From Thermodesulfobacteriota bacterium (lineage in GTDB: Bacteria > Desulfobacterota_D > UBA1144 > Nemesobacterales > Nemesobacteraceae): 64,000 nucleotides of DNA. This document shows, piece after piece, positions 1-64,000 of this stretch (its first letter is position 1; the number at the start of each line of letters is the position of its first letter). The notes below the pieces were generated by a model. That model was not told the DNA's origin, made no database searches, and was given only the letters and a program-made list of their open reading frames with translations. The stretch spans positions 20,796 to 84,795 of the forward strand of contig CBDAUE010000004.1 in NCBI GenBank assembly GCA_965200595.1, read 5' to 3'. Position numbers and translations under genes: made by a program.

Positions 1-676
1 CCGCAGCCCCCATCCTCTGCCAGAAGGGAATAGCCTCGCGGGGATCATACCCAGCTTTTGCCATATATATGAGGCCTATCCTGTCAGCCTCTGATTCCTG
101 CTTTCTTGAAAACGGCAAAGCGACCGCAAGTGCCGTCCCCACTCCGTAGGCTGCAAGAACCCTGGACGTGGTTTTTTCGTCTTTTTTCTCCATGGAAGAC
201 GCAAGTGCCGCAGAGCCTATCTCAAGCAGAATTCCGAGACTGAGCCTCTCCCCTCCGTGGCGCGCCGTCGCATGGGCAACCTCGTGGGCCATCACTGTGG
301 CGAGTCCCGCCTCGGTTCTGGCAACGGGCAGCATCCCGGTGTAAACTCCGATCTTTCCCCCGGGAAACGCGAAGGCATTTACCTGCTTGCTGTCAAAAAC
401 GGTGTACTGCCACTTGAGGTTGGGCGTGTGGGAGACGGCGGCTATGCGCTGTCCGACCCTAGTCACGACCCTGTTGTAGTAAGTATTGCGCGAGACCCTC
501 TCGGTCTCGAGCAGATTTACGTACGCGCTTGCGCCGAGCTGCATTTCGAAGGCCTGCGGAAGGATTATAAACTGCGTCCTGTTGGTAATCGGAGCCTTTG
601 CGCAGGCAGCAATGACGAGCACAAAGAGCAGAACGCCGGCCGGAAAAAGAATCCCTCCTTTAAGTATCGATCTCAA
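1..676 (-). CDS. M48-family zinc metallopeptidase (BepA/YfgC-like), partial; the C-terminus runs off the window start. Absent from the ORF track because there is no in-frame stop inside the window.
   Basis: Manual minus-strand translation gives ...VNAFAFPGGKIGVYTGMLPVARTEAGLATVMAHEVAHATARHGGERL...EADRIGLIYMAKAGYDPREAIPFWQRMGAA. This shows an HExxH zinc motif and the M48 EAD...AGYDP motif. The N-terminus, MRSILKGGILFPAGVLLFVLVIAAC, looks like a lipoprotein signal; a TTG start near 674-676 is assumed. Confidence 0.6.
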   Translation of the reverse strand, partial: MRSILKGGILFPAGVLLFVLVIAACAKAPITNRTQFIILPQAFEMQLGASAYVNLLETERVSRNTYYNRVVTRVGQRIAAVSHTPNLKWQYTVFDSKQVNAFAFPGGKIGVYTGMLPVARTEAGLATVMAHEVAHATARHGGERLSLGILLEIGSAALASSMEKKDEKTTSRVLAAYGVGTALAVALPFSRKQESEADRIGLIYMAKAGYDPREAIPFWQRMGAA

Positions 677-755
677 CTTCCGCTAATCCCCCCGGACCCG
701 CAAGACTGCGAGCCCGGATGCAGGTAAAAACCCCTGGCCTTCTGTGAAAGTGATC

Positions 756-1925
756 TCAGGAAAGATCCGCTTCCTTCATTCTCTTCATGCCTTCGTCTAT
801 ATCGTCGTCAGAACACGCGTAGGTGACCCTTACGTAACCCTCCCCCTGGCTGCCGAAAGCCGTACCGGCAACCACGGCAACCGCCGCGCGCTCGACCAGC
901 CTGTCGGTAAACTCCTGGGATGTAAGTCCCGTTCCGGAGATGTCGGCAAAAGCGTAGAACGCTCCGTCTGGGGTATCGCAGGTTATGCCCGGAACACTGT
1001 TGAGTCCGGCAACCATGCGGTCCCTTTTCTGCTCAAGCAGAACCAGTTTGTTATCGACCCATTCCTGCGGTCCCGTGAGCGCGGCGTGCGCCGCTTTCTG
1101 TATGAACGCCGCCACGTTTGTGATTGAGTCCTGAAGGAATATGGAGAGCTGATCGACAACCGGTTTGGGAGCCACTGTCCAGCCTATTCTCCACCCCGTC
1201 ATCGCCCAGGTCTTTGAGAACGTATCTATGCAGACCACCCTGTCTCGTATGCTCTCCATCGACGAGATCGACAGATGAGGCTTTCCGAAGGTTACCTGGG
1301 AAAATATCTCGTCGGATATGATCATCACCTGGGGATGGCGCTCAAGCATGTCGGCTATCTCCTGAGGGTTCTCCACAAGGTGGCCGTTCGGCCTCTGCGG
1401 CGTGTTTATGATCACAAGCTTTGTTCTCGGGGTGATGAGTTCTTCCAGTTTTTCAACATCAAACTGCCAGTCGGGCTTTGTAAGCGGGGTGTGCTTTATA
1501 ACAGCGTTTGCGTACTTTGCCCATACCTCATCGGGGGGATATCCCGGGTTCGGAAATATCACCTCGTCTCCGTCCCCAAGAAAGGTAAGAAGGTTCATAG
1601 TAAGGGAGTGCTTGGCTCCCGCAGTCACTATTACCTCATCAGGTTCCGTCGGTCTTCCCCGCTCAGCCATCTTCTCCGCTATGGCCTCCCGGAGCTCGGG
1701 GAGTCCCGGTCCCGGATCATACCTTACGTAGCCGTCTCTAAGCGCCTTCTCCGTAGCGTCAAGAACATGCTCCGGCGTATCAAAATCGGGTCCCCGGTAA
1801 TCACCCTTTTCAAAGTGAATGATCTTCTTGCCCGTTTTCTTCTCAAGTTCCCTCGCTACCCTCATGCTCGCCCACTGCTTGGGCGGAACAAAGTGCGAGG
1901 TGCGTGAACTGTAATTATATGACAT
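756..1925 (-). CDS. Pyridoxal-phosphate-dependent aminotransferase, class I/II (aspartate aminotransferase-like).
   Basis: A 389-aa ORF with the aminotransferase fold signature (SFSKTWAMTGWRIGW, with the PLP-lysine context) and NPxGxP-like regions. Confidence 0.85.
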   Translation of the reverse strand: MSYNYSSRTSHFVPPKQWASMRVARELEKKTGKKIIHFEKGDYRGPDFDTPEHVLDATEKALRDGYVRYDPGPGLPELREAIAEKMAERGRPTEPDEVIVTAGAKHSLTMNLLTFLGDGDEVIFPNPGYPPDEVWAKYANAVIKHTPLTKPDWQFDVEKLEELITPRTKLVIINTPQRPNGHLVENPQEIADMLERHPQVMIISDEIFSQVTFGKPHLSISSMESIRDRVVCIDTFSKTWAMTGWRIGWTVAPKPVVDQLSIFLQDSITNVAAFIQKAAHAALTGPQEWVDNKLVLLEQKRDRMVAGLNSVPGITCDTPDGAFYAFADISGTGLTSQEFTDRLVERAAVAVVAGTAFGSQGEGYVRVTYACSDDDIDEGMKRMKEADLS

Positions 1926-1960
1926 AACTCCTTTCCTCCATTAAATTTTTCTCAAAAAAC

Positions 1961-2599
1961 TTAAAGATCCTTGTTTATCAGCAGTCCTGAAGCAAGCTGC
2001 GAGAAAACCGCATCGGCCACCTCTTCTGCGTCCATTGAGAAATCATGATGAACCATTACCGCGCCCACGGCCCCGTAGAGCATCAGGGCGCGAAGTCTCG
2101 GATTCTGTCTCACAAAGCTTCCTTCATGTATGCCTTTTTCTATTATTTTTTCGTAGAGTCTCACCCGCCGGCTTCTCCATTTCTCGGTGAGCTCAAAATG
2201 CTCCTTAAGAAGATGAGTCTCATCCCGGCTCAATATGCGAAGCACCTTCAGGTTCTGTCTGTAAAAAGTGAATATGGCCGCAAGCAGCTTGCGGAGCTTA
2301 AGCACGGCCGGGTCGGAATCCTCCACTTCTTCATGCAGGAGCGCCTCTATGGCTTCAAAGCTTTCCTTAAGAATTTCGAGGTACAGATTTTCCTTGGAGG
2401 AAAAGTAGTTGTAGATGGTTCCCTTAGATACGCCCATCTCCTCCGCTATCTCCTCCATGGTGACTTCGTGGTAGCCCTTCTCGAAAAAAAGATTGGTTGC
2501 GGCCCGAAGTATTTCATCTCGGCGCCTGAATCTTCTAGATGCTTTCGAACTTGGCGTACTTGAATTTGCAACGCTACTGATCTGAACCATATTTCTCAC
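1961..2599 (-). CDS. TetR/AcrR family transcriptional regulator.
   Basis: N-terminal HTH region: FFEKGYHEVTMEEIAEEMGVSKGTIYNYFSSKENLYLEIL. Confidence 0.8.
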   Translation of the reverse strand: MRNMVQISSVANSSTPSSKASRRFRRRDEILRAATNLFFEKGYHEVTMEEIAEEMGVSKGTIYNYFSSKENLYLEILKESFEAIEALLHEEVEDSDPAVLKLRKLLAAIFTFYRQNLKVLRILSRDETHLLKEHFELTEKWRSRRVRLYEKIIEKGIHEGSFVRQNPRLRALMLYGAVGAVMVHHDFSMDAEEVADAVFSQLASGLLINKDL

Positions 2600-2792
2600 T
2601 CATTAACTGACTCGTCAGTCAGAATAACGATTTCTAAAAAAATTGTCAAGAAATTTTAAATCAATGTAAGAAGCAAATTAAGCAGGAGACAAGATCTTTA
2701 TTGTCGATCAGACAGCAGACCTGATCGACACAGTATCCGAGCACCTGCGTTTAGTCCCTAAGGCAGAAACGTAGATTCAGGACAACAACACT

Positions 2793-4721
2793 TCACCCAA
2801 ACGCTTTAGTGAGCACTGAATCAATCCGTTGCTTCAGTTCATTTCCGGTCCGCCCAAATCCGAGAAGACGGGATACAGCACGAATTTTTTCATCCCGTTC
2901 CATGGTTCCATTTTCCCTATCCACTATGGTTGCCGCGGCGAGAATTTCCAGTGGAGCAATGTAGTTCACATCCTTGATTGAGCCTTGCTCAGCGGAACGG
3001 TCTCGTACCGGTGGATTCTCTTTTTGTTCTGCGGTCATCCAAAAATTATAGGACTCCAGAAAAATACGGCCGTGATTTGAAGCTCGATCAAGACCGGAAA
3101 GAATATTGTCCCGTGCCGCCGAACTGAGCCTTGTTTTGGAACAAGCTTCAGCAATTCTCCGCACTACTACATCAGTGTGAACGGGGCCTTCTGTCTTTAC
3201 AATGTCAGCAACGATTTCAGCCATTCTGTCGGTGTCAGTTTCTTCAGGCTCAGCTTTAAGAACCGGCAATGGCTTGGTCTGTTGATAGGGAGGCATCTGG
3301 ATGCCGGGGGGCTTGTCCGGCAAGACTTCCGCCGGCACTAAAGGACTGGGAGGGGACGTGCCGGGGTTAGAGGTTGCTTTAGTTTCGTTGCTGCCCCTGA
3401 TGACATCAGCGGGAGTTGACAGTGAATTAACGGCATCCAGTGCTGCGTGTAATCGGCTGATTTCCGCCGGTCGGCGATAAAACCAGTCCGTGCTCCAAAT
3501 CCGGTGAAATTTCCAGCCAAAAGCTTCCAGAACTTCCTGTCGCAGACGGTCCCGTTCCCTTGCCCAAAGCGAGGAATGCCAGGTTGCACCATCGCACTCC
3601 ACCGCAAGAATATACTGGGCTGGGCGATTCAGATGACGAACACCGATATCAATTCGAAAGCCTGCACTGCAGACTTGTGGATCGGCATGATACCCATAAT
3701 CCTCGATAATGCGCATGACATCCTCCTCAAACTGGCTGTCAGCTCCTTGTCCTGTAGCAATTTTTTCCTCCAGTTCACCACTTTTGGCGAACTGCAGGAA
3801 ACGTTTTAAGATCCTGGGACCTTCCCTGCTGGTACGAGAGAGATCGATATCCGCCGGATCAAATGATGCGAAAATTTCACTTTGCAACCGCGCACGGGTG
3901 AACAGAACATTGAGCCTTCTTTCTCCTCCCTCACCATTGATGGGACCAAAATTCATCGATGACAGGCGTTCATCAGCCCTGTGAGGTCCGTAGCCGACAC
4001 TGATCATGATGACATCGCGCTCATCGCCCTGGACATTTTCTATGTTCTTGACGAACACATCTTCTTCTTTGCCTTCACGCAAAAATGCATCCAGGATTTT
4101 GTCGGTTCGCCGATGCATTTCCAGAACTTCTGTGATCATTTCGCTCTGGGCCTTGGAGAAAGCAACAATACCAACCGACCATGTGGGAAATTTCCGTGCA
4201 TGTGCCGCCAGTGCTTCAGCAATCTTCTCGGCTTCAATACGGTTGGTTCCAGCGCGTCCGCCGCCCTGACTTTTTGAGGAATAGACCCCGGACACCGGGG
4301 TAAATTTCAAACCAAACTCCGGATCGATTTGCAGTGGAGAAGGTGGAATGATCAGGCTGTTTTTGTAAAACTCTTCATTGGATACTCGGATCAGCGACGG
4401 GTCTTTTGACCGGTAATGCCATTTCAGCATGTTTGATCTCACACCGCGTGCCTCGCAAAGTGTCAGAATACTCTCGAGTTCGGTCGCCTTGGCCGTGGCC
4501 AGTTCGCTTGTGTCCTCGTCAGTATCAATATCATCAGCCAGTCTGTTGAAAAAATTAGTGGGCGGCTGCTGCTGCTGATCACCCACCACAACTATTTGAC
4601 TGACCCGCGCAATCGCACCGAGCGCATCTTCCGGCCTCACCTGGGAGGCTTCGTCAATGATGAGGAGATCAAAAGACAATATGCCTGGCGGGAGGAACTG
4701 AGCCACAGAAATAGGGCTCAT
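2793..4721 (-). CDS. C-terminal part of a giant DUF4011/SF1-helicase/Vsr-like endonuclease/DUF3320 protein (Hhe-like). It is frameshifted relative to the upstream part.
   Basis: Helicase motif II LLIIDEASQV, then VVVGDQQQQPP, then a Vsr/DUF559-like block ECDGATWHSS...RDRLRQEVLEAFGWKFHRIWSTDWF. It overlaps the upstream ORF by 53 nt in the +1 frame. Confidence 0.6.
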   Translation of the reverse strand: MSPISVAQFLPPGILSFDLLIIDEASQVRPEDALGAIARVSQIVVVGDQQQQPPTNFFNRLADDIDTDEDTSELATAKATELESILTLCEARGVRSNMLKWHYRSKDPSLIRVSNEEFYKNSLIIPPSPLQIDPEFGLKFTPVSGVYSSKSQGGGRAGTNRIEAEKIAEALAAHARKFPTWSVGIVAFSKAQSEMITEVLEMHRRTDKILDAFLREGKEEDVFVKNIENVQGDERDVIMISVGYGPHRADERLSSMNFGPINGEGGERRLNVLFTRARLQSEIFASFDPADIDLSRTSREGPRILKRFLQFAKSGELEEKIATGQGADSQFEEDVMRIIEDYGYHADPQVCSAGFRIDIGVRHLNRPAQYILAVECDGATWHSSLWARERDRLRQEVLEAFGWKFHRIWSTDWFYRRPAEISRLHAALDAVNSLSTPADVIRGSNETKATSNPGTSPPSPLVPAEVLPDKPPGIQMPPYQQTKPLPVLKAEPEETDTDRMAEIVADIVKTEGPVHTDVVVRRIAEACSKTRLSSAARDNILSGLDRASNHGRIFLESYNFWMTAEQKENPPVRDRSAEQGSIKDVNYIAPLEILAAATIVDRENGTMERDEKIRAVSRLLGFGRTGNELKQRIDSVLTKAFG

Positions 4722-7470
4722 GAGCAGAACAGGCGATCCGACGCATCATCGTTGGAGCCGCCTCTATAATCTTGCGAATCGGCCTGTGTTTGCGTTTTTT
4801 TGCCATCTCGCCGCGCAGAAACCCCATTTCACCGTCAGCACCTTTGGGCAACTGCCCTTGGTGTTGTGCGTGAATGAGGGCACGCACCTCCTCAAACCTG
4901 GTGTGGTCAAGTTCACGAAAAGCAGTGACCAGATCATGGCGGTTAAGTTTGGCGAGATCGTTCAGTTCCGGCTTGACGGTACGGGCGTACTCCCAACGGG
5001 CTTCGGCAACGGCATATCTGAACTCATCCACCATCGCGCTTTCCGCAAGACGTCCTTCCTGCAGAGCAGTGATCAGTGGCATCAGATCGGCTTTGTCCAG
5101 CGCCTTTACGGAATTCATCAGATCAACCCACTCAGAATACCGTTCCATGGATGAATGCATATCCTCAAATCTTTTCTGCAAAGGGACAAGAGAGTGCTGG
5201 CTCCTGTCTTCGGACTGCCTGGCATCCAGATCCAGACGGTTGAATATTGACTGCAAGACGTCTTCAGTTTTCGCAAGGACAGACTCAAGTTTTTGGTGAA
5301 TATCGCCGGCCTGCCGCTTAATGGAGCAGAGAATCGAGATCGTTTCATGACTGACTTCAGGCGCGGCGGCGAGAGCTCCACCTACCCACTTATGGGCTGC
5401 GATCAGGTTATTGAAAGCTGTACTTTCACCGCGCCATTCCGTCCCCAAAACTGTGCGGAGGTATTCCTCTTCCCGGGCAAGCTCTGCGCGCAGTCTGCGG
5501 ACGGATTGCAATTGGTCCACCAGAGCCAACCGTTCAGACGGTTGCTTCGGAAGTGCGATACGAAGCAATGTGGCAAGTTCATTCGAAGCACTCCGATAAC
5601 GGCCAAAAAGTCGAGACCAAAACGAACCTGCACCTTGGGCAATATTGCTGCGAATGTCATCAATCGGGGCTGACCATGCTGCTTCTTGGAATGTGTTCTG
5701 AACCTTGGAGTGTTCTTGCCGCCACTGCTGTCCGATTTCCAAAGCTTGCGGCAGACGGGGTTCGTCTCTGCGGGCAAGAAATGCTTCTACAAGTGTTGCC
5801 GGAATGTCCGGTGCGGATATCGCCATGCCCAACAGAATATGTAACCGCTTCGCTTCGGAGATATTTTCAGGGTGAGGACAGACAAGACGCTGGGCAGCTT
5901 CGGCGGCGGTATCGACAAGGCTCCGGACTGTCTGAATGACATCAGTCAGCTCTTTTTCCAGTCGTTGCAACTCTGTCGGTTGCAAAGCAAGCTCGCCCAC
6001 TCCAAAAAAAGGGTGTTTGTTCACCGCGCCTGCTTTGCGGCGTTTGCTCAGAAAGGATTCGATGACGTTAACTATCTCGTCTCGCTGGGAGTTGCACAGG
6101 TCTGCAAGGCTGCTGTTTTTGAAATCGGGTGCGGAGACATCTCGACTGATAAATCCCGATATATCGTTCATCACCGAAAACGGGCTGTAGTCTCGTTCGG
6201 GCAGGAGTTCATGAATGGTATCGGCAATCTCGTTGAGCCGTTGTCTTGCCGCATGCAACTTGTCCGGCTCATCTGACGCTGCGGTTTTTACGTAGCCGGC
6301 ATCCAGAGTCCTCTTTAACTCCTCCAAGACGGCTTTTTTGTTTGCCTTGCGAGAATGCAGTTCCAAACATATGTCCGCAAGACCGACTTTGTGCAAGCGA
6401 CGATGGACCACCTGCAAGGCTGTCATCTTCTCAGCTATAAACAACACTGATTTGCCGTCATGCACTGCGGCCGCAATCATGTTGGCAATAGTTTGCGATT
6501 TGCCTGTTCCGGGAGGGCCCTGTACCACCAGGCTCATGCCGGCACGTACTTCCTCAATCACTTCAGTTTGGGACGCATCCGCATCCACTACCTGAATCAG
6601 GTCTGTGGGCTTGAATTTTGAATCAAGCCTCTCTCCATCCTGCAGTAATGACGGCTGGTGCGGGAAACCATCTCGCAGGAGGCGCTGCAGCAGTTTGTTT
6701 TCCTGCAAGTTGGATTCTTCCCAATTTTCGGGATCAAGGTCATGCAGCATCAAGAACTTGGCAAACTTGGCAAAAGAGAAAAATCCCAGCTGCATGCCGT
6801 CTGATTCAATCTTCCATCTCTGTTGGGTGGCAATGGCGGCCTTGACGGCGGCAAAATATTCTTCTGGAAACCAGTCGGCACTGTCGTCAATATCGGGAAA
6901 CCTGACTCCGAAGTCTTTTTTCAAGCGTTCCTGCAGCGGCAGATTGGTGGAGATATCGTCATCTAATGAACTTAGCCGAAAGCTGCCGTCACCGTCATTT
7001 CGTACAAGCTTCACGGGCAGGAGAATCAGCGGAGCAGTACGCGGAATCTGTGACGACTTATCCTCGTACCATTCCAAAAAACCCATCGCAAGGTAGAGAA
7101 TATTGACTCCCTGTTCCTCTTCCGCAGTGCGGGCATCTCTGTAGAGTTTTAACAGTTTGCGGTACAACACTTCGGGTCCTAAGGGTGTTTCCAGAACATT
7201 ATCCCGGTAACGGGAAACATCCACCTCGTTATCGGGCGAGATGTGCATATCGTCATCTATTTGGTTGTCGTCCTGGGCCGTACCCAGAAATTTCATAGAC
7301 CTGCCATTGATCCGCAAGATCTCGAAAATATCTTTCGTACGTTCGTTAATCACTTTGATGTCATTGCCCCTGCGGCTTTCTCGGTTTACATGGATTAAAC
7401 GATTTCGCGTACCGGTATCGACCAGTTTTCTCTGCGCATCTCGGAGTAGTTCTTGAATGGTCTTGGTCAT
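4669..7470 (-). CDS. N-terminal part of the same giant helicase: DUF4011-like region plus the Walker A half of an Upf1-like SF1 ATPase.
   Basis: N-terminus MTKTIQELLRDAQRKLVDTGTRNRLIHV is typical of DUF4011 proteins. Walker A is VVQGPPGTGKSQTIANMIAAAV. The ORF ends 22 codons after the other frame opens. Confidence 0.6.
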   Translation of the reverse strand: MTKTIQELLRDAQRKLVDTGTRNRLIHVNRESRRGNDIKVINERTKDIFEILRINGRSMKFLGTAQDDNQIDDDMHISPDNEVDVSRYRDNVLETPLGPEVLYRKLLKLYRDARTAEEEQGVNILYLAMGFLEWYEDKSSQIPRTAPLILLPVKLVRNDGDGSFRLSSLDDDISTNLPLQERLKKDFGVRFPDIDDSADWFPEEYFAAVKAAIATQQRWKIESDGMQLGFFSFAKFAKFLMLHDLDPENWEESNLQENKLLQRLLRDGFPHQPSLLQDGERLDSKFKPTDLIQVVDADASQTEVIEEVRAGMSLVVQGPPGTGKSQTIANMIAAAVHDGKSVLFIAEKMTALQVVHRRLHKVGLADICLELHSRKANKKAVLEELKRTLDAGYVKTAASDEPDKLHAARQRLNEIADTIHELLPERDYSPFSVMNDISGFISRDVSAPDFKNSSLADLCNSQRDEIVNVIESFLSKRRKAGAVNKHPFFGVGELALQPTELQRLEKELTDVIQTVRSLVDTAAEAAQRLVCPHPENISEAKRLHILLGMAISAPDIPATLVEAFLARRDEPRLPQALEIGQQWRQEHSKVQNTFQEAAWSAPIDDIRSNIAQGAGSFWSRLFGRYRSASNELATLLRIALPKQPSERLALVDQLQSVRRLRAELAREEEYLRTVLGTEWRGESTAFNNLIAAHKWVGGALAAAPEVSHETISILCSIKRQAGDIHQKLESVLAKTEDVLQSIFNRLDLDARQSEDRSQHSLVPLQKRFEDMHSSMERYSEWVDLMNSVKALDKADLMPLITALQEGRLAESAMVDEFRYAVAEARWEYARTVKPELNDLAKLNRHDLVTAFRELDHTRFEEVRALIHAQHQGQLPKGADGEMGFLRGEMAKKRKHRPIRKIIEAAPTMMRRIACSAHEPYFCGSVPPARHIVF

Positions 7471-7705
7471 ATTTAGAACATTACGAATGGAATGATTATT
7501 GTGAATAATATTTCTGATTTACATTGACTACGCCACTTGGTTTACCGCCCGGGTGATAGGCACAGAATGAGCCCGTATTTTGCGGAATTCATCACATGAT
7601 TTTTAAGTATCACCAACCGAATGTATATAAGTCCCTATTTTTTGTGTCCTCAAAGATTCCAAGGGGAATTTTTCTGGTACATTCTTTAGTTAGGGAGAAA
7701 ATCAT

Positions 7706-8437
7706 ATGAGCATATGGGGGACAATAATCGGCGGCGCTGCGGGCTTTGCTCTAGGCGGTCCCATAGGAGCGCTGCTGGGAGCCATGGCGGGCCATGCGAT
7801 TGTCGGTACCGGCAAACGGCCGACCGACAAGCGCTCGAGAAAGCAGGTTGCCTTCACGGCCGGAGTCATAGTGCTGGCGGCCAAAATGGCTAAAGCCGAC
7901 GGGGTAGTGAGCAAAGAGGAAATCCTGGCCTTCCGAGAGGTGTTTCATCCGATCCTGAGAGACGAAGTAAAAGAAGCCGAGGTAGCCCGCATCTTCGATA
8001 TCGCCAAGAAAGACCCGGAAGGTTTTGAGTCCTACGCACAGCAGCTTGCCGAGATGTTCAGAGACAACCCCATGGTTCTTGAGGAACTTTTAAACTGTCT
8101 GTTCCTCATTGCCAAGTCCGATAATGTCTACCATCCCAAGGAAAACGAGTATCTTGAGAGCATAGCAAAGATATTCGGACTGAACGAAGCGGCGTTTAGG
8201 CGCATCCGCGCCGCACACGGCGTCGACAAGCCGGATCCGTATCTCATTCTGGGAGTGACAAGAGACATCTCCGATCGCGGACTTAAAAGCAAGTACCGCG
8301 AACTTGTCCGCGCACATCATCCGGACAACCTGATCGCCCAAGGTGTTCCCCAGGAGTTTATTGACACGGCAAACGATAAACTCGCGGTCATAAACGATGC
8401 CTACGACCGAATTGAGAAGGAACGAAAGACGGTCTGA
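7706..8437 (+). CDS. djlA: DjlA-like co-chaperone: N-terminal glycine-rich TM segment, TerB-like middle domain and C-terminal J domain.
   Basis: C-terminal DPYLILGVTRDISDRGLKSKYRELVRAHHPDNL (J domain, HPD motif). N-terminus GGAAGFALGGPIGALLGAMAG. Confidence 0.7.
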   Translation: MSIWGTIIGGAAGFALGGPIGALLGAMAGHAIVGTGKRPTDKRSRKQVAFTAGVIVLAAKMAKADGVVSKEEILAFREVFHPILRDEVKEAEVARIFDIAKKDPEGFESYAQQLAEMFRDNPMVLEELLNCLFLIAKSDNVYHPKENEYLESIAKIFGLNEAAFRRIRAAHGVDKPDPYLILGVTRDISDRGLKSKYRELVRAHHPDNLIAQGVPQEFIDTANDKLAVINDAYDRIEKERKTV

Positions 8438-8785
8438 TTCATTTGAGAACAGGAACGATGCCGGTTTTTACAGCGGCTTCAAGAATTATTTCCTGACTGA
8501 GCATGGGAAGTAATATTGAGGAAGATTCTTAAACTGAATGTGAAGAACTGAAAAACGCCTGCAAATTGGCCGCAAACGGCGTTATAAATTTCCCGAGCGG
8601 CAAAACAAACAATCAAGGCGCTCAGTGAGCGGGATGCGATGGAATCGAATTCAGAACCCTTAGAAAATCCAACCTTTATACAGGCTCAATTGTCGGTACT
8701 GTCCGCTTCCATTTAACCGCAGCTACAAAGCGCCTTTGATTGCTGGTATTTGTGCGCTATATGCCAGTGCAACTGCCCGGAATCT

Positions 8786-9088
8786 TTATTTCTTCTCTTT
8801 GTGCTTTTCTTTCTTGGCAGCCCAGGCATTCTTTACTTCTTCCTTTGTGAGATTGCCATCGCCATCAGCATCCATCTTGGCGAATTTCTCCTCCACGTGG
8901 GCCATAAACTCGGCTTTTGAGATAACACCATCTGAGTTTGCATCTTTTTTCTCAAACATCTTATCCATTTTAGCAGCCTTTCCGGGGCAATCTCTTTTCT
9001 CATCACAAGACCCGCAGTCTGCCGAGGCAACCGTCGCTCCTCCGATGAACAAAACCGCCAATATAGAAAACATAAATATCTTTCTCAT
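8786..9088 (-). CDS. Secreted EF-hand calcium-binding protein.
   Basis: Signal peptide MRKIFMFSILAVLFIGGATVASA. Two EF-hand loops: DANSDGVISKAEF and DADGDGNLTKEEV. Confidence 0.7.
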   Translation of the reverse strand: MRKIFMFSILAVLFIGGATVASADCGSCDEKRDCPGKAAKMDKMFEKKDANSDGVISKAEFMAHVEEKFAKMDADGDGNLTKEEVKNAWAAKKEKHKEKK

Positions 9089-9246
9089 TACACACCTCCA
9101 TGTGGTTTATAATTTCAGAGTTAGTTTACAGTTTATACCAATTAAAAAGCAAGACGGAAAACCTTGCGTGCTATGATTCCGTTTCCCCTTAACGCTTTTG
9201 ATTCAGGCTTTTTCATACATTATGAGGATTGGGGACGGACCTGAAC

Positions 9247-10567
9247 AGAAGTGGACCCCAAAAATCAGACAGCACCTTAAGTGTATTTCCTTGGTATTCT
9301 AAAAGAGTATACAGGAGGTACATAATGAAGAGTAAAAGACGTAATCATTCACCGCAGTTCAAGGCAAAGGTAGCGTTTTTGGCGGTAAAAGGAGACAAGA
9401 CAGTAGCGGAGCTTGCCCGGCAGTTTGAGGTTCATCCCAATCAGATAAGCATGTGGAAGAAGAAGCAGCTCGGCAACGCCGCGGACAAAGTGTTCGGCCA
9501 GGGGGCGGGCAGCAAGGCGGCGGGCGAGAGCAAGTACGTAAACCAGCTTGAATCCAAGGTGGGCCAGCTGACGCTGGAGAACGATTTTTTATCAAAGGCG
9601 CTCGGTCGGCAGCGGCGCAAGAAGTTGGTAGTGCGCGGCCGGGCACTTTCTTTGGTAAGGCAGTGCAAACTGCTGGATATAAATCGCTCAAATATTTACT
9701 ACAAACCTGTGGGGGTATCCCCGCAGGACGAAGAGATTATGAAGAAGATTGACAGGATCTACATTAAGTATCCGTTTAAGGGTTCAAGAAGGATGGTGTA
9801 CGCCCTTAAGGCACAGGGCGTACAGGTGGGCAGAAAGCGTGTTATGAGGCTTATGGGGATACGAGGGCTTGCTCCCGGCCCCCAGACTACAAAGAAAGGG
9901 GGAGCAGAGCACAGGATATACCCGTATCTGCTGCGGGGGAAGACTGTAGAGCTTCCCGGGCAGGTATGGGCGGCAGACATAACGTATATAGAGATGAGCA
10001 GGGGTTTTGTGTATCTGTGTGCGGTAATGGACTGGCACTCGCGCAAGGTTCTTAGCTGGAGAGTGTCTAACACAATGGACAGCAGTTTTTGCGTGGAGGC
10101 TCTGGAAGAAGCGCTTTACAAGTATGATAAGCCCGAGATATTCAACACCGATCAAGGAAGCCAGTTCACAAGTGAAGAGTTTACGGGAGTTCTTAAAGAC
10201 AGAGATATAAAGATAAGCATGGACGGCAAGGGAAGCTGGAGAGACAATGTTTTTGTGGAGAGGCTTTGGAGAAGTGTTAAGTACGAGGAAGTGTATCTGA
10301 TGGCCTATGAATCTGTTGCCTCTGCAAAGGCTGGTATAGGGAAGTGGATAGATTTTTACAATGAAAAAAGACCACATCAGGGGCTTGGAATGAAAACACC
10401 GGATGAGGTTTACTATGGTCTTGGGACAGCACAGAAGAATGTGGCTTGAAGCAATGAGACAAACAGAGCAGAGAGTTTATGGTTTTGGGAGTCTTAAAGA
10501 TGGTTATGCGTTGGTAGGAATACACTTAAGAAAACAAAAATGCTGTCTAAAAAAGGGGACCACCTCT
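9247..10567 (+). mobile_element. IS3-family insertion sequence, copy 1 (1.32 kb). This is an intact simple insertion.
   Basis: Imperfect terminal IRs: AGAAGTGGACCCCAAAAATCAGACAGCA on the left, and the reverse complement of the right end is AGAGGTGGTCCCCTTTTTTAGACAGCA. A 3-bp direct repeat AAC lies at 9244-9246 and 10568-10570. The same element occurs four times in the window. Confidence 0.9.
9325..10449 (+). CDS. IS3-family transposase, with OrfA-like HTH/leucine-zipper and OrfB rve DDE domains in one continuous 374-aa frame.
   Basis: MKSKRRNHSPQFKAKVAFLAVKGDKTVAELARQFEVHPNQISMWKKKQ... then ...WAADITYIEMSRGFVYLCAVMDWHSRKVLSW...NTDQGSQFTSEEF...RLWRSVKYEE. The track ORF starts at 9229, but that is outside the IS; the ATG at 9325 with RBS GGAGG matches the other copies. 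Confidence 0.9.
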   Translation: MKSKRRNHSPQFKAKVAFLAVKGDKTVAELARQFEVHPNQISMWKKKQLGNAADKVFGQGAGSKAAGESKYVNQLESKVGQLTLENDFLSKALGRQRRKKLVVRGRALSLVRQCKLLDINRSNIYYKPVGVSPQDEEIMKKIDRIYIKYPFKGSRRMVYALKAQGVQVGRKRVMRLMGIRGLAPGPQTTKKGGAEHRIYPYLLRGKTVELPGQVWAADITYIEMSRGFVYLCAVMDWHSRKVLSWRVSNTMDSSFCVEALEEALYKYDKPEIFNTDQGSQFTSEEFTGVLKDRDIKISMDGKGSWRDNVFVERLWRSVKYEEVYLMAYESVASAKAGIGKWIDFYNEKRPHQGLGMKTPDEVYYGLGTAQKNVA

Positions 10568-10754
10568 AACAGTGTTTGTCGGTTTCTGAATATACACCGT
10601 CGCATACTTCCTTAATTTAGCGAAAAATGGCCTGGCAAGGTTGTTTTTACCCGGCCAGAAAGTTTTTTTCGGGCTGTTTGCCTAGACCAGATTCATTTCT
10701 TAAGCCCAGACCTGCCCGGTCTTACGCCCGTACCAATCAGTTAGAATTAGCCTA

Positions 10755-11969
10755 ATGAATACGCTTCTTTTGATCGATATATCATACAGGGCGATAAGGA
10801 GCAACAAGGTAAGATCGTTTCTCACCACCCTAGGCATAATCATAGGCGTTGCGGCCGTGATTTCACTGGTGTCCATAACCGGAGGAGCCAAAAACATGAT
10901 AGAGGGCCAGCTTTTGTCTCTCGGCGCTAACTCGCTTGTGATTAAAAGCGGAAAGATAACCAAGAGCGGAAAAACCAACGTTGCCGGGAACATAAAACCC
11001 TTTACCGGAAAGGATGTCGAGGCAATAAAGAGGATAGAGGCTGCAAAGTACGTCTCGGCAATATCGAACACCACAGGGAATGTGGTTTCGGGAAACAGAA
11101 ACGTCTTCACGGCATTGGTCGGAGTAGGAAAAGACTTTATCTTCATAAACGACTGGTTCCCCCAGCAAGGTACATTCTTTAACGATCTTGACGTGAGAGA
11201 AGCATCCCTTGTCTGCGTTTTGGGAGAAACCGTAAAAAACAATCTGTTCGGAAGCCAGAATCCGTTAGGGAAAAATGTCAGGATCGACAGGTACACCTAC
11301 AGGGTTATCGGGGTAATGTCTCCGATAGGCCCCACCCCGAGCGGGAAGGATCAGGACGACATAATACTGCTGCCATACACTTCCGTTCAGAAAAGAATCG
11401 TCGGTGCAAAGTCGCTTAACAGAATCACGGTTTTCGCAGACCCCGCCTACGATCTTTACTACGCCAAGGAACAAATTGAGAAAACCCTGCGCCGCACACA
11501 CGGAATAAAGGACGGAATGGATGATGATTTTTTTGTCAGAACCCAGCAGAACCAGATAAACACCATTAAAAATGTTTCAAGAATCCTAACCGTGCTCCTC
11601 GGAAGCATAGCATCAATCTCGCTTGTGGTCGGAGGAATCGGAATAATGAATATAATGCTGGTTTCGGTCGGGGAGAGAACAAGGGAGATAGGAATTCGGC
11701 TCGCGGTAGGAGCTAAGGAGAAAAGCATACTGGTACAGTTTCTGATTGAATCGGTTCTGCTGTCTCTTGTCGGGGGTGCGGCAGGAACAGTATTGGGAAT
11801 ACTGATCTCAAAGATTGCCTCGGCTTTTACTGGCTGGCCGACCCAGATATCAGTGTTATCCATACTGGTGGCTTTTCTGTTCTCGGCCGTAGTTGGAATC
11901 GTCTTTGGGATATATCCGGCAAAAAAAGCAGCTGCGCTTAATCCAATAGACGCCTTGAGGTATGAATAA
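10755..11969 (+). CDS. MacB/FtsX-type ABC transporter permease (MacB periplasmic domain plus FtsX C-terminal TM bundle). No cognate ATPase gene is adjacent.
   Basis: N-terminus MNTLLLIDISYRAIRSNKVRSFLTTLGIIIGVAAVISLVSI, and the four-TM C-terminus with IRLAVGA, are typical of MacB/LolE-type permeases. Confidence 0.8.
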   Translation: MNTLLLIDISYRAIRSNKVRSFLTTLGIIIGVAAVISLVSITGGAKNMIEGQLLSLGANSLVIKSGKITKSGKTNVAGNIKPFTGKDVEAIKRIEAAKYVSAISNTTGNVVSGNRNVFTALVGVGKDFIFINDWFPQQGTFFNDLDVREASLVCVLGETVKNNLFGSQNPLGKNVRIDRYTYRVIGVMSPIGPTPSGKDQDDIILLPYTSVQKRIVGAKSLNRITVFADPAYDLYYAKEQIEKTLRRTHGIKDGMDDDFFVRTQQNQINTIKNVSRILTVLLGSIASISLVVGGIGIMNIMLVSVGERTREIGIRLAVGAKEKSILVQFLIESVLLSLVGGAAGTVLGILISKIASAFTGWPTQISVLSILVAFLFSAVVGIVFGIYPAKKAAALNPIDALRYE

Positions 11970-12068
11970 AGAAGACCAAGGCTTGATTTTCGCTCTGCCA
12001 TATGTGAATTCCTTAGAGTTGCTCCGCAGACTGAATTCATAATATTCGTCTTCAGAAAGATCTGGAAA

Positions 12069-12488
12069 ATGAAAAAAATTTTCTTTTTATTTTGCTTTTT
12101 TCTCACATTCTCGGTTTTTTCCTACGCAAAAGAAGAAACTTATAAGACATACACCGATATAGGAGAAGTCGAGAAACCGTCTTTAACCATCTCTGAAGTC
12201 ATTTCTTCTGCAGACAAGTTTCACAAAGCAAAAATCATCCTTGAAGGGCAGGTAGGAAAACTGGAATTCAAAGAAATGGGGAACGGAAGAAAATTCACCT
12301 TGTTTCAGCTTTTTGAAGACAGTCCGGAGAAAAGAATAAATGTTTACGCAAGGGGATTTGTGGAAGGAATAGAGGAAGGCAGCAAGATAAGGATCAGAGG
12401 ACGTTACAGCAAACACAAAAGATACTTCCTGATAAAACGCAAGAACATAATGAAAGCACACAAAATACAGTTTCTTTACGACAAGTGA
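12069..12488 (+). CDS. Hypothetical secreted protein (139 aa).
   Basis: Signal peptide MKKIFFLFCFFLTFSVFSYA. No recognisable motifs. Confidence 0.45.
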   Translation: MKKIFFLFCFFLTFSVFSYAKEETYKTYTDIGEVEKPSLTISEVISSADKFHKAKIILEGQVGKLEFKEMGNGRKFTLFQLFEDSPEKRINVYARGFVEGIEEGSKIRIRGRYSKHKRYFLIKRKNIMKAHKIQFLYDK

Positions 12489-12765
12489 GCATTGCAGTTC
12501 TTGCCAGAGATTCCACCCCTTAAATGTCCTTTTTCCTGATCATGCTCTAAGCATGGTTTCTCTGCCACGCCGTACAGCAAGAGCAACCATGCCTGTTAAT
12601 CTGTCCAGATATCCGATGCCTCACTTTATTACAGAATCTGAACAAGCACTTCGGTGCCCCGGTCGACTCTGAGAGCGTGTCCTGCAGAGTTCAGTTCCTA
12701 ACGGATTTCCCTGCAGCTGTATATCCATCCTTTGCAACTTCACCTGTATTCTGAGATTGTCGCTT

Positions 12766-12921
12766 TGAATTGGCCGGCAGGTTCTTTCGAAAAGACAGGC
12801 TGTCGAGATGCCGGGTACCATTAAACATACAACTTCATTTTGGTCTACATAAGCGCGCTGGAGTTATCAGAGTCCCCGTGTGAAAGAATTTCGGTTACGG
12901 AAAAAGAACCTGCCGGCCAAT
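12766..12921. repeat. Perfect 20-bp inverted repeat flanking about 114 bp inside a 480-bp non-coding gap. It is a candidate MITE or the closing stem of a structured RNA.
   Basis: AATTGGCCGGCAGGTTCTTT lies at 12767-12786. Its exact reverse complement, AAAGAACCTGCCGGCCAATT, lies at 12902-12921. Confidence 0.5.
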
Positions 12922-12970
12922 TTCTGTAGCAGATTCGAATGGATGTATGGAAACAGAGCCGGCTGAAAAT

Positions 12971-14128
12971 TTATGTGACGCAAACCTCAATGCTGTCAAT
13001 TATCCTCTCCACCCTTTTTTCCCAAGTGTACTCCGCCGCATCCAACTTAACTGTTTTGGATATCCGCTCACAAAGCCTCTGGTCACTCAACACAAGCCCA
13101 AGAGCCTGAAAAAACTCGTCATCATTGTCGGGGGGGACCAAGACAGAGTTTTCTCCGTGTCTGAGTATTTCAAGAACCGACGGGACTGCGGTTGCAACTA
13201 TAGGCTTTGCGGCGGCCATATATTCAAAAAGCTTAAGCGGAGACGTGAACTCGCTTGCCTCGGTTCCATCTCTTATGGTCACACCGGACGAATAGGGCAT
13301 AACCAGAATATCTGAGCATCGAAGGTAGTCTGAAACTTCTCGCTGCGGTACAAACCCCTCCATTCTGAAATTTCCCACTCCCGAATCTCCAGCCATTTCG
13401 CGCCACAGCAGATTATCCCTCTCTCTGCCCCCTACAACAAGAAACTGGACATCCGGCATTCGGGCTGCAGCACGGACAAGAAGTTCAAGTCCCCTGCCCC
13501 TGTATGTGTTTCCGCAGTAACAGACTATTTTCTTCCCGAGAGGAAGACCCAGGTTCTTTCGCAATGAGGACAAATCATATTTTTCTTCCAGTGTTTTCCG
13601 CTCAACGCCGTTTGGCGCCACAAAAGGGTTTTGTCCGGCTATGCCCAGATTGGAGTATATCCTGCGAAGTCCGTCCGAGTTAAAGGACATTCCAATCAGA
13701 TTAGGAGAATGGGAAAAAGATCCTATTATTTCTGCAGCCAGCCTGTTCACCGGTGGATGGTGAGCATCATAAACGGTCGGAATACCAAAAACCTTCGTAG
13801 AGAAATAAGAAAAAATAAGATCTCTTGTAAGAACGAAATCGTAGTCTTTTCTTTTTTTTCTGGCGTAAAATGCGCTCAGCAGTCCATGCAGAGGACGTCG
13901 GGCAGGTCCACCGGCAATTGGAATTGAGGAGACTTGGAAGTCGGTGGTTATGTCGTAATATTCAAAGAGTTTTTCTTTTTCTACTCGTCCAGGCAGAACG
14001 CACTCCACCGAAATTCCGAGATTTGCCATTGCCTGGCACATCTTAAGAATGTGGATAGCACTCGCCCCTTTGGTAAAAAGCGGGTGATTCCCAACGTAAA
14101 GAGCCCTAAGTCCTGCGTATCTTTCCAT
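12971..14128 (-). CDS. Glycosyltransferase family 4.
   Basis: GT4 C-terminal motif region: VMPYSSGVTIRDGTEASEFTSPLKLFEYMAAAKPIVAT (E-x7-E type). Confidence 0.8.
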   Translation of the reverse strand: MERYAGLRALYVGNHPLFTKGASAIHILKMCQAMANLGISVECVLPGRVEKEKLFEYYDITTDFQVSSIPIAGGPARRPLHGLLSAFYARKKRKDYDFVLTRDLIFSYFSTKVFGIPTVYDAHHPPVNRLAAEIIGSFSHSPNLIGMSFNSDGLRRIYSNLGIAGQNPFVAPNGVERKTLEEKYDLSSLRKNLGLPLGKKIVCYCGNTYRGRGLELLVRAAARMPDVQFLVVGGRERDNLLWREMAGDSGVGNFRMEGFVPQREVSDYLRCSDILVMPYSSGVTIRDGTEASEFTSPLKLFEYMAAAKPIVATAVPSVLEILRHGENSVLVPPDNDDEFFQALGLVLSDQRLCERISKTVKLDAAEYTWEKRVERIIDSIEVCVT

Positions 14129-14410
14129 GCGTGATGAAACTTTATTCCCCAGTTCCCAGATTTACAGCCCCTACAGACATGCGGGAGAAAAACTTGCCTG
14201 CAGAGTGGAGGATGTGGATTTGCAAGTGAACGCGGCGTTATTCTAACCTTAGCACTGAAGATTCTTAAATCCAAACCCGCCTATAATTTCGGCTGTCCAG
14301 TAAAAATACATTTTAAATCGTGGTTTCAATACGAGTTACGCCTTTTTACAAAAGAATTTTCGAATCAGTCCGCGCTGATATAAATAGACCCGTGGAAAAA
14401 CTGCGCCTAG

Positions 14411-15589
14411 TTGTCCGAGTGCCCAGACCGTTATATGCTTAGTCAAGACATGAACGAGAACACCGGCAAGCACCCAAAAAAAATTCTTTTCGTATCCCCG
14501 AACCTGGCGGCTGGAGGAGCTCAGAGGCAGTTAATCAACATCGCTAACGGTTTGCACAAAACAGAGCATAAAGTCTCGGTTTTTTTATTCTATGCCAGAG
14601 GAGATCTCATAAACTATCTTGATGAAAATATAAAAATATTTTTTTCCTCCCGCATAAGGGTTCTGGAAAGACTGAAAGTGTTATGGGTCGTCTATGGGAC
14701 AATCAAGCTCCTCAGGGTCATTCTGGCTGAAAAACCGGATGTGCTATACAGCAGGCAGTGGCCTAAGATACCAGTAGTCATCATAGGAAAAATCCTGAGA
14801 ATCAAAACGGTTTCAGTGGAAGGAAACAACCTTGTGCATTCTCTTGTTTTGCCCAGAAGACCACTGCTGTTTCGCATCAGACGACTATGCGCACAGCTTT
14901 CGGATAAGGTGGTAACCAACTCAAAAAGCCTCGGTCACGAGGTAGAAAAAGTCTTCTGTCTTGACTCTGACGTAACCGTAATACATAACGGAATCGACAT
15001 TGAACATATAAAAAAGAAATCAAAAGAAAAACGTCAGCACAAGTGGTTTGGCAGCAAGACACCCCTGATACTCGCTATTGGTTATCTTAACAAACATGAC
15101 CAGAAGAATTTTCCCCTTCTACTCCAAGCTGTTGAAATCGTAAACAGGAAAAAACCCGCAAGACTTATAATCATCGGAAACGGCAACAAGGAAGAACTGG
15201 AAAAAATATCTGAAGAACTCTCCATAAGAGACAAAACAGACTTTTTCAACACGGTTCCTAACCCTTTTCCCTATATTGCCAAAGCCGACATCTTTGTGTG
15301 TTCCTCATCATATGAGGGACTCTCAAATGTTATCCTCGAAGCTCTGGCCCTAGGAAAGCCGATAGTATCCACGGACCACAAACACGGTGCAGACGAAATT
15401 ATCGAGAACAAAAAAAGCGGAATTCTCGTCCCCGTGGGGGACCCGCAAAAAATGGCGGATGCGATTATAGAGATTCTGGAAAACGAAGAAATGAGAAGAG
15501 ACTTAGGAAAAGAAGCTGAAAAAAGGGCGGAGAACTTCTCGGTAGACAAGATGATCTCCAGATACGAAAAACTTTTCAGCCAGATTTAA
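14411..15589 (+). CDS. Glycosyltransferase family 4. Divergent from the previous GT4 gene.
   Basis: VCSSSYEGLSNVILEALALGKPIVSTD GT4 motif. Confidence 0.8.
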   Translation: MSECPDRYMLSQDMNENTGKHPKKILFVSPNLAAGGAQRQLINIANGLHKTEHKVSVFLFYARGDLINYLDENIKIFFSSRIRVLERLKVLWVVYGTIKLLRVILAEKPDVLYSRQWPKIPVVIIGKILRIKTVSVEGNNLVHSLVLPRRPLLFRIRRLCAQLSDKVVTNSKSLGHEVEKVFCLDSDVTVIHNGIDIEHIKKKSKEKRQHKWFGSKTPLILAIGYLNKHDQKNFPLLLQAVEIVNRKKPARLIIIGNGNKEELEKISEELSIRDKTDFFNTVPNPFPYIAKADIFVCSSSYEGLSNVILEALALGKPIVSTDHKHGADEIIENKKSGILVPVGDPQKMADAIIEILENEEMRRDLGKEAEKRAENFSVDKMISRYEKLFSQI

Positions 15590-16523
15590 CACATACATCG
15601 TCTCCGAGAAAACCCGCTCTCAAGACCGGGAGACTGTCCCACGAAATCCAGAAGACAAACGCCGCAAGCCACTGCGGAAAGGGGGTTCCCAAAACAATCC
15701 CGAAACCCAACAACATGAAAAACAGGCCCGGAACTATAACTCTTCTCAGATGCTTGTTAACCAGAGCCAAAGGCGCACAGCATTCAAGCAATACTTTTAA
15801 GCCCGCCAAAACAGAACACAGCCAGACCTTGCTACCTAACCAGAAGGGCAGAAATTCTATTAGCGGGTCTGCCCTGTCACCCGCAAGCCCTTTGTTTGTG
15901 AACAAAGTCGCCATGTATTCAGAAGTAACCCACTCAAGACCTGAGTTTCTAAGCTTCGACAAGCCAGCCGCGCAGAAAACCAAAGTTATCACTACCCAGA
16001 TCAACCTTACAGGCCATTGATACGCGGAGCTTGCCCTTATTGCGCTCTGCCCAAACGGCCACCACCTGCACCTTTGCTTAAACGCGGCATCTAGCGAAAA
16101 ACCGTCGCCGCAGGAAGAAAAACACATAACACAGAATATGACGAGCATAAGCGATTCCATATGATGTGTTTTCGCGAAACTGTTTTCCATGCCAAGCAGG
16201 TAAAAACCCACCGTAAAAGAGCAAATAACACTGATACGCGTAAAAAGTCCGAAAGCACTTAACAGAAGGCTTGCAATCCACAAAAACCCCAAGAATCCAA
16301 GAATGTTCTCTGAGAAAACCGGTATATGGAAAAAATCGAAGATAAATATTGGATGCCAGAGAACATCGGGGACTTTGGACCACTGGGAAAAATCTTTTCC
16401 CAGGTAAAGACAGAAAATAATCCCGTAGAACGCAGATCTGCATATTCCCAGATTCTGAGGGGAGCGCTCTGTAAAGAAAAAATTTAAAAAAACTGAATTA
16501 AATCTTCTGAAACTATTTTTCAT
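15576..16523 (-). CDS. Polytopic membrane protein, possibly HTTM-domain (vitamin-K-carboxylase-like) family.
   Basis: Multiple TM helices. LGICRSAFYGIIFCLYLG and KTHHMESLMLVIF resemble HTTM conserved blocks. This is an inference from memory of the family. Confidence 0.45.
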   Translation of the reverse strand: MKNSFRRFNSVFLNFFFTERSPQNLGICRSAFYGIIFCLYLGKDFSQWSKVPDVLWHPIFIFDFFHIPVFSENILGFLGFLWIASLLLSAFGLFTRISVICSFTVGFYLLGMENSFAKTHHMESLMLVIFCVMCFSSCGDGFSLDAAFKQRCRWWPFGQSAIRASSAYQWPVRLIWVVITLVFCAAGLSKLRNSGLEWVTSEYMATLFTNKGLAGDRADPLIEFLPFWLGSKVWLCSVLAGLKVLLECCAPLALVNKHLRRVIVPGLFFMLLGFGIVLGTPFPQWLAAFVFWISWDSLPVLRAGFLGDDVCVKSG

Positions 16524-16631
16524 TGCTTAGAAAATCCGTATTCAGATGAATAAACCAGCGTGGTATCAGCAAGGACTTCCTGCGGCGGTGTATTGGTCCA
16601 ATCCCACTTGGCGGAGTAAAGATTCATGGAC

Positions 16632-17953
16632 AGAGGTGGTCCCCTTTTTTAGACAGCATTTTTGTTTTCTTAAGTGTATTCCCACCAACGCATAACCATC
16701 TTTAAGACTCCCAAAACCATAAACTCTCTGCTCTGTTTGTCTCATTGCTTCAAGCCACATTCTTCTGTGCTGTCCCAAGACCATAGTAAACCTCATCCGG
16801 TGTTTTCATTCCAAGCCCCTGATGTGGTCTTTTTTCATTGTAAAAATCTATCCACTTCCCTATACCTGCCTTTGCCGAGGCAACGGATTCATATGCCATC
16901 AGATACACTTCCTCGTACTTAACACTTCTCCAAAGCCTCTCCACAAAAACATTGTCTCTCCAGCTTCCCTTGCCGTCCATGCTTATCTTTATATCTCTGT
17001 CTTTAAGAACTCCCGTAAACTCTTCACTTGTGAACTGACTTCCTTGATCGGTGTTGAATATCTCGGGCTTATCATACTTGTAAAGCGCTTCTTCCAGAGC
17101 CTCCACGCCAAAAACTGCTGTCCATTGTGTTAGACACTCTCCAGCTAAGAACCTTGCGCGAGTGCCAGTCCATTACCGCACACAGATACACAAAACCCCT
17201 GCTCATCTCTATATACGTTATGTCTGCCGCCCATACCTGCCCGGGAAGCTCTACAGTCTTCCCCCGCAGCAGATACGGGTATATCCTGTGCTCTGCTCCC
17301 CCTTTCTTTGTAGTCTGGGGGCCGGGAGCAAGCCCTCGTATCCCCATAAGCCTCATAACACGCTTTCTGCCCACCTGTACGCCCTGTGCCTTAAGGGCGT
17401 ACACCATCCTTCTTGAACCCTTAAACGGATACTTAATGTAGATCCTGTCAATCTTCTTCATAATCTCTTCGTCCTGCGGGGATACCCCCACAGGTTTGTA
17501 GTAAATATTTGAGCGATTTATATCCAGCAGTTTGCACTGCCTTACCAAAGAAAGTGCCCGGCCGCGCACTACCAACTTCTTGCGCCGCTGCCGACCGAGC
17601 GCCTTTGATAAAAAATCGTTCTCCAGCGTCAGCTGGCCCACCTTGGATTCAAGCTGGTTTACGTACTTGCTCTCGCCCGCCGCCTTGCTGCCCGCCCCCT
17701 GGCCGAACACTTTGTCCGCGGCGTTGCCGAGCTGCTTCTTCTTCCACATGCTTATCTGATTGGGATGAACCTCAAACTGCCGGGCAAGCTCCGCTACTGT
17801 CTTGTCTCCTTTTACCGCCAAAAACGCTACCTTTGCCTTGAACTGCGGTGAATGATTACGTCTTTTACTCTTCATTATGTACCTCCTGTATACTCTTTTA
17901 GAATACCAAGGAAATACACTTAAGATGCTGTCTGATTTTTGGGGTCCACTTCT
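16632..17953 (-). mobile_element. IS3-family insertion sequence, copy 2, in inverted orientation. Its transposase is frameshifted.
   Basis: It has the same termini as copy 1: CCACTTCT at 17946-17953 and AGAGGTGG at 16632-16639. There is no target-site duplication (flanks GAC and CTT). Confidence 0.85.
16750..17875 (-). pseudogene. IS3-family transposase, frameshifted copy. The ORF track splits it into 267-aa and 118-aa pieces.
   Basis: Near-identical to the 374-aa transposase. The span is 1126 nt against 1125 nt in intact copies, implying a 1-nt insertion near 17072-17106. Confidence 0.8.
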
Positions 17954-18184
17954 CTTAAAAAGGGCGAAACAACGCTTGTAAGAGGATCTGACGGTGAAGT
18001 TGTCGGTGCCGCGCTAAGAACCAGAGACGGCGTTAAGCCGGTTTTCGTATCTGTTGGAAACAGAACCGATCTTGATACATCAGTTATGATTGCCCTTGAG
18101 TGTTCCCGCGGTCTCAGGATTCCCGAACCCACGAGGGTTGCCGACAAGTATGTTGGGTTGCTCAAAAAAGATGTGTGCGGATAA
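17954..18184 (+). pseudogene. nfi: Endonuclease V (nfi), C-terminal remnant truncated by IS3 copy 2.
   Basis: ...GVKPVFVSVGNRTDLDTSVMIALECSRGLRIPEPTRVADKYV matches the Nfi C-terminus (PLFIATGHR...GYRLPEPTRWAD in the E. coli enzyme). The ORF-track N-terminus is IS-derived. Confidence 0.6.
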
Positions 18185-18205
18185 TTGCGTCTTTGTCCTG
18201 AGTGT

Positions 18206-19333
18206 TCACACTGAAAAATCTTCCATCATCTCGATGAAATTTCTGAAAAGATAAGAGGAGTCATGCGGCCCGGGTGAGGCTTCGGGGTGATACTGGACGC
18301 AGGAGAGGGGATAATCTTTATGCTTCAGTCCCTCGACGGTCTGGTCGTTCAGATTTACATGAGAGACGGCGACATTGCTTTTAAGCGAATCTGGATCAAC
18401 TGCGAAACCGTGATTCTGGGAAGTTATCTCCACTTTTCCGGTCTCAAGATTCTTAACCGGCTGGTTTCCGCCACGATGTCCGAATTTGAGTTTGAAGGTT
18501 TTTCCCCCGAGCGCAAGACCCAGTATCTGGTGTCCCAGGCAGATTCCGAAAATGGGTTTTTTTCCGATGAGGTTTCTTACATTCTTCGAGGCATACTCAA
18601 CCGCGGCCGGGTCTCCGGGTCCGTTTGAGAGAAAAATCCCGTCGGGTTTGAAAGCCAGTATTTCATTAGAGTCCGTTTTCGATGGAAAAACCGTCGTTTC
18701 GCATCCAAGGTCGTGAAGTTCCCTGAGAATGTTTCTCTTTATTCCGAAGTCATAGACGGCGACTTTGAATTTTCTGGAAGGTTCGGAGTTTCTGTCCCTG
18801 CTGTGGCGCCATTTTCCCGTTCCTTCATCCCATACGTAGGGATCGGTGCAGCTTACTTCTGTTACCAGGTCGCGTCCGACTATTCCGGGCGAGGAGTCCA
18901 CTTTTCCGGCAAGAGTCTCGGGGCTTGTCTCGGCAGTTGAGATAATCCCCTTTATGGCTCCGCCAATTCTTATGATCCTTGTAAGTTCTCTGGTATCAAT
19001 TCCCTGTATGCCGGGTATTCCATGCCTTGAAAGAAAACTGTCGAGGTTTTCTTTTGATCTCCAGTTGCTCGGGCGATCCCAGTATTCCTTTACGACAAAA
19101 CCGCTTAGGTGAGGTCTTTCCGATTCAAAATCCTCGGTGTTGATTCCGTAGTTTCCTATTTCGGGATAGGTCATTACTATGATCTGACCGTTGTAGGAAG
19201 GATCTGTGAGTATTTCCTGGTAACCAGTTAGAGAGGTATTGAAAACAACTTCACCGGGTGCCTCTTTCCGGGCTCCGAAGCTTGTGCCTTCAAATACTTT
19301 TCCGCCTTCTAGCGCGAGGTAAGCTTTTTTCAT
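18206..19333 (-). CDS. carA: Carbamoyl-phosphate synthase small (glutamine amidotransferase) subunit.
   Basis: A 375-aa CarA-type N-terminal domain plus a class-I GATase ([15 protein letters not shown] catalytic Cys context). Confidence 0.9.
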
Positions 19334-19482
19334 TGTTCAGGGGGTTAAAATATATACGCCTGTGGCAATGTCAAATGTTCTGCTGCCGCCGAGATTAACG
19401 TAATGGGTTCCGGACTGCTCAAGGCTGGGACCCTGTCTGTTTCAATTAGCAGATTATGTTGTATTATTTGTGACCCTGAGGA

Positions 19483-21324
19483 GTGGTTGCATACGGAAGC
19501 TGGCCGTTTTTGATGCAGAATGAAAATACTGATATGAACTGGGACCTGGCTTCTTACTTTCCCGAATTTCAGGGAGTTGAGTATAAAAAATTCAAAGAGA
19601 ATCTTTCAGCAGGGATAAAGAATCTCGATGAGAAGGCATCGGCTTCTGAACCTTTATCCAAGGAAAACTTTGCGTTCTGGAAAGATGTTCTGATTGAAAC
19701 CGAGAGGCTGATAAGCTGGTATTCCCATATTCGTTCTTATGTCGGATGTCTCAGTGCTTCTGATTCCAACAGGGAGGATTATCTGTGCGAGGAAGCGTCG
19801 ATCTCCCTTCTCGGTTCAGATCTTGAAAAGCTTGAGGTTCAGCTGCAGAGAGCGCTTCGGGATGCGGACGAAGATCTGATCTCCGAGTTTGTCTCTTTTC
19901 CGGATATCGCCTCGGCTTCCTATTATGTAAGGCGCGTCTGGAAAAACTCACGGTTCACCATGTCCGCTCCTAAGGAAATTCTGGCCTCGGAACTCGGAGT
20001 CGACGGGATAAGCGCCTGGGGGAGAATCTACGACACCGTATCTTCTAAGATGACGTTTGAGATGGTCTACCCCGACGGGACGAAAAAAAGGCTTCCGATG
20101 TCCCAGAGAAGATCGCTTATGGAAAGTCCGGACAGACAGATAAGAAAAGCCGCTTTTTACGGGGGCAACAAGGCTTGGGAGAATTCTGAAGACGTTGCAG
20201 CGGGTGCCATAAACGCCATATCGGGAACTAGGCACACGCTTTACAGGCACAGGGATATCCCTCATTTTCTCGACGTAGCGCTTTTTGATGCGGCTGTCTC
20301 AAAACAGACTCTGGATTCCATGATGGAGGCAATACGCGAGACGATCGAGCTTCCAAGGAACATCCTCGCTCTCAAGGCCGAGACGCTGGGTCTTGACGGA
20401 ATTTCATGGTACGACCTGGGAGCTCCCATGAATCTTGGCAAAACGGGCGCAGTCGACTGGAGCGGTGCGAAATCCACGGTCTCCGATTCTTTCTCGGCTG
20501 CCTACTCGAGCCTCGGCGGGTTTTTTGATCACATGTGCCGAAGCGAGTGGATAGACTGGGAAGTAAGGGAAGGGAAAAGACCCGGGGGTTTCTGCACGGG
20601 CTCTCTTCTGACCGGAGAGTCAAGGATATTCATGACTTATAACGGCGGGGTAGGAGACATACTTACGCTTGCTCACGAGGCGGGCCATGCCTTTCACTCT
20701 CACGTGATGAGGAAACTTCGTCCCTATGCGCAGTTCTACCCTATGACGCTTGCCGAAACCGCTTCAACTTTCGGGGAAATGCTGCTTGCCGAGGGACTGC
20801 TGCGAGATCCTTCAACGAGCGTTGAGGACAAGGTGATTGTGAGGGATGCGGAAGTAAACCACGGGGCCATATACCTTCTTGACATTCCCGTAAGATACGA
20901 GTTCGAGAGGAAACTCTATGAACGGCGTGCCGAAGGGGAATTGACGGTGAGCGAGCTAAAGGAGCTTATGACCGCGACTCAGAAGGAGATTTTCGGAGAT
21001 GTGCTTTTGGAATGCGACCCGTTTTTCTGGGCTTCAAAGCTTCATTTTTACATAACCGGCGTCAGTTTCTATAATTTCCCCTACACTTTTGGTTACCTGC
21101 TGAGCAGGGCGCTTTTCGAGAAATTCAGGCGGCACGGGGAGGAATTCATTCCGGTTTATGAAGAGTTCCTTTCTCTGACCGGTTCAGATGATGCGGAAGG
21201 GGCGGTGAAAAGATCCGTCGGGGAAGATATAACGAGCAAAGATTTCTGGAAAGAGGCGATTCTTACCCTCTCAAGGCCTCTTGAAGAGCTAAAAGAGCTT
21301 CTGCCCTCGGTTACTGCTACATAA
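19483..21324 (+). CDS. Oligoendopeptidase F, M3 family.
   Basis: HEAGHAFHS zinc-binding HExxH in an M3B-like context. 613 aa. Confidence 0.85.
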   Translation: MVAYGSWPFLMQNENTDMNWDLASYFPEFQGVEYKKFKENLSAGIKNLDEKASASEPLSKENFAFWKDVLIETERLISWYSHIRSYVGCLSASDSNREDYLCEEASISLLGSDLEKLEVQLQRALRDADEDLISEFVSFPDIASASYYVRRVWKNSRFTMSAPKEILASELGVDGISAWGRIYDTVSSKMTFEMVYPDGTKKRLPMSQRRSLMESPDRQIRKAAFYGGNKAWENSEDVAAGAINAISGTRHTLYRHRDIPHFLDVALFDAAVSKQTLDSMMEAIRETIELPRNILALKAETLGLDGISWYDLGAPMNLGKTGAVDWSGAKSTVSDSFSAAYSSLGGFFDHMCRSEWIDWEVREGKRPGGFCTGSLLTGESRIFMTYNGGVGDILTLAHEAGHAFHSHVMRKLRPYAQFYPMTLAETASTFGEMLLAEGLLRDPSTSVEDKVIVRDAEVNHGAIYLLDIPVRYEFERKLYERRAEGELTVSELKELMTATQKEIFGDVLLECDPFFWASKLHFYITGVSFYNFPYTFGYLLSRALFEKFRRHGEEFIPVYEEFLSLTGSDDAEGAVKRSVGEDITSKDFWKEAILTLSRPLEELKELLPSVTAT

Positions 21325-22237
21325 GGTTCCCGATAACTCTCTGCACGGGGGAGAGCGACTTAACCAGTATGTCAACCACTATGCCGAGCATTATGAGAAG
21401 CATGTAGATAATTGAAGCCGAAAATGCTTTTCCGTAGCCTCGGTTGGCAAAAACACTCTTTACCACCAGGTAATTAAAGTATATTCCCGATATCGCGGCG
21501 AAGACTGCGAAATAGACGGTGTTTGTTCCTGCAAGCCAGAGGGTGAAAGTCAGAGGTATAAGGGAGAGGGAGTAGATGAGTATCAGCATGTTGGTGTACT
21601 TTGTGCCCAGGGCGACAGGAAGAACGTTTATCCCGGCTTTTTCATAATCCTTTCTGTATTTCTGCGCGAGAACCCAGAAGTGGGGAGGCTGCCAGAGCAT
21701 CATGAATATGAATACTATCATCGTGTCGAGCTGCAGAACGGGTTTTATGGCTGTGTAGCCTATAAGAACGGGCAGGGCACCGGGTATTCCCCCCAGTACT
21801 GTGCCGAAAGGGGAAGTTCTTTTGAGAAAAAGGGTGTAAATAAGCGTGTAGCTTAGAATTGCCAGGAGAATAAGCACCGTGTTTATGTAATTGAAGTAAG
21901 AAAACGAAATCAGCAAGGCCACTGCCATCATAAGTATCGAAATTATCCATGCGTTTTGATCTCCGAGAACTCTCAGTGCTTCCACCCTTTTGTTAAGGCG
22001 GCTCATCTTTTTGTCGATTTTCCTGTCGAGCAGATTATTGAGAATTGCAGCTCCGCCGGCACTAAGAAGAAGAGAGACAACACATAAAACAACTGTCTGT
22101 AATGAGGGAAGGGCCTGGTTGGCCACCACCATTCCTGCAAGGCCTGTAAATGCTACGCTCGTTATTATTCCGGGCTTGGAGAGAATAACGGCTGAAACCG
22201 CCATGTTTCCCACGGATTTTTTCTGCGTTTCGCTCAT
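21317..22237 (-). CDS. ctaB: Protoheme IX farnesyltransferase (heme O synthase), UbiA family.
   Basis: UbiA prenyltransferase polytopic pattern. It lies next to ctaA and the cox genes. Confidence 0.85.
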   Translation of the reverse strand: MSETQKKSVGNMAVSAVILSKPGIITSVAFTGLAGMVVANQALPSLQTVVLCVVSLLLSAGGAAILNNLLDRKIDKKMSRLNKRVEALRVLGDQNAWIISILMMAVALLISFSYFNYINTVLILLAILSYTLIYTLFLKRTSPFGTVLGGIPGALPVLIGYTAIKPVLQLDTMIVFIFMMLWQPPHFWVLAQKYRKDYEKAGINVLPVALGTKYTNMLILIYSLSLIPLTFTLWLAGTNTVYFAVFAAISGIYFNYLVVKSVFANRGYGKAFSASIIYMLLIMLGIVVDILVKSLSPVQRVIGNLM

Positions 22238-22239
22238 TG

Positions 22240-23109
22240 CTAAGAAGTTTTTTCGGCGACAGCGTCTTTACTTATATACGTAAACCAAGTGAGGAGGCAG
22301 AGGGAAAGTATAAAAAGACCGATTGCGAGATGGACGGCGGTGACGTAAAAAAGAAGCTTTGAAGTTACCACTAAAAATCCAAGTCCGATCTGAAGCAGGA
22401 GCAGGGCTACCGCCCGAGACATGTTTTTTCGGGCTTGTTTGAGTCTTTCGGATCTTCCGGACAGAATCAGCACGAATATGAATGCTATCGTGAGCAGGTA
22501 GGCGACAGCTCTGTGTGTAAAGTGCGCCAGCACTTTGCCTGACAGCTCAGGGGGAATCCAGTAGCCCAGACACGTCGGAAAATCAGGGCAGGCAAGCCCT
22601 GCTCCCAGGTGTCTTACGTAAGCCCCTAGGGAAGCCTGGATAAATACAAGCAGAAAAAGTGCGAAAAAAAGTCCTGCAGGGCCGGAGAAGCGAAGATCGG
22701 GCTTTCTGGTGATGCCATCGAAGTACACCATGTAAAGGGTAATCGAAAAAATTATTATGGCGTTTGAAAAATGGATTGTAGTCAGGTTTACGGGAAGCTT
22801 GGCAAGAACCACTATTCCTCCAAGCACAATCTGAAACAGAAGAAGCACAACCACGAGCAGGGGAAATATTTTGTAGTTTTTTGCGTAAGTTCGGAATCTT
22901 CTGTAGCAGAGGATGAAAAGTATTATGGACGTTATGCCGCCTATTACTCGATGGGAGAATTCGACGTATATATCCCATCTGAAAGGCGGAATTACCTCCC
23001 CGTGGCAAAGAGGCCAGTCCGGACAGGCGAGTCCAGCCTTAAGTCCCGATACAGCATTTCCCCATATAAGAAGTATGAACAGAAGCCCTAGAGCGGTTTT
23101 TGCAAGCAT
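22240..23109 (-). CDS. ctaA: Heme A synthase (CtaA/COX15).
   Basis: Duplicated half-domains, each with a Cys pair in a periplasmic loop (GLACPDWPLC and GLACPDFPTC) and conserved His. Confidence 0.75.
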   Translation of the reverse strand: MLAKTALGLLFILLIWGNAVSGLKAGLACPDWPLCHGEVIPPFRWDIYVEFSHRVIGGITSIILFILCYRRFRTYAKNYKIFPLLVVVLLLFQIVLGGIVVLAKLPVNLTTIHFSNAIIIFSITLYMVYFDGITRKPDLRFSGPAGLFFALFLLVFIQASLGAYVRHLGAGLACPDFPTCLGYWIPPELSGKVLAHFTHRAVAYLLTIAFIFVLILSGRSERLKQARKNMSRAVALLLLQIGLGFLVVTSKLLFYVTAVHLAIGLFILSLCLLTWFTYISKDAVAEKTS

Positions 23110-23124
23110 GCCTGTCGTGTGTGG

Positions 23125-23433
23125 CTACTTTATTACCGGCACCCTCGTAAAGGTTTCCATCAAGGTAAAACCGATTAGCAGGAAAAGCAGAAAAAGAGGA
23201 TACAGGGCATATATCCACGTGAGCTTGTCTTCAAATTTAAGATGCATGAAATAAAGGGCGACAATCGCTGCCTTTATCGACGCTATTAACATGGCGACGA
23301 CGATGTTGAAGTTGCCGAAATCAAATTTTGTTATGTAGACCGTAACTGCAGTCAGGACGAAGAGCGCAAGACATACAGCCACGTATACCCGAATACCGGT
23401 GTGATGTTCCTCAGTGTGATCGTTTGTGCTCAC
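23125..23433 (-). CDS. Cytochrome c oxidase subunit IV (bacterial caa3-type small subunit).
   Basis: A 102-aa three-TM protein directly downstream of subunit III. Confidence 0.55.
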   Translation of the reverse strand: MSTNDHTEEHHTGIRVYVAVCLALFVLTAVTVYITKFDFGNFNIVVAMLIASIKAAIVALYFMHLKFEDKLTWIYALYPLFLLFLLIGFTLMETFTRVPVIK

Positions 23434-23446
23434 TTTATTTCTCCAT

Positions 23447-24064
23447 CTACCCGATTAGATACAACAGCGGGAACAAGTATATCCAGATCAGATCAACCAG
23501 ATGCCAGTAAAGTCCTCCGACCTCAACAGGGGTATATCTGTTTCCTTCTTTAAATCTTCCCTGCTTGGCCATTATTATCAGAGCGAAGATTATACCCATT
23601 CCCAAAAACACATGGATCATGTGAAGTCCGGTCATCATGAAGTAGAGGGCGAAGAATATGTTCGTATCGGGAAATATGCCGTAGTTAAACTTGGCGCTGT
23701 ACTCAAAGTACTTGTTTACCCCGAAAGCCGCTCCGCATATAAAAGTTACGGAAAGCAATATCATCAGCCATTTTCTGTTTCTTTTCTGCGAGGCTAGAAC
23801 TGCCAGAGCCATTGTGAAACTGCTGAATATGAGCACTATGGTGTTTATGGCGCCCAGAGAAATGTCCAGTTTCTTGTGCGATTCATAGAAAAGATCTGGG
23901 TACTTGGCTCTGAAAAGCGCGTACGCCGCGAAGAGTCCCCCGAAAAGAAGAATTTCCGTTCCGAGGAAAAGCCACATACCGAATTTTGCCGCGTTGTGCG
24001 TTACAGTCTCTCCGAGCCCGTGTCCGTGCGCGTGGCTTTCAGCGTGTTCAGCTGTGCTGCTCAT
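23447..24064 (-). CDS. ctaE: Cytochrome c oxidase subunit III.
   Basis: A 205-aa heme-copper oxidase subunit III TM pattern. Confidence 0.85.
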   Translation of the reverse strand: MSSTAEHAESHAHGHGLGETVTHNAAKFGMWLFLGTEILLFGGLFAAYALFRAKYPDLFYESHKKLDISLGAINTIVLIFSSFTMALAVLASQKRNRKWLMILLSVTFICGAAFGVNKYFEYSAKFNYGIFPDTNIFFALYFMMTGLHMIHVFLGMGIIFALIIMAKQGRFKEGNRYTPVEVGGLYWHLVDLIWIYLFPLLYLIG

Positions 24065-24084
24065 TTTTTACGTTAGCCTCCGAT

Positions 24085-25692
24085 CTATTTTTTCCCGTAA
24101 GCGTAAGTCCAGTCAGTTACAGTTGGTATTTCCTTAAAGTTCTCATGTGGGGGCGGAGAAGGAACCTGCCACTCAAGAGAAAGGGAGCCGTAGGGATTTG
24201 AGGATTCGGGTTGCTGTCCTTTTTTCATAAACGGCATAAGCAGATTCACGGTCATTATTAACATTCCAAGCCCGAGTATCCATGATCCGTAGGTTGAAAG
24301 GGCGTGATAGGATACATACTCTTCCGGGTAAGTCGCATATCTTCTGGGCATACCCTGAAAACCCATGAAAAACTGCGGGAAAAACGTTACATTAAATCCT
24401 ACAAAAATCAGAAACCATGCGGCTTTTGCATTCAGTTCGTTAAATACTTTTCCGAACCATTTCTGATACCAGAAGTGAAGGGCTCCGAAAAACCCCATCA
24501 CAGTTCCTCCTATCATCACATAGTGCATGTGAGCTACTATGAAGTATGTGTCGTGCAGATGCACATCAACGGCCAGAGCTCCTAGGTAAACACCGGTCAG
24601 CCCTCCGACTGTGAAAAGCACTATGAATGACAGCGCGTACAGCATGGATGAATGAAACTCTATTGATCCCTTGTACAGAGTTGCGGTCCAGTTAAACACC
24701 TTTACGGCAGTAGGGATGGCCACAAGCATTGTCAGAAATGAGAATATAGCCGCCGCCGTTTCCGATATGCCGCTTACGAACATGTGGTGCAGCCAGACGA
24801 AAAAGCTTATTATTGCTATCGCAAAGCTTGAATATGCGATTGCCTTGTATCCAAAGATAGGTTTTCTTGCGAACACAGGAATTATCTCGGAGATAATTCC
24901 GAAGGCGGGAATAACCATTATGTAGACTGCGGGATGGGAGTAAAACCAGAAGAAATTCTGGAAGAGTATGGGATCTCCTCCTTTTGCCGGATCGAAAAAG
25001 CCTATGTCAAATGCTCTTTCAGCTATCAGAAGAAGAAGCGTGATTCCCACAACCGGGGTCGCCAGCAGCTGCAGTATTGCGGTTGCGTAGGATGCCCAGA
25101 TGAAAAGCGGCAGTCTTGCCCAGGTCATTCCAGGTGCCCGAAGCTTGTGTATAGTCACTATGAAGTTCATTCCTGTGAGAATCGATGAAAAACCGAGAAC
25201 GAAGACTCCCAAGGTTATCAATATCACCTTGGCCCCTGTCTGAATGCTGTAGGGCGTGTAGAAAGTCCAGCCCGTGTCGGCCGGTTGCGCAAGCGCAAAG
25301 AGCAGTATTGCCGTCCCTGCAAGGTATATCCAGAAACTCAGCAGGTTGAGTCTGGGAAACGCCACATCTCTGGCCCCGATCATAAGCGGTATCAGGAAAT
25401 TGCCGAAGCTCGCTGCGATCCCCGGGACTATGAAGAAGAAAACCATCAGGGAACCGTGGAGAGTAAAAGCTACGTTGTACTCCGTTGCGGTTCTGAAAAA
25501 ATCGAGCTCGGGAGTCATAAGCTCGTACCTCATTCCCAGAGCTGTCAGTCCGGCAATCATGAAGAAAAACGAGATCGTAACGAGATAAAGAATCCCGATA
25601 CGTTTGTGATCCGTTGTCAAAATCCACGACTTTAAACCTTTCTGGGCTAAATACGGTATATGCTGGGTTTGCGCCATGCCTCCGTTTGCCAT
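24085..25692 (-). CDS. ctaD: Cytochrome c oxidase subunit I.
   Basis: A 535-aa, 12-TM protein with heme-copper oxidase histidine ligands (WFFGHPEVY-like block HPAVYIMVIPAFG). Confidence 0.95.
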   Translation of the reverse strand: MANGGMAQTQHIPYLAQKGLKSWILTTDHKRIGILYLVTISFFFMIAGLTALGMRYELMTPELDFFRTATEYNVAFTLHGSLMVFFFIVPGIAASFGNFLIPLMIGARDVAFPRLNLLSFWIYLAGTAILLFALAQPADTGWTFYTPYSIQTGAKVILITLGVFVLGFSSILTGMNFIVTIHKLRAPGMTWARLPLFIWASYATAILQLLATPVVGITLLLLIAERAFDIGFFDPAKGGDPILFQNFFWFYSHPAVYIMVIPAFGIISEIIPVFARKPIFGYKAIAYSSFAIAIISFFVWLHHMFVSGISETAAAIFSFLTMLVAIPTAVKVFNWTATLYKGSIEFHSSMLYALSFIVLFTVGGLTGVYLGALAVDVHLHDTYFIVAHMHYVMIGGTVMGFFGALHFWYQKWFGKVFNELNAKAAWFLIFVGFNVTFFPQFFMGFQGMPRRYATYPEEYVSYHALSTYGSWILGLGMLIMTVNLLMPFMKKGQQPESSNPYGSLSLEWQVPSPPPHENFKEIPTVTDWTYAYGKK

Positions 25693-25711
25693 CTTTTTCT
25701 CCTTGATATTG

Positions 25712-26659
25712 CTACTTCAAAGTCTTTATATACTCGATAAGAGCTGTTACTTCATCCTCGGATAATATACCTTTGAACGAGGGCATGGTCGGCGGATACC
25801 CTTTTACCATTTTCGCTTGGGGTTCATAAATTGATTCTCTAAGGTAGTTCTCGTCCACAAGAACAGAGGAACCGTCTGCAAGATCTTCCGTCTTCCCGTA
25901 AAGATTTTTAAAAGTTGGTCCTATGACTTGCTTTCCGTCTATGCTGTGGCACGCGACGCACCCTCTTTGTGAATGCAGGTCTTTTCCTCTCTCCGCTGGC
26001 GATACGCTGACGGCCATCACAGAGGAAGCTTCTTCAAGTTCATCTCCTTTTTCCCATCTTGTGAACGCCTCTGGGCTCAGGACATTTACCTTGGCAAGCA
26101 TTTGCGAGTGTCCGGAACCACAGTATTCCGCGCACAGAAGGTCAAAGGTTCCGACCTTTGTAGGGGTGAACCAAAGCTGCTGATAGGTGCCTGGAAGAAT
26201 ATCCTGTTTTACCCGGAACTGCGGTACGAAAAAACTGTGAATCACATCATCTGATCTCATTATGAGCCTTACGGGTTTGTTCTGCTGGACAAAAAGTTCA
26301 TTCAGCGATTTTTTTCCGGTGAAATACTCAAACTCCCAAAGCCACTGCTTTGCCACGACATTGACTTCAATTGCTTCCGGAGGAGAGTTTCTGAGTTCCT
26401 TAAAGGCTATCCATCCCCATGCGAAGATGACCATAAGCAGTATGGTGGGGATTATGGTCCAGATGGTTTCAATGATTGGGTTGTGAGTTATGTAGGCGGT
26501 TTCCTGGTCCTCGCTCTTCCTCCTGTACTTGATTGAGAAACCTACGAGTACGGCCGAAATCAGTACGAAGAAAAACACTGATATGATCGTTACGAACAGG
26601 GTTATGTTATCAACACTTGCGGCAAGATTTGAAGCCGATTCCGGTATCCAAGTGGACAT
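25712..26659 (-). CDS. ctaC: Cytochrome c oxidase subunit II with a fused C-terminal cytochrome c domain (caa3 type).
   Basis: CuA site CAEYCGSGH. C-terminal CVACHSIDG heme c motif. Confidence 0.9.
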   Translation of the reverse strand: MSTWIPESASNLAASVDNITLFVTIISVFFFVLISAVLVGFSIKYRRKSEDQETAYITHNPIIETIWTIIPTILLMVIFAWGWIAFKELRNSPPEAIEVNVVAKQWLWEFEYFTGKKSLNELFVQQNKPVRLIMRSDDVIHSFFVPQFRVKQDILPGTYQQLWFTPTKVGTFDLLCAEYCGSGHSQMLAKVNVLSPEAFTRWEKGDELEEASSVMAVSVSPAERGKDLHSQRGCVACHSIDGKQVIGPTFKNLYGKTEDLADGSSVLVDENYLRESIYEPQAKMVKGYPPTMPSFKGILSEDEVTALIEYIKTLK

Positions 26660-26682
26660 TTATAATTTACAACCTCCGCAAT

Positions 26683-27501
26683 TTAATGGGTCTTTCTTTC
26701 CCTTCTCCACATCAGACAGAGAAATGCTACGAGAACCGTAAGAGTCACCACTCCTCCCGCCTTGACGACGTTAAGAGCGGCAAGCGCATATCTTTTCCCC
26801 ACAGGGTCGAACTGGTAACAGAACATAAGCACTTTGTTAAGCAGTTCCGAAGAACCTATCTTTCCTTCAGAAGCCTCTATTAGAGATAATCTGAAGTTGC
26901 GGGGATCATACTGAACTCCGTAAAGATATCGCGAAATTATACCATCCGGCGTGATTATGACTATTCCCGAAGGATGAGCGAATTCCTCTCCGTCTTTTTT
27001 GAAACGGAATCCGACTGAATCGGTAAGTCTCAGTATGTTTTCCGAAGTTGCTGTTAGAAAGTGCCAGTCTTCGGCTTCCTCCACTCCTCCCGCAAGCGCT
27101 TTTTCGTATCGTGCGGATTTCTCTGCGATAACGTCCAAGGGCTCTTCCGGGTCAAAGCTTACGGTCAGGACGGTGTAGTCCTTGCCCGGCCTGAAAGTTT
27201 CCAGCTGGTTTACAGCTTCCAGAACTCCATCCGTTCCAAGAAGGCAGAGCCTTGGGCATGTGAAGTAGGCAAGACTCAGAACCACCGGTTTTTTCTGGCT
27301 GAAAAACGAGGAAATCTTCACCATTTCGCCTCTTTCGTCACGAAATTCTGTTTCAAGGTCTATTGAAGACGCAAGTTTCTCATCAAACCCTATTTTTTCT
27401 ACGTCGTTTACGTTAGAAAGCGCCTGAGCGTCTGATGTGAAAAGAGCCGGAACCGTACTTGGCATATACATAACACTTAGAAAAACGATGAACCTCCACA
27501 T
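26683..27501 (-). CDS. SCO1/SenC copper chaperone (thioredoxin-like).
   Basis: YFTCPRLC CxxxC motif. Membrane-anchored. Downstream of the cox genes. Confidence 0.75.
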   Translation of the reverse strand: MWRFIVFLSVMYMPSTVPALFTSDAQALSNVNDVEKIGFDEKLASSIDLETEFRDERGEMVKISSFFSQKKPVVLSLAYFTCPRLCLLGTDGVLEAVNQLETFRPGKDYTVLTVSFDPEEPLDVIAEKSARYEKALAGGVEEAEDWHFLTATSENILRLTDSVGFRFKKDGEEFAHPSGIVIITPDGIISRYLYGVQYDPRNFRLSLIEASEGKIGSSELLNKVLMFCYQFDPVGKRYALAALNVVKAGGVVTLTVLVAFLCLMWRRERKTH

Positions 27502-27669
27502 GAAAAGGAGCCGATTCTGGCTGGTTTTTAAATGAAAATAGCTGTTTTTAGGCTTCGCATGTGAGGAAAATTTTTCCCTTATGCACCCTCAAGTAGGCGT
27601 AGATTCTATCTGATGTTAATTCTCTGTCAAGAATCCGGGGTTCCCCTTATTTGAGTTCTCCAGCTCCGT

Positions 27670-28788
27670 TTATTTGCTTTGCCTCATGCAAAGAACTATA
27701 CCGATTCCGATAAAGGCCGTAAGAGTTGACGAGCCACCGTAACTGATGAAAAAAAGAGGAGTGCCGATGACCGGCATAAGTCCCATTACCATAGCGATAT
27801 TTATCACGGTGTGCCAGAAAAACATGGCCCCGACTCCAAGGCATGTAATCATCGCAAATCGGTCTTCTAGGGATGTTGCGGTATTGAGAATAAGAAGAAT
27901 TATCGAGAAATATAAAAGGAGGACAAACACCGAACCCCGAAATCCCCATTCCTCGGAAATTACCGAGAATGCAAAATCTGTATGATGCGCGGGGAGAAAG
28001 TTCAAGTTGGATTGCGAACCCAGAGAAAAGCCCTTTCCGTAACCCATGCCGGAACCTATAGCAATCTGGGACTGAATGGAGTTATAGCCTATGCCATAAG
28101 GGTCAGAAGAAGTATCCATAAAGGAATATATTCTTTCTTTCTGGTAGTCTTTTATCAGAAGATACCAGACAGGCACGATGGATATCAGCACTACTATAAT
28201 CATTTTAAACAGTGTTTTTTTTCTGATTCCCATAAGCAGGATAATACTTGCCCCCGTGAGAACAATAGTAATCGCGGTTCCCATGTCGGGCTGAGCAATT
28301 ACCGCCATTACAGGAACAAACAGCAAGCCTGCAGGTTTGAGAATTTCCATCAGGTTGTAATTTTTTTTGATGGACACCTCTTTTGCGTAGTAATCAGCAA
28401 GGACCATTATTATTCCTATCTTAATAAATTCTGAAGGCTGAACCGAAACCGGTCCTATCTGGAACCAGCTTCTGGACCCCGATACCGTTTTTCCGAATAC
28501 GAAAATCAACACCAGCAGCACTAGGAAAAACAGGTAGAAGGCAAACGGGAACTTTCTTAGCGTCGAGGGTTTTGGGCTGCCAATAGCTACTAAAGTCAAA
28601 AAACCCGTGAGGACCCATATGAGTTGTTTTTTGAATACACCTAACCCGGTTGGCAAAGAGATGCTGTAGAGATTTATGAGCCCTGCCGAGCAAACCAAAA
28701 CGGTCAACAGCAACAGCCAGAAATATTTACTCAGATTTGGCAATTCGAGCTTCACCTCGCTGTTTTTTGAGCGTGAAATAGGTTTCAA
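27670..28788 (-). CDS. mrdB: Rod-shape-determining SEDS protein RodA.
   Basis: FtsW/RodA family polytopic protein. It immediately follows PBP2. Confidence 0.85.
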   Translation of the reverse strand: MKPISRSKNSEVKLELPNLSKYFWLLLLTVLVCSAGLINLYSISLPTGLGVFKKQLIWVLTGFLTLVAIGSPKPSTLRKFPFAFYLFFLVLLVLIFVFGKTVSGSRSWFQIGPVSVQPSEFIKIGIIMVLADYYAKEVSIKKNYNLMEILKPAGLLFVPVMAVIAQPDMGTAITIVLTGASIILLMGIRKKTLFKMIIVVLISIVPVWYLLIKDYQKERIYSFMDTSSDPYGIGYNSIQSQIAIGSGMGYGKGFSLGSQSNLNFLPAHHTDFAFSVISEEWGFRGSVFVLLLYFSIILLILNTATSLEDRFAMITCLGVGAMFFWHTVINIAMVMGLMPVIGTPLFFISYGGSSTLTAFIGIGIVLCMRQSK

Positions 28789-30526
28789 TGATTTTTTTTG
28801 CTATCGGGGCGGCGGCAATACTTCCCTCCCCCCCGTTTTCAACTAGAACGGTTACAGATATCTCTGCCGAATCCGATGGCGCATAGGATGTGAACCAGGC
28901 GTGGTCTTGGAACCGTTTTTCTGTAGATTTGTTTTCTAGTGATACAACCTGGGCCGTCCCTGTTTTACCTGAGATTGACGTGATCTTTGATCTTGCATAA
29001 ATTCCGGTAGCTCTATCTTCGTTTACAGCGCCGTAAAGTGCTTTTTGGATGAGAGATACTGACTTTTTGTCAAGCCGCCGGGCCGGGTCGGTTGTATTGG
29101 ATAATTCTTCCTCATCTGTCTTTCTTATCTTCGGTTTGAGTATAATGCCTCCGTTTGCTACTGCTGAAGTCATAAGACTTATCTGAAGAGGAGTTGTGGT
29201 AAGGTATCCCTGTCCTATTGCAAGGATTACAGTTTCACCTAGGTACCATGGTTCTTTTAGGTGCTTTTTTTTCCATGCCTTCGATGGGCTCACTCCCCGT
29301 CTTTCAGGCAGCCCTATGCCGGTTTTTTCTCCCAGTCCGAATTTTTTCAGGTAAGGATAGAGACCGTCAACACCAAGCTTCAAGGAAAGTTTGTAAAAAA
29401 ATACGTCACAGGATTCGACTATAGCCCTGTGGATGTTCATATGACCATGACCCTTTTTCCGCCAGCAGTTAAAACGTTTCTTGTTTATCATATAATAACC
29501 CGGGCAGTATACAGACGACTCCGTATTGGCAATTTCTTCCTCTAGAAAAGCATAGGACGTGATTATTTTGAATACTGATCCGGGCGGATAAGTTCCTTGG
29601 GTTGAGCGGTTTAAAAAGGAAAAAGATCCTTTCTTTTTTGCTTTTTCCCCAGCAGACGGCTTGTTCAATGCATGCTCGGGGAGATAAGACGGACGACTTA
29701 CCATTGTCAGAATCTCTCCGCTTCTTACGTCCATCGCTACTATGGCCCCCTTCTGCTCGCCCAAAGCGTCATAGGCGACCTTTTGCAGCTGTGCATCAAT
29801 AGTGAGTTGTATATCCTCTCCATAAACCATTTCCCTGTTATTGCGAGTTGGCAGCAGTGTGTTAACAGAATTTGAGATTGTCTTTCCGTACGCGTTTACC
29901 ATGACGTATTCAAGACCGTTTTTTCCTTTCAATTCGCTGTCAAAGATCTTTTCAATCCCCGATTTCCCGATTATGTCCCCCGCCTTGACCCAGCTGAAGG
30001 TTCTTACTTCCTCTGCGTCGGCGCTTCCCGTATGTCCCAGCAAAACGGCGGCTGCCTCTCCATGTGGATAGAATCTTTTGTACCCAATTTCAAGAAATAC
30101 CCCCTTTAGTGCTTCCTTGTTCCTTTCGACCAGAAGAAGTTCTTCTCTGCTTATGTCCTTGACGATTGTAACGGGATGGAAACTTCTGAGTTTTACTGCT
30201 TTGTCGAGTTCTTTTAGAAGCTCTTGCTCTGGAACGTTTACCACCTCGGCAAGTTGGTTTGCGAGCTTTCCGGCATCTGTTATTTCTCTGGGAAACACCA
30301 GTATGTTAAAAGACGGTTTGTTGTAGAGAATTTTTTCGCCGTTTCTATCGAAAATGCGTCCTCTGGGTGCGGGAAGTTCAAGTTCTCTCAGGATGTTTTC
30401 CTCCGAAAAACTCCTGTATTCCTCGCCTTTGTATATCTGGAGATAAAGCAGCCTTGCTGAGAAGAAGACAAAAAACAGCACAACCAGGTAAGCGGCTATT
30501 GTTAATCTAGGTTTCAGAAATTCCAT
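28727..30526 (-). CDS. mrdA: Penicillin-binding protein 2 (elongasome transpeptidase).
   Basis: A 599-aa protein with a PBP dimerisation domain and a transpeptidase domain (SVFK, SxN, KTG motifs present: GSVFKII, KTGTAQV). Confidence 0.9.
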   Translation of the reverse strand: MEFLKPRLTIAAYLVVLFFVFFSARLLYLQIYKGEEYRSFSEENILRELELPAPRGRIFDRNGEKILYNKPSFNILVFPREITDAGKLANQLAEVVNVPEQELLKELDKAVKLRSFHPVTIVKDISREELLLVERNKEALKGVFLEIGYKRFYPHGEAAAVLLGHTGSADAEEVRTFSWVKAGDIIGKSGIEKIFDSELKGKNGLEYVMVNAYGKTISNSVNTLLPTRNNREMVYGEDIQLTIDAQLQKVAYDALGEQKGAIVAMDVRSGEILTMVSRPSYLPEHALNKPSAGEKAKKKGSFSFLNRSTQGTYPPGSVFKIITSYAFLEEEIANTESSVYCPGYYMINKKRFNCWRKKGHGHMNIHRAIVESCDVFFYKLSLKLGVDGLYPYLKKFGLGEKTGIGLPERRGVSPSKAWKKKHLKEPWYLGETVILAIGQGYLTTTPLQISLMTSAVANGGIILKPKIRKTDEEELSNTTDPARRLDKKSVSLIQKALYGAVNEDRATGIYARSKITSISGKTGTAQVVSLENKSTEKRFQDHAWFTSYAPSDSAEISVTVLVENGGEGSIAAAPIAKKIIETYFTLKKQRGEARIAKSE

Positions 30527-31007
30527 CTAGTTTTCTCAGAAGCATTATTATAGGAAACCCTACCACTGCATTAGTGATAGCTTGATACAAAACCAGTTCA
30601 ATACCTATCTGCGGTACGCTGTATTGCTTGAACAGAAACAATACAAACAGCAGCAGGTACATCAACAGGGTTCCCGTAAAAAATGTCAGGGGCAGCAAAA
30701 AGATGTTCTCGCTGTTGTAATTAAAATTGCGCATGCCCATTTTGAGAGTCACAAACACGGCGAATCTTGTAAGCGTGTAGAGTCCCAGAGCCCCAATTGA
30801 AAAAATATCCATTAAAAACCCGTTCAACATGGCAAGTGTGAACAGATAGGGTATTTTGGCCCTGATTGCCATGCAGATTATCAGGATCAGATTGAAATCA
30901 GGGGTGAAACTGCCCAGAGAAGATGTCGGGATTACCGATGTCTGGATAATTATGAACAGAAAAGAGCAGAACAGATAGAAAAGAAAAGAGAGGTTTATTA
31001 TAACCAT
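30507..31007 (-). CDS. mreD: Rod-shape-determining protein MreD.
   Basis: A small polytopic protein between mreC and mrdA. Confidence 0.7.
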   Translation of the reverse strand: MVIINLSFLFYLFCSFLFIIIQTSVIPTSSLGSFTPDFNLILIICMAIRAKIPYLFTLAMLNGFLMDIFSIGALGLYTLTRFAVFVTLKMGMRNFNYNSENIFLLPLTFFTGTLLMYLLLFVLFLFKQYSVPQIGIELVLYQAITNAVVGFPIIMLLRKLDGISET

Positions 31008-31033
31008 ATTCCAACTGACTCAGTTGGGGAAAG

Positions 31034-31840
31034 CTAATTGAGGTGTATGAGCACCTCTTCAACCCTGCCTACGTCCATTGCCGGTTTTATAAAGGCCTTT
31101 TTAAGTCCTCTGTCCGGCTCAATTCTCGTTACGGTTCCTATAACCATATTTTTTGGGAAAACGTTGTCTTTTCCGGATGATATGATTTTGTCTCCGACTA
31201 TGATGTCGTCTTCTTGCTCAATGTACTTCATAATGTAAAGATTTCCTGCTCCGGTGACTATACCCCGTGTGCGGCTCCTCTGCACAATCGCATCCGTCAC
31301 GCTTGAGGGATTTGTCATCAGCATTACCATGGAGTTTTTTTCGCTTACCGAGTGTACGGTTCCTATGGCCCTGACGTTATTAAGCACTGGCGACCCCGCC
31401 TTTACCCCGACAGATGATCCTTTGTCCACTATAAGAAACCCTGGCCCCACCAGAGAAGGGTTGCTCCCTATAACGCTTGCTCCAACAATTTCTCCCTCAA
31501 GAGAGTTTTTATAGTTAAGAAGAGTTCTCAGCCTTTCATTTTCAAGCTGTATTTCCGTTAACATAAGATTCTTTGCTTCCATTTGCTGCAGCTGAGTCTT
31601 CAGATTGGAGTTTTCAACGCTTGTATTGACAAGATCAATATAATGGTCCCAGTAGTATCTTATTCCGTCTTTCACGTAGTCTGCCAAGGCGCCGGAACCG
31701 TAATTAACACTAAGCATCAGCTTTGTAGTGTAAACATCTCCTCTTTTCGCCAAGTCATAACTTACGGGCAACAGATGAGTCAGAACGATTATTAGGATAA
31801 AGGACAGAAAGAGCTGATTCTTGCTAAAGAACTTCTTCAT
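31034..31840 (-). CDS. mreC: Rod-shape-determining protein MreC.
   Basis: N-terminal TM helix, a coiled coil, and an MreC beta domain. Confidence 0.85.
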   Translation of the reverse strand: MKKFFSKNQLFLSFILIIVLTHLLPVSYDLAKRGDVYTTKLMLSVNYGSGALADYVKDGIRYYWDHYIDLVNTSVENSNLKTQLQQMEAKNLMLTEIQLENERLRTLLNYKNSLEGEIVGASVIGSNPSLVGPGFLIVDKGSSVGVKAGSPVLNNVRAIGTVHSVSEKNSMVMLMTNPSSVTDAIVQRSRTRGIVTGAGNLYIMKYIEQEDDIIVGDKIISSGKDNVFPKNMVIGTVTRIEPDRGLKKAFIKPAMDVGRVEEVLIHLN

Positions 31841-31897
31841 TAAGTTTTCTTTGCGGCCGGAAGCACTTACGGAAGCACTTAATCGATATTGTAGAAT

Positions 31898-32938
31898 TTA
31901 TATGGCAACTGAGTTCAGAAGATCTGTATCTTCAAGAACTTTTCCGGAACCCCTGACTACGCAGTCAAGAGGCTGCTCGGCCCTTTTTATCTTTATGCCG
32001 GTTTTTTGCTCTATGCGTCTGCGCAGTCCTCTTAGAAGCGATCCGCCTCCGGCCAGCATGATTCCCGATTCATATACATCTGCAGAGAGTTCCGGCGGGG
32101 TTCTCTCCAAAGTCTGTAAAATTGCATCAACTATCTGATTTATAGTTTCTTCCAGTGCTTCTCCGACCTCTTCGGTATCAATTGTAATCATTGAAGGAAC
32201 ACCGGAAATACTGTTTCTTCCGGTTACTTTTATTTGCATTTTCCTGGCGGTGCTTAAGTCCGGGTTTGCAGAGAACTTTTTCTTGAGCTCTTCTGCTGTC
32301 CTAGATCCGATTATTGCGTTGTGATTTTTTCTCAGCCACTGCTGTATGGCTTCATCCATTTTGTCTCCGCCAATTCTGATTGATTTGCTCACAACTATCC
32401 CGGACAGTGCGATAACGCCTATTCCCGTGGTTCCGCCTCCTACGTCAACCACCATACTGCCCGAGGGTTTGTCCACCTCTATCCCAGACCCTATTGCGGC
32501 GCAAATTGTTTCCTCAATGAGATATACTTTCCTTGCTCCCGCCGCCTCGGCCGACTCTCTTACAGCTCTTTTCTCTACTTCTGTGATCTCAAGGGGAACC
32601 GATATTATTACTTTGGGGCGGATTAGGCTTACTTTGCTGTCGCCGGATTTTTTTATGAAGTACTCGATCATTCTCTGCGCCGCTTCAAAATCGGCGATAA
32701 CACCGTCGCGAAGAGGTCTTATGGCTTTAATAGACTCAGGGGTTCTTCCTACCATTTCTCTGGCCTGTTTTCCTACGGCGATGAGTTTTGACTGGTGTCC
32801 CGGGAGAGTTTGGACTGCCACCACGGAGGGTTCGTTAGACACTATCCCGTGGCCTTTGAGGTATACAAGGGTATTTGCAGTTCCTAAATCAATTGCCAGA
32901 TCTCTTGAGAAAAATCCTAAAATTTTATCCAGTACCAT
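31898..32938 (-). CDS. mreB: Rod-shape-determining actin homologue MreB.
   Basis: DLGTANTLVY and GGGTTGIGVI actin-fold phosphate motifs. Confidence 0.95.
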   Translation of the reverse strand: MVLDKILGFFSRDLAIDLGTANTLVYLKGHGIVSNEPSVVAVQTLPGHQSKLIAVGKQAREMVGRTPESIKAIRPLRDGVIADFEAAQRMIEYFIKKSGDSKVSLIRPKVIISVPLEITEVEKRAVRESAEAAGARKVYLIEETICAAIGSGIEVDKPSGSMVVDVGGGTTGIGVIALSGIVVSKSIRIGGDKMDEAIQQWLRKNHNAIIGSRTAEELKKKFSANPDLSTARKMQIKVTGRNSISGVPSMITIDTEEVGEALEETINQIVDAILQTLERTPPELSADVYESGIMLAGGGSLLRGLRRRIEQKTGIKIKRAEQPLDCVVRGSGKVLEDTDLLNSVAI

Positions 32939-33068
32939 TGTTTACAGTTACCTCAATTCTTTTAAGTTAAAGCATGATCAAACCTTCAAATACCCGCTAT
33001 GTGAACCCTTGGACTAGGCAAATAATAACTAAGTACAGTTAACATTAAAGGATAACATTTTTTTTGAA

Positions 33069-34160
33069 TTATTCAAAGTGGTTATAAAAGGGTTTTTCCG
33101 CTATTTTTACGGCGTTGGGAGTTTTTTCTGCCTGGTCTTTCCCTCCGACAGATATTTCTCCACGAAAACCGGAAAATCCCCTCCTTATGTAGCCGATGGA
33201 GATGTTTTTTCCCGCAGAGGGGGAGTATGTCGAAGAAGTGATTCTCCCCACTTTTTTCTTGTCAATCCATAGTGTGTCTCCCGGCAGCGCACTGCCGTTT
33301 TGCTGCATCTCGAAATACGCAAGGTGCCAGTTCACCCTTCCTCTCCACTTTATTCTCGCTATTACTTCCTGCCCAACATAGCAGCCCTTTTCAAAGTCAA
33401 GGGCATTCCATATGCCGGCTTCAATCGGTATGGTGGAGATGTCCATATCCTTTCCGTAAACGGGTATGCCGGCTTCTATTCTCAGGGTCTCCAGGGCTTC
33501 ATGTCCGCAAAGCCGCGGAACAGGCGGATTTTCAATAAGAAGTTCCCAGATTTTATCTGCACTGCGATTTTCAAAAAGAACGTCAAAACCGGTTTCCCCG
33601 GTTCTGTTGACCTTCATTACGATTGCTTCGCCGCAAGTGCGGTGATCATATTCCTTCATATGTTTAACATTGGCGCTGAGACGGCTTTCGATTAACTCCA
33701 CACATCCGGGACCGCACACATGAAAAACACAGTAATCTTCAGTAACGTCAGCAATCTCGGCTTTGTATGAAAGTCTGAATCTGCAAAGAAGTTTCTCTAT
33801 ATTAGCGCTCATGTCCGGTTCTGTATCAATGTAGACTGAGTCTTCGTTTTTAAACACTCTCATGTCTGAAGTCATTTTCCCCTTGGGAGTGAGTATTGCG
33901 GCGTACGCACCTGTGCCGGGAATTTTTTCCTTTACGTCGTTTGTAATCATCCCCTGCAGGAATTTTATGTGGTCGGCTCCGGACAGCATAAGTTTTCCTC
34001 TGTCTGAGATGTCTATGACGGCTGCAGATTCCCTTACGGCTTTTGCTTCTCCCTGCGGGTCACCGTAGCTTTTCGGAAGAAAAAAACCTCCAATCTCGCC
34101 GAACACAGCTCCCCGGGCTGCGTGTCTGTCATAAAGCGGAGTTTTCTTTGCGGATTCCAT
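33069..34160 (-). CDS. Aminomethyltransferase-family folate-binding protein (GcvT/YgfZ-like). The track ORF extends to 34259, but the start at M34 (MESAKKTPLYDRH) is more plausible.
   Basis: GcvT N-terminal domain pattern (LYDRHAARGAVFGEIGGFFLP...AVIDISDRGKLMLSGADHIKFLQGMITNDV). Confidence 0.65.
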   Translation of the reverse strand: MESAKKTPLYDRHAARGAVFGEIGGFFLPKSYGDPQGEAKAVRESAAVIDISDRGKLMLSGADHIKFLQGMITNDVKEKIPGTGAYAAILTPKGKMTSDMRVFKNEDSVYIDTEPDMSANIEKLLCRFRLSYKAEIADVTEDYCVFHVCGPGCVELIESRLSANVKHMKEYDHRTCGEAIVMKVNRTGETGFDVLFENRSADKIWELLIENPPVPRLCGHEALETLRIEAGIPVYGKDMDISTIPIEAGIWNALDFEKGCYVGQEVIARIKWRGRVNWHLAYFEMQQNGSALPGDTLWIDKKKVGRITSSTYSPSAGKNISIGYIRRGFSGFRGEISVGGKDQAEKTPNAVKIAEKPFYNHFE

Positions 34161-34281
34161 TGGCGTAAGCACTTGCGGAGGAGCTTTTTGCCGCCTCCTT
34201 GCTTTGTTTTGTCTCTTGAAAAACCAATGCCTGAATGTAGTATAAAGCCCCTGTTCCAAAAAGAAATTGCAGGGGTGTTAA

Positions 34282-35226
34282 GTGAAAGAATTGAAAGGAA
34301 ACTACAGTGTGGTCATAATGGGTTCCGGCCCTGCCGGACTGACCGCGGCCCTCTACACGGCGCGGGCGAATCTTGAGCCGCTTGTATTTGAAGGTCCAGA
34401 AGCCGGAGGGCAGCTTACCACGACTACAGATGTTGAGAACTTCCCGGGGTTTCCAAGCGGAATCATGGGTCCTGAACTTATGGATCTTATGAGGGAACAG
34501 TCCGAACGTTTCGGCGCGCAGTGCGTACACAAGGCTGTAACGGCTGTCGATTTCTCACAAAGGCCGTTTCGCATATCGACTGAAGACGAACAGATACTGG
34601 CTTCCACATTCATCATTTCTTCGGGCGCCACGGCAAGGATGCTCGGTTTGCCTTCCGAACGCGAGCTTGTGGGCTACGGGGTTTCCACATGCGCCACATG
34701 CGACGGATTTTTCTTCAGGGACAAGGAGCTTGTGGTTGTCGGGGGAGGAGACAGCGCTATGGAGGAGTCCGTCTTCCTTACTAAGTTTGCCACTCGGGTT
34801 TCGGTGATTCACAGGCGCGACAGGCTCAGGGCGTCGGCAATAATGCAGCAGCGCGCCGAGGAAAATGAAAAAATAGATTTTATATGGAACAGCGTTGTTG
34901 AAGAAGTGCTGGGGTCAAAAGAGGACGGAGTAACGGGGGTACAGATAAAGGATATCGTTACTGGGCAGAGCCATGTCAAGCAGTGCCAGGGTATGTTCGT
35001 AGCGATCGGGCACACTCCCAACAGCGGTATTTTCAAAGGACAGCTTGATATGGATGATAACGGCTACCTTGCGACTAATAACGGCACCTCTGAGACGAGC
35101 GTTGCCGGCGTTTTTGCCGCCGGAGACATACAGGATACAAGATACAAACAGGCTATAACGGCGGCGGGAAGCGGATGCATGGCGGCTATAGACGCGGAGA
35201 AATTCATAGAAGAGCATGGACTTTAA
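34282..35226 (+). CDS. trxB: Thioredoxin-disulfide reductase.
   Basis: Redox-active CATCDGFF. FAD and NADPH Rossmann motifs (GSGPAGLTAALY, VVGGGDSAMEE). Confidence 0.9.
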   Translation: MKELKGNYSVVIMGSGPAGLTAALYTARANLEPLVFEGPEAGGQLTTTTDVENFPGFPSGIMGPELMDLMREQSERFGAQCVHKAVTAVDFSQRPFRISTEDEQILASTFIISSGATARMLGLPSERELVGYGVSTCATCDGFFFRDKELVVVGGGDSAMEESVFLTKFATRVSVIHRRDRLRASAIMQQRAEENEKIDFIWNSVVEEVLGSKEDGVTGVQIKDIVTGQSHVKQCQGMFVAIGHTPNSGIFKGQLDMDDNGYLATNNGTSETSVAGVFAAGDIQDTRYKQAITAAGSGCMAAIDAEKFIEEHGL

Positions 35227-35295
35227 CTGTTTCGCGTCTTAAAAGTCTTGGACAAAGAGTTTTTATTCGGTTATACAGATTGCCTGTTTTTTTGC

Positions 35296-35370
35296 GGGCG
35301 GTTAGCTCAGCGGGAGAGCACCTGCCTTACAAGCAGGGGGTCACAGGTTCGAATCCTGTACCGCCCACCA
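35296..35370 (+). tRNA. tRNA-Val (anticodon TAC).
   Basis: GGGCGGTTAGCTCAGCGGGAGAGCACCTGCCTTACAAGCAGGGGGTCACAGGTTCGAATCCTGTACCGCCCACCA. Cloverleaf with anticodon loop CTTACAA and an encoded CCA. Confidence 0.9.
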
Positions 35371-35387
35371 TCTGAATTGATTTAAAC

Positions 35388-35465
35388 GGGGCCGTAGTTC
35401 AGCCTGGTTAGAACGCTGGCCTGTCAAGCCAGAGGTCGCGGGTTCAAATCCCGTCGGTCCCGCCA
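35388..35465 (+). tRNA. tRNA-Asp (anticodon GTC).
   Basis: GGGGCCGTAGTTCAGCCTGGTTAGAACGCTGGCCTGTCAAGCCAGAGGTCGCGGGTTCAAATCCCGTCGGTCCCGCCA. Confidence 0.9.
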
Positions 35466-35568
35466 CCCCGATTGAAAAACTGCACGGAATCTGGAGCTGT
35501 GTGTGTGGGGTTCCAGCTTTTTTGTGTATAGTTTTCGCGTTAGATTCCGTTGCGGGAAATTCATATCA

Positions 35569-37029
35569 TTGGATATTCAAAAACAGATTGAACGGTTCGA
35601 AACGGGTTACCCGTTTCGCCGGCTCCTTCGCCCTGCGACAATAGGCGACGGCATAAGAAAACTGGGAGAGGAAGAATCCCGGTTCCTTCAGCGGGAATAC
35701 GACAGTTCTCTTTCCGAAATGAGTGTGTGCAAGTTTGTTCCGGCATCGGGAGCGGCCTCGAGAATGTTCCGGGATCTTGGTGTGCTTCAGGAAGTTTTTT
35801 CCTCAAAAAGAGCGGTTATGAATTCCGAAGAGGAAAAAATACTTGATAAATTACTCTCAAACGTAACAAGATTTCCTTTTGCGGATCTGCTTGAAGAGAA
35901 GCTGGGCAAAAGCCTTGAAAAGGTTGTCTGTTCGGGGGACTTCAGGTCCATTGTTGACACGCTTTTGGGAAACGACGCTATGGGTTATGGAAACGCTCCG
36001 AAAGGACTTGTTCCTTTTCACAGCTACGGCGGGGAGAGGAGAACGGCTTTTTGTGAGCATTTCAAAGAAGCCCTTGAATATATAAGTTCGCGTGGCACGG
36101 CTTCCATGCATTTTACTATTTCTCCCGCATTTGCCGAGCAGTTTGCTCAGCAAGAGGAGAAGACTGTATCTTTTTTTTCCTCTGAGGGGGTCTCGTTTGA
36201 TGTGACTTACTCGGTTCAGGATCCCGAAACGGACACAATTGCGGTCGCAATGGACGGCACTCCCGTTACAGACACCGACGGATCTCTGCTCAGACGGCCT
36301 GCGGGACATGGAGCGCTGCTCAAGAATCTGAACGAACTCTGCTATGACTGCATTTTTATAAAAAACATAGATAACGTGGCAAAAGAGGCGCTTCTTCCCG
36401 ATACGGTTAAGTGGAAAAAGACCCTTGGCGGACTTCTGCTTTCCATCCAGAGAAAGATTTTCCGATATGCAGAGGCCCTTTCTTGCGGCCGGACCTCAGA
36501 ATCGCTTGAGCGGGAAATAGTTTCTTTCTGCAGGGAAGAGCTTTTAATGGATCTTTCAGGGCTCTCTCAAGCCGAAAGAAGCAAACACCTGCTCCAGGCG
36601 CTTGACAGACCCGTAAGGGTATGCGGGATTGTGGAGAACCTCGGCGAACCGGGCGGCGGTCCTTTCTGGGTACAAGAAAAAGAAACGGAATCTCTTCAGA
36701 TAGTTGAAAGCGCTGAGGTCGATCATGGCTCTTCTTCCCAGAGACGTATATGGGAGAGTTCAACCCATTTTAATCCTGTGGATATTGTCTGCGGAGTGAA
36801 AAATTTTAAGGCAGAGAAATTCAATTTGCCTGATTTTGTTGATTCCGAAGCCGGGATTATAACCGAAAAGACATTCGGTACTGTAAAAATAAAAACGCTT
36901 GAACTCCCAGGGCTGTGGAACGGTTCCATGTCCGGATGGATAACGGTTTTCGTGGAAGTTGCTTCTACAACGTTTAATCCTGTGAAAACTGTATGGGATC
37001 TTCTAAAGGAGCCGCATCAAGCAGGTTAA
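35569..37029 (+). CDS. DUF4301-like protein (predicted nucleotidyltransferase-fold). The start is set at the in-frame TTG at 35569; the track ORF begins at 35503.
   Basis: N-terminus (M)DIQKQIERFETGYPFRRLLRPATIGDGI resembles DUF4301 family N-termini. It is co-directional with and upstream of manC. Confidence 0.45.
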   Translation: MDIQKQIERFETGYPFRRLLRPATIGDGIRKLGEEESRFLQREYDSSLSEMSVCKFVPASGAASRMFRDLGVLQEVFSSKRAVMNSEEEKILDKLLSNVTRFPFADLLEEKLGKSLEKVVCSGDFRSIVDTLLGNDAMGYGNAPKGLVPFHSYGGERRTAFCEHFKEALEYISSRGTASMHFTISPAFAEQFAQQEEKTVSFFSSEGVSFDVTYSVQDPETDTIAVAMDGTPVTDTDGSLLRRPAGHGALLKNLNELCYDCIFIKNIDNVAKEALLPDTVKWKKTLGGLLLSIQRKIFRYAEALSCGRTSESLEREIVSFCREELLMDLSGLSQAERSKHLLQALDRPVRVCGIVENLGEPGGGPFWVQEKETESLQIVESAEVDHGSSSQRRIWESSTHFNPVDIVCGVKNFKAEKFNLPDFVDSEAGIITEKTFGTVKIKTLELPGLWNGSMSGWITVFVEVASTTFNPVKTVWDLLKEPHQAG

Positions 37030-37064
37030 AATCAGAAACTGTTCTATGGAACTTGGTTCTCAAA

Positions 37065-38417
37065 ATGTCTAAAGAAAATCTTTACTGCCTTACCCTTGCC
37101 GGGGGACGGGGAACCAGACTCTGGCCTCTGTCAACAGAATCTTTGCCCAAGCAGTTTCTCAGCATAAACGGAGACGAGACTCTTTTGCTTGGAACGCTTA
37201 AGCGTGCCGCCCGACTTGTCGCCGAAGAAAACATACTGGTCGTGCTTGAGGAAAAACAGCGCCCGCTTATTGAACAGAACCTTGCCGACACGGATTTTTT
37301 GGGAAAGATAAAAATTGTGACCGAGCCTGTCGGCAGAAATACTGCTCCGGCGATTCTGCTTGGGACACTCGGGATTTCCTCGAAAGACGAAGATGCGGTG
37401 ATAATGGTTTTCCCCTCGGATCATCTCCTTGAAGACGACGATGATTTCTGTGATCACATACGAAGGGCAGTTTTCCTTGCCGAAGACGATTACATCGTGT
37501 GTTTCGGGATAACCCCTTCCGCCCCTGAGACCGGATACGGCTACATTGAGGGAGGAGAACCCCTTCGCGAAGGCGGGCTTAAGATAAAAAGATTCGTCGA
37601 AAAACCCAGCGCCGAAGTTGCAGGACAATACCTGCTTTCGGGGAACTTTTTCTGGAACAGCGGAATGTTCGTTTTCCGGGCCCGTACCATGGTCGAGGAA
37701 TATGCGGCTCTTTGCCCTGATGTGTATCAGCCGATACGCAAAGCTTCCTGCGGTAAAATCGACAGGGACATCTATTCCCGGCTTCCTTCCGTTCCAGTTG
37801 ACCGGGCTGTAATGGAGAGAACCTTGCGAGGAGCCGTGCTGCCGTCTTCTTTTCGCTGGAGCGACATAGGGTCATGGCGGCTTTTCTATGAATTTTTCCC
37901 AAAAGACTCCGAGGGCAATGTGCTTTCGGGAGACGTAATTTTGAAAGACACTGAGACTTCTCTTATAAAAAGTAGTTCGAGACTTGTCTGTGCAGCAGGT
38001 CTGCGCAACATTGCGGTAATAGAAACTCCCGACAGCGTTTTTGTTTCTGGTCTTGAACGCTCAAGCGAGGCGGGCGAATTTGCAAATGAATTAAAGGGAA
38101 AGGGAAGGAGTGAGGCAAGCCATCCGAGTATAGTTCACTATCCTTGGGGCAGCAGGGAAGATGTTGAAAAACGAAAACTATCAAGAGTGATGAAAACAAC
38201 TGTTTTTCCCGGAAAATCAGCGAAAACAGAAAATGCCTCTTCTGAGAACTTGTTATTGGTGGTTTTCGAGGGAGAGGCCCTTATAATCAGCAAGGAGGTC
38301 AGCCATGAACTGGCTTCCGGACAGACCGTTTTTTTTGAAAACGGAGCGAACTGCACTGTCGAAAACAAAACAGATAATATCCTGATCATTCTTGAGATTT
38401 TCTTCGTCAGGAGTTGA
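37065..38417 (+). CDS. manC: Mannose-1-phosphate guanylyltransferase / mannose-6-phosphate isomerase (nucleotidyltransferase plus cupin).
   Basis: LAGGRGTRLWPLS nucleotidyltransferase motif. C-terminal cupin region. Confidence 0.85.
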   Translation: MSKENLYCLTLAGGRGTRLWPLSTESLPKQFLSINGDETLLLGTLKRAARLVAEENILVVLEEKQRPLIEQNLADTDFLGKIKIVTEPVGRNTAPAILLGTLGISSKDEDAVIMVFPSDHLLEDDDDFCDHIRRAVFLAEDDYIVCFGITPSAPETGYGYIEGGEPLREGGLKIKRFVEKPSAEVAGQYLLSGNFFWNSGMFVFRARTMVEEYAALCPDVYQPIRKASCGKIDRDIYSRLPSVPVDRAVMERTLRGAVLPSSFRWSDIGSWRLFYEFFPKDSEGNVLSGDVILKDTETSLIKSSSRLVCAAGLRNIAVIETPDSVFVSGLERSSEAGEFANELKGKGRSEASHPSIVHYPWGSREDVEKRKLSRVMKTTVFPGKSAKTENASSENLLLVVFEGEALIISKEVSHELASGQTVFFENGANCTVENKTDNILIILEIFFVRS

Positions 38418-38482
38418 AAAAAACGGGCAGGACGGAGTTTTGACTATGGTTTCCGTTGAGTTATCATTTCTTCACCGAACGG

Positions 38483-38574
38483 GGAGAGGTGGCCGAGTGG
38501 TCGAAGGCGCTCGATTGCTAATCGAGTAAGGGGTGAAAGCCCCTTCGTGGGTTCGAATCCCACTCTCTCCGCCA
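38483..38574 (+). tRNA. tRNA-Ser (anticodon GCT), long variable arm.
   Basis: GGAGAGGTGGCCGAGTGGTCGAAGGCGCTCGATTGCTAATCGAGTAAGGGGTGAAAGCCCCTTCGTGGGTTCGAATCCCACTCTCTCCGCCA. Confidence 0.9.
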
Positions 38575-38640
38575 CTTCTGCTTTGTATTCCACATTAATG
38601 AGGGCTTTATACCAAGGTAACGTTTGAAGGAATTGTTGCG

Positions 38641-38795
38641 TCCGCACTTGGTCGAAACTGGCAATTCATTTAGGGAGATCGGCGCTGAATCCCGCCTGAA
38701 TCAGACAATTCGGCTTTGAAATTGCCGGAATACCCCCTCCCGCTGTGTGGTTCCAAAAATCTCAACCTCGAAAAACCCCCTACTACGCAAATGCC
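38641..38795 (+). repeat. Copy A of a roughly 160-bp repeated intergenic element (X), just downstream of tRNA-Ser.
   Basis: About 75% identical to the reverse complement of 47322-47486. Conserved blocks: GGCTTTGAAATTGCCGGAATACCCCC and CCAAAAATCTCAA.C..CGAAAAACCC..TACTACGCAAATGC. Confidence 0.6.
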
Positions 38796-38945
38796 TTTCT
38801 TTCTTGCATTTTTGCAGAAATTTTGTTACTCTACATTTGGTAGTTTCAAACCTGAAACGCAACTTTTGGTGTATTGATTTATGTGGGAATTATAGCGATA
38901 ATTAGACAAACTTAGCAGGAGGTCATTTGCTAAGCTAAGGGACTG

Positions 38946-39158
38946 CTATTTCTTCACCTTGATTTTTCTTGAGGCTTGAAGGTCTCTGTCCGCATTGCGG
39001 AAGATTGCCTTTGCCAGTTCCTCCGGCGTTGTGTCTATGCGGGGTATCTTCCGGATCTCGGGTCTGCCTCGGGGATTTTTAATCCGGGATTTGTTCTTTT
39101 TCATGATTCTTACCCAAGGGTGTTTTTCATTCTCAGGGCAATGATAACAGCAATTCAA
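38946..39158 (-). CDS. Small ORF (70 aa) inside the IS1595 3' region. It is translationally coupled (ATGA overlap) to the transposase stop. Possible passenger, or spurious.
   Basis: Basic protein MNCCYHCPENEKHPWVRIMKKNKSRIKNPRGRPEIRKIPRIDTTPEELAKAIF. It lies inside the IS inverted repeats. Confidence 0.25.
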   Translation of the reverse strand: MNCCYHCPENEKHPWVRIMKKNKSRIKNPRGRPEIRKIPRIDTTPEELAKAIFRNADRDLQASRKIKVKK

Positions 39159-39570
39159 GATACAAGCTCTTTATAGGGAAGCTTCTTGCCAACCAACCCC
39201 TTGGCCAACAGCGCCATCTGCTCTATAGTGTCCATCTCTCTTGCATTATGCCTGCCCGCAAACTCCGTAACATAGCGGTCCAGATGTTTCTCGCTCATGT
39301 GATGGTAAGTTCCGTAGTACCCTCTGTTCAAAGCAGCCCAGAAGGATTCCACGCCGTTTACATGGGCTTTTTCTCTTACATACTCTCCCACACTGTGATT
39401 AACCGCTTCATGTCTGTAGTTCTTCTTCCCAAGACCCATATACCCCCTGTTCTGATCGGTGTATACCGTAGAACCTTCTTTCACAGCCTCCTCTACCATG
39501 CGTTGAAGTGTGATGCTCGATACCGGCCTAGTCACTTTTGCCCTGATCTTGCTGCCCCCACGCTCCTTAA
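39155..39570 (-). pseudogene. IS1595-family transposase, C-terminal fragment (DDE_Tnp_IS1595).
   Basis: ...KERGGSKIRAKVTRPVSSITLQRMVEEAVKEGSTVYTDQNRGYMGL...HEAVNHSVGEYVREKAHVNGVESFWAALNRGYYGTYHHMSEKHLDRYVTEFAGRHN is the ISXO2-like conserved core. Confidence 0.8.
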
Positions 39571-40890
39571 AGAAGTGGACCCCAAAAATCAGACAGCACC
39601 TTAAGTGTATTTCCTTGGTATTCTAAAAGAGTATACAGGAGGTACATAATGAAGAGTAAAAGACGTAATCATTCACCGCAGTTCAAGGCAAAGGTAGCGT
39701 TTTTGGCGGTAAAAGGAGACAAGACAGTAGCGGAGCTTGCCCGGCAGTTTGAGGTTCATCCCAATCAGATAAGCATGTGGAAGAAGAAGCAGCTCGGCAA
39801 CGCCGCGGACAAAGTGTTCGGCCAGGGGGCGGGCAGCAAGGCGGCGGGCGAGAGCAAGTACGTAAACCAGCTTGAATCCAAGGTGGGCCAGCTGACGCTG
39901 GAGAACGATTTTTTATCAAAGGCGCTCGGTCGGCAGCGGCGCAAGAAGTTGGTAGTGCGCGGCCGGGCACTTTCTTTGGTAAGGCAGTGCAAACTGCTGG
40001 ATATAAATCGCTCAAATATTTACTACAAACCTGTGGGGGTATCCCCGCAGGACGAAGAGATTGTGAAGAAGATTGACAGGATCTACATTAAGTATCCGTT
40101 TAAGGGTTCAAGAAGGATGGTGTACGCCCTTAAGGCACAGGGCGTACAGGTGGGCAGAAAGCGTGTTATGAGGCTTATGGGGATACGAGGGCTTGCTCCC
40201 GGCCCCCAGACTACAAAGAAAGGGGGAGCAGAGCACAGGATATACCCGTATCTGCTGCGGGGGAAGACTGTAGAGCTTCCCGGGCAGGTATGGGCGGCAG
40301 ACATAACGTATATAGAGATGAGCAGGGGTTTTGTGTATCTGTGTGCGGTAATGGACTGGCACTCGTGCAAGGTTCTTAGCTGGAGAGTGTCTAACACAAT
40401 GGACAGCAGTTTTTGCGTGGAGGCTCTGGAAGAAGCGCTTTACAAGTATGATAAGCCCGAGATATTCAACACCGATCAAGGAAGTCAGTTCACAAGTGAA
40501 GAGTTTACGGGAGTTCTTAAAGACAGAGATATAAAGATAAGCATGGACGGCAAGGGAAGCTGGAGAGACAATGTTTTTGTGGAGAGGCTTTGGAGAAGTG
40601 TTAAGTACGAGGAAGTGTATCTGATGGCATATGAATCCGTTGCCTCGGCAAAGGCAGGTATAGGGAAGTGGATAGATTTTTACAATAAAAAAAGACCACA
40701 TCAGGGGCTTGGAATGAAAACACCGGATGAGGTTTACTATGGTCTTGGGACAGCACAGAAGAATGTGGCTTGAAGCAATGAGACAGACAGAGCAGAGAGT
40801 TTATGGTTTTGGGAGTCTTAAAGATGGTTATGCGTTGGTGGGAATACACTTAAGAAAACAAAAATGCTGTCTAAAAAAGGGGACCACCTC
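39571..40890 (+). mobile_element. IS3-family insertion sequence, copy 3.
   Basis: Same IRs as the other copies. Flanks are TAA and GTC, so there is no target-site duplication. The left flank is the IS1595 fragment and the right flank is the cas9 remnant. Confidence 0.9.
39649..40773 (+). CDS. IS3-family transposase (374 aa, intact).
   Basis: Near-identical to the copy at 9325-10449. Confidence 0.9.
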   Translation: MKSKRRNHSPQFKAKVAFLAVKGDKTVAELARQFEVHPNQISMWKKKQLGNAADKVFGQGAGSKAAGESKYVNQLESKVGQLTLENDFLSKALGRQRRKKLVVRGRALSLVRQCKLLDINRSNIYYKPVGVSPQDEEIVKKIDRIYIKYPFKGSRRMVYALKAQGVQVGRKRVMRLMGIRGLAPGPQTTKKGGAEHRIYPYLLRGKTVELPGQVWAADITYIEMSRGFVYLCAVMDWHSCKVLSWRVSNTMDSSFCVEALEEALYKYDKPEIFNTDQGSQFTSEEFTGVLKDRDIKISMDGKGSWRDNVFVERLWRSVKYEEVYLMAYESVASAKAGIGKWIDFYNKKRPHQGLGMKTPDEVYYGLGTAQKNVA

Positions 40891-41124
40891 TGTCTATGCA
40901 ACCGTCATACAGACGCACTGTTGAATCCTCAAATTCAGCATTGAGTCCGTTAAAAACCACAAATTGTCTACCCGAATAGGTGATCACATAAAAATATATC
41001 TCCCCTGATTTCCAGGGAGCTTTTCTCCAGCAGGGCCTGAATCGAGTCAATGCTCTGGATAGAACCTCTGCTTGCAGCAATTGCGAGAGCCCTAGCGGAG
41101 TAATAGAGTTGACAATCTTCCTAG
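40891..41124 (-). pseudogene. cas9: Degenerate continuation of the cas9 remnant between IS1182 copy A and IS3 copy 3.
   Basis: Minus-strand frames read RAKALGRLSTLLLR(stop) and ...QLYYSARALAIAASRGSIQS. These are co-linear with Cas9 residues about 125-160 (NmeCas9 [27 protein letters not shown]; SpyCas9 LIYLALAHMIKFRG). Low complexity, so this is tentative. Confidence 0.35.
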
Positions 41125-42660
41125 GAGTCTGTCGGGCTTTAGCGGTCATTTAATGTTAAAACAACGGTATCAAGATGTCTGAGAAGGAGAAGACAATGAG
41201 ACGGAGGTTTGTATCAGCAGACCGCAAGACGCCGCAGATGTTTCCGCCTACAATAGAAGAGTATCTGCCCGAAGACCATCTTGCCCGGTTTGTGGTGGAG
41301 ATAGTTGAGCAGCTGGATCTGAGAAGGCTGACGGAAGCGTATTCGGGCAGGGGGTCGGCAGCGTATCATCCGGGAATGAAGGTGGCTCTTCTGTTCTACG
41401 GATACGCGACGGGGACATTCTCTTCCCGGAAGCTTGAGAAGGCAACATATGACAGTGTGGCGTACAGGTATATATGCGCTAACAGCAATCCGGATCATGA
41501 CAGCATAAACAGGTTCCGCAAGAGGTTTGGCAAGGAGCTTGGGGTATTGTTTGTACAGATACTGCAGATAGCGGGACAGATAGGGATGGGCACGGTGAGT
41601 GTGGATGGCACGAAGATAAAGGCTAATGCGAGCAGGCATAAGGCACTGAGCTGGAAGAGGGCAAGGAAGATAGAAAAGCAGCTGAACAAAGAAGTGAAGG
41701 AACTGATGAGACTTGCACGGGAGGCTGACAACTCTAAACTGCCAGAGGATATGAATGTTCCCGAAGAACTTCAGAGACGGGAAGCGAAGCGTGAGATACA
41801 GGAGCGGGCAAAGCACAGGTATGAGCGGGAGTCAGAAGTGTACGGGGAGAAGGTAGAGAAGCGGGAACAGTATGAGAAGCAAAGCGGGAAGAAGGCAGGA
41901 GGGAGCAGACCGAGGGATAAGGATCAGGTGAATCTTGTGGACGGAGATTCGCGGATAATGCCTTCGGGAGGGGGATTTGAGCAGGCATACAACGCTCAGG
42001 GTGCAGTGGATGTGGAGAGCAGACTTATAGTGACCAGGCATGTAACGCAGAACACAAACGACAAGCGTGAGATGGAGCCCGTGCTTGAGCAGTTAAAGGA
42101 GAATGAGCAGAGGCTTGGCAAGGCTGAGAATCTGCTTGCCGACAGCGGATATTACAGTGCAAGCAACGTTAACTTATGTGACAGGGCGGGGATAAAGCCT
42201 TATATATCCAAACGCAGGGAGAAGCACAACAGACCGTTTTGGGAGAGATTCGCACAGTGCAATGAGGAGGAGAAAGAGCCGGCAACACCGGTTGAAGACA
42301 TGCAGAGGAGGCTTGGAACATCCGCAGGCAAAAAGATGTACTCAAAACGCAAGTCAACGATAGAGCCTGTGTTCGGAATAATGAAGCAGGTGATGGGATT
42401 CCGGCAGTTTATGGTGCGGGGGCTTGAAGCTGTGCGCGGAGAGTGGAATCTTGTGTGCATAGGGTACAACCTGAAGAGAATGTATGCGTTGAAGGGCTGA
42501 CAAAGAGGTGAGAGAGCAGAGAATATTGGGGATTTGAGGTAAAAACAGCTCCCCGAAGCTTAGCTGAACCCCCAAAATCAAGGATTTTTGCCGATATGAC
42601 TTTCACCAGCTCTGAATCAGTTGGATTTCCCCTCAATTGTTCGCTAAGAGCGACAGACTC
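41125..42660 (+). mobile_element. IS1182/IS5-like insertion sequence, copy A (about 1.54 kb). It is inserted into cas9.
   Basis: Terminal IRs GAGTCTGTCGGGCTTTAGCG on the left, with GAGTCTGTCGCTCTTAGCG as the reverse complement of the right end. Flanking CTAG at 41121-41124 and CTTG at 42661-42664 form a probable 4-bp target duplication with one mismatch. A second, inverted copy is at 54730-56265. Confidence 0.85.
41175..42500 (+). CDS. IS1182-family (IS5-like) transposase with a DUF772/InsH N-terminal domain.
   Basis: EDHLARFVVEIVEQLDL...AYSGRGSAAYHPGMKVALLFYGYATGTFSSRKLEKATYDSVAYRYICANSNPDHDSINRFRKRF. 441 aa. Confidence 0.85.
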   Translation: MSEKEKTMRRRFVSADRKTPQMFPPTIEEYLPEDHLARFVVEIVEQLDLRRLTEAYSGRGSAAYHPGMKVALLFYGYATGTFSSRKLEKATYDSVAYRYICANSNPDHDSINRFRKRFGKELGVLFVQILQIAGQIGMGTVSVDGTKIKANASRHKALSWKRARKIEKQLNKEVKELMRLAREADNSKLPEDMNVPEELQRREAKREIQERAKHRYERESEVYGEKVEKREQYEKQSGKKAGGSRPRDKDQVNLVDGDSRIMPSGGGFEQAYNAQGAVDVESRLIVTRHVTQNTNDKREMEPVLEQLKENEQRLGKAENLLADSGYYSASNVNLCDRAGIKPYISKRREKHNRPFWERFAQCNEEEKEPATPVEDMQRRLGTSAGKKMYSKRKSTIEPVFGIMKQVMGFRQFMVRGLEAVRGEWNLVCIGYNLKRMYALKG

Positions 42661-43036
42661 CTTGGGCTTTTGCTCTTGCTTTTGCTTTTGCTCTTATAGT
42701 GTAGGGGTCTCCAAGTCTGTTGAGTTCTTTTTCTGGAGAGAGATTGTTTTTAAGTTCTTCAGGAAGAAAACCTTTTAGAATCAGATAATTTCTGATGCGG
42801 CCTTTACGTCTGTTGCGGCGCTGTATCTGCCTCCTCTGAAGTCGCGATTCTCTTCGTTTCCTGTTCTTTGGGGTAGAAGATTTGTCTTCAATGGACCTGA
42901 TAAATATACGGCTTCCGCAGTCAATAAATTTCACGGGTTCTTTATTCTTTTCTTCTATAACGCTCCAGCCAATCGAATTTGTTCCTACGTCAAGTCCTAT
43001 AACATATTCTGGCAATTTACATCCTTTAGTACTCAT
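42661..43036 (-). pseudogene. cas9: Cas9 N-terminal fragment (about 125 codons: RuvC-I motif plus arginine-rich bridge helix), truncated by IS1182 copy A.
   Basis: MSTKGCKLPEYVIGLDVGTNSIGWSVIEEKNKEPVKFIDCGSRIFIRSIEDKSSTPKNRKRRESRLQRRQIQRRNRRKGRIRNYLILKGFL...LGDPYTIRAKA. Compare NmeCas9 [39 protein letters not shown]...ARRLARSVRRLTRRRAHRLLRARRLLKREGVL...NTPWQLRAAAL. RBS GAGGT precedes the ATG at 43034-43036. The last 7 residues of the track ORF are IS sequence. Confidence 0.75.
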
Positions 43037-43039
43037 TTT

Positions 43040-43216
43040 CTGACCTCAGACTCTGAATTCTGGTTGCTTTTTCAGCTATGCTCTTATAGCATAACACAAG
43101 GGGTTTATAAAACTGGCTGAATGTGCCACGAATTTGCTATTCATAACAAGAAGCAAATGCTTCGTAGGCAATCTCTAAGGAGAACCAAAGGCCTCGCATC
43201 GGGGCCTTTTTTTTAG
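43040..43216 (+). ncRNA. Candidate orphan tracrRNA-like small RNA, transcribed divergently from the cas9 start and ending in an intrinsic terminator.
   Basis: A non-coding 335-nt gap lies between the cas9 start and era. Stable hairpins: CAGCTATGCT-CTTAT-AGCATA at 43073-43097, and ATTTGCT...AGCAAAT. The terminator AAAGGCCTCGCATCGGGGCCTTTTTTTT lies at about 43187-43216. The location (upstream of and antisense to cas9) matches the type II-A/II-C tracrRNA position. It is unverified without a repeat array. Confidence 0.35.
43187..43216 (+). terminator. Rho-independent terminator (GC stem, 9-nt loop, T8).
   Basis: AAAGGCC TCGCATCGG GGCCTTT followed by TTTTTTTT. An A-tract upstream makes it potentially bidirectional. 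Confidence 0.6.
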
Positions 43217-43372
43217 TTTTCCTCAGTTCCGGCAAGGTTAGCGTTTTGAGAATCAAGCTTTTATTCGGATAATGAAGATAAAGCTGTTTCGCTCTTCGGT
43301 AGTTTCAAATTTGAAAGCAGGACTTATAAAGAGCAGAATTGTCTGCAAAAAAAAGGGGAGGAGTAGTTTTTC

Positions 43373-44278
43373 ATGCCGGATGAGCACTTAAAAGATAACT
43401 TCAGATCTGGATTTATCTCCGTGATAGGACGGCCCAACGTGGGCAAATCCACCCTTGTGAACTCCATTGTCGGAGAAAAAGTTTCGGCAGTATCAGATAA
43501 GCCGAGCACTACCAGAAACAGAATCTTGGGAGTGAAGACTTTTGATGATTCCCAGCTGGTTTTTCTTGATACCCCGGGTGTCTACAGGGAGAAAAGCAGA
43601 CTTGGAAAATCCATGGCCCGAGCGGTAAACGGTGCTCTCTCAGACGCTGATCTGGTGGCATTTGTTACAGATGTTGAAAAACCTTTCGGAGCGGCTGATG
43701 AATCCATACTGAAAATGCTAAGAAAGCCCTCCTTGTTTGTTGTAAACAAGATCGACAAGATGAAAAAATCAAAACTCCTGTCGATACTTTCGGCTGCCGA
43801 GAGATTTTCCGAGAAGTTCCTCGAGATAGTTCCCATCTCGGCTCTTAACAACGACGGAGTGGAAGAGCTAACGCAGCTTTTAAAAAAACACCTACCCGAA
43901 GGGCCTAAATATTTCCCCGACGACATTTTCACGGATCAGCCTGAAATTTTCTACGTAAGCGAACTCATAAGGGAGAAGGTGTTTAACCTTACGAGAAAGG
44001 AAATTCCTTATAAAGTGGCGGTGGTGGTCTCGGGATTCAGCGAGGATGCGGAACGGAATCTGATCAGGATAAGCGCGGAAATCTATGTTGAAAGAAAAAG
44101 TCATAAGGGGATTCTTATAGGAAAGGGCGGGGCAATGCTAAAGCAGATTGGTTCTGAGGCCAGGGTTGATATTGAAAGGATTCTGGGAGTTAAGCTGTTC
44201 CTTGAGCTTTGGGTTAAGGTTAAAGAGAACTGGACTCAGAGCGATTTCCTGATAAATGAATTCGGTTACGGAAACTGA
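43373..44278 (+). CDS. era: GTPase Era.
   Basis: G1 GRPNVGKST, G3 DTPG, G4 NKID, and a C-terminal KH domain (GKGGAMLKQIG). Confidence 0.95.
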   Translation: MPDEHLKDNFRSGFISVIGRPNVGKSTLVNSIVGEKVSAVSDKPSTTRNRILGVKTFDDSQLVFLDTPGVYREKSRLGKSMARAVNGALSDADLVAFVTDVEKPFGAADESILKMLRKPSLFVVNKIDKMKKSKLLSILSAAERFSEKFLEIVPISALNNDGVEELTQLLKKHLPEGPKYFPDDIFTDQPEIFYVSELIREKVFNLTRKEIPYKVAVVVSGFSEDAERNLIRISAEIYVERKSHKGILIGKGGAMLKQIGSEARVDIERILGVKLFLELWVKVKENWTQSDFLINEFGYGN

Positions 44279-44291
44279 ACCGCAAGAGTCT

Positions 44292-45077
44292 TTATTCTCC
44301 CTTAAAAAAAGCTTTTCTTTTCTCAAGAAAAGCTTTTTTCCCTTCCCTGGAGTCGCTGCTTTGCCTCACATCGGCGAAGGCAGACTTTATGAGTTTTTCA
44401 TCCTCTTCTGATAGTCGCCTTCCTTGTTCCCAGATGTTTATCATTTTTTTTATCGAGATCATGGAAAGCGGGGCGTTTGTGCTTATTCCGTCGGCAAGCC
44501 CGTAGGTGAATTCTTCAAGGCTTTGTCTTTTCACAATATGGTCGACGAGCCCTTTTTCCAAAGCTCTTTGGGCGTTAACCGGGTTTCCGGTGAGAAAAAG
44601 CTCTCTGGTGAAGCCGGGACCTACCAGGTTGAGGAACTGCTTTATTCCGCTGTAGTGATAAGTGACTCCGAGCTTTACGGGCGGGATTGCAAGTTTTACG
44701 TCATCGGCGCATACTCTCAGATCGCAAGTAACTGCGAGTTCAAGTCCGGCCCCGAAGGCATGACCGTTTATCATTGCTATTACGGGAAGAGGGTAGGATT
44801 TGACTGCACGCATTGCTTCGGTCAGGGGATGACTGTTTTCTATTGCAGTTTCTTCTTCGGATATTGCGGCTATATCGTATCCTGAGCAGAAAGCTCTTTT
44901 ACCGCTTCCAGTTATAACAACGCACCTGATTTCAGTTGTTTTTCCCAGCCGTAAAAATTCCTCGGTTAAAGATTTTAGAATTTCGGGGGTGAGGGAATTT
45001 CTTTTCCGAGGTCGATTAATAGTAAGGGTGCAGACTGAATCTTCGGTTTTTACGAGAATCTCTTCGCTCTTGATCAT
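44292..45077 (-). CDS. Enoyl-CoA hydratase/isomerase (crotonase) family protein.
   Basis: Crotonase fold: INGHAFGAGLELAVTCDLRV...; C-terminal KAFLEKRKAFFKGE. Confidence 0.85.
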   Translation of the reverse strand: MIKSEEILVKTEDSVCTLTINRPRKRNSLTPEILKSLTEEFLRLGKTTEIRCVVITGSGKRAFCSGYDIAAISEEETAIENSHPLTEAMRAVKSYPLPVIAMINGHAFGAGLELAVTCDLRVCADDVKLAIPPVKLGVTYHYSGIKQFLNLVGPGFTRELFLTGNPVNAQRALEKGLVDHIVKRQSLEEFTYGLADGISTNAPLSMISIKKMINIWEQGRRLSEEDEKLIKSAFADVRQSSDSREGKKAFLEKRKAFFKGE

Positions 45078-45421
45078 AGAGATATTATTATATATTTCAT
45101 CAGTTTAGATATTAATACTATGCCTTCGGCATAGCAATTGGAAAGGGAAAACAGTGGAAGATGATGGTGAGGGTTCTTTAGATTTTCGGAAGATCTCATC
45201 TTCCCGAGCATCGCGGCCGCCTAGGGTCTGGGAGAAGTTAACGGTAAGAGTTAATACACGGCTTAAGCAGATTATGAAAAAACAGAATTTCGTGAGAAAC
45301 CTGAAGAAGTAGGAAATTTTGGATCCGCAACGGACGGAGGATAACAATTGGCGCTCTAGGCGTCCATGTCCGACTGCGGTAGAAGACCCGAAGTTGTTCT
45401 GACTTTCAGGCGGAGGCATTT

Positions 45422-45895
45422 ATGACGAAACGAAAAACCCTTTATCTGGCTAATCCCTACGGTTTTTCTGCACAACAGCGCGAAGGACCTCTGGCGGTTC
45501 TTGTCGGGGTCCTGGAATCGGTGGGAGCTGAAGTATGGGAGCCGTTTTCCCGGAATAATCAGATTGATAAGGCGGTTGCCGGTTGGGCCTACCGAGTTGG
45601 ACAGTCGGATCTTAGGGATGTGCGTGAGGCCGATGGGTTGTTTGCGGTTGTAAACGGATGTCCGCCTGATGAAGGAGTTATGGTGGAACTGGGAATGGCT
45701 CTTGCCTGGGATAAGCCTGTATTTCTGTTCAGGGACGACTTCCGCAGATGCACTGACAGTGAAGTCTATCCGCTTAATCTGATGCTGTTTGCAGGCATGC
45801 CTGAGTATGGCTGGGAAGCTTACTTGTATGGTTCCGTGGAAGAACTTTCCGATCCTGACAAAGCACTTGTCAGGTGGCTCAAAGACGCAGAATGA
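45422..45895 (+). CDS. Nucleoside 2-deoxyribosyltransferase-like protein (157 aa).
   Basis: N-terminal LYLANPYGFS and the acidic catalytic region GVMVELGMA are typical of the NDT-like Rossmann family. Inference. Confidence 0.5.
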   Translation: MTKRKTLYLANPYGFSAQQREGPLAVLVGVLESVGAEVWEPFSRNNQIDKAVAGWAYRVGQSDLRDVREADGLFAVVNGCPPDEGVMVELGMALAWDKPVFLFRDDFRRCTDSEVYPLNLMLFAGMPEYGWEAYLYGSVEELSDPDKALVRWLKDAE

Positions 45896-46008
45896 CTTCT
45901 GTTCTGTATTGAGCATTGGGCCATTCCAGAATTTACCGGTCTGCTGCTCTTAAGTATTCTGGCTATCCTGCCTGCTTTTACGGAATTACGGAACGGACAG
46001 ATGGGGAG

Positions 46009-47232
46009 TTATTGCTCCTTATTACTTCGCATCTTCCACCAAATTACCCCTAATATGAAAAGTAAAACAATACATACGGTAATGACTCCACGTATAATTC
46101 TGCTTTTCGGTTCCGTTAGGTACGCCTCTCCTTCCTCTGGGTAAAAACCCGAGCCAAGAACATACATATCATCACCGAGTGTTACCTTCTTAACATAGCC
46201 TACCTTGAATGAAGTTCCCTTTGCCTTGCCGACTTCATCAATTTCATCTCCCTCAATCGCCGGATTGTCCCACAGATAATAAACAAAACCTCCCCCCTGC
46301 TCTGCTACTCTGAGCATTTCCTTGCCAACCTCAACGCCGTTTTCGTCTACTAAATTATAAGTGGGTGTTCTGAGGAGGCTCGGATCGTTACCATTAAACA
46401 CTACTAGACCCTGCCTTGTGAAGGCGAAGAGATAAATTTCATTGTATTTCCAAGTTTTGTTTTTGTTGCTTGCCGTCAGCAGGTTTGTGATGTCCATTTT
46501 GCCCTGAGAGATTTCATAAACGTGACTTAAGAATTCGGCAGCTTTCTCCACAAAATTCTTCAGAGTGTCGGGATCTTTTACCGAATCTGCTCTCACTTCG
46601 GGCGCGTATCTTTTCACGATTTCAGGCACGGTCGGTACCACTTCATCGTGATGAAGACCCCCGATCAGGACAAGTTCAATTCCAAGCGCAGAGACTGAAC
46701 AGTTGATTGCGTAAGCCCACCTGCGCAAGGTGTTGCTGTCTGATGGATCATTTGGGTCATCCCAGTAATAATCAACAAATCCTCCCCGTTTATTTGCTTG
46801 AGCGGCGTTGATAAGTTTCTGCACTACGTCGGTTCCTTTTGCGTCCCGCCAAGTGCTTATGTCGGTGCCGGTTGCCGATTCATAATATCCGTGAGCTACG
46901 GATCTGCCTTGTTTGTCAACTAAAATCAGGTAGTTGGAACCGGACTTCCAGTCCTCATGAAAATATATTTCTCCCAGTATCTTCTGCCATAGATCAAGGC
47001 TCTGTTCGTGCGGATCCTGAAGCTCCCAGTGCGCTTTTGCGTGCAGTACAAATTCCCTTATGGCACTTCGGCTGTTTCTTGCTTTGTCGGCCGTTACAGT
47101 TTCTTTACTGGCATTTGCATGCTTGCCGTGGGCCGAGGCCGAATGCATGTGAAAAAAAACGCATATGAATACCAGTACGCAAACAAAGACTCCCTTTAAT
47201 ACCGAGATTTTAAAATTATGACTTTTCAGCAT
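46009..47232 (-). CDS. Membrane-anchored periplasmic double Cache-like ligand-binding protein with no output domain. Start set at MLKSHNF; the track ORF extends to 47307.
   Basis: Two Cache-like modules each carrying GGFVDYYWDDPNDP / GGGFVYYLWDNPAI. N-terminal signal/TM, C-terminal TM helix ITVCIVLLFILGVIWW, then stop. Confidence 0.55.
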   Translation of the reverse strand: MLKSHNFKISVLKGVFVCVLVFICVFFHMHSASAHGKHANASKETVTADKARNSRSAIREFVLHAKAHWELQDPHEQSLDLWQKILGEIYFHEDWKSGSNYLILVDKQGRSVAHGYYESATGTDISTWRDAKGTDVVQKLINAAQANKRGGFVDYYWDDPNDPSDSNTLRRWAYAINCSVSALGIELVLIGGLHHDEVVPTVPEIVKRYAPEVRADSVKDPDTLKNFVEKAAEFLSHVYEISQGKMDITNLLTASNKNKTWKYNEIYLFAFTRQGLVVFNGNDPSLLRTPTYNLVDENGVEVGKEMLRVAEQGGGFVYYLWDNPAIEGDEIDEVGKAKGTSFKVGYVKKVTLGDDMYVLGSGFYPEEGEAYLTEPKSRIIRGVITVCIVLLFILGVIWWKMRSNKEQ

Positions 47233-47321
47233 GGTGTTTGTGGCAACTCTAGCGAATCGGATTAAAGAAAAATAAAGTAATAACGTACCGGTTTTTTCTA
47301 AAGTCACAACAGGTCAAGCGA

Positions 47322-47486
47322 AGCATTTGCGTAGTAAAGGGTTTTTCGGGGTTTGAGATTTTTGGAATAACGTAGCGGGGGGGGGTATTCCGGCAATTTC
47401 AAAGCCGGATAGCCTGATCCAGGCCGATTCAGACACAACTCAGCGTCGATTCACCTGAGAATCGCCATTTCCGACCAAGCGCGGAT
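47322..47486 (-). repeat. Copy B of the roughly 160-bp X element, in the 5' region of the double-Cache gene.
   Basis: The reverse complement aligns with 38641-38795, including the GGCTTTGAAATTGCCGGAATACCCCC hairpin block and the ...TACTACGCAAATGC end. Confidence 0.6.
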
Positions 47487-47661
47487 ACAGCAGTCCCTTC
47501 AAGGTTAATTTCTCTTTAATTTTTCTGTGAACAATTAAGAGACGCTAACTAGTATCGGCGTAAAGGTATCTCATAAAAAGTTGCGTTTCGAACTTGAAAC
47601 CACGGATAAATTCACCGCAATCAGCGGGTTCTGGCGAGTCCGATCTCTGCTATCGCTTCTT

Positions 47662-48273
47662 TTACTCTTGACCGACCCCCAGGTTCAGTAGCCCGTTTAT
47701 TCCGAGTTTAGTATCCGCATGTGCCCTCAAAACAATTTCCGCTGCGGCTCTTGCATCTTCTCCGGCATCGTGGTGGCGGAAGTTAATACCGAGATCGCAG
47801 GCAATATTCCCGAGATTGTAACCCCTAAGAGCGTATTTGTCCGGCCAAGCGCGTCGCGCTACCTGCGCACTGTCAATCCAGATTTCATAACGAAGAGATT
47901 TTCCGCATTCTTCAAATGCTTTTGAGACTGCCCTGCGGTCAAAAAATGTATGGCTTATGACGATTCCTTCCAGATATAGTGCGATTCTGTCGCATATATC
48001 TTCAAACCGGGGGCAGCCTTTTACCATGTTATGGTCTATGCCGTGTATGGCGACATTGTGAGGATCAAAAAAATCATGCGGATCAATAAATTGAACCCAG
48101 ACCTGTTTTATTTCCGCCTCTCTGACCACGGCGATTCCCACCTGACAGATACTTGAAACGTTTGAATTGGCGGTCTCGACGTCAACGGCGACAAAATCCA
48201 GATTTTTAATCGTAGGGAGATCGATTTTTCCGTTTTGTCCGCCTAGTGTTTCCGTCTTTCTGCCCTTTTTCAT
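47662..48273 (-). CDS. DEDDh 3'-5' exonuclease (DnaQ / Pol III epsilon-like), stand-alone.
   Basis: Exo I FVAVDVETAN, Exo II HNVAIHGIDH region, Exo III HHDAGEDARAAAEI. Confidence 0.75.
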   Translation of the reverse strand: MKKGRKTETLGGQNGKIDLPTIKNLDFVAVDVETANSNVSSICQVGIAVVREAEIKQVWVQFIDPHDFFDPHNVAIHGIDHNMVKGCPRFEDICDRIALYLEGIVISHTFFDRRAVSKAFEECGKSLRYEIWIDSAQVARRAWPDKYALRGYNLGNIACDLGINFRHHDAGEDARAAAEIVLRAHADTKLGINGLLNLGVGQE

Positions 48274-48403
48274 TATCTTCTGTATTATGAACCATAATCG
48301 GTATTTTTCAGCAATGTTTCAGACGTTAAGGCGGCTTCGGGCTTTAAACTCAGATTATATTGTTTATAATTTCCTAAATTAGAGATTTTTCCGGAGACAT
48401 AAA

Positions 48404-48907
48404 GTGCCGTTATACGAATATGAATGCGACAGTTGCATGGAGAGTTACAATGCGGATATAGACAATTTGGTTGCCAAGCTTACGAAGACAAACGCAAAGA
48501 AGGTTTTCAAGCAGAACCCTAATTTCTGTTACGCTGAAGTAACAAGTGACAAAAACGGAAAACTGTTTTTTGAACTGGGAGAGAAAGGGGTAGGCGGTGC
48601 GAGGAGGTTTCGTTACAAGCTTGACAACGGGAAGGTTCTTTACCTTGAGCTTAAGGATTTTCGTTTCAACCACCTTGTGTATGGGGATGACGACCAGGAT
48701 GAAGTCAGATGCCCTCTCTGCGACGGTTCGGATACTGTGAGAAGGGTTTTTTCCACCTTCAAGGCCATATTTGACGACAAGAGCAAAAGAGCTCCGGGTC
48801 CGGGGGATGAACTTAGATGGCATCTTGAATACAAGCAGCAAAAGGACGAAGAAATAGCGAGCGACTGGGTCGGGCAGGATCACCTGAACCAGTATTTCAA
48901 TAGATAG
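48404..48907 (+). CDS. FmdB-like split zinc-ribbon protein with an internal insertion of about 85 aa (167 aa). GTG start.
   Basis: MPLYEYECDSC ... RCPLCDGSDTVRRVFS. This is the FmdB-family zinc-ribbon pattern interrupted by an extra domain. Confidence 0.5.
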   Translation: MPLYEYECDSCMESYNADIDNLVAKLTKTNAKKVFKQNPNFCYAEVTSDKNGKLFFELGEKGVGGARRFRYKLDNGKVLYLELKDFRFNHLVYGDDDQDEVRCPLCDGSDTVRRVFSTFKAIFDDKSKRAPGPGDELRWHLEYKQQKDEEIASDWVGQDHLNQYFNR

Positions 48908-48916
48908 GAGACGCAA

Positions 48917-49420
48917 ATGCCCCTCTATGAATTTGAATGTGCCAAATGCAGAGATAATGTTGAGAGATCACTCAAGGCTCTTGAGAAAAAGCGGGACAAG
49001 AAAACCGTAAAAAACCTTGTGGAGAAATATGAAAATATTTACGCAATAGAAATTATTGACCTTGAGTCCGAAAAGATAGTTGCAAGGCACGGAAGGAAGG
49101 GGAAAGACTCCGTGTTTAACGATTTCTATCTTAATGACGGAACTCTTCTTGCGCTTTTCAATATGCGGAACTACAGGTTCTCCGAGCTTATATACGAAGA
49201 GGGAGACGAGAAAAACGTAAAGTGTTACTGCGGGGAGAAAAAGAAAGTGGAGAAAGTTATATCGACTTTTGCTTTTACCAGGGACCTTTCAACCGATATG
49301 CCGAAGCCCGATCTTTCGAACCTGCCGCCTTCGGTAAGAAACAGAACTTTCGTAGGAGACTATATAGAGGAAAAGGACAGGCCTAAGAAGCACAGGCCCA
49401 CCATGGGTAGAAAAGAGTAA
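48917..49420 (+). CDS. Paralogue of the preceding zinc-ribbon protein (167 aa).
   Basis: MPLYEFECAKC ... KCYCGEKKKVEKVISTF. Same length and architecture as its neighbour, but low identity. Confidence 0.5.
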   Translation: MPLYEFECAKCRDNVERSLKALEKKRDKKTVKNLVEKYENIYAIEIIDLESEKIVARHGRKGKDSVFNDFYLNDGTLLALFNMRNYRFSELIYEEGDEKNVKCYCGEKKKVEKVISTFAFTRDLSTDMPKPDLSNLPPSVRNRTFVGDYIEEKDRPKKHRPTMGRKE

Positions 49421-49455
49421 GGGCCGTCTAGTCCTCCCTATCCCTTCCCATGCTG

Positions 49456-50145
49456 CTATTTTTTCTGTGCGTATTCTTCCTTGCGCCTGCCGAACCTTCT
49501 CTCAAGTTCATCCGATATATCCTGAGGGCTGAGGCCCGCTTCACATAGAAGCACCATGGAATGAAACCACAAATCGGTAAGTTCGTAGACGAGTTCGTCT
49601 TTATCTCCGTTCTTGGCGGCTATTACCACTTCGCCCGCCTCTTCTCCGATTTTTTTAAGTATTCTGTCAAGCCCGCCCTTCATAAGGGCGCTTACGTAGG
49701 AACCTTCCGTAGGGTTGCGTTTCCTGTTTTCTATTACGGAGAATACTTTTGTGAGTGAAGATTCCTCAAACAGGGGGGCAGCATTTTCTTGCATGTCTGC
49801 CGATCTGTAAAAGCATGTCGGCTCTCCGGTGTGACAGGCCACTCCGGTCTGCTCTACTGTTATCAGCACCGTATCTGAGTCGCAGTCAATGAAGATTTCT
49901 TTTACATCCTGAAAGTGGCCTGATTCCTCCCCTTTGTTCCAGATTTTTCTTCTTGATCTGCTCCAGAAATGGGTTCTTCCGGTTTTTACTGTCATTTCAA
50001 GAGCCTCTTTGTTTGCATATGCGAGCATAAGTACCTGCCCGCTTGAAGCTTCCTGCACTATCACGGGCAGAAGACCCTGCTCGTTGAACTTGAGTTTTTC
50101 CATGTCCATATCCACCGGGATTCCATTTGGCTGAAAGTACGTCAA
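49456..50145 (-). CDS. hisI: Bifunctional phosphoribosyl-AMP cyclohydrolase / phosphoribosyl-ATP pyrophosphatase.
   Basis: HisI block [26 protein letters not shown]...[17 protein letters not shown]...CHTGEPTCF, followed by the HisE region. Confidence 0.9.
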
Positions 50146-50280
50146 GATAATAATTGCAAAGCTTTGGTTGTCAAAAAGCAGGCGGGGTGGAGAAACGGGT
50201 AGTACATTTGAGCTTGGGTCCGGTATTTTTCCGTCCTGACAGTTTTTCCCTTAACTGCTGCTGATTTTATATGTACAATT

Positions 50281-52050
50281 GTGAGACTGCTTTGCACGGG
50301 AGGAATTGAATCTTTGTCTTTAATAAAATATTTTGCTAATGTCTCAACCGCACTGCTTTTTGGCTTTTTCCTTGTCGCTGTTGGTTTTTCGCTCTCACTT
50401 TCTTGCAGCTCGGACTCGGAGGAGCGCGTGAGTTTTGATCATGGAGTCGCAAGCGGCGACCCTCTGGAGAACAGGGTTATCCTCTGGACGAGAGTCACTC
50501 CGCAGGAATCTCAGGAAACAGTCAGTGTAAAAGTCGAAGTTGCTTCGGATAAGGAGTTTGGAACCATCGTTTACAGCTCCGCTAAGCAGGCTACAGCCGA
50601 GAGCGACTACACCGTGAAAATTGATGCCGAGGGGCTTTCGCCCGGGACGGTTTACTATTACCGGTTCCGCTCAGGCGAGGCTGAGTCCGTTATCGGCCGT
50701 ACCAAGACCTTGCCCCGGGGCGATGTGGATTTGGTCAGGCTGGCAGTGGTTTCATGTGCAAACTATCCTCTCTCCCATGGTGGTTACTTTAACGTTTACG
50801 GCCATGCGGCGGAGGCAGATGTCGATGCCGTGGTTCATCTGGGCGATTATATCTACGAGTACGGCAGGGCCCCGGGTTCAGGAGACGACAATCCCGAAGC
50901 AGCAGAAAGGGATTTTCCGGAAGGCAGCGGGGAGATCATAACGCTTGATGACTACAGGGGTCGCTACGCTCTATACAGAACCGATCCGCAGCTTCAGGCC
51001 ATTCACGCCGCGCATCCGTTTATCGCTGTCTGGGATGATCACGAGGTCGCAGATAACGCTTATGCTGGTGGTGCACTGAACCATAATGAGGGTGAAGGCA
51101 GTTTCGATGCCAGAAAGCAGGCTGCGCTTCAGGCCTATTACGAGTGGATGCCGATTCGTCCCGCAGAAGACAATGATTCCCAACGTATCTACGGCAGTTT
51201 TTCCTTCGGAAATCTGGTTGACCTTTTTATGCTCGACACCCGACTTGCCGGACGGGAAAAACAACTTGCTTACGAAGATTATTTCGACCAAACCGGTTTT
51301 AACATTTTGTGTTTCACTCAGGATGTCGGTTCTGTGGACCGAACGCTACTTGGTTCCGAGCAGCTGCTTTGGCTTCAGGAAAACCTTGTCGGCTCAACCT
51401 CTGTCTGGCAGGTTCTGGGCCAGCAGGTGCTTATGGGCAGAATGAACGTTCCCGCTGAACTGCTTTCCCATTTTGCCAATCCGACACCGCAGGTAGTGGA
51501 TATTGTTGATGAGCTGGCTGGGATTAAAGAGAGGGTGCTTCAAGGTGATCCTTCCGTGACTCAAACGGAGCGGGGGCGTGTAAGCTTCGGGCTTCCGTAT
51601 AACCTTGATGCTTGGGACGGTTACCCCGCAGAGAGGGAAGCGGTGCTCGGAACAGCTTACAGTGAGGATAAAAATCTTGTGGTTCTTTCCGGAGATTCGC
51701 ATAACGGATGGGCGAACAACCTAAAAGATATAAATGGCAACCAGGTAGGCGTTGAGTTTGCCGGTCCGGCTGTGTCCTCAGAAGGGCTTGCAGTTATTCT
51801 CGGACTTGGATCCGATCCAGAAAGGTCTGGAGAACTTGCCCGAAGTCTGGAAGTGCTGGTCGACGACCTTGTCTACTCTAACATATATGACTACGGATAT
51901 ATGATAGTAAGTTTTACCCCGGAAAAGGCTCAGTCTCAATGGATATACGTGGATACGATAAAGCAGCCGGAATTCATGGAACTTAAGTCAAGCGCAAAGA
52001 CGCTCAGTGTGCTTGCGGGAGAAGGGAACCGCAGCGTTGTTTCTGACTGA
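50281..52050 (+). CDS. PhoD-like alkaline phosphatase / phosphodiesterase.
   Basis: FIAVWDDHEVADN and PhoD metallophosphatase blocks. N-terminal signal / lipobox-like LSLSCSS. Confidence 0.85.
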   Translation: MRLLCTGGIESLSLIKYFANVSTALLFGFFLVAVGFSLSLSCSSDSEERVSFDHGVASGDPLENRVILWTRVTPQESQETVSVKVEVASDKEFGTIVYSSAKQATAESDYTVKIDAEGLSPGTVYYYRFRSGEAESVIGRTKTLPRGDVDLVRLAVVSCANYPLSHGGYFNVYGHAAEADVDAVVHLGDYIYEYGRAPGSGDDNPEAAERDFPEGSGEIITLDDYRGRYALYRTDPQLQAIHAAHPFIAVWDDHEVADNAYAGGALNHNEGEGSFDARKQAALQAYYEWMPIRPAEDNDSQRIYGSFSFGNLVDLFMLDTRLAGREKQLAYEDYFDQTGFNILCFTQDVGSVDRTLLGSEQLLWLQENLVGSTSVWQVLGQQVLMGRMNVPAELLSHFANPTPQVVDIVDELAGIKERVLQGDPSVTQTERGRVSFGLPYNLDAWDGYPAEREAVLGTAYSEDKNLVVLSGDSHNGWANNLKDINGNQVGVEFAGPAVSSEGLAVILGLGSDPERSGELARSLEVLVDDLVYSNIYDYGYMIVSFTPEKAQSQWIYVDTIKQPEFMELKSSAKTLSVLAGEGNRSVVSD

Positions 52051-52487
52051 TTCCGCGTATCGTGCGCCTGCGATAAAACCTTTAATGAAGCTGTGAAGCG
52101 CGATTAATTAATTGAGCCTGTTTATAAGTAGAAGCCGCAACAGGTGGATCATTGCCAAGTAATACCTGATTCAGGGCTTTGAGGGCAAGGCATTGTCATT
52201 GTCTCAGTCTGCTTCAGTTTTCCATAGTTCTGTCAGCATCTTTCTGTGACAGTATTGCAAAGTCCATTTCCTTGGGGAAGTACTGCCTTACAAGCCCGGT
52301 TGCGTTCAGTCTGACCGAAGCCTCGACAAGCGAAACAAAAAAGTGTGAACGGATGGCTGACAAGCTGTTCGGGAAGGACTCGGGGCTTGCCGGGCGGTGT
52401 AAATACTTCACAGCGGGCAGGGAACTTGAAACCACGAATTGTTACACTGATACGTGTTTTAAAGGAAAAAAGAGGAAGTTTATATTT

Positions 52488-53808
52488 AGAAGTGGACCCC
52501 AAAAATCAGACAGCATCTTAAGTGTATTTCCTTGGTATTCTAAAAGAGTATACAGGAGGTACATAATGAAGAGTAAAAGACGTAATCATTCACCGCAGTT
52601 CAAGGCAAAGGTAGCGTTTTTGGCGGTAAAAGGAGACAAGACAGTAGCGGAGCTTGCCCGGCAGTTTGAGGTTCATCCCAATCAGATAAGCATGTGGAAG
52701 AAGAAGCAGCTCGGCAACGCCGCGGACAAAGTGTTCGGCCAGGGGGCGGGCAGCAAGGCGGCGGGCGAGAGCAAGTACGTAAACCAGCTTGAATCCAAGG
52801 TGGGCCAGCTGACGCTGGAGAACGATTTTTTATCAAAGGCGCTCGGTCGGCAGCGGCGCAAGAAGTTGGTAGTGCGCGGCCGGGCACTTTCTTTGGTAAG
52901 GCAGTGCAAACTGCTGGATATAAATCGCTCAAATATTTACTACAAACCTGTGGGGGTATCCCCGCAGGACGAAGAGATTATGAAGAAGATTGACAGGATC
53001 TACATTAAGTATCCGTTTAAGGGTTCAAGAAGGATGGTGTACGCCCTTAAGGCACAGGGCGTACAGGTGGGCAGAAAGCGTGTTATGAGGCTTATGGGGA
53101 TACGAGGGCTTGCTCCCGGCCCCCAGACTACAAAGAAAGGGGGAGCAGAGCACAGGATATACCCGTATCTGCTGCGGGGGAAGACTGTAGAGCTTCCCGG
53201 GCAGGTATGGGCGGCAGACATAACGTATATAGAGATGAGCAGGGGTTTTGTGTATCTGTGTGCGGTAATGGACTGGCACTCGTGCAAGGTTCTTAGCTGG
53301 AGAGTGTCTAACACAATGGACAGCAGTTTTTGCGTGGAGGCTCTGGAAGAAGCGCTTTACAAGTATGATAAGCCCGAGATATTCAACACCGATCAAGGAA
53401 GCCAGTTCACAAGTGAAGAGTTTACGGGAGTTCTTAAAGACAGAGATATAAAGATAAGCATGGACGGCAAGGGAAGCTGGAGAGACAATGTTTTTGTGGA
53501 GAGGCTTTGGAGAAGTGTTAAGTACGAGGAAGTGTATCTGATGGCATATGAATCCGTTGCCTCGGCAAAGGCAGGTATAGGGAAGTGGATAGATTTTTAC
53601 AATGAAAAAAGACCACATCAGGGGCTTGGAATGAAAACACCGGATGAGGTTTACTATGGTCTTGGGACAGCACAGAAGAATGTGGCTTGAAGCAATGAGA
53701 CAAACAGAGCAGAGAGTTTATGGTTTTGGGAGTCTTAAAGATGGTTATGCGTTGGTGGGAATACACTTAAGAAAACAAAAATGCTGTCTAAAAAAGGGGA
53801 CCACCTCT
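52488..53808 (+). mobile_element. IS3-family insertion sequence, copy 4.
   Basis: Same IRs as the other copies. Flanks are TTT and ATC, so there is no target duplication. The right flank is the N-terminal half of the IS1595 element. Confidence 0.9.
52566..53690 (+). CDS. IS3-family transposase (374 aa, intact). The track ORF is extended upstream to 52179 through the non-IS flank.
   Basis: Identical N-terminus MKSKRRNHSPQF, with ATG at 52566 after GGAGG. Confidence 0.9.
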   Translation: MKSKRRNHSPQFKAKVAFLAVKGDKTVAELARQFEVHPNQISMWKKKQLGNAADKVFGQGAGSKAAGESKYVNQLESKVGQLTLENDFLSKALGRQRRKKLVVRGRALSLVRQCKLLDINRSNIYYKPVGVSPQDEEIMKKIDRIYIKYPFKGSRRMVYALKAQGVQVGRKRVMRLMGIRGLAPGPQTTKKGGAEHRIYPYLLRGKTVELPGQVWAADITYIEMSRGFVYLCAVMDWHSCKVLSWRVSNTMDSSFCVEALEEALYKYDKPEIFNTDQGSQFTSEEFTGVLKDRDIKISMDGKGSWRDNVFVERLWRSVKYEEVYLMAYESVASAKAGIGKWIDFYNEKRPHQGLGMKTPDEVYYGLGTAQKNVA

Positions 53809-54354
53809 ATCTTGTCTTGAGTCCCCGCCCCCATCATCCTGGGTTTTTTCGACCTGTGCATATTGCCATACTTCCCGCCCATATAGGTTTCGTCCACCTC
53901 CACCGCTCCGCCCAGCTTCTCATCCCTTATCCATCCCTGCCTTATCTTCTCCCTGCCTTATCTTCTGAGCTAAAGTCCATGCCGTTGACCGAGCTATCCC
54001 CAAATCCCTGTGAAGCTTCATGCTGGACACGCCTTTAAGATTTGTTGTCATCAAGTACAAAGCCACCACCCACTTGCGCAATGGCGTCTTGCTGCTTCTC
54101 ATTACAGTTCCAGTCCTCACACTGAAATACTTTCGGCAATCCTTGCAGTGATAAGGCATTTTATGCTTCGCCCCGGCAGTACGAGTCCCTGCGCAGTGCG
54201 GACAATGCCTCTGCCCGTTCGGCCAGCGCTGATCCTCAAACCACTTTGTCGCAGATCCCTCATCGGGAAACATCTCAAGCAGTTCCATAACCCCTATTCC
54301 TTTTCTGTGAAACCTTCCAGGGGCCTTGTACTTCCTCTCAGACATTCCTAACAC
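53809..54354 (-). pseudogene. IS1595-family transposase, N-terminal fragment (Zn-ribbon, HTH, start of the DDE domain).
   Basis: GQRHCPHCAGTRTAGAKHKMPYHCKDCRKYFSVRTGTVM...KWVVALYLMTTNLKGVSSMKLHRDLGIARSTAWTL. Downstream, in a second frame, ...VEVDETYMGGKYGNMHRSKKPRMMGAGTQDK runs up to the IS3 junction. Confidence 0.75.
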
Positions 54355-54466
54355 TCCTTAATTACTCTATTTACCTGTCTAATATATTAACTAAAATAGA
54401 GAAAATACCAAGGTTCTAGAAAAAGCTTTTAGGGCTTTGTCTAATTATCGCTATAATTCCCTACAT
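53809..54466 (-). mobile_element. IS1595-family element, left (N-terminal) half.
   Basis: IR TTTGTCTAATTATCGCTATAATTCCCTACAT at 54436-54466. It abuts the right end of IS3 copy 4. Confidence 0.8.
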
Positions 54467-54472
54467 TTTTCG

Positions 54473-54502
54473 TTGACAAGGGTTAGACAATTGACTTATA
54501 AT
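54473..54502 (+). promoter_or_regulatory. Sigma-70-like promoter (TTGACA, 18-nt spacer, TATAAT) for the downstream small secreted-protein gene.
   Basis: TTGACAagggttagacaattgactTATAAT lies immediately outside the IS1595 end. Start codon plus RBS at 54535-54547. Confidence 0.5.
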
Positions 54503-54544
54503 CGGATTAGACTCGTTTTGGTTTGCCCATACATTAAGGAGGGA

Positions 54545-54725
54545 GAAATGAAAACCACCGTTTGCGCTGTTTCGACATTGATCTTGCTCTTCACTAGCGT
54601 GTTGGCCCACGGTCAGCTACGGCCGGACAATCCTGTTTCGACCTTGAACTTGACTGTGGGGAAGAGTTTCAGCACTACGCTCCCTGAAGTTTTGGGGGCC
54701 AACGGGGCGGTGCGTTATTTCTTCC
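54545..54725 (+). pseudogene. Small secreted protein gene (originally about 76 codons), interrupted by IS1182 copy B.
   Basis: MKTTVCAVSTLILLFTSVLAHG signal peptide. The reading frame resumes after the IS at 56266 (…FFPRECKSAQKTNRNSTA) when the 4-bp CTAG duplication is removed. Confidence 0.4.
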
Positions 54726-54729
54726 CTAG

Positions 54730-56265
54730 GAGTCTGTCGCTCTTAGCGAACAATTGAGGGGAAATCCAACTGATTCAGAGCTGGTGAAAGTCATATCGGC
54801 AAAAATCCTTGATTTTGGAGGTTCAGCTAAGCTTCGGGGAGCTGTTTTTACCTCAAATCCCCAATATTCTCTGCTCTCTCACCTCTTTGTCAGCCCTTCA
54901 ACGCATACATTCTCTTCAGGTTGTACCCTATGCACACAAGATTCCACTCTCCGCGCACAGCTTCAAGCCCCCGCACCATAAACTGCCGGAATCCCATCAC
55001 CTGCTTTATTATTCCGAACACAGGCTCTATCGTTGACTTGCGTTTTGAGTACATCTTTTTGCCTGCGGATGTTCCAAGCCTCCTCTGCATGTCTTCAACC
55101 GGTGTTGCCGGCTCTTTCTCCTCCTCATTGCACTGTGCGAATCTCTCCCAAAACGGTCTGTTGTGCTTCTCCCTGCGTTTGGATATATAAGGCTTTATCC
55201 CCGCCCTGTCACATAAGTTAACGTTGCTTGCACTGTAATATCCGCTGTCGGCAAGCAGATTCTCAGCCTTGCCAAGCCTCTGCTCATTCTCCTTTAACTG
55301 CTCAAGCACGGGCTCCATCTCACGCTTGTCGTTTGTGTTCTGCGTTACATGCCTGGTCACTATAAGTCTGCTCTCCACATCCACTGCACCCTGAGCGTTG
55401 TATGCCTGCTCAAATCCCCCTCCCGAAGGCATTATCCGCGAATCTCCGTCCACAAGATTCACCTGATCCTTATCCCTCGGTCTGCTCCCTCCTGCCTTCT
55501 TCCCGCTTTGCTTCTCATACTGTTCCCGCTTCTCTACCTTCTCCCCGTACACTTCTGACTCCCGCTCATACCTGTGCTTTGCCCGCTCCTGTATCTCACG
55601 CTTCGCTTCCCGTCTCTGAAGTTCTTCGGGAACATTCATATCCTCTGGCAGTTTAGAGTTGTCAGCCTCCCGTGCAAGTCTCATCAGTTCCTTCACTTCT
55701 TTGTTCAGCTGCTTTTCTATCTTCCTTGCCCTCTTCCAGCTCAGTGCCTTGTGCCTGCTCGCATTAGCCTTTATCTTCGTGCCATCCACACTCACCGTGC
55801 CCATCCCTATCTGTCCCGCTATCTGCAGTATCTGTACAAACAATACCCCAAGCTCCTTGCCAAACCTCTTGCGGAACCTGTTTATGCTGTCATGATCCGG
55901 ATTGCTGTTAGCGCATATATACCTGTACGCCACACTGTCATATGTTGCCTTCTCAAGCTTCCGGGAAGAGAATGTCCCCGTCGCGTATCCGTAGAACAGA
56001 AGAGCCACCTTCATTCCCGGATGATACGCTGCCGACCCCCTGCCCGAATACGCTTCCGTCAGCCTTCTCAGATCCAGCTGCTCAACTATCTCCACCACAA
56101 ACCGGGCAAGATGGTCTTCGGGCAGATACTCTTCTATTGTAGGCGGAAACATCTGCGGCGTCTTGCGGTCTGCTGATACAAACCTCCGTCTCATTGTCTT
56201 CTCCTTCTCAGACATCTTGATACCGTTGTTTTAACATTAAATGACCGCTAAAGTCCAACAGACTC
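54730..56265 (-). mobile_element. IS1182/IS5-like insertion sequence, copy B. It is inverted relative to copy A.
   Basis: Same IRs as copy A. Perfect CTAG direct repeats at 54726-54729 and 56266-56269. Confidence 0.85.
54890..56215 (-). CDS. IS1182-family transposase (441 aa).
   Basis: Identical to the copy at 41175-42500, except for one substitution near the C-terminus (GIIKQ vs GIMKQ). Confidence 0.85.
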   Translation of the reverse strand: MSEKEKTMRRRFVSADRKTPQMFPPTIEEYLPEDHLARFVVEIVEQLDLRRLTEAYSGRGSAAYHPGMKVALLFYGYATGTFSSRKLEKATYDSVAYRYICANSNPDHDSINRFRKRFGKELGVLFVQILQIAGQIGMGTVSVDGTKIKANASRHKALSWKRARKIEKQLNKEVKELMRLAREADNSKLPEDMNVPEELQRREAKREIQERAKHRYERESEVYGEKVEKREQYEKQSGKKAGGSRPRDKDQVNLVDGDSRIMPSGGGFEQAYNAQGAVDVESRLIVTRHVTQNTNDKREMEPVLEQLKENEQRLGKAENLLADSGYYSASNVNLCDRAGIKPYISKRREKHNRPFWERFAQCNEEEKEPATPVEDMQRRLGTSAGKKMYSKRKSTIEPVFGIIKQVMGFRQFMVRGLEAVRGEWNLVCIGYNLKRMYALKG

Positions 56266-56587
56266 CTAGAGAGTGTAAAAGTGCACAAAAAACCAACAGA
56301 AATAGTACGGCATGAACAAGCTGATCAAGACCCGTCTCCCATCCAAGTCACCGTTGAAGAAGGCAACCACTGGTGGCCGGATTTATGTTGCCGACCCCGA
56401 CTGGCCACAGTTCATCGCATCGGCACTCGCATCCGCTGGGTGGAGACCGGCCGTGCGGGATGACGGCGACGCATGGCCGTGTGGCTCACCCCCACTGATT
56501 GGATCACTATCCTCAAAAACAATAAAGGAAAAGGGTAAAACATGAAAAATTCATGATACACACGAATTAAGCTGATTAAGGAGAAAA

Positions 56588-57520
56588 TCAGTCAAAAAAT
56601 CCGGAACACGCACCAAGAAGCAAATCTTTCCCTTCTGCAGGATCAAACCAGTTAATCTCCTCATCCGCACGAAGCCATGTGGACTGTCTTTTGGAAAACC
56701 TCGCGGTGTCCGTCTTTATGCTTTTCGCGGTCGTGTTAAAATCCCGTAGACCATCCAGAAATTCGTTTATTCTCCTGTAGCCTATGGACTTCATAGGTTT
56801 CAGCTCCGGTCCGTATCCCATGGCCCTTATGGATTTCACTTCTTCAACCCAACCGCGGGTAATCATCGCGTCGACCCTGTGGCTTATGTCGAGGCGCAAC
56901 CGCTCCCGGTCCCGGAAAAGACCTATCTTAAGTGCGTTAAACTTGTGTTCTGCAAAACCGTGGCGGCGCTGATGATCCGATATTCGCTCTCCCGTTATGT
57001 GGTAAACCTCAAGTGCACGCTCGATTCTCACGTAATCGTTCGGATTTATCCGGCCTGCGGACACTGGATCTAAAGCCTCAAGTTTTTTGTGAAGAGATGC
57101 GACCCCTTCTGCGTCTTTTTGTCGTGCGAGGTGCTCTCTGAACTCCCGATCAGTCCCAATACCTTCGAGAAGCCCGTAAAGAAGAGCTTTGGCATAAAGA
57201 AAAGTTCCCCCAACCACAACTATTTTCCTACCTTCCTCAACGAGCTTTCCGATGCGGTCAAGGGCAAGTTTCATGTACGTTCCGGCGTTAAAATCCTCAT
57301 CGGGATCCACAACATCTATCAGGAAATGGGGGATTGCACGTCTCTGCTCCCGGGTAGGTTTGGCGCTTCCTATATCGAAATGCCTGTAGACCTGAACGGA
57401 ATCGGCGCTTAATATGCAAGCACCGGTTCTGTCAGCTATTTCCAGTGCGATTTCGGTCTTGCCCGAAGCTGTTGGTCCCAAAACAACAATCAGCTTCGGT
57501 TTTTCCCGGGAAAGACTCAA
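56588..57520 (-). CDS. miaA: tRNA dimethylallyltransferase.
   Basis: P-loop VVLGPTASGKTEIALEIA and the MiaA fold. Confidence 0.9.
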   Translation of the reverse strand: MSLSREKPKLIVVLGPTASGKTEIALEIADRTGACILSADSVQVYRHFDIGSAKPTREQRRAIPHFLIDVVDPDEDFNAGTYMKLALDRIGKLVEEGRKIVVVGGTFLYAKALLYGLLEGIGTDREFREHLARQKDAEGVASLHKKLEALDPVSAGRINPNDYVRIERALEVYHITGERISDHQRRHGFAEHKFNALKIGLFRDRERLRLDISHRVDAMITRGWVEEVKSIRAMGYGPELKPMKSIGYRRINEFLDGLRDFNTTAKSIKTDTARFSKRQSTWLRADEEINWFDPAEGKDLLLGACSGFFD

Positions 57521-57529
57521 CTGTGCGTG

Positions 57530-59638
57530 TCAGTCAGAAGTTCTGTAGTCTTCTATGTTCTGGTCAAGCGCAGCTTTTCTGCTGAGCCTCACCCGGCCGT
57601 CACGTTCAACCGCAAGACACTTTACCAAAACCTCATCTTTTTCGTTAAGAATATCAGTCACATTCGCAACTCTGCGGTTTTCAAGCTCGGAGATATGCAG
57701 AAGCCCATCTTTTCCGGGACCCAGTTCAACTATGGCTCCGAAATCAAGAATGCGTTTGACAACACCGACGTAGAACTTGCCGGCAACTATATCCTCAACG
57801 ATTTTCTTTATGATGTTCTCGGCCTTTTTGCAGGCTTCGTAGTCCGGGGAGAAAATCTTTACTGTACCATCATCCTGTATGTCTATCTGCGCCCCGGTGT
57901 CCTCGACTATTTTCTTTATGGTTTTGCCCCCAGAACCTATCACGACCTTGACCTTGTCGGGCTTGAGCTGCATAGTGAGAATTCTCGGCGCATAGTCGGA
58001 TAGCTCCTCTCTAGGCCCGCTTATTATATCTTCCATCTTCCCGAGAATATGCATCCTGCCGTCTCTTGCCTGGGCGAGTGCAGTCGTGAGAATATCCTCA
58101 GTTATGCCGGTTATCTTAATATCCATCTGCAAGGCGGTAATACCGCTTTTAGTGCCGGCCACCTTAAAATCCATATCCCCAAGATGATCCTCATCGCCGA
58201 GAATGTCGGAGAGAATAACAAAATTATCCCCTTCCTTTATAAGCCCCATAGCTATTCCGGCCACGGGGGCACTTATGGGCACACCTGCGTCCATAAGAGA
58301 CATTGAGGAACCGCAAACGGTCGCCATTGAAGAAGAGCCATTCGACTCAAGGATCTCGGAGACAACCCTTATGGTGTAGGGAAAGTCCTCCTTGCTAGGT
58401 AAAACGGGTTTTACGGCTCTTGCGGCAAGCGCGCCGTGTCCTATCTCTCTTCTGCCCGGACCCAGTCTGTTGCTGGTCTCCCCAACAGAATAAGGGGGGA
58501 AATTATAATGCAGCATGAAACTTCTGGTCTGATCGCCTTCAAGCGCGTCGATTCTCTGTTCGTCGTATGAAGTTCCAAGAGTCGCAACAACTATAGCCTG
58601 GGTTTCTCCGCGGGTAAAAAGAGCCGAACCGTGAGTTCTCTCAAGAAGTCCCGCTTCACCCCATATGGACCTCACAGTCGTGTAGTCCCTTCCGTCGGGT
58701 CTGGTGCCCTCAACTATCTTGCTTCTAACCGAGTCTTTGATCAACTCGTTAAATGTTTTGTCAATTCTGGATTTGTCTTCCGGGCGGTCCTCAACAAGCT
58801 TTTTTACCGTTTCTTCGTAGGTGCGTTTTATCAGCTCCTTTCTGGCGTCTTTTGAATCGGCAACTATTCCCCGCTCCAAGTATGGCATAACAGAAGAACT
58901 TACCTCACTCTCTAGCGCATCGTCCGTTGCAACTGCGGCAATCTGTCTTTTTTCCCTGCCGATTCCTTCAACAAAACTATTCTCAAAAGAAACGATTTCC
59001 TTGATTCCGGCATGGGCGAACATAAGGGCTTCGACCACCTCGGCCTCGCTAACTTCCTTCGCACCGCCTTCGACCATCACGATTGCATCTTCGGTGCCGG
59101 CGACTGTTATCTCCATAGTGCTGGATTCAAGCTGCTCTGGAGAGGGATTTACAACAAGGTTGCCGTCGATCTTTCCGACCGTTAGAGCCGCTATCGGCCC
59201 CGCAAACGGAATATCCGACACCATAATTGCCGCCGAAGACGCTATCACCGACAAAACGTCCGTGGCATTTTCGCCGTCAGCGGAAATAACCGTAATTATA
59301 ACCTGGGTGGGGTAAGAAAACCCCTTGGGTATCAGCGGCCTTACAGGCCTGTCAATAAGCCTTGACGTAAGAATTTCTTTTTCGCTGGGACGCCCTTCCC
59401 TCTTAAAATAACCCCCGGGGATTTTCCCAGCCGCGTAAGATTTCTCCTGATAGTTAATGGTAAGGGGCAGGAAATCATCTTCTATTTTTTCTTCCGATGC
59501 CACTACCGTAGCAAGCACGGTAGTTCCTCCACAGGAAGCGAGCACAGCCCCGCTTGCCTGCCTGGCAAGCCTTTCGGTTTCAAGACGCAGCTTTTTTCCA
59601 AACAGCTCCGCTTCCATTTGTCTTATTTGTTCAGTCAA
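57530..59638 (-). CDS. pnp: Polynucleotide phosphorylase.
   Basis: Two RNase PH domains, a KH domain, and an S1 domain (GKFYVGVVKRILDFGAIVEL). Confidence 0.95.
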   Translation of the reverse strand: MTEQIRQMEAELFGKKLRLETERLARQASGAVLASCGGTTVLATVVASEEKIEDDFLPLTINYQEKSYAAGKIPGGYFKREGRPSEKEILTSRLIDRPVRPLIPKGFSYPTQVIITVISADGENATDVLSVIASSAAIMVSDIPFAGPIAALTVGKIDGNLVVNPSPEQLESSTMEITVAGTEDAIVMVEGGAKEVSEAEVVEALMFAHAGIKEIVSFENSFVEGIGREKRQIAAVATDDALESEVSSSVMPYLERGIVADSKDARKELIKRTYEETVKKLVEDRPEDKSRIDKTFNELIKDSVRSKIVEGTRPDGRDYTTVRSIWGEAGLLERTHGSALFTRGETQAIVVATLGTSYDEQRIDALEGDQTRSFMLHYNFPPYSVGETSNRLGPGRREIGHGALAARAVKPVLPSKEDFPYTIRVVSEILESNGSSSMATVCGSSMSLMDAGVPISAPVAGIAMGLIKEGDNFVILSDILGDEDHLGDMDFKVAGTKSGITALQMDIKITGITEDILTTALAQARDGRMHILGKMEDIISGPREELSDYAPRILTMQLKPDKVKVVIGSGGKTIKKIVEDTGAQIDIQDDGTVKIFSPDYEACKKAENIIKKIVEDIVAGKFYVGVVKRILDFGAIVELGPGKDGLLHISELENRRVANVTDILNEKDEVLVKCLAVERDGRVRLSRKAALDQNIEDYRTSD

Positions 59639-59664
59639 TTCATTTCCTCCAGAATATTACTTCC

Positions 59665-59934
59665 TCATTTCCTTAGCCCAAGGGTCTTAATCAATTCTCC
59701 GTACTCCTGCGGTCTTACCCTTTTTACATAATTGAGCAGCTTCCTTCTTTTTGCAACCATTGAAACCAGTCCTTTTCTTGAATGGTTATCCTTAGGCGCT
59801 CTTTTCACATGCTCGGACAGTTCCTGTATCTTCCCGTTCAGAATTCCTATCTGAACTTCGGCCGAACCAACGTCATTTTCATGTTTTTGAAACTGGCTTA
59901 TGATTCGTGCTTTTTCTTCTTTCTGCAGAGACAT
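59665..59934 (-). CDS. rpsO: 30S ribosomal protein S15.
   Basis: 89 aa with ...HVKRAPKDNHSRKGLVSMVAKRRKLLNYVK. Confidence 0.95.
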   Translation of the reverse strand: MSLQKEEKARIISQFQKHENDVGSAEVQIGILNGKIQELSEHVKRAPKDNHSRKGLVSMVAKRRKLLNYVKRVRPQEYGELIKTLGLRK

Positions 59935-59964
59935 AGATTACTTTCCTCCTAGACCCTTGCCTGA

Positions 59965-60879
59965 TCAGTTAAACACTCTTAAATGCCGAAACACTATATC
60001 CTTATCTCCCATATACTCAAATTCATCCGAGTCAGCCATTGCCTCGCAGATGGAAAGAATCTTTTTCCGGCAAAATAAGGTGATTGTATCCCTATTTTTG
60101 AATTCAGGCAATTCCATGCCTGAAAGAACCTCCCGGCAGACAGGCATTCCGTTGCGCACACTCTCGCACAGAACCTCTTCCAGATGAACACATGGATAGT
60201 CACAGAGAACGTCTTCTATGGGAAGAACATTGCAGTTTCCGGATTCCACATCCTCAATACTGCTGGCTTCGCTAAGAGTGAAAGGACCACTTCTTAGTCT
60301 TCTCAGCTCGCAGAGATGGGCTCCGCAACCAAGTTTCTGCCCGATATCGGACGCAATCACCCTTACGTACGTTCCTCGGTAACACTTCACGTAAAAAGTC
60401 GCTTTGGGATAGGAAAAATCAATAAGTCTTATTTCCTGTATGGTGACTCTTTTCGGTTTTCTATCAACTTCCTTGCCGGCTCTTGCGAGGGCATAGAGCT
60501 TAGTACCCGAAACCTTGGCGGCGGAATACATCGGGGGAACCTGCATTATATCCCCCGCAAATCCTTCAACAACCTCTTTAACCTCATCCCTGTCCAGATG
60601 CTGCGCATCCACCCGGCCGATTACCGCACCGGTCTCGTCCATTGTATCGGTTGATACTCCAAGAGTCATCTCGGCCTCGTATTCCTTTATATCATCGCCC
60701 AGGTAGGGAATGACTTTTGTCGCCTGATTAAAACACACGGGCAATACACCTGTTGCAAACGGATCCAGGGTGCCTGTATGACCGGCCCTTTTTGCTCCCA
60801 AAACTCTTTTCACCCTGTTAAGCACCTGAGCGGATGTATACCCCTTGGGCTTGTCGAGAATCATAACTCCATCCATCAC
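59965..60879 (-). CDS. truB: tRNA pseudouridine(55) synthase.
   Basis: GHTGTLDPFATGVLPV catalytic Asp motif. C-terminal PUA-like region. Confidence 0.9.
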   Translation of the reverse strand: MMDGVMILDKPKGYTSAQVLNRVKRVLGAKRAGHTGTLDPFATGVLPVCFNQATKVIPYLGDDIKEYEAEMTLGVSTDTMDETGAVIGRVDAQHLDRDEVKEVVEGFAGDIMQVPPMYSAAKVSGTKLYALARAGKEVDRKPKRVTIQEIRLIDFSYPKATFYVKCYRGTYVRVIASDIGQKLGCGAHLCELRRLRSGPFTLSEASSIEDVESGNCNVLPIEDVLCDYPCVHLEEVLCESVRNGMPVCREVLSGMELPEFKNRDTITLFCRKKILSICEAMADSDEFEYMGDKDIVFRHLRVFN

Positions 60880-61838
60880 ATAGCTTCCTGAATGGAACTG
60901 CGAAGTCTGCGCTTAACAGTGGAGAGCGGTGCGTCAATCACACATCCGGCCGCCTTGCGGTGACCCCCGCCGCCGTACCGTGCGGCAATCTGCGCCACGT
61001 CCACATATTCTTTGGATCTGAGGCTCACCTTCCAGCCCAGAGCCGATTCCTGCCTGAGAAAAACCGCAACCTCCACCCCTTCAATTGATCTCGCCATGCT
61101 CACAATACCTTCTGTGTGCTCCTTTTCCGTGCCGGTCTGCCGGAACATTTCACTTGACACGTGAAGAAAAGCGACTTTTCCGTCTACCTCAAGGGTGTTC
61201 ATTGCCAGAGTCCTGAGCATAATCTTGCTTAGGGGCTCGTTATCATAAATGAATCTTGAGATCTTCTCGGGGCTGGCTCCGGAGTCGACCAGATCAGCAG
61301 CGATGATAAACGTCTCAGAACAGGTGTTTGAATACCTAAACGATCCCGTATCCCCGACTATGGTGGAAAAAAGACACTCCGCGACATCCGCGGTTATGGA
61401 AATCCCGAGCCGCTTTATCATCCTGTAGAGAATAACTCCGGTGGAAGATGCGTCCTCATCCACAAAGCAGTACTCAGAACCCGTGCTGTTAGTCGCGTGG
61501 TGGTCTACAAACGCAAACACGGGACCGTCTTTTTGGGCAAAGGCTTTAAATTCTTTGCCGGGCCGGGAAACATCGGCACAGTCAAGCAGCATGACCACAT
61601 CCACTTTATCCGCAACGCCATCGAGGGAATCGACAACACCGGAACATCCGGGAAGAAATTCCAAGTGCTCAGGAACCCCGTCTGCGTTGTACATGATCAC
61701 AGACTTTCCAAGCTGGCTAAGAACCAGCGCCATGGCTATGGTGGAACCCAGAGCGTCACAGTCCGGATTCTCGTGGGAAACGATAAGGAAGCTTCGGTTC
61801 GCCTTTATGAGGTTAAGGATATTATCAAGCTTATCCAT
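60876..61838 (-). CDS. nrnA: DHH/DHHA1-family phosphoesterase (NrnA-like oligoribonuclease / pAp phosphatase).
   Basis: SHENPDCDALGS, DHH (VDHHATN) and GGGH (GGGGHRKAAG) motifs. Confidence 0.8.
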   Translation of the reverse strand: MDKLDNILNLIKANRSFLIVSHENPDCDALGSTIAMALVLSQLGKSVIMYNADGVPEHLEFLPGCSGVVDSLDGVADKVDVVMLLDCADVSRPGKEFKAFAQKDGPVFAFVDHHATNSTGSEYCFVDEDASSTGVILYRMIKRLGISITADVAECLFSTIVGDTGSFRYSNTCSETFIIAADLVDSGASPEKISRFIYDNEPLSKIMLRTLAMNTLEVDGKVAFLHVSSEMFRQTGTEKEHTEGIVSMARSIEGVEVAVFLRQESALGWKVSLRSKEYVDVAQIAARYGGGGHRKAAGCVIDAPLSTVKRRLRSSIQEAM

Positions 61839-62187
61839 CCGACAGATCCTTTATCAGTTCGTCAATTCTGGCGCGCTTTTCCACCAAAGCGTCGTACTCA
61901 AACTCCATGTCGGGAATTTTCTTTATTCTCAGTCTTCTCGAGAGAGTGCTTTTTATGTAGCCGGCAGCATTCCTTAATCCCTCAAGCATCTCCTCGGTAT
62001 CTGAGTGTTCGTCAAAGGAGGTGAAATAAATTTTGGCGTAACTCATATCGTCCGTAACCCTCACGGCAGTTATGCTTGCCGAAGACACTCTGGGGTCTTT
62101 GATTTTGCCGCGCACCAGCATCTCAGATATCTCTTCTATAAGAAGATCGGATATCCTCGCGGATCTTTTGTAGCTGTGAGAAGACAT
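61831..62187 (-). CDS. rbfA: Ribosome-binding factor A.
   Basis: KH-like RbfA core ...DPRVSSASITAVRVTDDMSYAKIYFT. Confidence 0.9.
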   Translation of the reverse strand: MSSHSYKRSARISDLLIEEISEMLVRGKIKDPRVSSASITAVRVTDDMSYAKIYFTSFDEHSDTEEMLEGLRNAAGYIKSTLSRRLRIKKIPDMEFEYDALVEKRARIDELIKDLSDG

Positions 62188-62251
62188 TTTCGGTCACTCA
62201 GAAATGGATAATCTCCACCTCTTTTTCTCCCATACGGAAATTTCCCGTGCT

Positions 62252-62488
62252 CTATATATATAAAGTCATTTTTTCCAGAACAGAATTTACCAGGGAAACA
62301 TCGTTGGAAACATAGCCAAGTCCTATGGTGGCTTTGTTCTTGAGGTCCAGGGAATCAACCTCGGTCAGTGACAGACTCGGGAATTTTGACCTCCCCCTCT
62401 CCACAAGGCTTCTTATCAGGCGTCTTTTATCCTTTAAAGACCTGTTGCCCGACATGTAGAGTTCAAATCTGGCTATGCCCACTACCAT
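62252..62488 (-). CDS. DUF503 (YlxP-like) protein between infB and rbfA.
   Basis: A 78-aa protein in the conserved infB-ylxP-rbfA context. Confidence 0.65.
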   Translation of the reverse strand: MVVGIARFELYMSGNRSLKDKRRLIRSLVERGRSKFPSLSLTEVDSLDLKNKATIGLGYVSNDVSLVNSVLEKMTLYI

Positions 62489-62502
62489 TTAAAATCCAGA
62501 CA

Positions 62503-64000
62503 TCAAAGCTCCTGCTTTATCTCTTCAAGCTTGTAGAGCTCAAACACATCCCCCTGCTTCACGTCGTTAAAATTCTCTATCGTTATACCGCATTCATAGC
62601 CCGACTGGACTTCCTTCACGTCGTCTTTAAAACGCCTAAGAGAACTTACCTTGCCGTCAAAGACAACTGTGCCGTCCCGAACCACCCTGATGCTGTTGTC
62701 CCTGCTTACCTTGCCGTCAGAAACCATACATCCGGCTATAGTCCCTACTCTTGACACGTGGAAAAGTTCCCTCACGTCCATATGGGCCACCACGACCTCT
62801 TTGCGAATGGGCTCTAAAAGTCCCTCCATCGCGCTTTTCACCCTGTTTACCACATCGTAAATTATCGAATGAAGTTCAAGGGAAACCCCTTCTTTTTCAG
62901 AAATCCTAAGCGCGTTAGCATCCGGCCTGACGTTAAACCCTACCACCACGGCGTTTGACGCGCTGGCCAGGACCACATCCGTTTCGTTTATTCCTCCGGC
63001 TCCTGAGTGAACGATCTTCACCCTGCACTTCTCGGTAGAGAGCTTCTCCAAAGACTCCCTGAGAGCTTCAACCGATCCCTGGGTATCTGCCTTTATAATA
63101 AGTGAAAGCTCCTTGGCTTCCTCGTTTTCAATAGAGCTGAACAGGTCTTCGAGCGAAAGCTTCGGAGCGGCAACAACCTTTCGGGACCTGACCTTGTCCA
63201 GACGGTGAGAAGTTATCTCTCTTGCCGTCTTATCATCCTTCACCACATGGAATTTTTCCCCGGCTTCGGCAACCCCCGAAAGACCCATGATTTTAACGGG
63301 CGTTGAAGGACCGACACTTTTTACCGTCTTACCCCTGTCATCGGTAAGAGCCCTTATTTTCCCGCTGTGAACCCCCGACACGACGCAATCTCCGACCCTG
63401 AGAGTCCCTTCCTTGACAATGACAGTGCAGACCGCTCCTCTGCCCTTGTCAAGTTCGGCTTCCACAACCACGCCGTTTGCTCTTTTATCGGGCGAAGCAC
63501 TGAGCTCAAGTATATCGGCCTGCAGCAGGACAATTTCGAGGAGTTCGCTTATACCTTTTTTCTTTTTCGCCGAAACCTCGGCAAAAAGAGTGTCTCCTCC
63601 CCACTGCTCCGATATGAGTCCTATCTCGGAGAGCTCTCTTCTGATTTTTTCAATATCGGCGCCTTCTTTGTCCACTTTGTTTATGGCAACTATTATGGGA
63701 ACCTGGGCTGCTCTTGCATGGTTAACCGCTTCAACAGTCTGGGGCATCACTCCGTCATCTGCCGCCACGACCAGAATGACTATATCCGTTATACTCGCCC
63801 CCCGAGCTCTCATTGAAGTAAACGCCTCGTGTCCCGGCGTATCCACAAAAGCTATTGTTGAATCCTTTATCTTTACCGAATAGGCACCTATGTGCTGCGT
63901 TATTCCGCCGGCTTCACCCGCAACAACATCCGTCTCCCTTATGGAATCAAGCAGAGTGGTCTTGCCGTGATCAACATGCCCCATGACCGTAACGACAGGC
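62503..64000 (-). CDS. infB: Translation initiation factor IF-2, C-terminal approximately 500 aa. The N-terminus lies beyond the window end.
   Basis: GTPase G1 MGHVDHGKTTLLD, DTPGHEAF, NKVD; IF-2 beta-barrel and C2 domains. Confidence 0.95.
   Translation of the reverse strand, partial: PVVTVMGHVDHGKTTLLDSIRETDVVAGEAGGITQHIGAYSVKIKDSTIAFVDTPGHEAFTSMRARGASITDIVILVVAADDGVMPQTVEAVNHARAAQVPIIVAINKVDKEGADIEKIRRELSEIGLISEQWGGDTLFAEVSAKKKKGISELLEIVLLQADILELSASPDKRANGVVVEAELDKGRGAVCTVIVKEGTLRVGDCVVSGVHSGKIRALTDDRGKTVKSVGPSTPVKIMGLSGVAEAGEKFHVVKDDKTAREITSHRLDKVRSRKVVAAPKLSLEDLFSSIENEEAKELSLIIKADTQGSVEALRESLEKLSTEKCRVKIVHSGAGGINETDVVLASASNAVVVGFNVRPDANALRISEKEGVSLELHSIIYDVVNRVKSAMEGLLEPIRKEVVVAHMDVRELFHVSRVGTIAGCMVSDGKVSRDNSIRVVRDGTVVFDGKVSSLRRFKDDVKEVQSGYECGITIENFNDVKQGDVFELYKLEEIKQEL

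Follow-up and report, generated by a model that had tools for sequence, protein, structure and literature searches.

A probable tracrRNA gene of a destroyed type II-C CRISPR-Cas9 locus, beside a truncated cas9

A small RNA gene that lies between a cas9 remnant and era, in the 64-kb stretch of DNA analysed here (the window), is very probably the tracrRNA gene of a type II-C CRISPR-Cas9 locus that has since been destroyed. Its counterpart occupies the equivalent position in 16 related type II-C loci, chiefly from Ca. Dadabacteria/Thermodesulfobacteriota MAGs, and most of these loci retain cas9-cas1-cas2 together with a CRISPR array of 36-nt repeats. The assignment rests on homology, position, complementarity to the repeats of the relatives, covariation and the truncation of cas9, all of which are observed directly. 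In the intact relatives the RNA would be transcribed from its own promoter, divergently from cas9; its first 45-47 nt, the anti-repeat, would pair with the 36-nt repeat of each crRNA, and a nexus-like hairpin, a second hairpin and the terminator would together form the scaffold for Cas9 binding. This arrangement would have been broken up in the window, where cas9 is cut off after codon 118 beside an insertion sequence (IS), and where the 64 kb contain neither the remaining part of cas9 nor cas1, cas2 or an array. From the sequence we infer that the window RNA is transcribed, that its kind binds Cas9 and that it has no present function. An orphan tracrRNA divergent from the cas9 start had been proposed in a sequence-only reading of this DNA, and homology, position, anti-repeat covariation and scaffold covariation all agree with that proposal. 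The features concerned are collected in Table 1.

Table 1. Features of the window that bear on the tracrRNA gene, with their coordinates
Feature	Coordinates	Strand	Description and basis
IS1595-like fragment	39155-39535	-	transposase ORF
IS3-like element	inverted repeats 39600-39614 and 40840-40854		transposase ORF
Insertion sequence abutting the cas9 remnant	41120-42665	+	terminal inverted repeats 41120-41139 and 42646-42665
cas9 remnant	42683-43036	-	codons 1-118: RuvC-I motif and arginine-rich bridge helix
Predicted tracrRNA promoter	43064-43092	+	-35 TTGCTT 43064-43069, 17-nt spacer, -10 TAGCAT 43087-43092
Hairpin of the sequence-only reading ('5' hairpin')	43073-43093	+	43077-43082 pairs with 43088-43093; in promoter spacer and -10 box
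tracrRNA gene (very probable)	43100-43216	+	about 115 nt; covariance model and blastn
Anti-repeat	43102-43148	+	complementarity to relatives' repeats; orthologue covariation
Core duplex	43110-43148	+	AAACTGGCTGAATGTGCC-ACGAATTT-GCTATTCATAACA, internal unpaired bulge
Hairpin 1, 'nexus' position	43150-43163	+	GAAGC-AAAT-GCTTC, 2 nt after the anti-repeat
Hairpin 2	43165-43188	+	outer stem (T/A)GG...CC; inner stem TCTC-TAAG-GAGA
Intrinsic terminator	43187-43214	+	stem 43187-43209, 10 pairs (6 G-C), then T8 43207-43214; terminator scan
Promoter-like site for era	43246-43273	+	TTGAGA-16-GATAAT; downstream of the tracrRNA terminator
era	43373-44278	+	ORF list, Pfam-level annotation
tRNA genes	35296-35367, 35388-35462, 38483-38571		Rfam

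Limits and transcription signals of the gene

A covariance model built from five sequences matches the window at 135 bits, across the full model and at a single place within the 64 kb (43100-43216), and blastn aligns the window RNA with that of a related locus, L001 (related loci are referred to here by number), at 95.6% identity across 90 nt (E = 6e-38). The start is predicted at about 43100 ± 3 and the end at the T8 run. The RNA starts 63 nt before the cas9 ATG and runs divergently on the other strand, as it does in 16 of 16 relatives, which bears out the earlier placement of the RNA antisense to and upstream of cas9. The two start codons, that of the cas9-like ORF (43036, - strand) and that of era (43373), enclose a gap of 336 nt, where 335 nt had been given. 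An RNA of about 150-177 nt, starting at 43040, had been envisaged; its hairpins and its textbook intrinsic terminator are upheld, the latter recovered by a terminator scan, whereas its length is not, since the conserved RNA spans only about 115 nt and the first 60 nt of the proposed interval are promoter DNA outside it. The whole 177-nt stretch folds at -48.3 kcal/mol on the + strand (z = -2.2; 4 of 200 shuffles equal it) and more weakly on the - strand (z = -1.8).

Alignment of the 75-nt segments that precede the RNAs shows a TTGnnn element, a 16-17-nt spacer and a TAnnnT element at a fixed distance from the anti-repeat in most of the 17 loci (e.g., TTGACA-17-TAGAAT in L006; TTGCTT-17-TAGTAT in L018), standing inside an otherwise poorly conserved spacer. 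The exceptions are L015, which has no obvious -35 element, and L016, which has TATAAT but no clear -35. It is the position of these predicted elements that puts the predicted start of the window RNA near 43100. The -10 box of the window (TAGCAT) is weaker than those of the relatives, and the tracrRNA promoter, a prediction from sequence, scores below the threshold of a generic promoter scan.

This promoter region includes the hairpin that the sequence-only reading had taken for a repeat:anti-repeat-like duplex (CAGCTATGCT/AGCATA). The TATGCT/AGCATA hairpin is present in the sequence (43077-43093), yet it is unconserved, the closest relative, L018, having TAGCTAGGACCGTTTAGTATA at the site and no equivalent hairpin; it overlaps the predicted -10 box, and it is complementary to no repeat. 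It was therefore rejected as the anti-repeat and appears to be a chance palindrome in predicted promoter DNA.

Rfam searched at gathering threshold across the whole window returned three tRNAs only and no tracrRNA family. At a permissive threshold on the gap, the tracrRNA family RF02348 gave 15.7 bits against a gathering threshold of 70 (E = 6.5; 43129-43212, + strand), a match on the right strand and in the right place but non-significant. The covariance-model search that had been recommended as a check thus came out negative with this type II tracrRNA model, but on grounds that have nothing to do with the identity of the RNA. RF02348 is a narrow family, and the window RNA lies outside it, though it is tracrRNA-like in its predicted working.

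The RNA in related loci

A protein search with the 130-aa ORF that contains the cas9 remnant returned five short relatives only, one of them named Candidatus Dadabacteria, and these proved to be N-terminal pieces of Cas9 genes split by insertions, frameshifts or contig ends. With 43100-43216 as query, blastn matched all six of the first loci at 90-96% identity, each time immediately upstream of cas9 and on the other strand. Scanning genomes with the L001 Cas9 then brought in another 13 loci (L007 and L001 being one contig): 11 from MAGs labelled 'Thermodesulfobacteriota' or Spirochaetia, one from a Pseudomonadales MAG and one from a Hydrogenovibrio isolate, most of them with intact cas9-cas1-cas2 and an array. 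Across 17 loci the covariance model gives one strong match per locus, at 45-142 bits, in each case directly upstream of and divergent from cas9; its weaker + strand matches further downstream are the CRISPR repeats themselves.

Two gammaproteobacterial loci, L015 (Pseudomonadales MAG) and L016 (Hydrogenovibrio sp.), carry the tracrRNA family at 45-51 bits together with related repeats, although their Cas9 is only 41-44% identical; the scaffold is thus conserved across phyla. In L014 (Methylovulum) a weak match (22.6 bits, E = 0.14) stands at the expected place.

The anti-repeat and its cognate repeats

On the cas9 strand the repeat of L001 reads AATTTAACTGACTGAGAAAGCCCCGCTATTCACAAC and that of L002 ACTTTAACTGACTGAAAGGCCCCCGCTATCCACAAC, and the 5' part of the RNA beside these two arrays reads ACAACTGACTGAAAAAGCC-bulge-GCTATTCATAAC. 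In L001 the RNA (...GTTTACAACTGACTGAAAAAGCC-ACGAATTT-GCTATTCATAAC...) is the repeat sequence itself save for the central bulge and a few changes. The 5' part of the RNA is a near-copy of the cas9-strand repeat and is therefore complementary to the crRNA, which is antisense to cas9 and starts GUUGUGAAUAGC....

The anti-repeat changes together with the repeat of its own locus in 13 related loci. Duplexes of each RNA with its own repeat are predicted at -40 to -58 kcal/mol, and in the 13 x 13 matrix of repeats against RNAs the own repeat comes first in 8 of 13 cases and among the top four in all 13. Divergent pairs also agree with each other: CCGACTAAGG is found in repeat and RNA alike in L015, and GAAGCCTGCC likewise in both partners in L012.

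As the cognate array is absent from the window, the window anti-repeat was scored against the repeats of the relatives. The core duplex region (43110-43148) pairs with them at -36 to -40.4 kcal/mol, against -20 to -23 kcal/mol for shuffled repeats (z = -5 to -6), and the best-pairing foreign repeat is that of L018, the closest relative. The sequence-only reading had set the anti-repeat at 43073-43110, and it is this pairing that moves it to 43102-43148. The complementary CRISPR repeat whose existence in related genomes it had proposed as a check does exist, but for the relocated segment; the upstream hairpin complements none.

Changes peculiar to the window RNA are concentrated in its 5' part: its leader differs from those of the relatives, and its anti-repeat has a 2-nt insertion and an A to G change within the nearly invariant ACTGACTG, which turns the pair into a G-U wobble and so still permits pairing. 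The anti-repeat changes could reflect early decay or co-evolution with an unseen repeat. A matching repeat is predicted to read near GTTGTGAATAGC...TTCAGCCAGTT. Metagenomes were scanned for repeats and anti-repeats that carry the window-specific ACTGGCTGAA, and no genuine case came up: its five single matches are chance by the covariance model (best E = 0.11), and they give no evidence for a cognate 'G-variant' repeat.

The repeat consensuses themselves show a further regularity. In the crRNA sense, 13 of 13 (the L001 array, 16295-17394; L002; L008-L020) end in TAnnnT, with the hexamers TAAATT, TAAAAT, TAGAAT, TACAAT, TACACT and TAAAGT, so that each repeat contains what resembles a -10 box. 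In the type II-C arrays of Neisseria and Campylobacter each crRNA is transcribed from its own repeat-internal promoter, and the Nme and Cje repeats likewise end in a TAnnnT -10-like hexamer.

The 3' scaffold

Downstream of the anti-repeat the alignment supports four helices. In helix 1, 98.8% of cells are paired and two of the five pairs are changed on both sides (G-C to A-U in five sequences); in helices 2 and 3 the inner pairs are changed on both sides in all four cases across 16 distinct sequences; and in helix 4, the terminator, 98.2% are paired and four of the seven pairs are changed on both sides. Taken over the whole scaffold (16 distinct sequences; 20 pairs in four helices), pairing is kept in 92% of cells, and 11 of the 20 pairs are changed on both sides, a figure reached by none of 500 shuffles. 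The alignment was fitted to the covariance model and so favours the structure somewhat; the slid controls, in which pairing falls to 40-56% when the partners are shifted by 1-3 columns, nevertheless argue for the scaffold, and the compensatory change is plain in the raw alignment (GAAGC/GCTTC versus GAAAC/GTTTC).

Compared with the four closest loci, identity is 88-96% in the scaffold, 80-82% in the anti-repeat, 75-82% in the cas9 remnant and 50-70% in the promoter gap. The window scaffold differs from that of L011 at 3 of 68 aligned positions, and it carries no change that breaks a conserved pair.

Destruction of the locus in the window

The cas9-like ORF of the window (42644-43036, - strand) encodes 130 aa, of which 118 codons are homologous to Cas9 and the tail is junk sequence. 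It starts MSTKGCKLPEYVIGLDVGTNSIGW..., the Cas9 RuvC-I motif, followed by the arginine-rich helix, and both tblastn and blastn place the limit of its homology to Cas9 at exactly 42683, whichever relative is compared. The frame is still open, with substitutions at otherwise invariant residues (e.g., P to S in KSPTPKN). Within the 64-kb window tblastn detected neither the rest of Cas9 (the C-terminal part of L001/L002) nor Cas1 or Cas2, the L001 repeat was absent when searched with up to 3 mismatches, and Tandem Repeats Finder reported no array-like period, which agrees with the earlier statement that the array is gone. Only codons 1-118 of cas9 are thus left here of the cas9, cas1, cas2 and array by which a type II-C locus is recognised. 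The tracrRNA is orphaned within the 64-kb window; an array or a second cas9 is possible elsewhere in the genome.

The IS that abuts the remnant encodes a 441-aa DDE transposase (41175-42500; Pfam DDE_Tnp_1 and DUF772), and its inverted-repeat end lies about 17 nt to the left of the last homologous codon. The truncated arrangement, with an identical 336-nt gap, appears in an ENA contig as well as in a Logan short-read contig for which 5 samples are listed, and the truncation is therefore real and no assembly artefact. Exactly where the IS end meets the last homologous cas9 codon there is a GCTTTT microsatellite (4.5 copies, 42666-42692), which encodes the 'AKAKARAKA' tail of the 130-aa ORF. Three different IS remnants cluster at 39155-42665, between the cas9 stump and the tRNA at 38483-38571, which is 89 nt long, of the long-arm type and borders the IS cluster.

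The related genomes provide parallels. The locus of L001, on a 2.44-Mb chromosome, runs era, gap, cas9 N-fragment, three inserted ORFs (DUF6788, an unassigned ORF and UPF0236), the rest of cas9 (947 aa; Cas9_a, HNH_4, RuvC_III), cas1, cas2 and array. Three genomes of this group, that of the window included, have each had cas9 broken by a different mobile element, independently of one another: in the window by the DDE-transposase IS at codon 118 (42683), in L001 by the DUF6788/UPF0236 element at about codon 120 (10361-12135), and in L018 by an element with a 446-aa ORF at about codon 400 (8415-10001), with a frame change near 10972. A single IS common to the window and L018 was rejected, as the transposases are unrelated. 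These interruptions suggest a repeated loss of Cas9 immunity in this lineage. The 226 spacers of 13 related arrays gave only chance matches of 13-17 nt to the window, with no sign of self-targeting.

Two smaller irregularities of the related loci may be recorded here. In L002, assembled at 7x coverage, cas9 is spread over three ORFs (8786-11923) and the spacers are irregular, at 22-40 nt (13203-14388), probably through indel errors of a low-coverage long-read assembly and not through biology. In L001 four tandem 23-nt units (AAGTGAACACCTGTTCCGAGGGA; 17416-17530) separate the distal end of the array from an IS21-type element (rve and IstB), of which they may be multiple terminal repeats.

With its promoter, scaffold and terminator all looking intact, the tracrRNA is probably still made, although it would be transcribed with no Cas9 or crRNA partner encoded within the window. 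The intact scaffold, the concentration of changes in the 5' part and the open cas9 stump suggest that the loss of the locus is recent.

Relation to known type II systems

The type II-C systems are defined by a minimal cas9-cas1-cas2 operon, and tracrRNAs are predicted as degenerate repeats outside the array, in intergenic DNA, with a promoter and a terminator, a position upstream of cas9 being one of four typical locations (PMC3737331). In the family described here the RNA combines an anti-repeat, a location beside cas9, a predicted promoter and terminator and a conserved 3' scaffold. The related loci have cas9-cas1-cas2, no csn2 or cas4, 36-nt repeats and 29-30-nt spacers, and the complete set of cas9, cas1, cas2 and array is present in relatives such as L008-L013, L017 and L020. 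Among solved structures, those nearest to the Cas9 of these relatives (1042 aa in L008) are Cas9s of 1055-1095 aa, which we take to be the type II-C Nme, Geo and Cje enzymes of Neisseria, Geobacillus and Campylobacter.

The likeness extends to the tracrRNA systems of Neisseria meningitidis, Campylobacter jejuni and Geobacillus stearothermophilus, which share with the relatives the minimal cas9-cas1-cas2 set, 36-nt repeats, spacers of about 30 nt and a repeat that begins GTTGT... in the crRNA sense, and whose RNAs likewise have a bulged 5' anti-repeat, a short hairpin a few nt further on, further hairpins and an intrinsic terminator. The present RNA differs from them in having no detectable sequence similarity and, in the window, in having lost its partner genes. 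The type II-A tracrRNA of Streptococcus pyogenes (RF02348) is also upstream of cas9 on the opposite strand, and is also built of anti-repeat, hairpins and terminator, but the window RNA falls outside that family, and the absence of csn2 from the related loci identifies them as II-C and not II-A. As in other remnant CRISPR-Cas loci disrupted by IS elements, the window cas9 is truncated beside an IS, with two further IS copies flanking; unlike in those, nuclease, adaptation genes and array have all been lost and the small-RNA gene seems to have come through intact. The MAGs that make up the host lineage (Ca. Dadabacteria/Thermodesulfobacteriota) are uncharacterised, and the literature searched contained no paper that treats Dadabacteria together with Cas9.

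Alternative explanations

One rival reading makes the RNA a 5' leader or a regulator of era, of the attenuator or riboswitch kind, whose place beside cas9 is incidental. Strand and position suit such a role: the RNA runs in the direction of era, directly before it, and closes with the terminator expected of an attenuator; era also adjoins the RNA in L001, L008 and L009. The neighbour on the far side of the RNA is, however, an RNA methyltransferase gene (PF04452) in L003-L005 and SnoaL in L006, L012-L020 also have the RNA beside cas9 with no era adjoining, and other genes separate RNA and era in L010, L011 and L018. This variation means that the RNA belongs to the cas9 locus and travels with cas9, not with era; a conserved era 5' UTR, which had been named as an observation that would speak against a tracrRNA, was looked for and is not what the synteny follows. 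Add to this that era has a promoter-like site of its own beyond the terminator and that the 5' part of the RNA matches CRISPR repeats, and the leader reading, rejected on synteny, becomes scarcely credible. Equally improbable is that the interval is a stray degenerate repeat from the array that chance has placed before a terminator, with no RNA gene at all. The anti-repeat is formally a degenerate repeat, and descent of tracrRNAs from such repeats has been proposed (PMC3737331), but the 68 nt downstream are the best conserved of the region, with compensatory changes in three of the helices; the promoter keeps its position, and across two phyla the element keeps to one site, upstream of cas9 and some 4.5 kb or more away from the array.

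A different question is whether the tracrRNA continues to serve, together with a cas9 and array elsewhere in the genome or in a Cas9-independent role, and this we regard as unlikely, though less so than the two foregoing readings. In its favour, promoter, scaffold and terminator carry no disabling change, the scaffold being as close to that of L011 as described above, and the truncated arrangement recurs on contigs listed for several samples. Good preservation is, however, equally expected if the loss was recent; the 64 kb hold no repeat and no cas gene beyond the cas9 stump, the stump is itself substituted at otherwise invariant residues, and the metagenome scan for the window-specific G found nothing real. 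That the tracrRNA, with or without the 118-codon N-terminal Cas9 fragment, has been kept for a function in the absence of full-length Cas9 is very improbable. The arginine-rich helix, which the fragment retains, contacts the guide duplex in known Cas9s. Functions of this kind would include pairing with cellular transcripts through the altered anti-repeat, or modulation of era by read-through or transcriptional interference. Much the most probable reading of 43100-43216 is thus still that of a tracrRNA gene left over from a destroyed type II-C locus.

Implications

The window RNA counts as a commonplace remnant of a type II-C locus in decay, not as a novel class of element, and it leaves the understanding of tracrRNAs unchanged. 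It illustrates that a tracrRNA can be recognised from locus geometry alone, and the true boundaries of the RNA are now fixed. It also offers a snapshot of CRISPR-Cas9 decay, in which the small RNA gene of the window has outlived its nuclease. By way of the intact relatives, tracrRNA, repeat and crRNA orientation are defined for an undescribed clade of compact type II-C Cas9s (about 1040-1080 aa) from Dadabacteria-like MAGs, and together these are the prerequisites for the design of a single-guide RNA.
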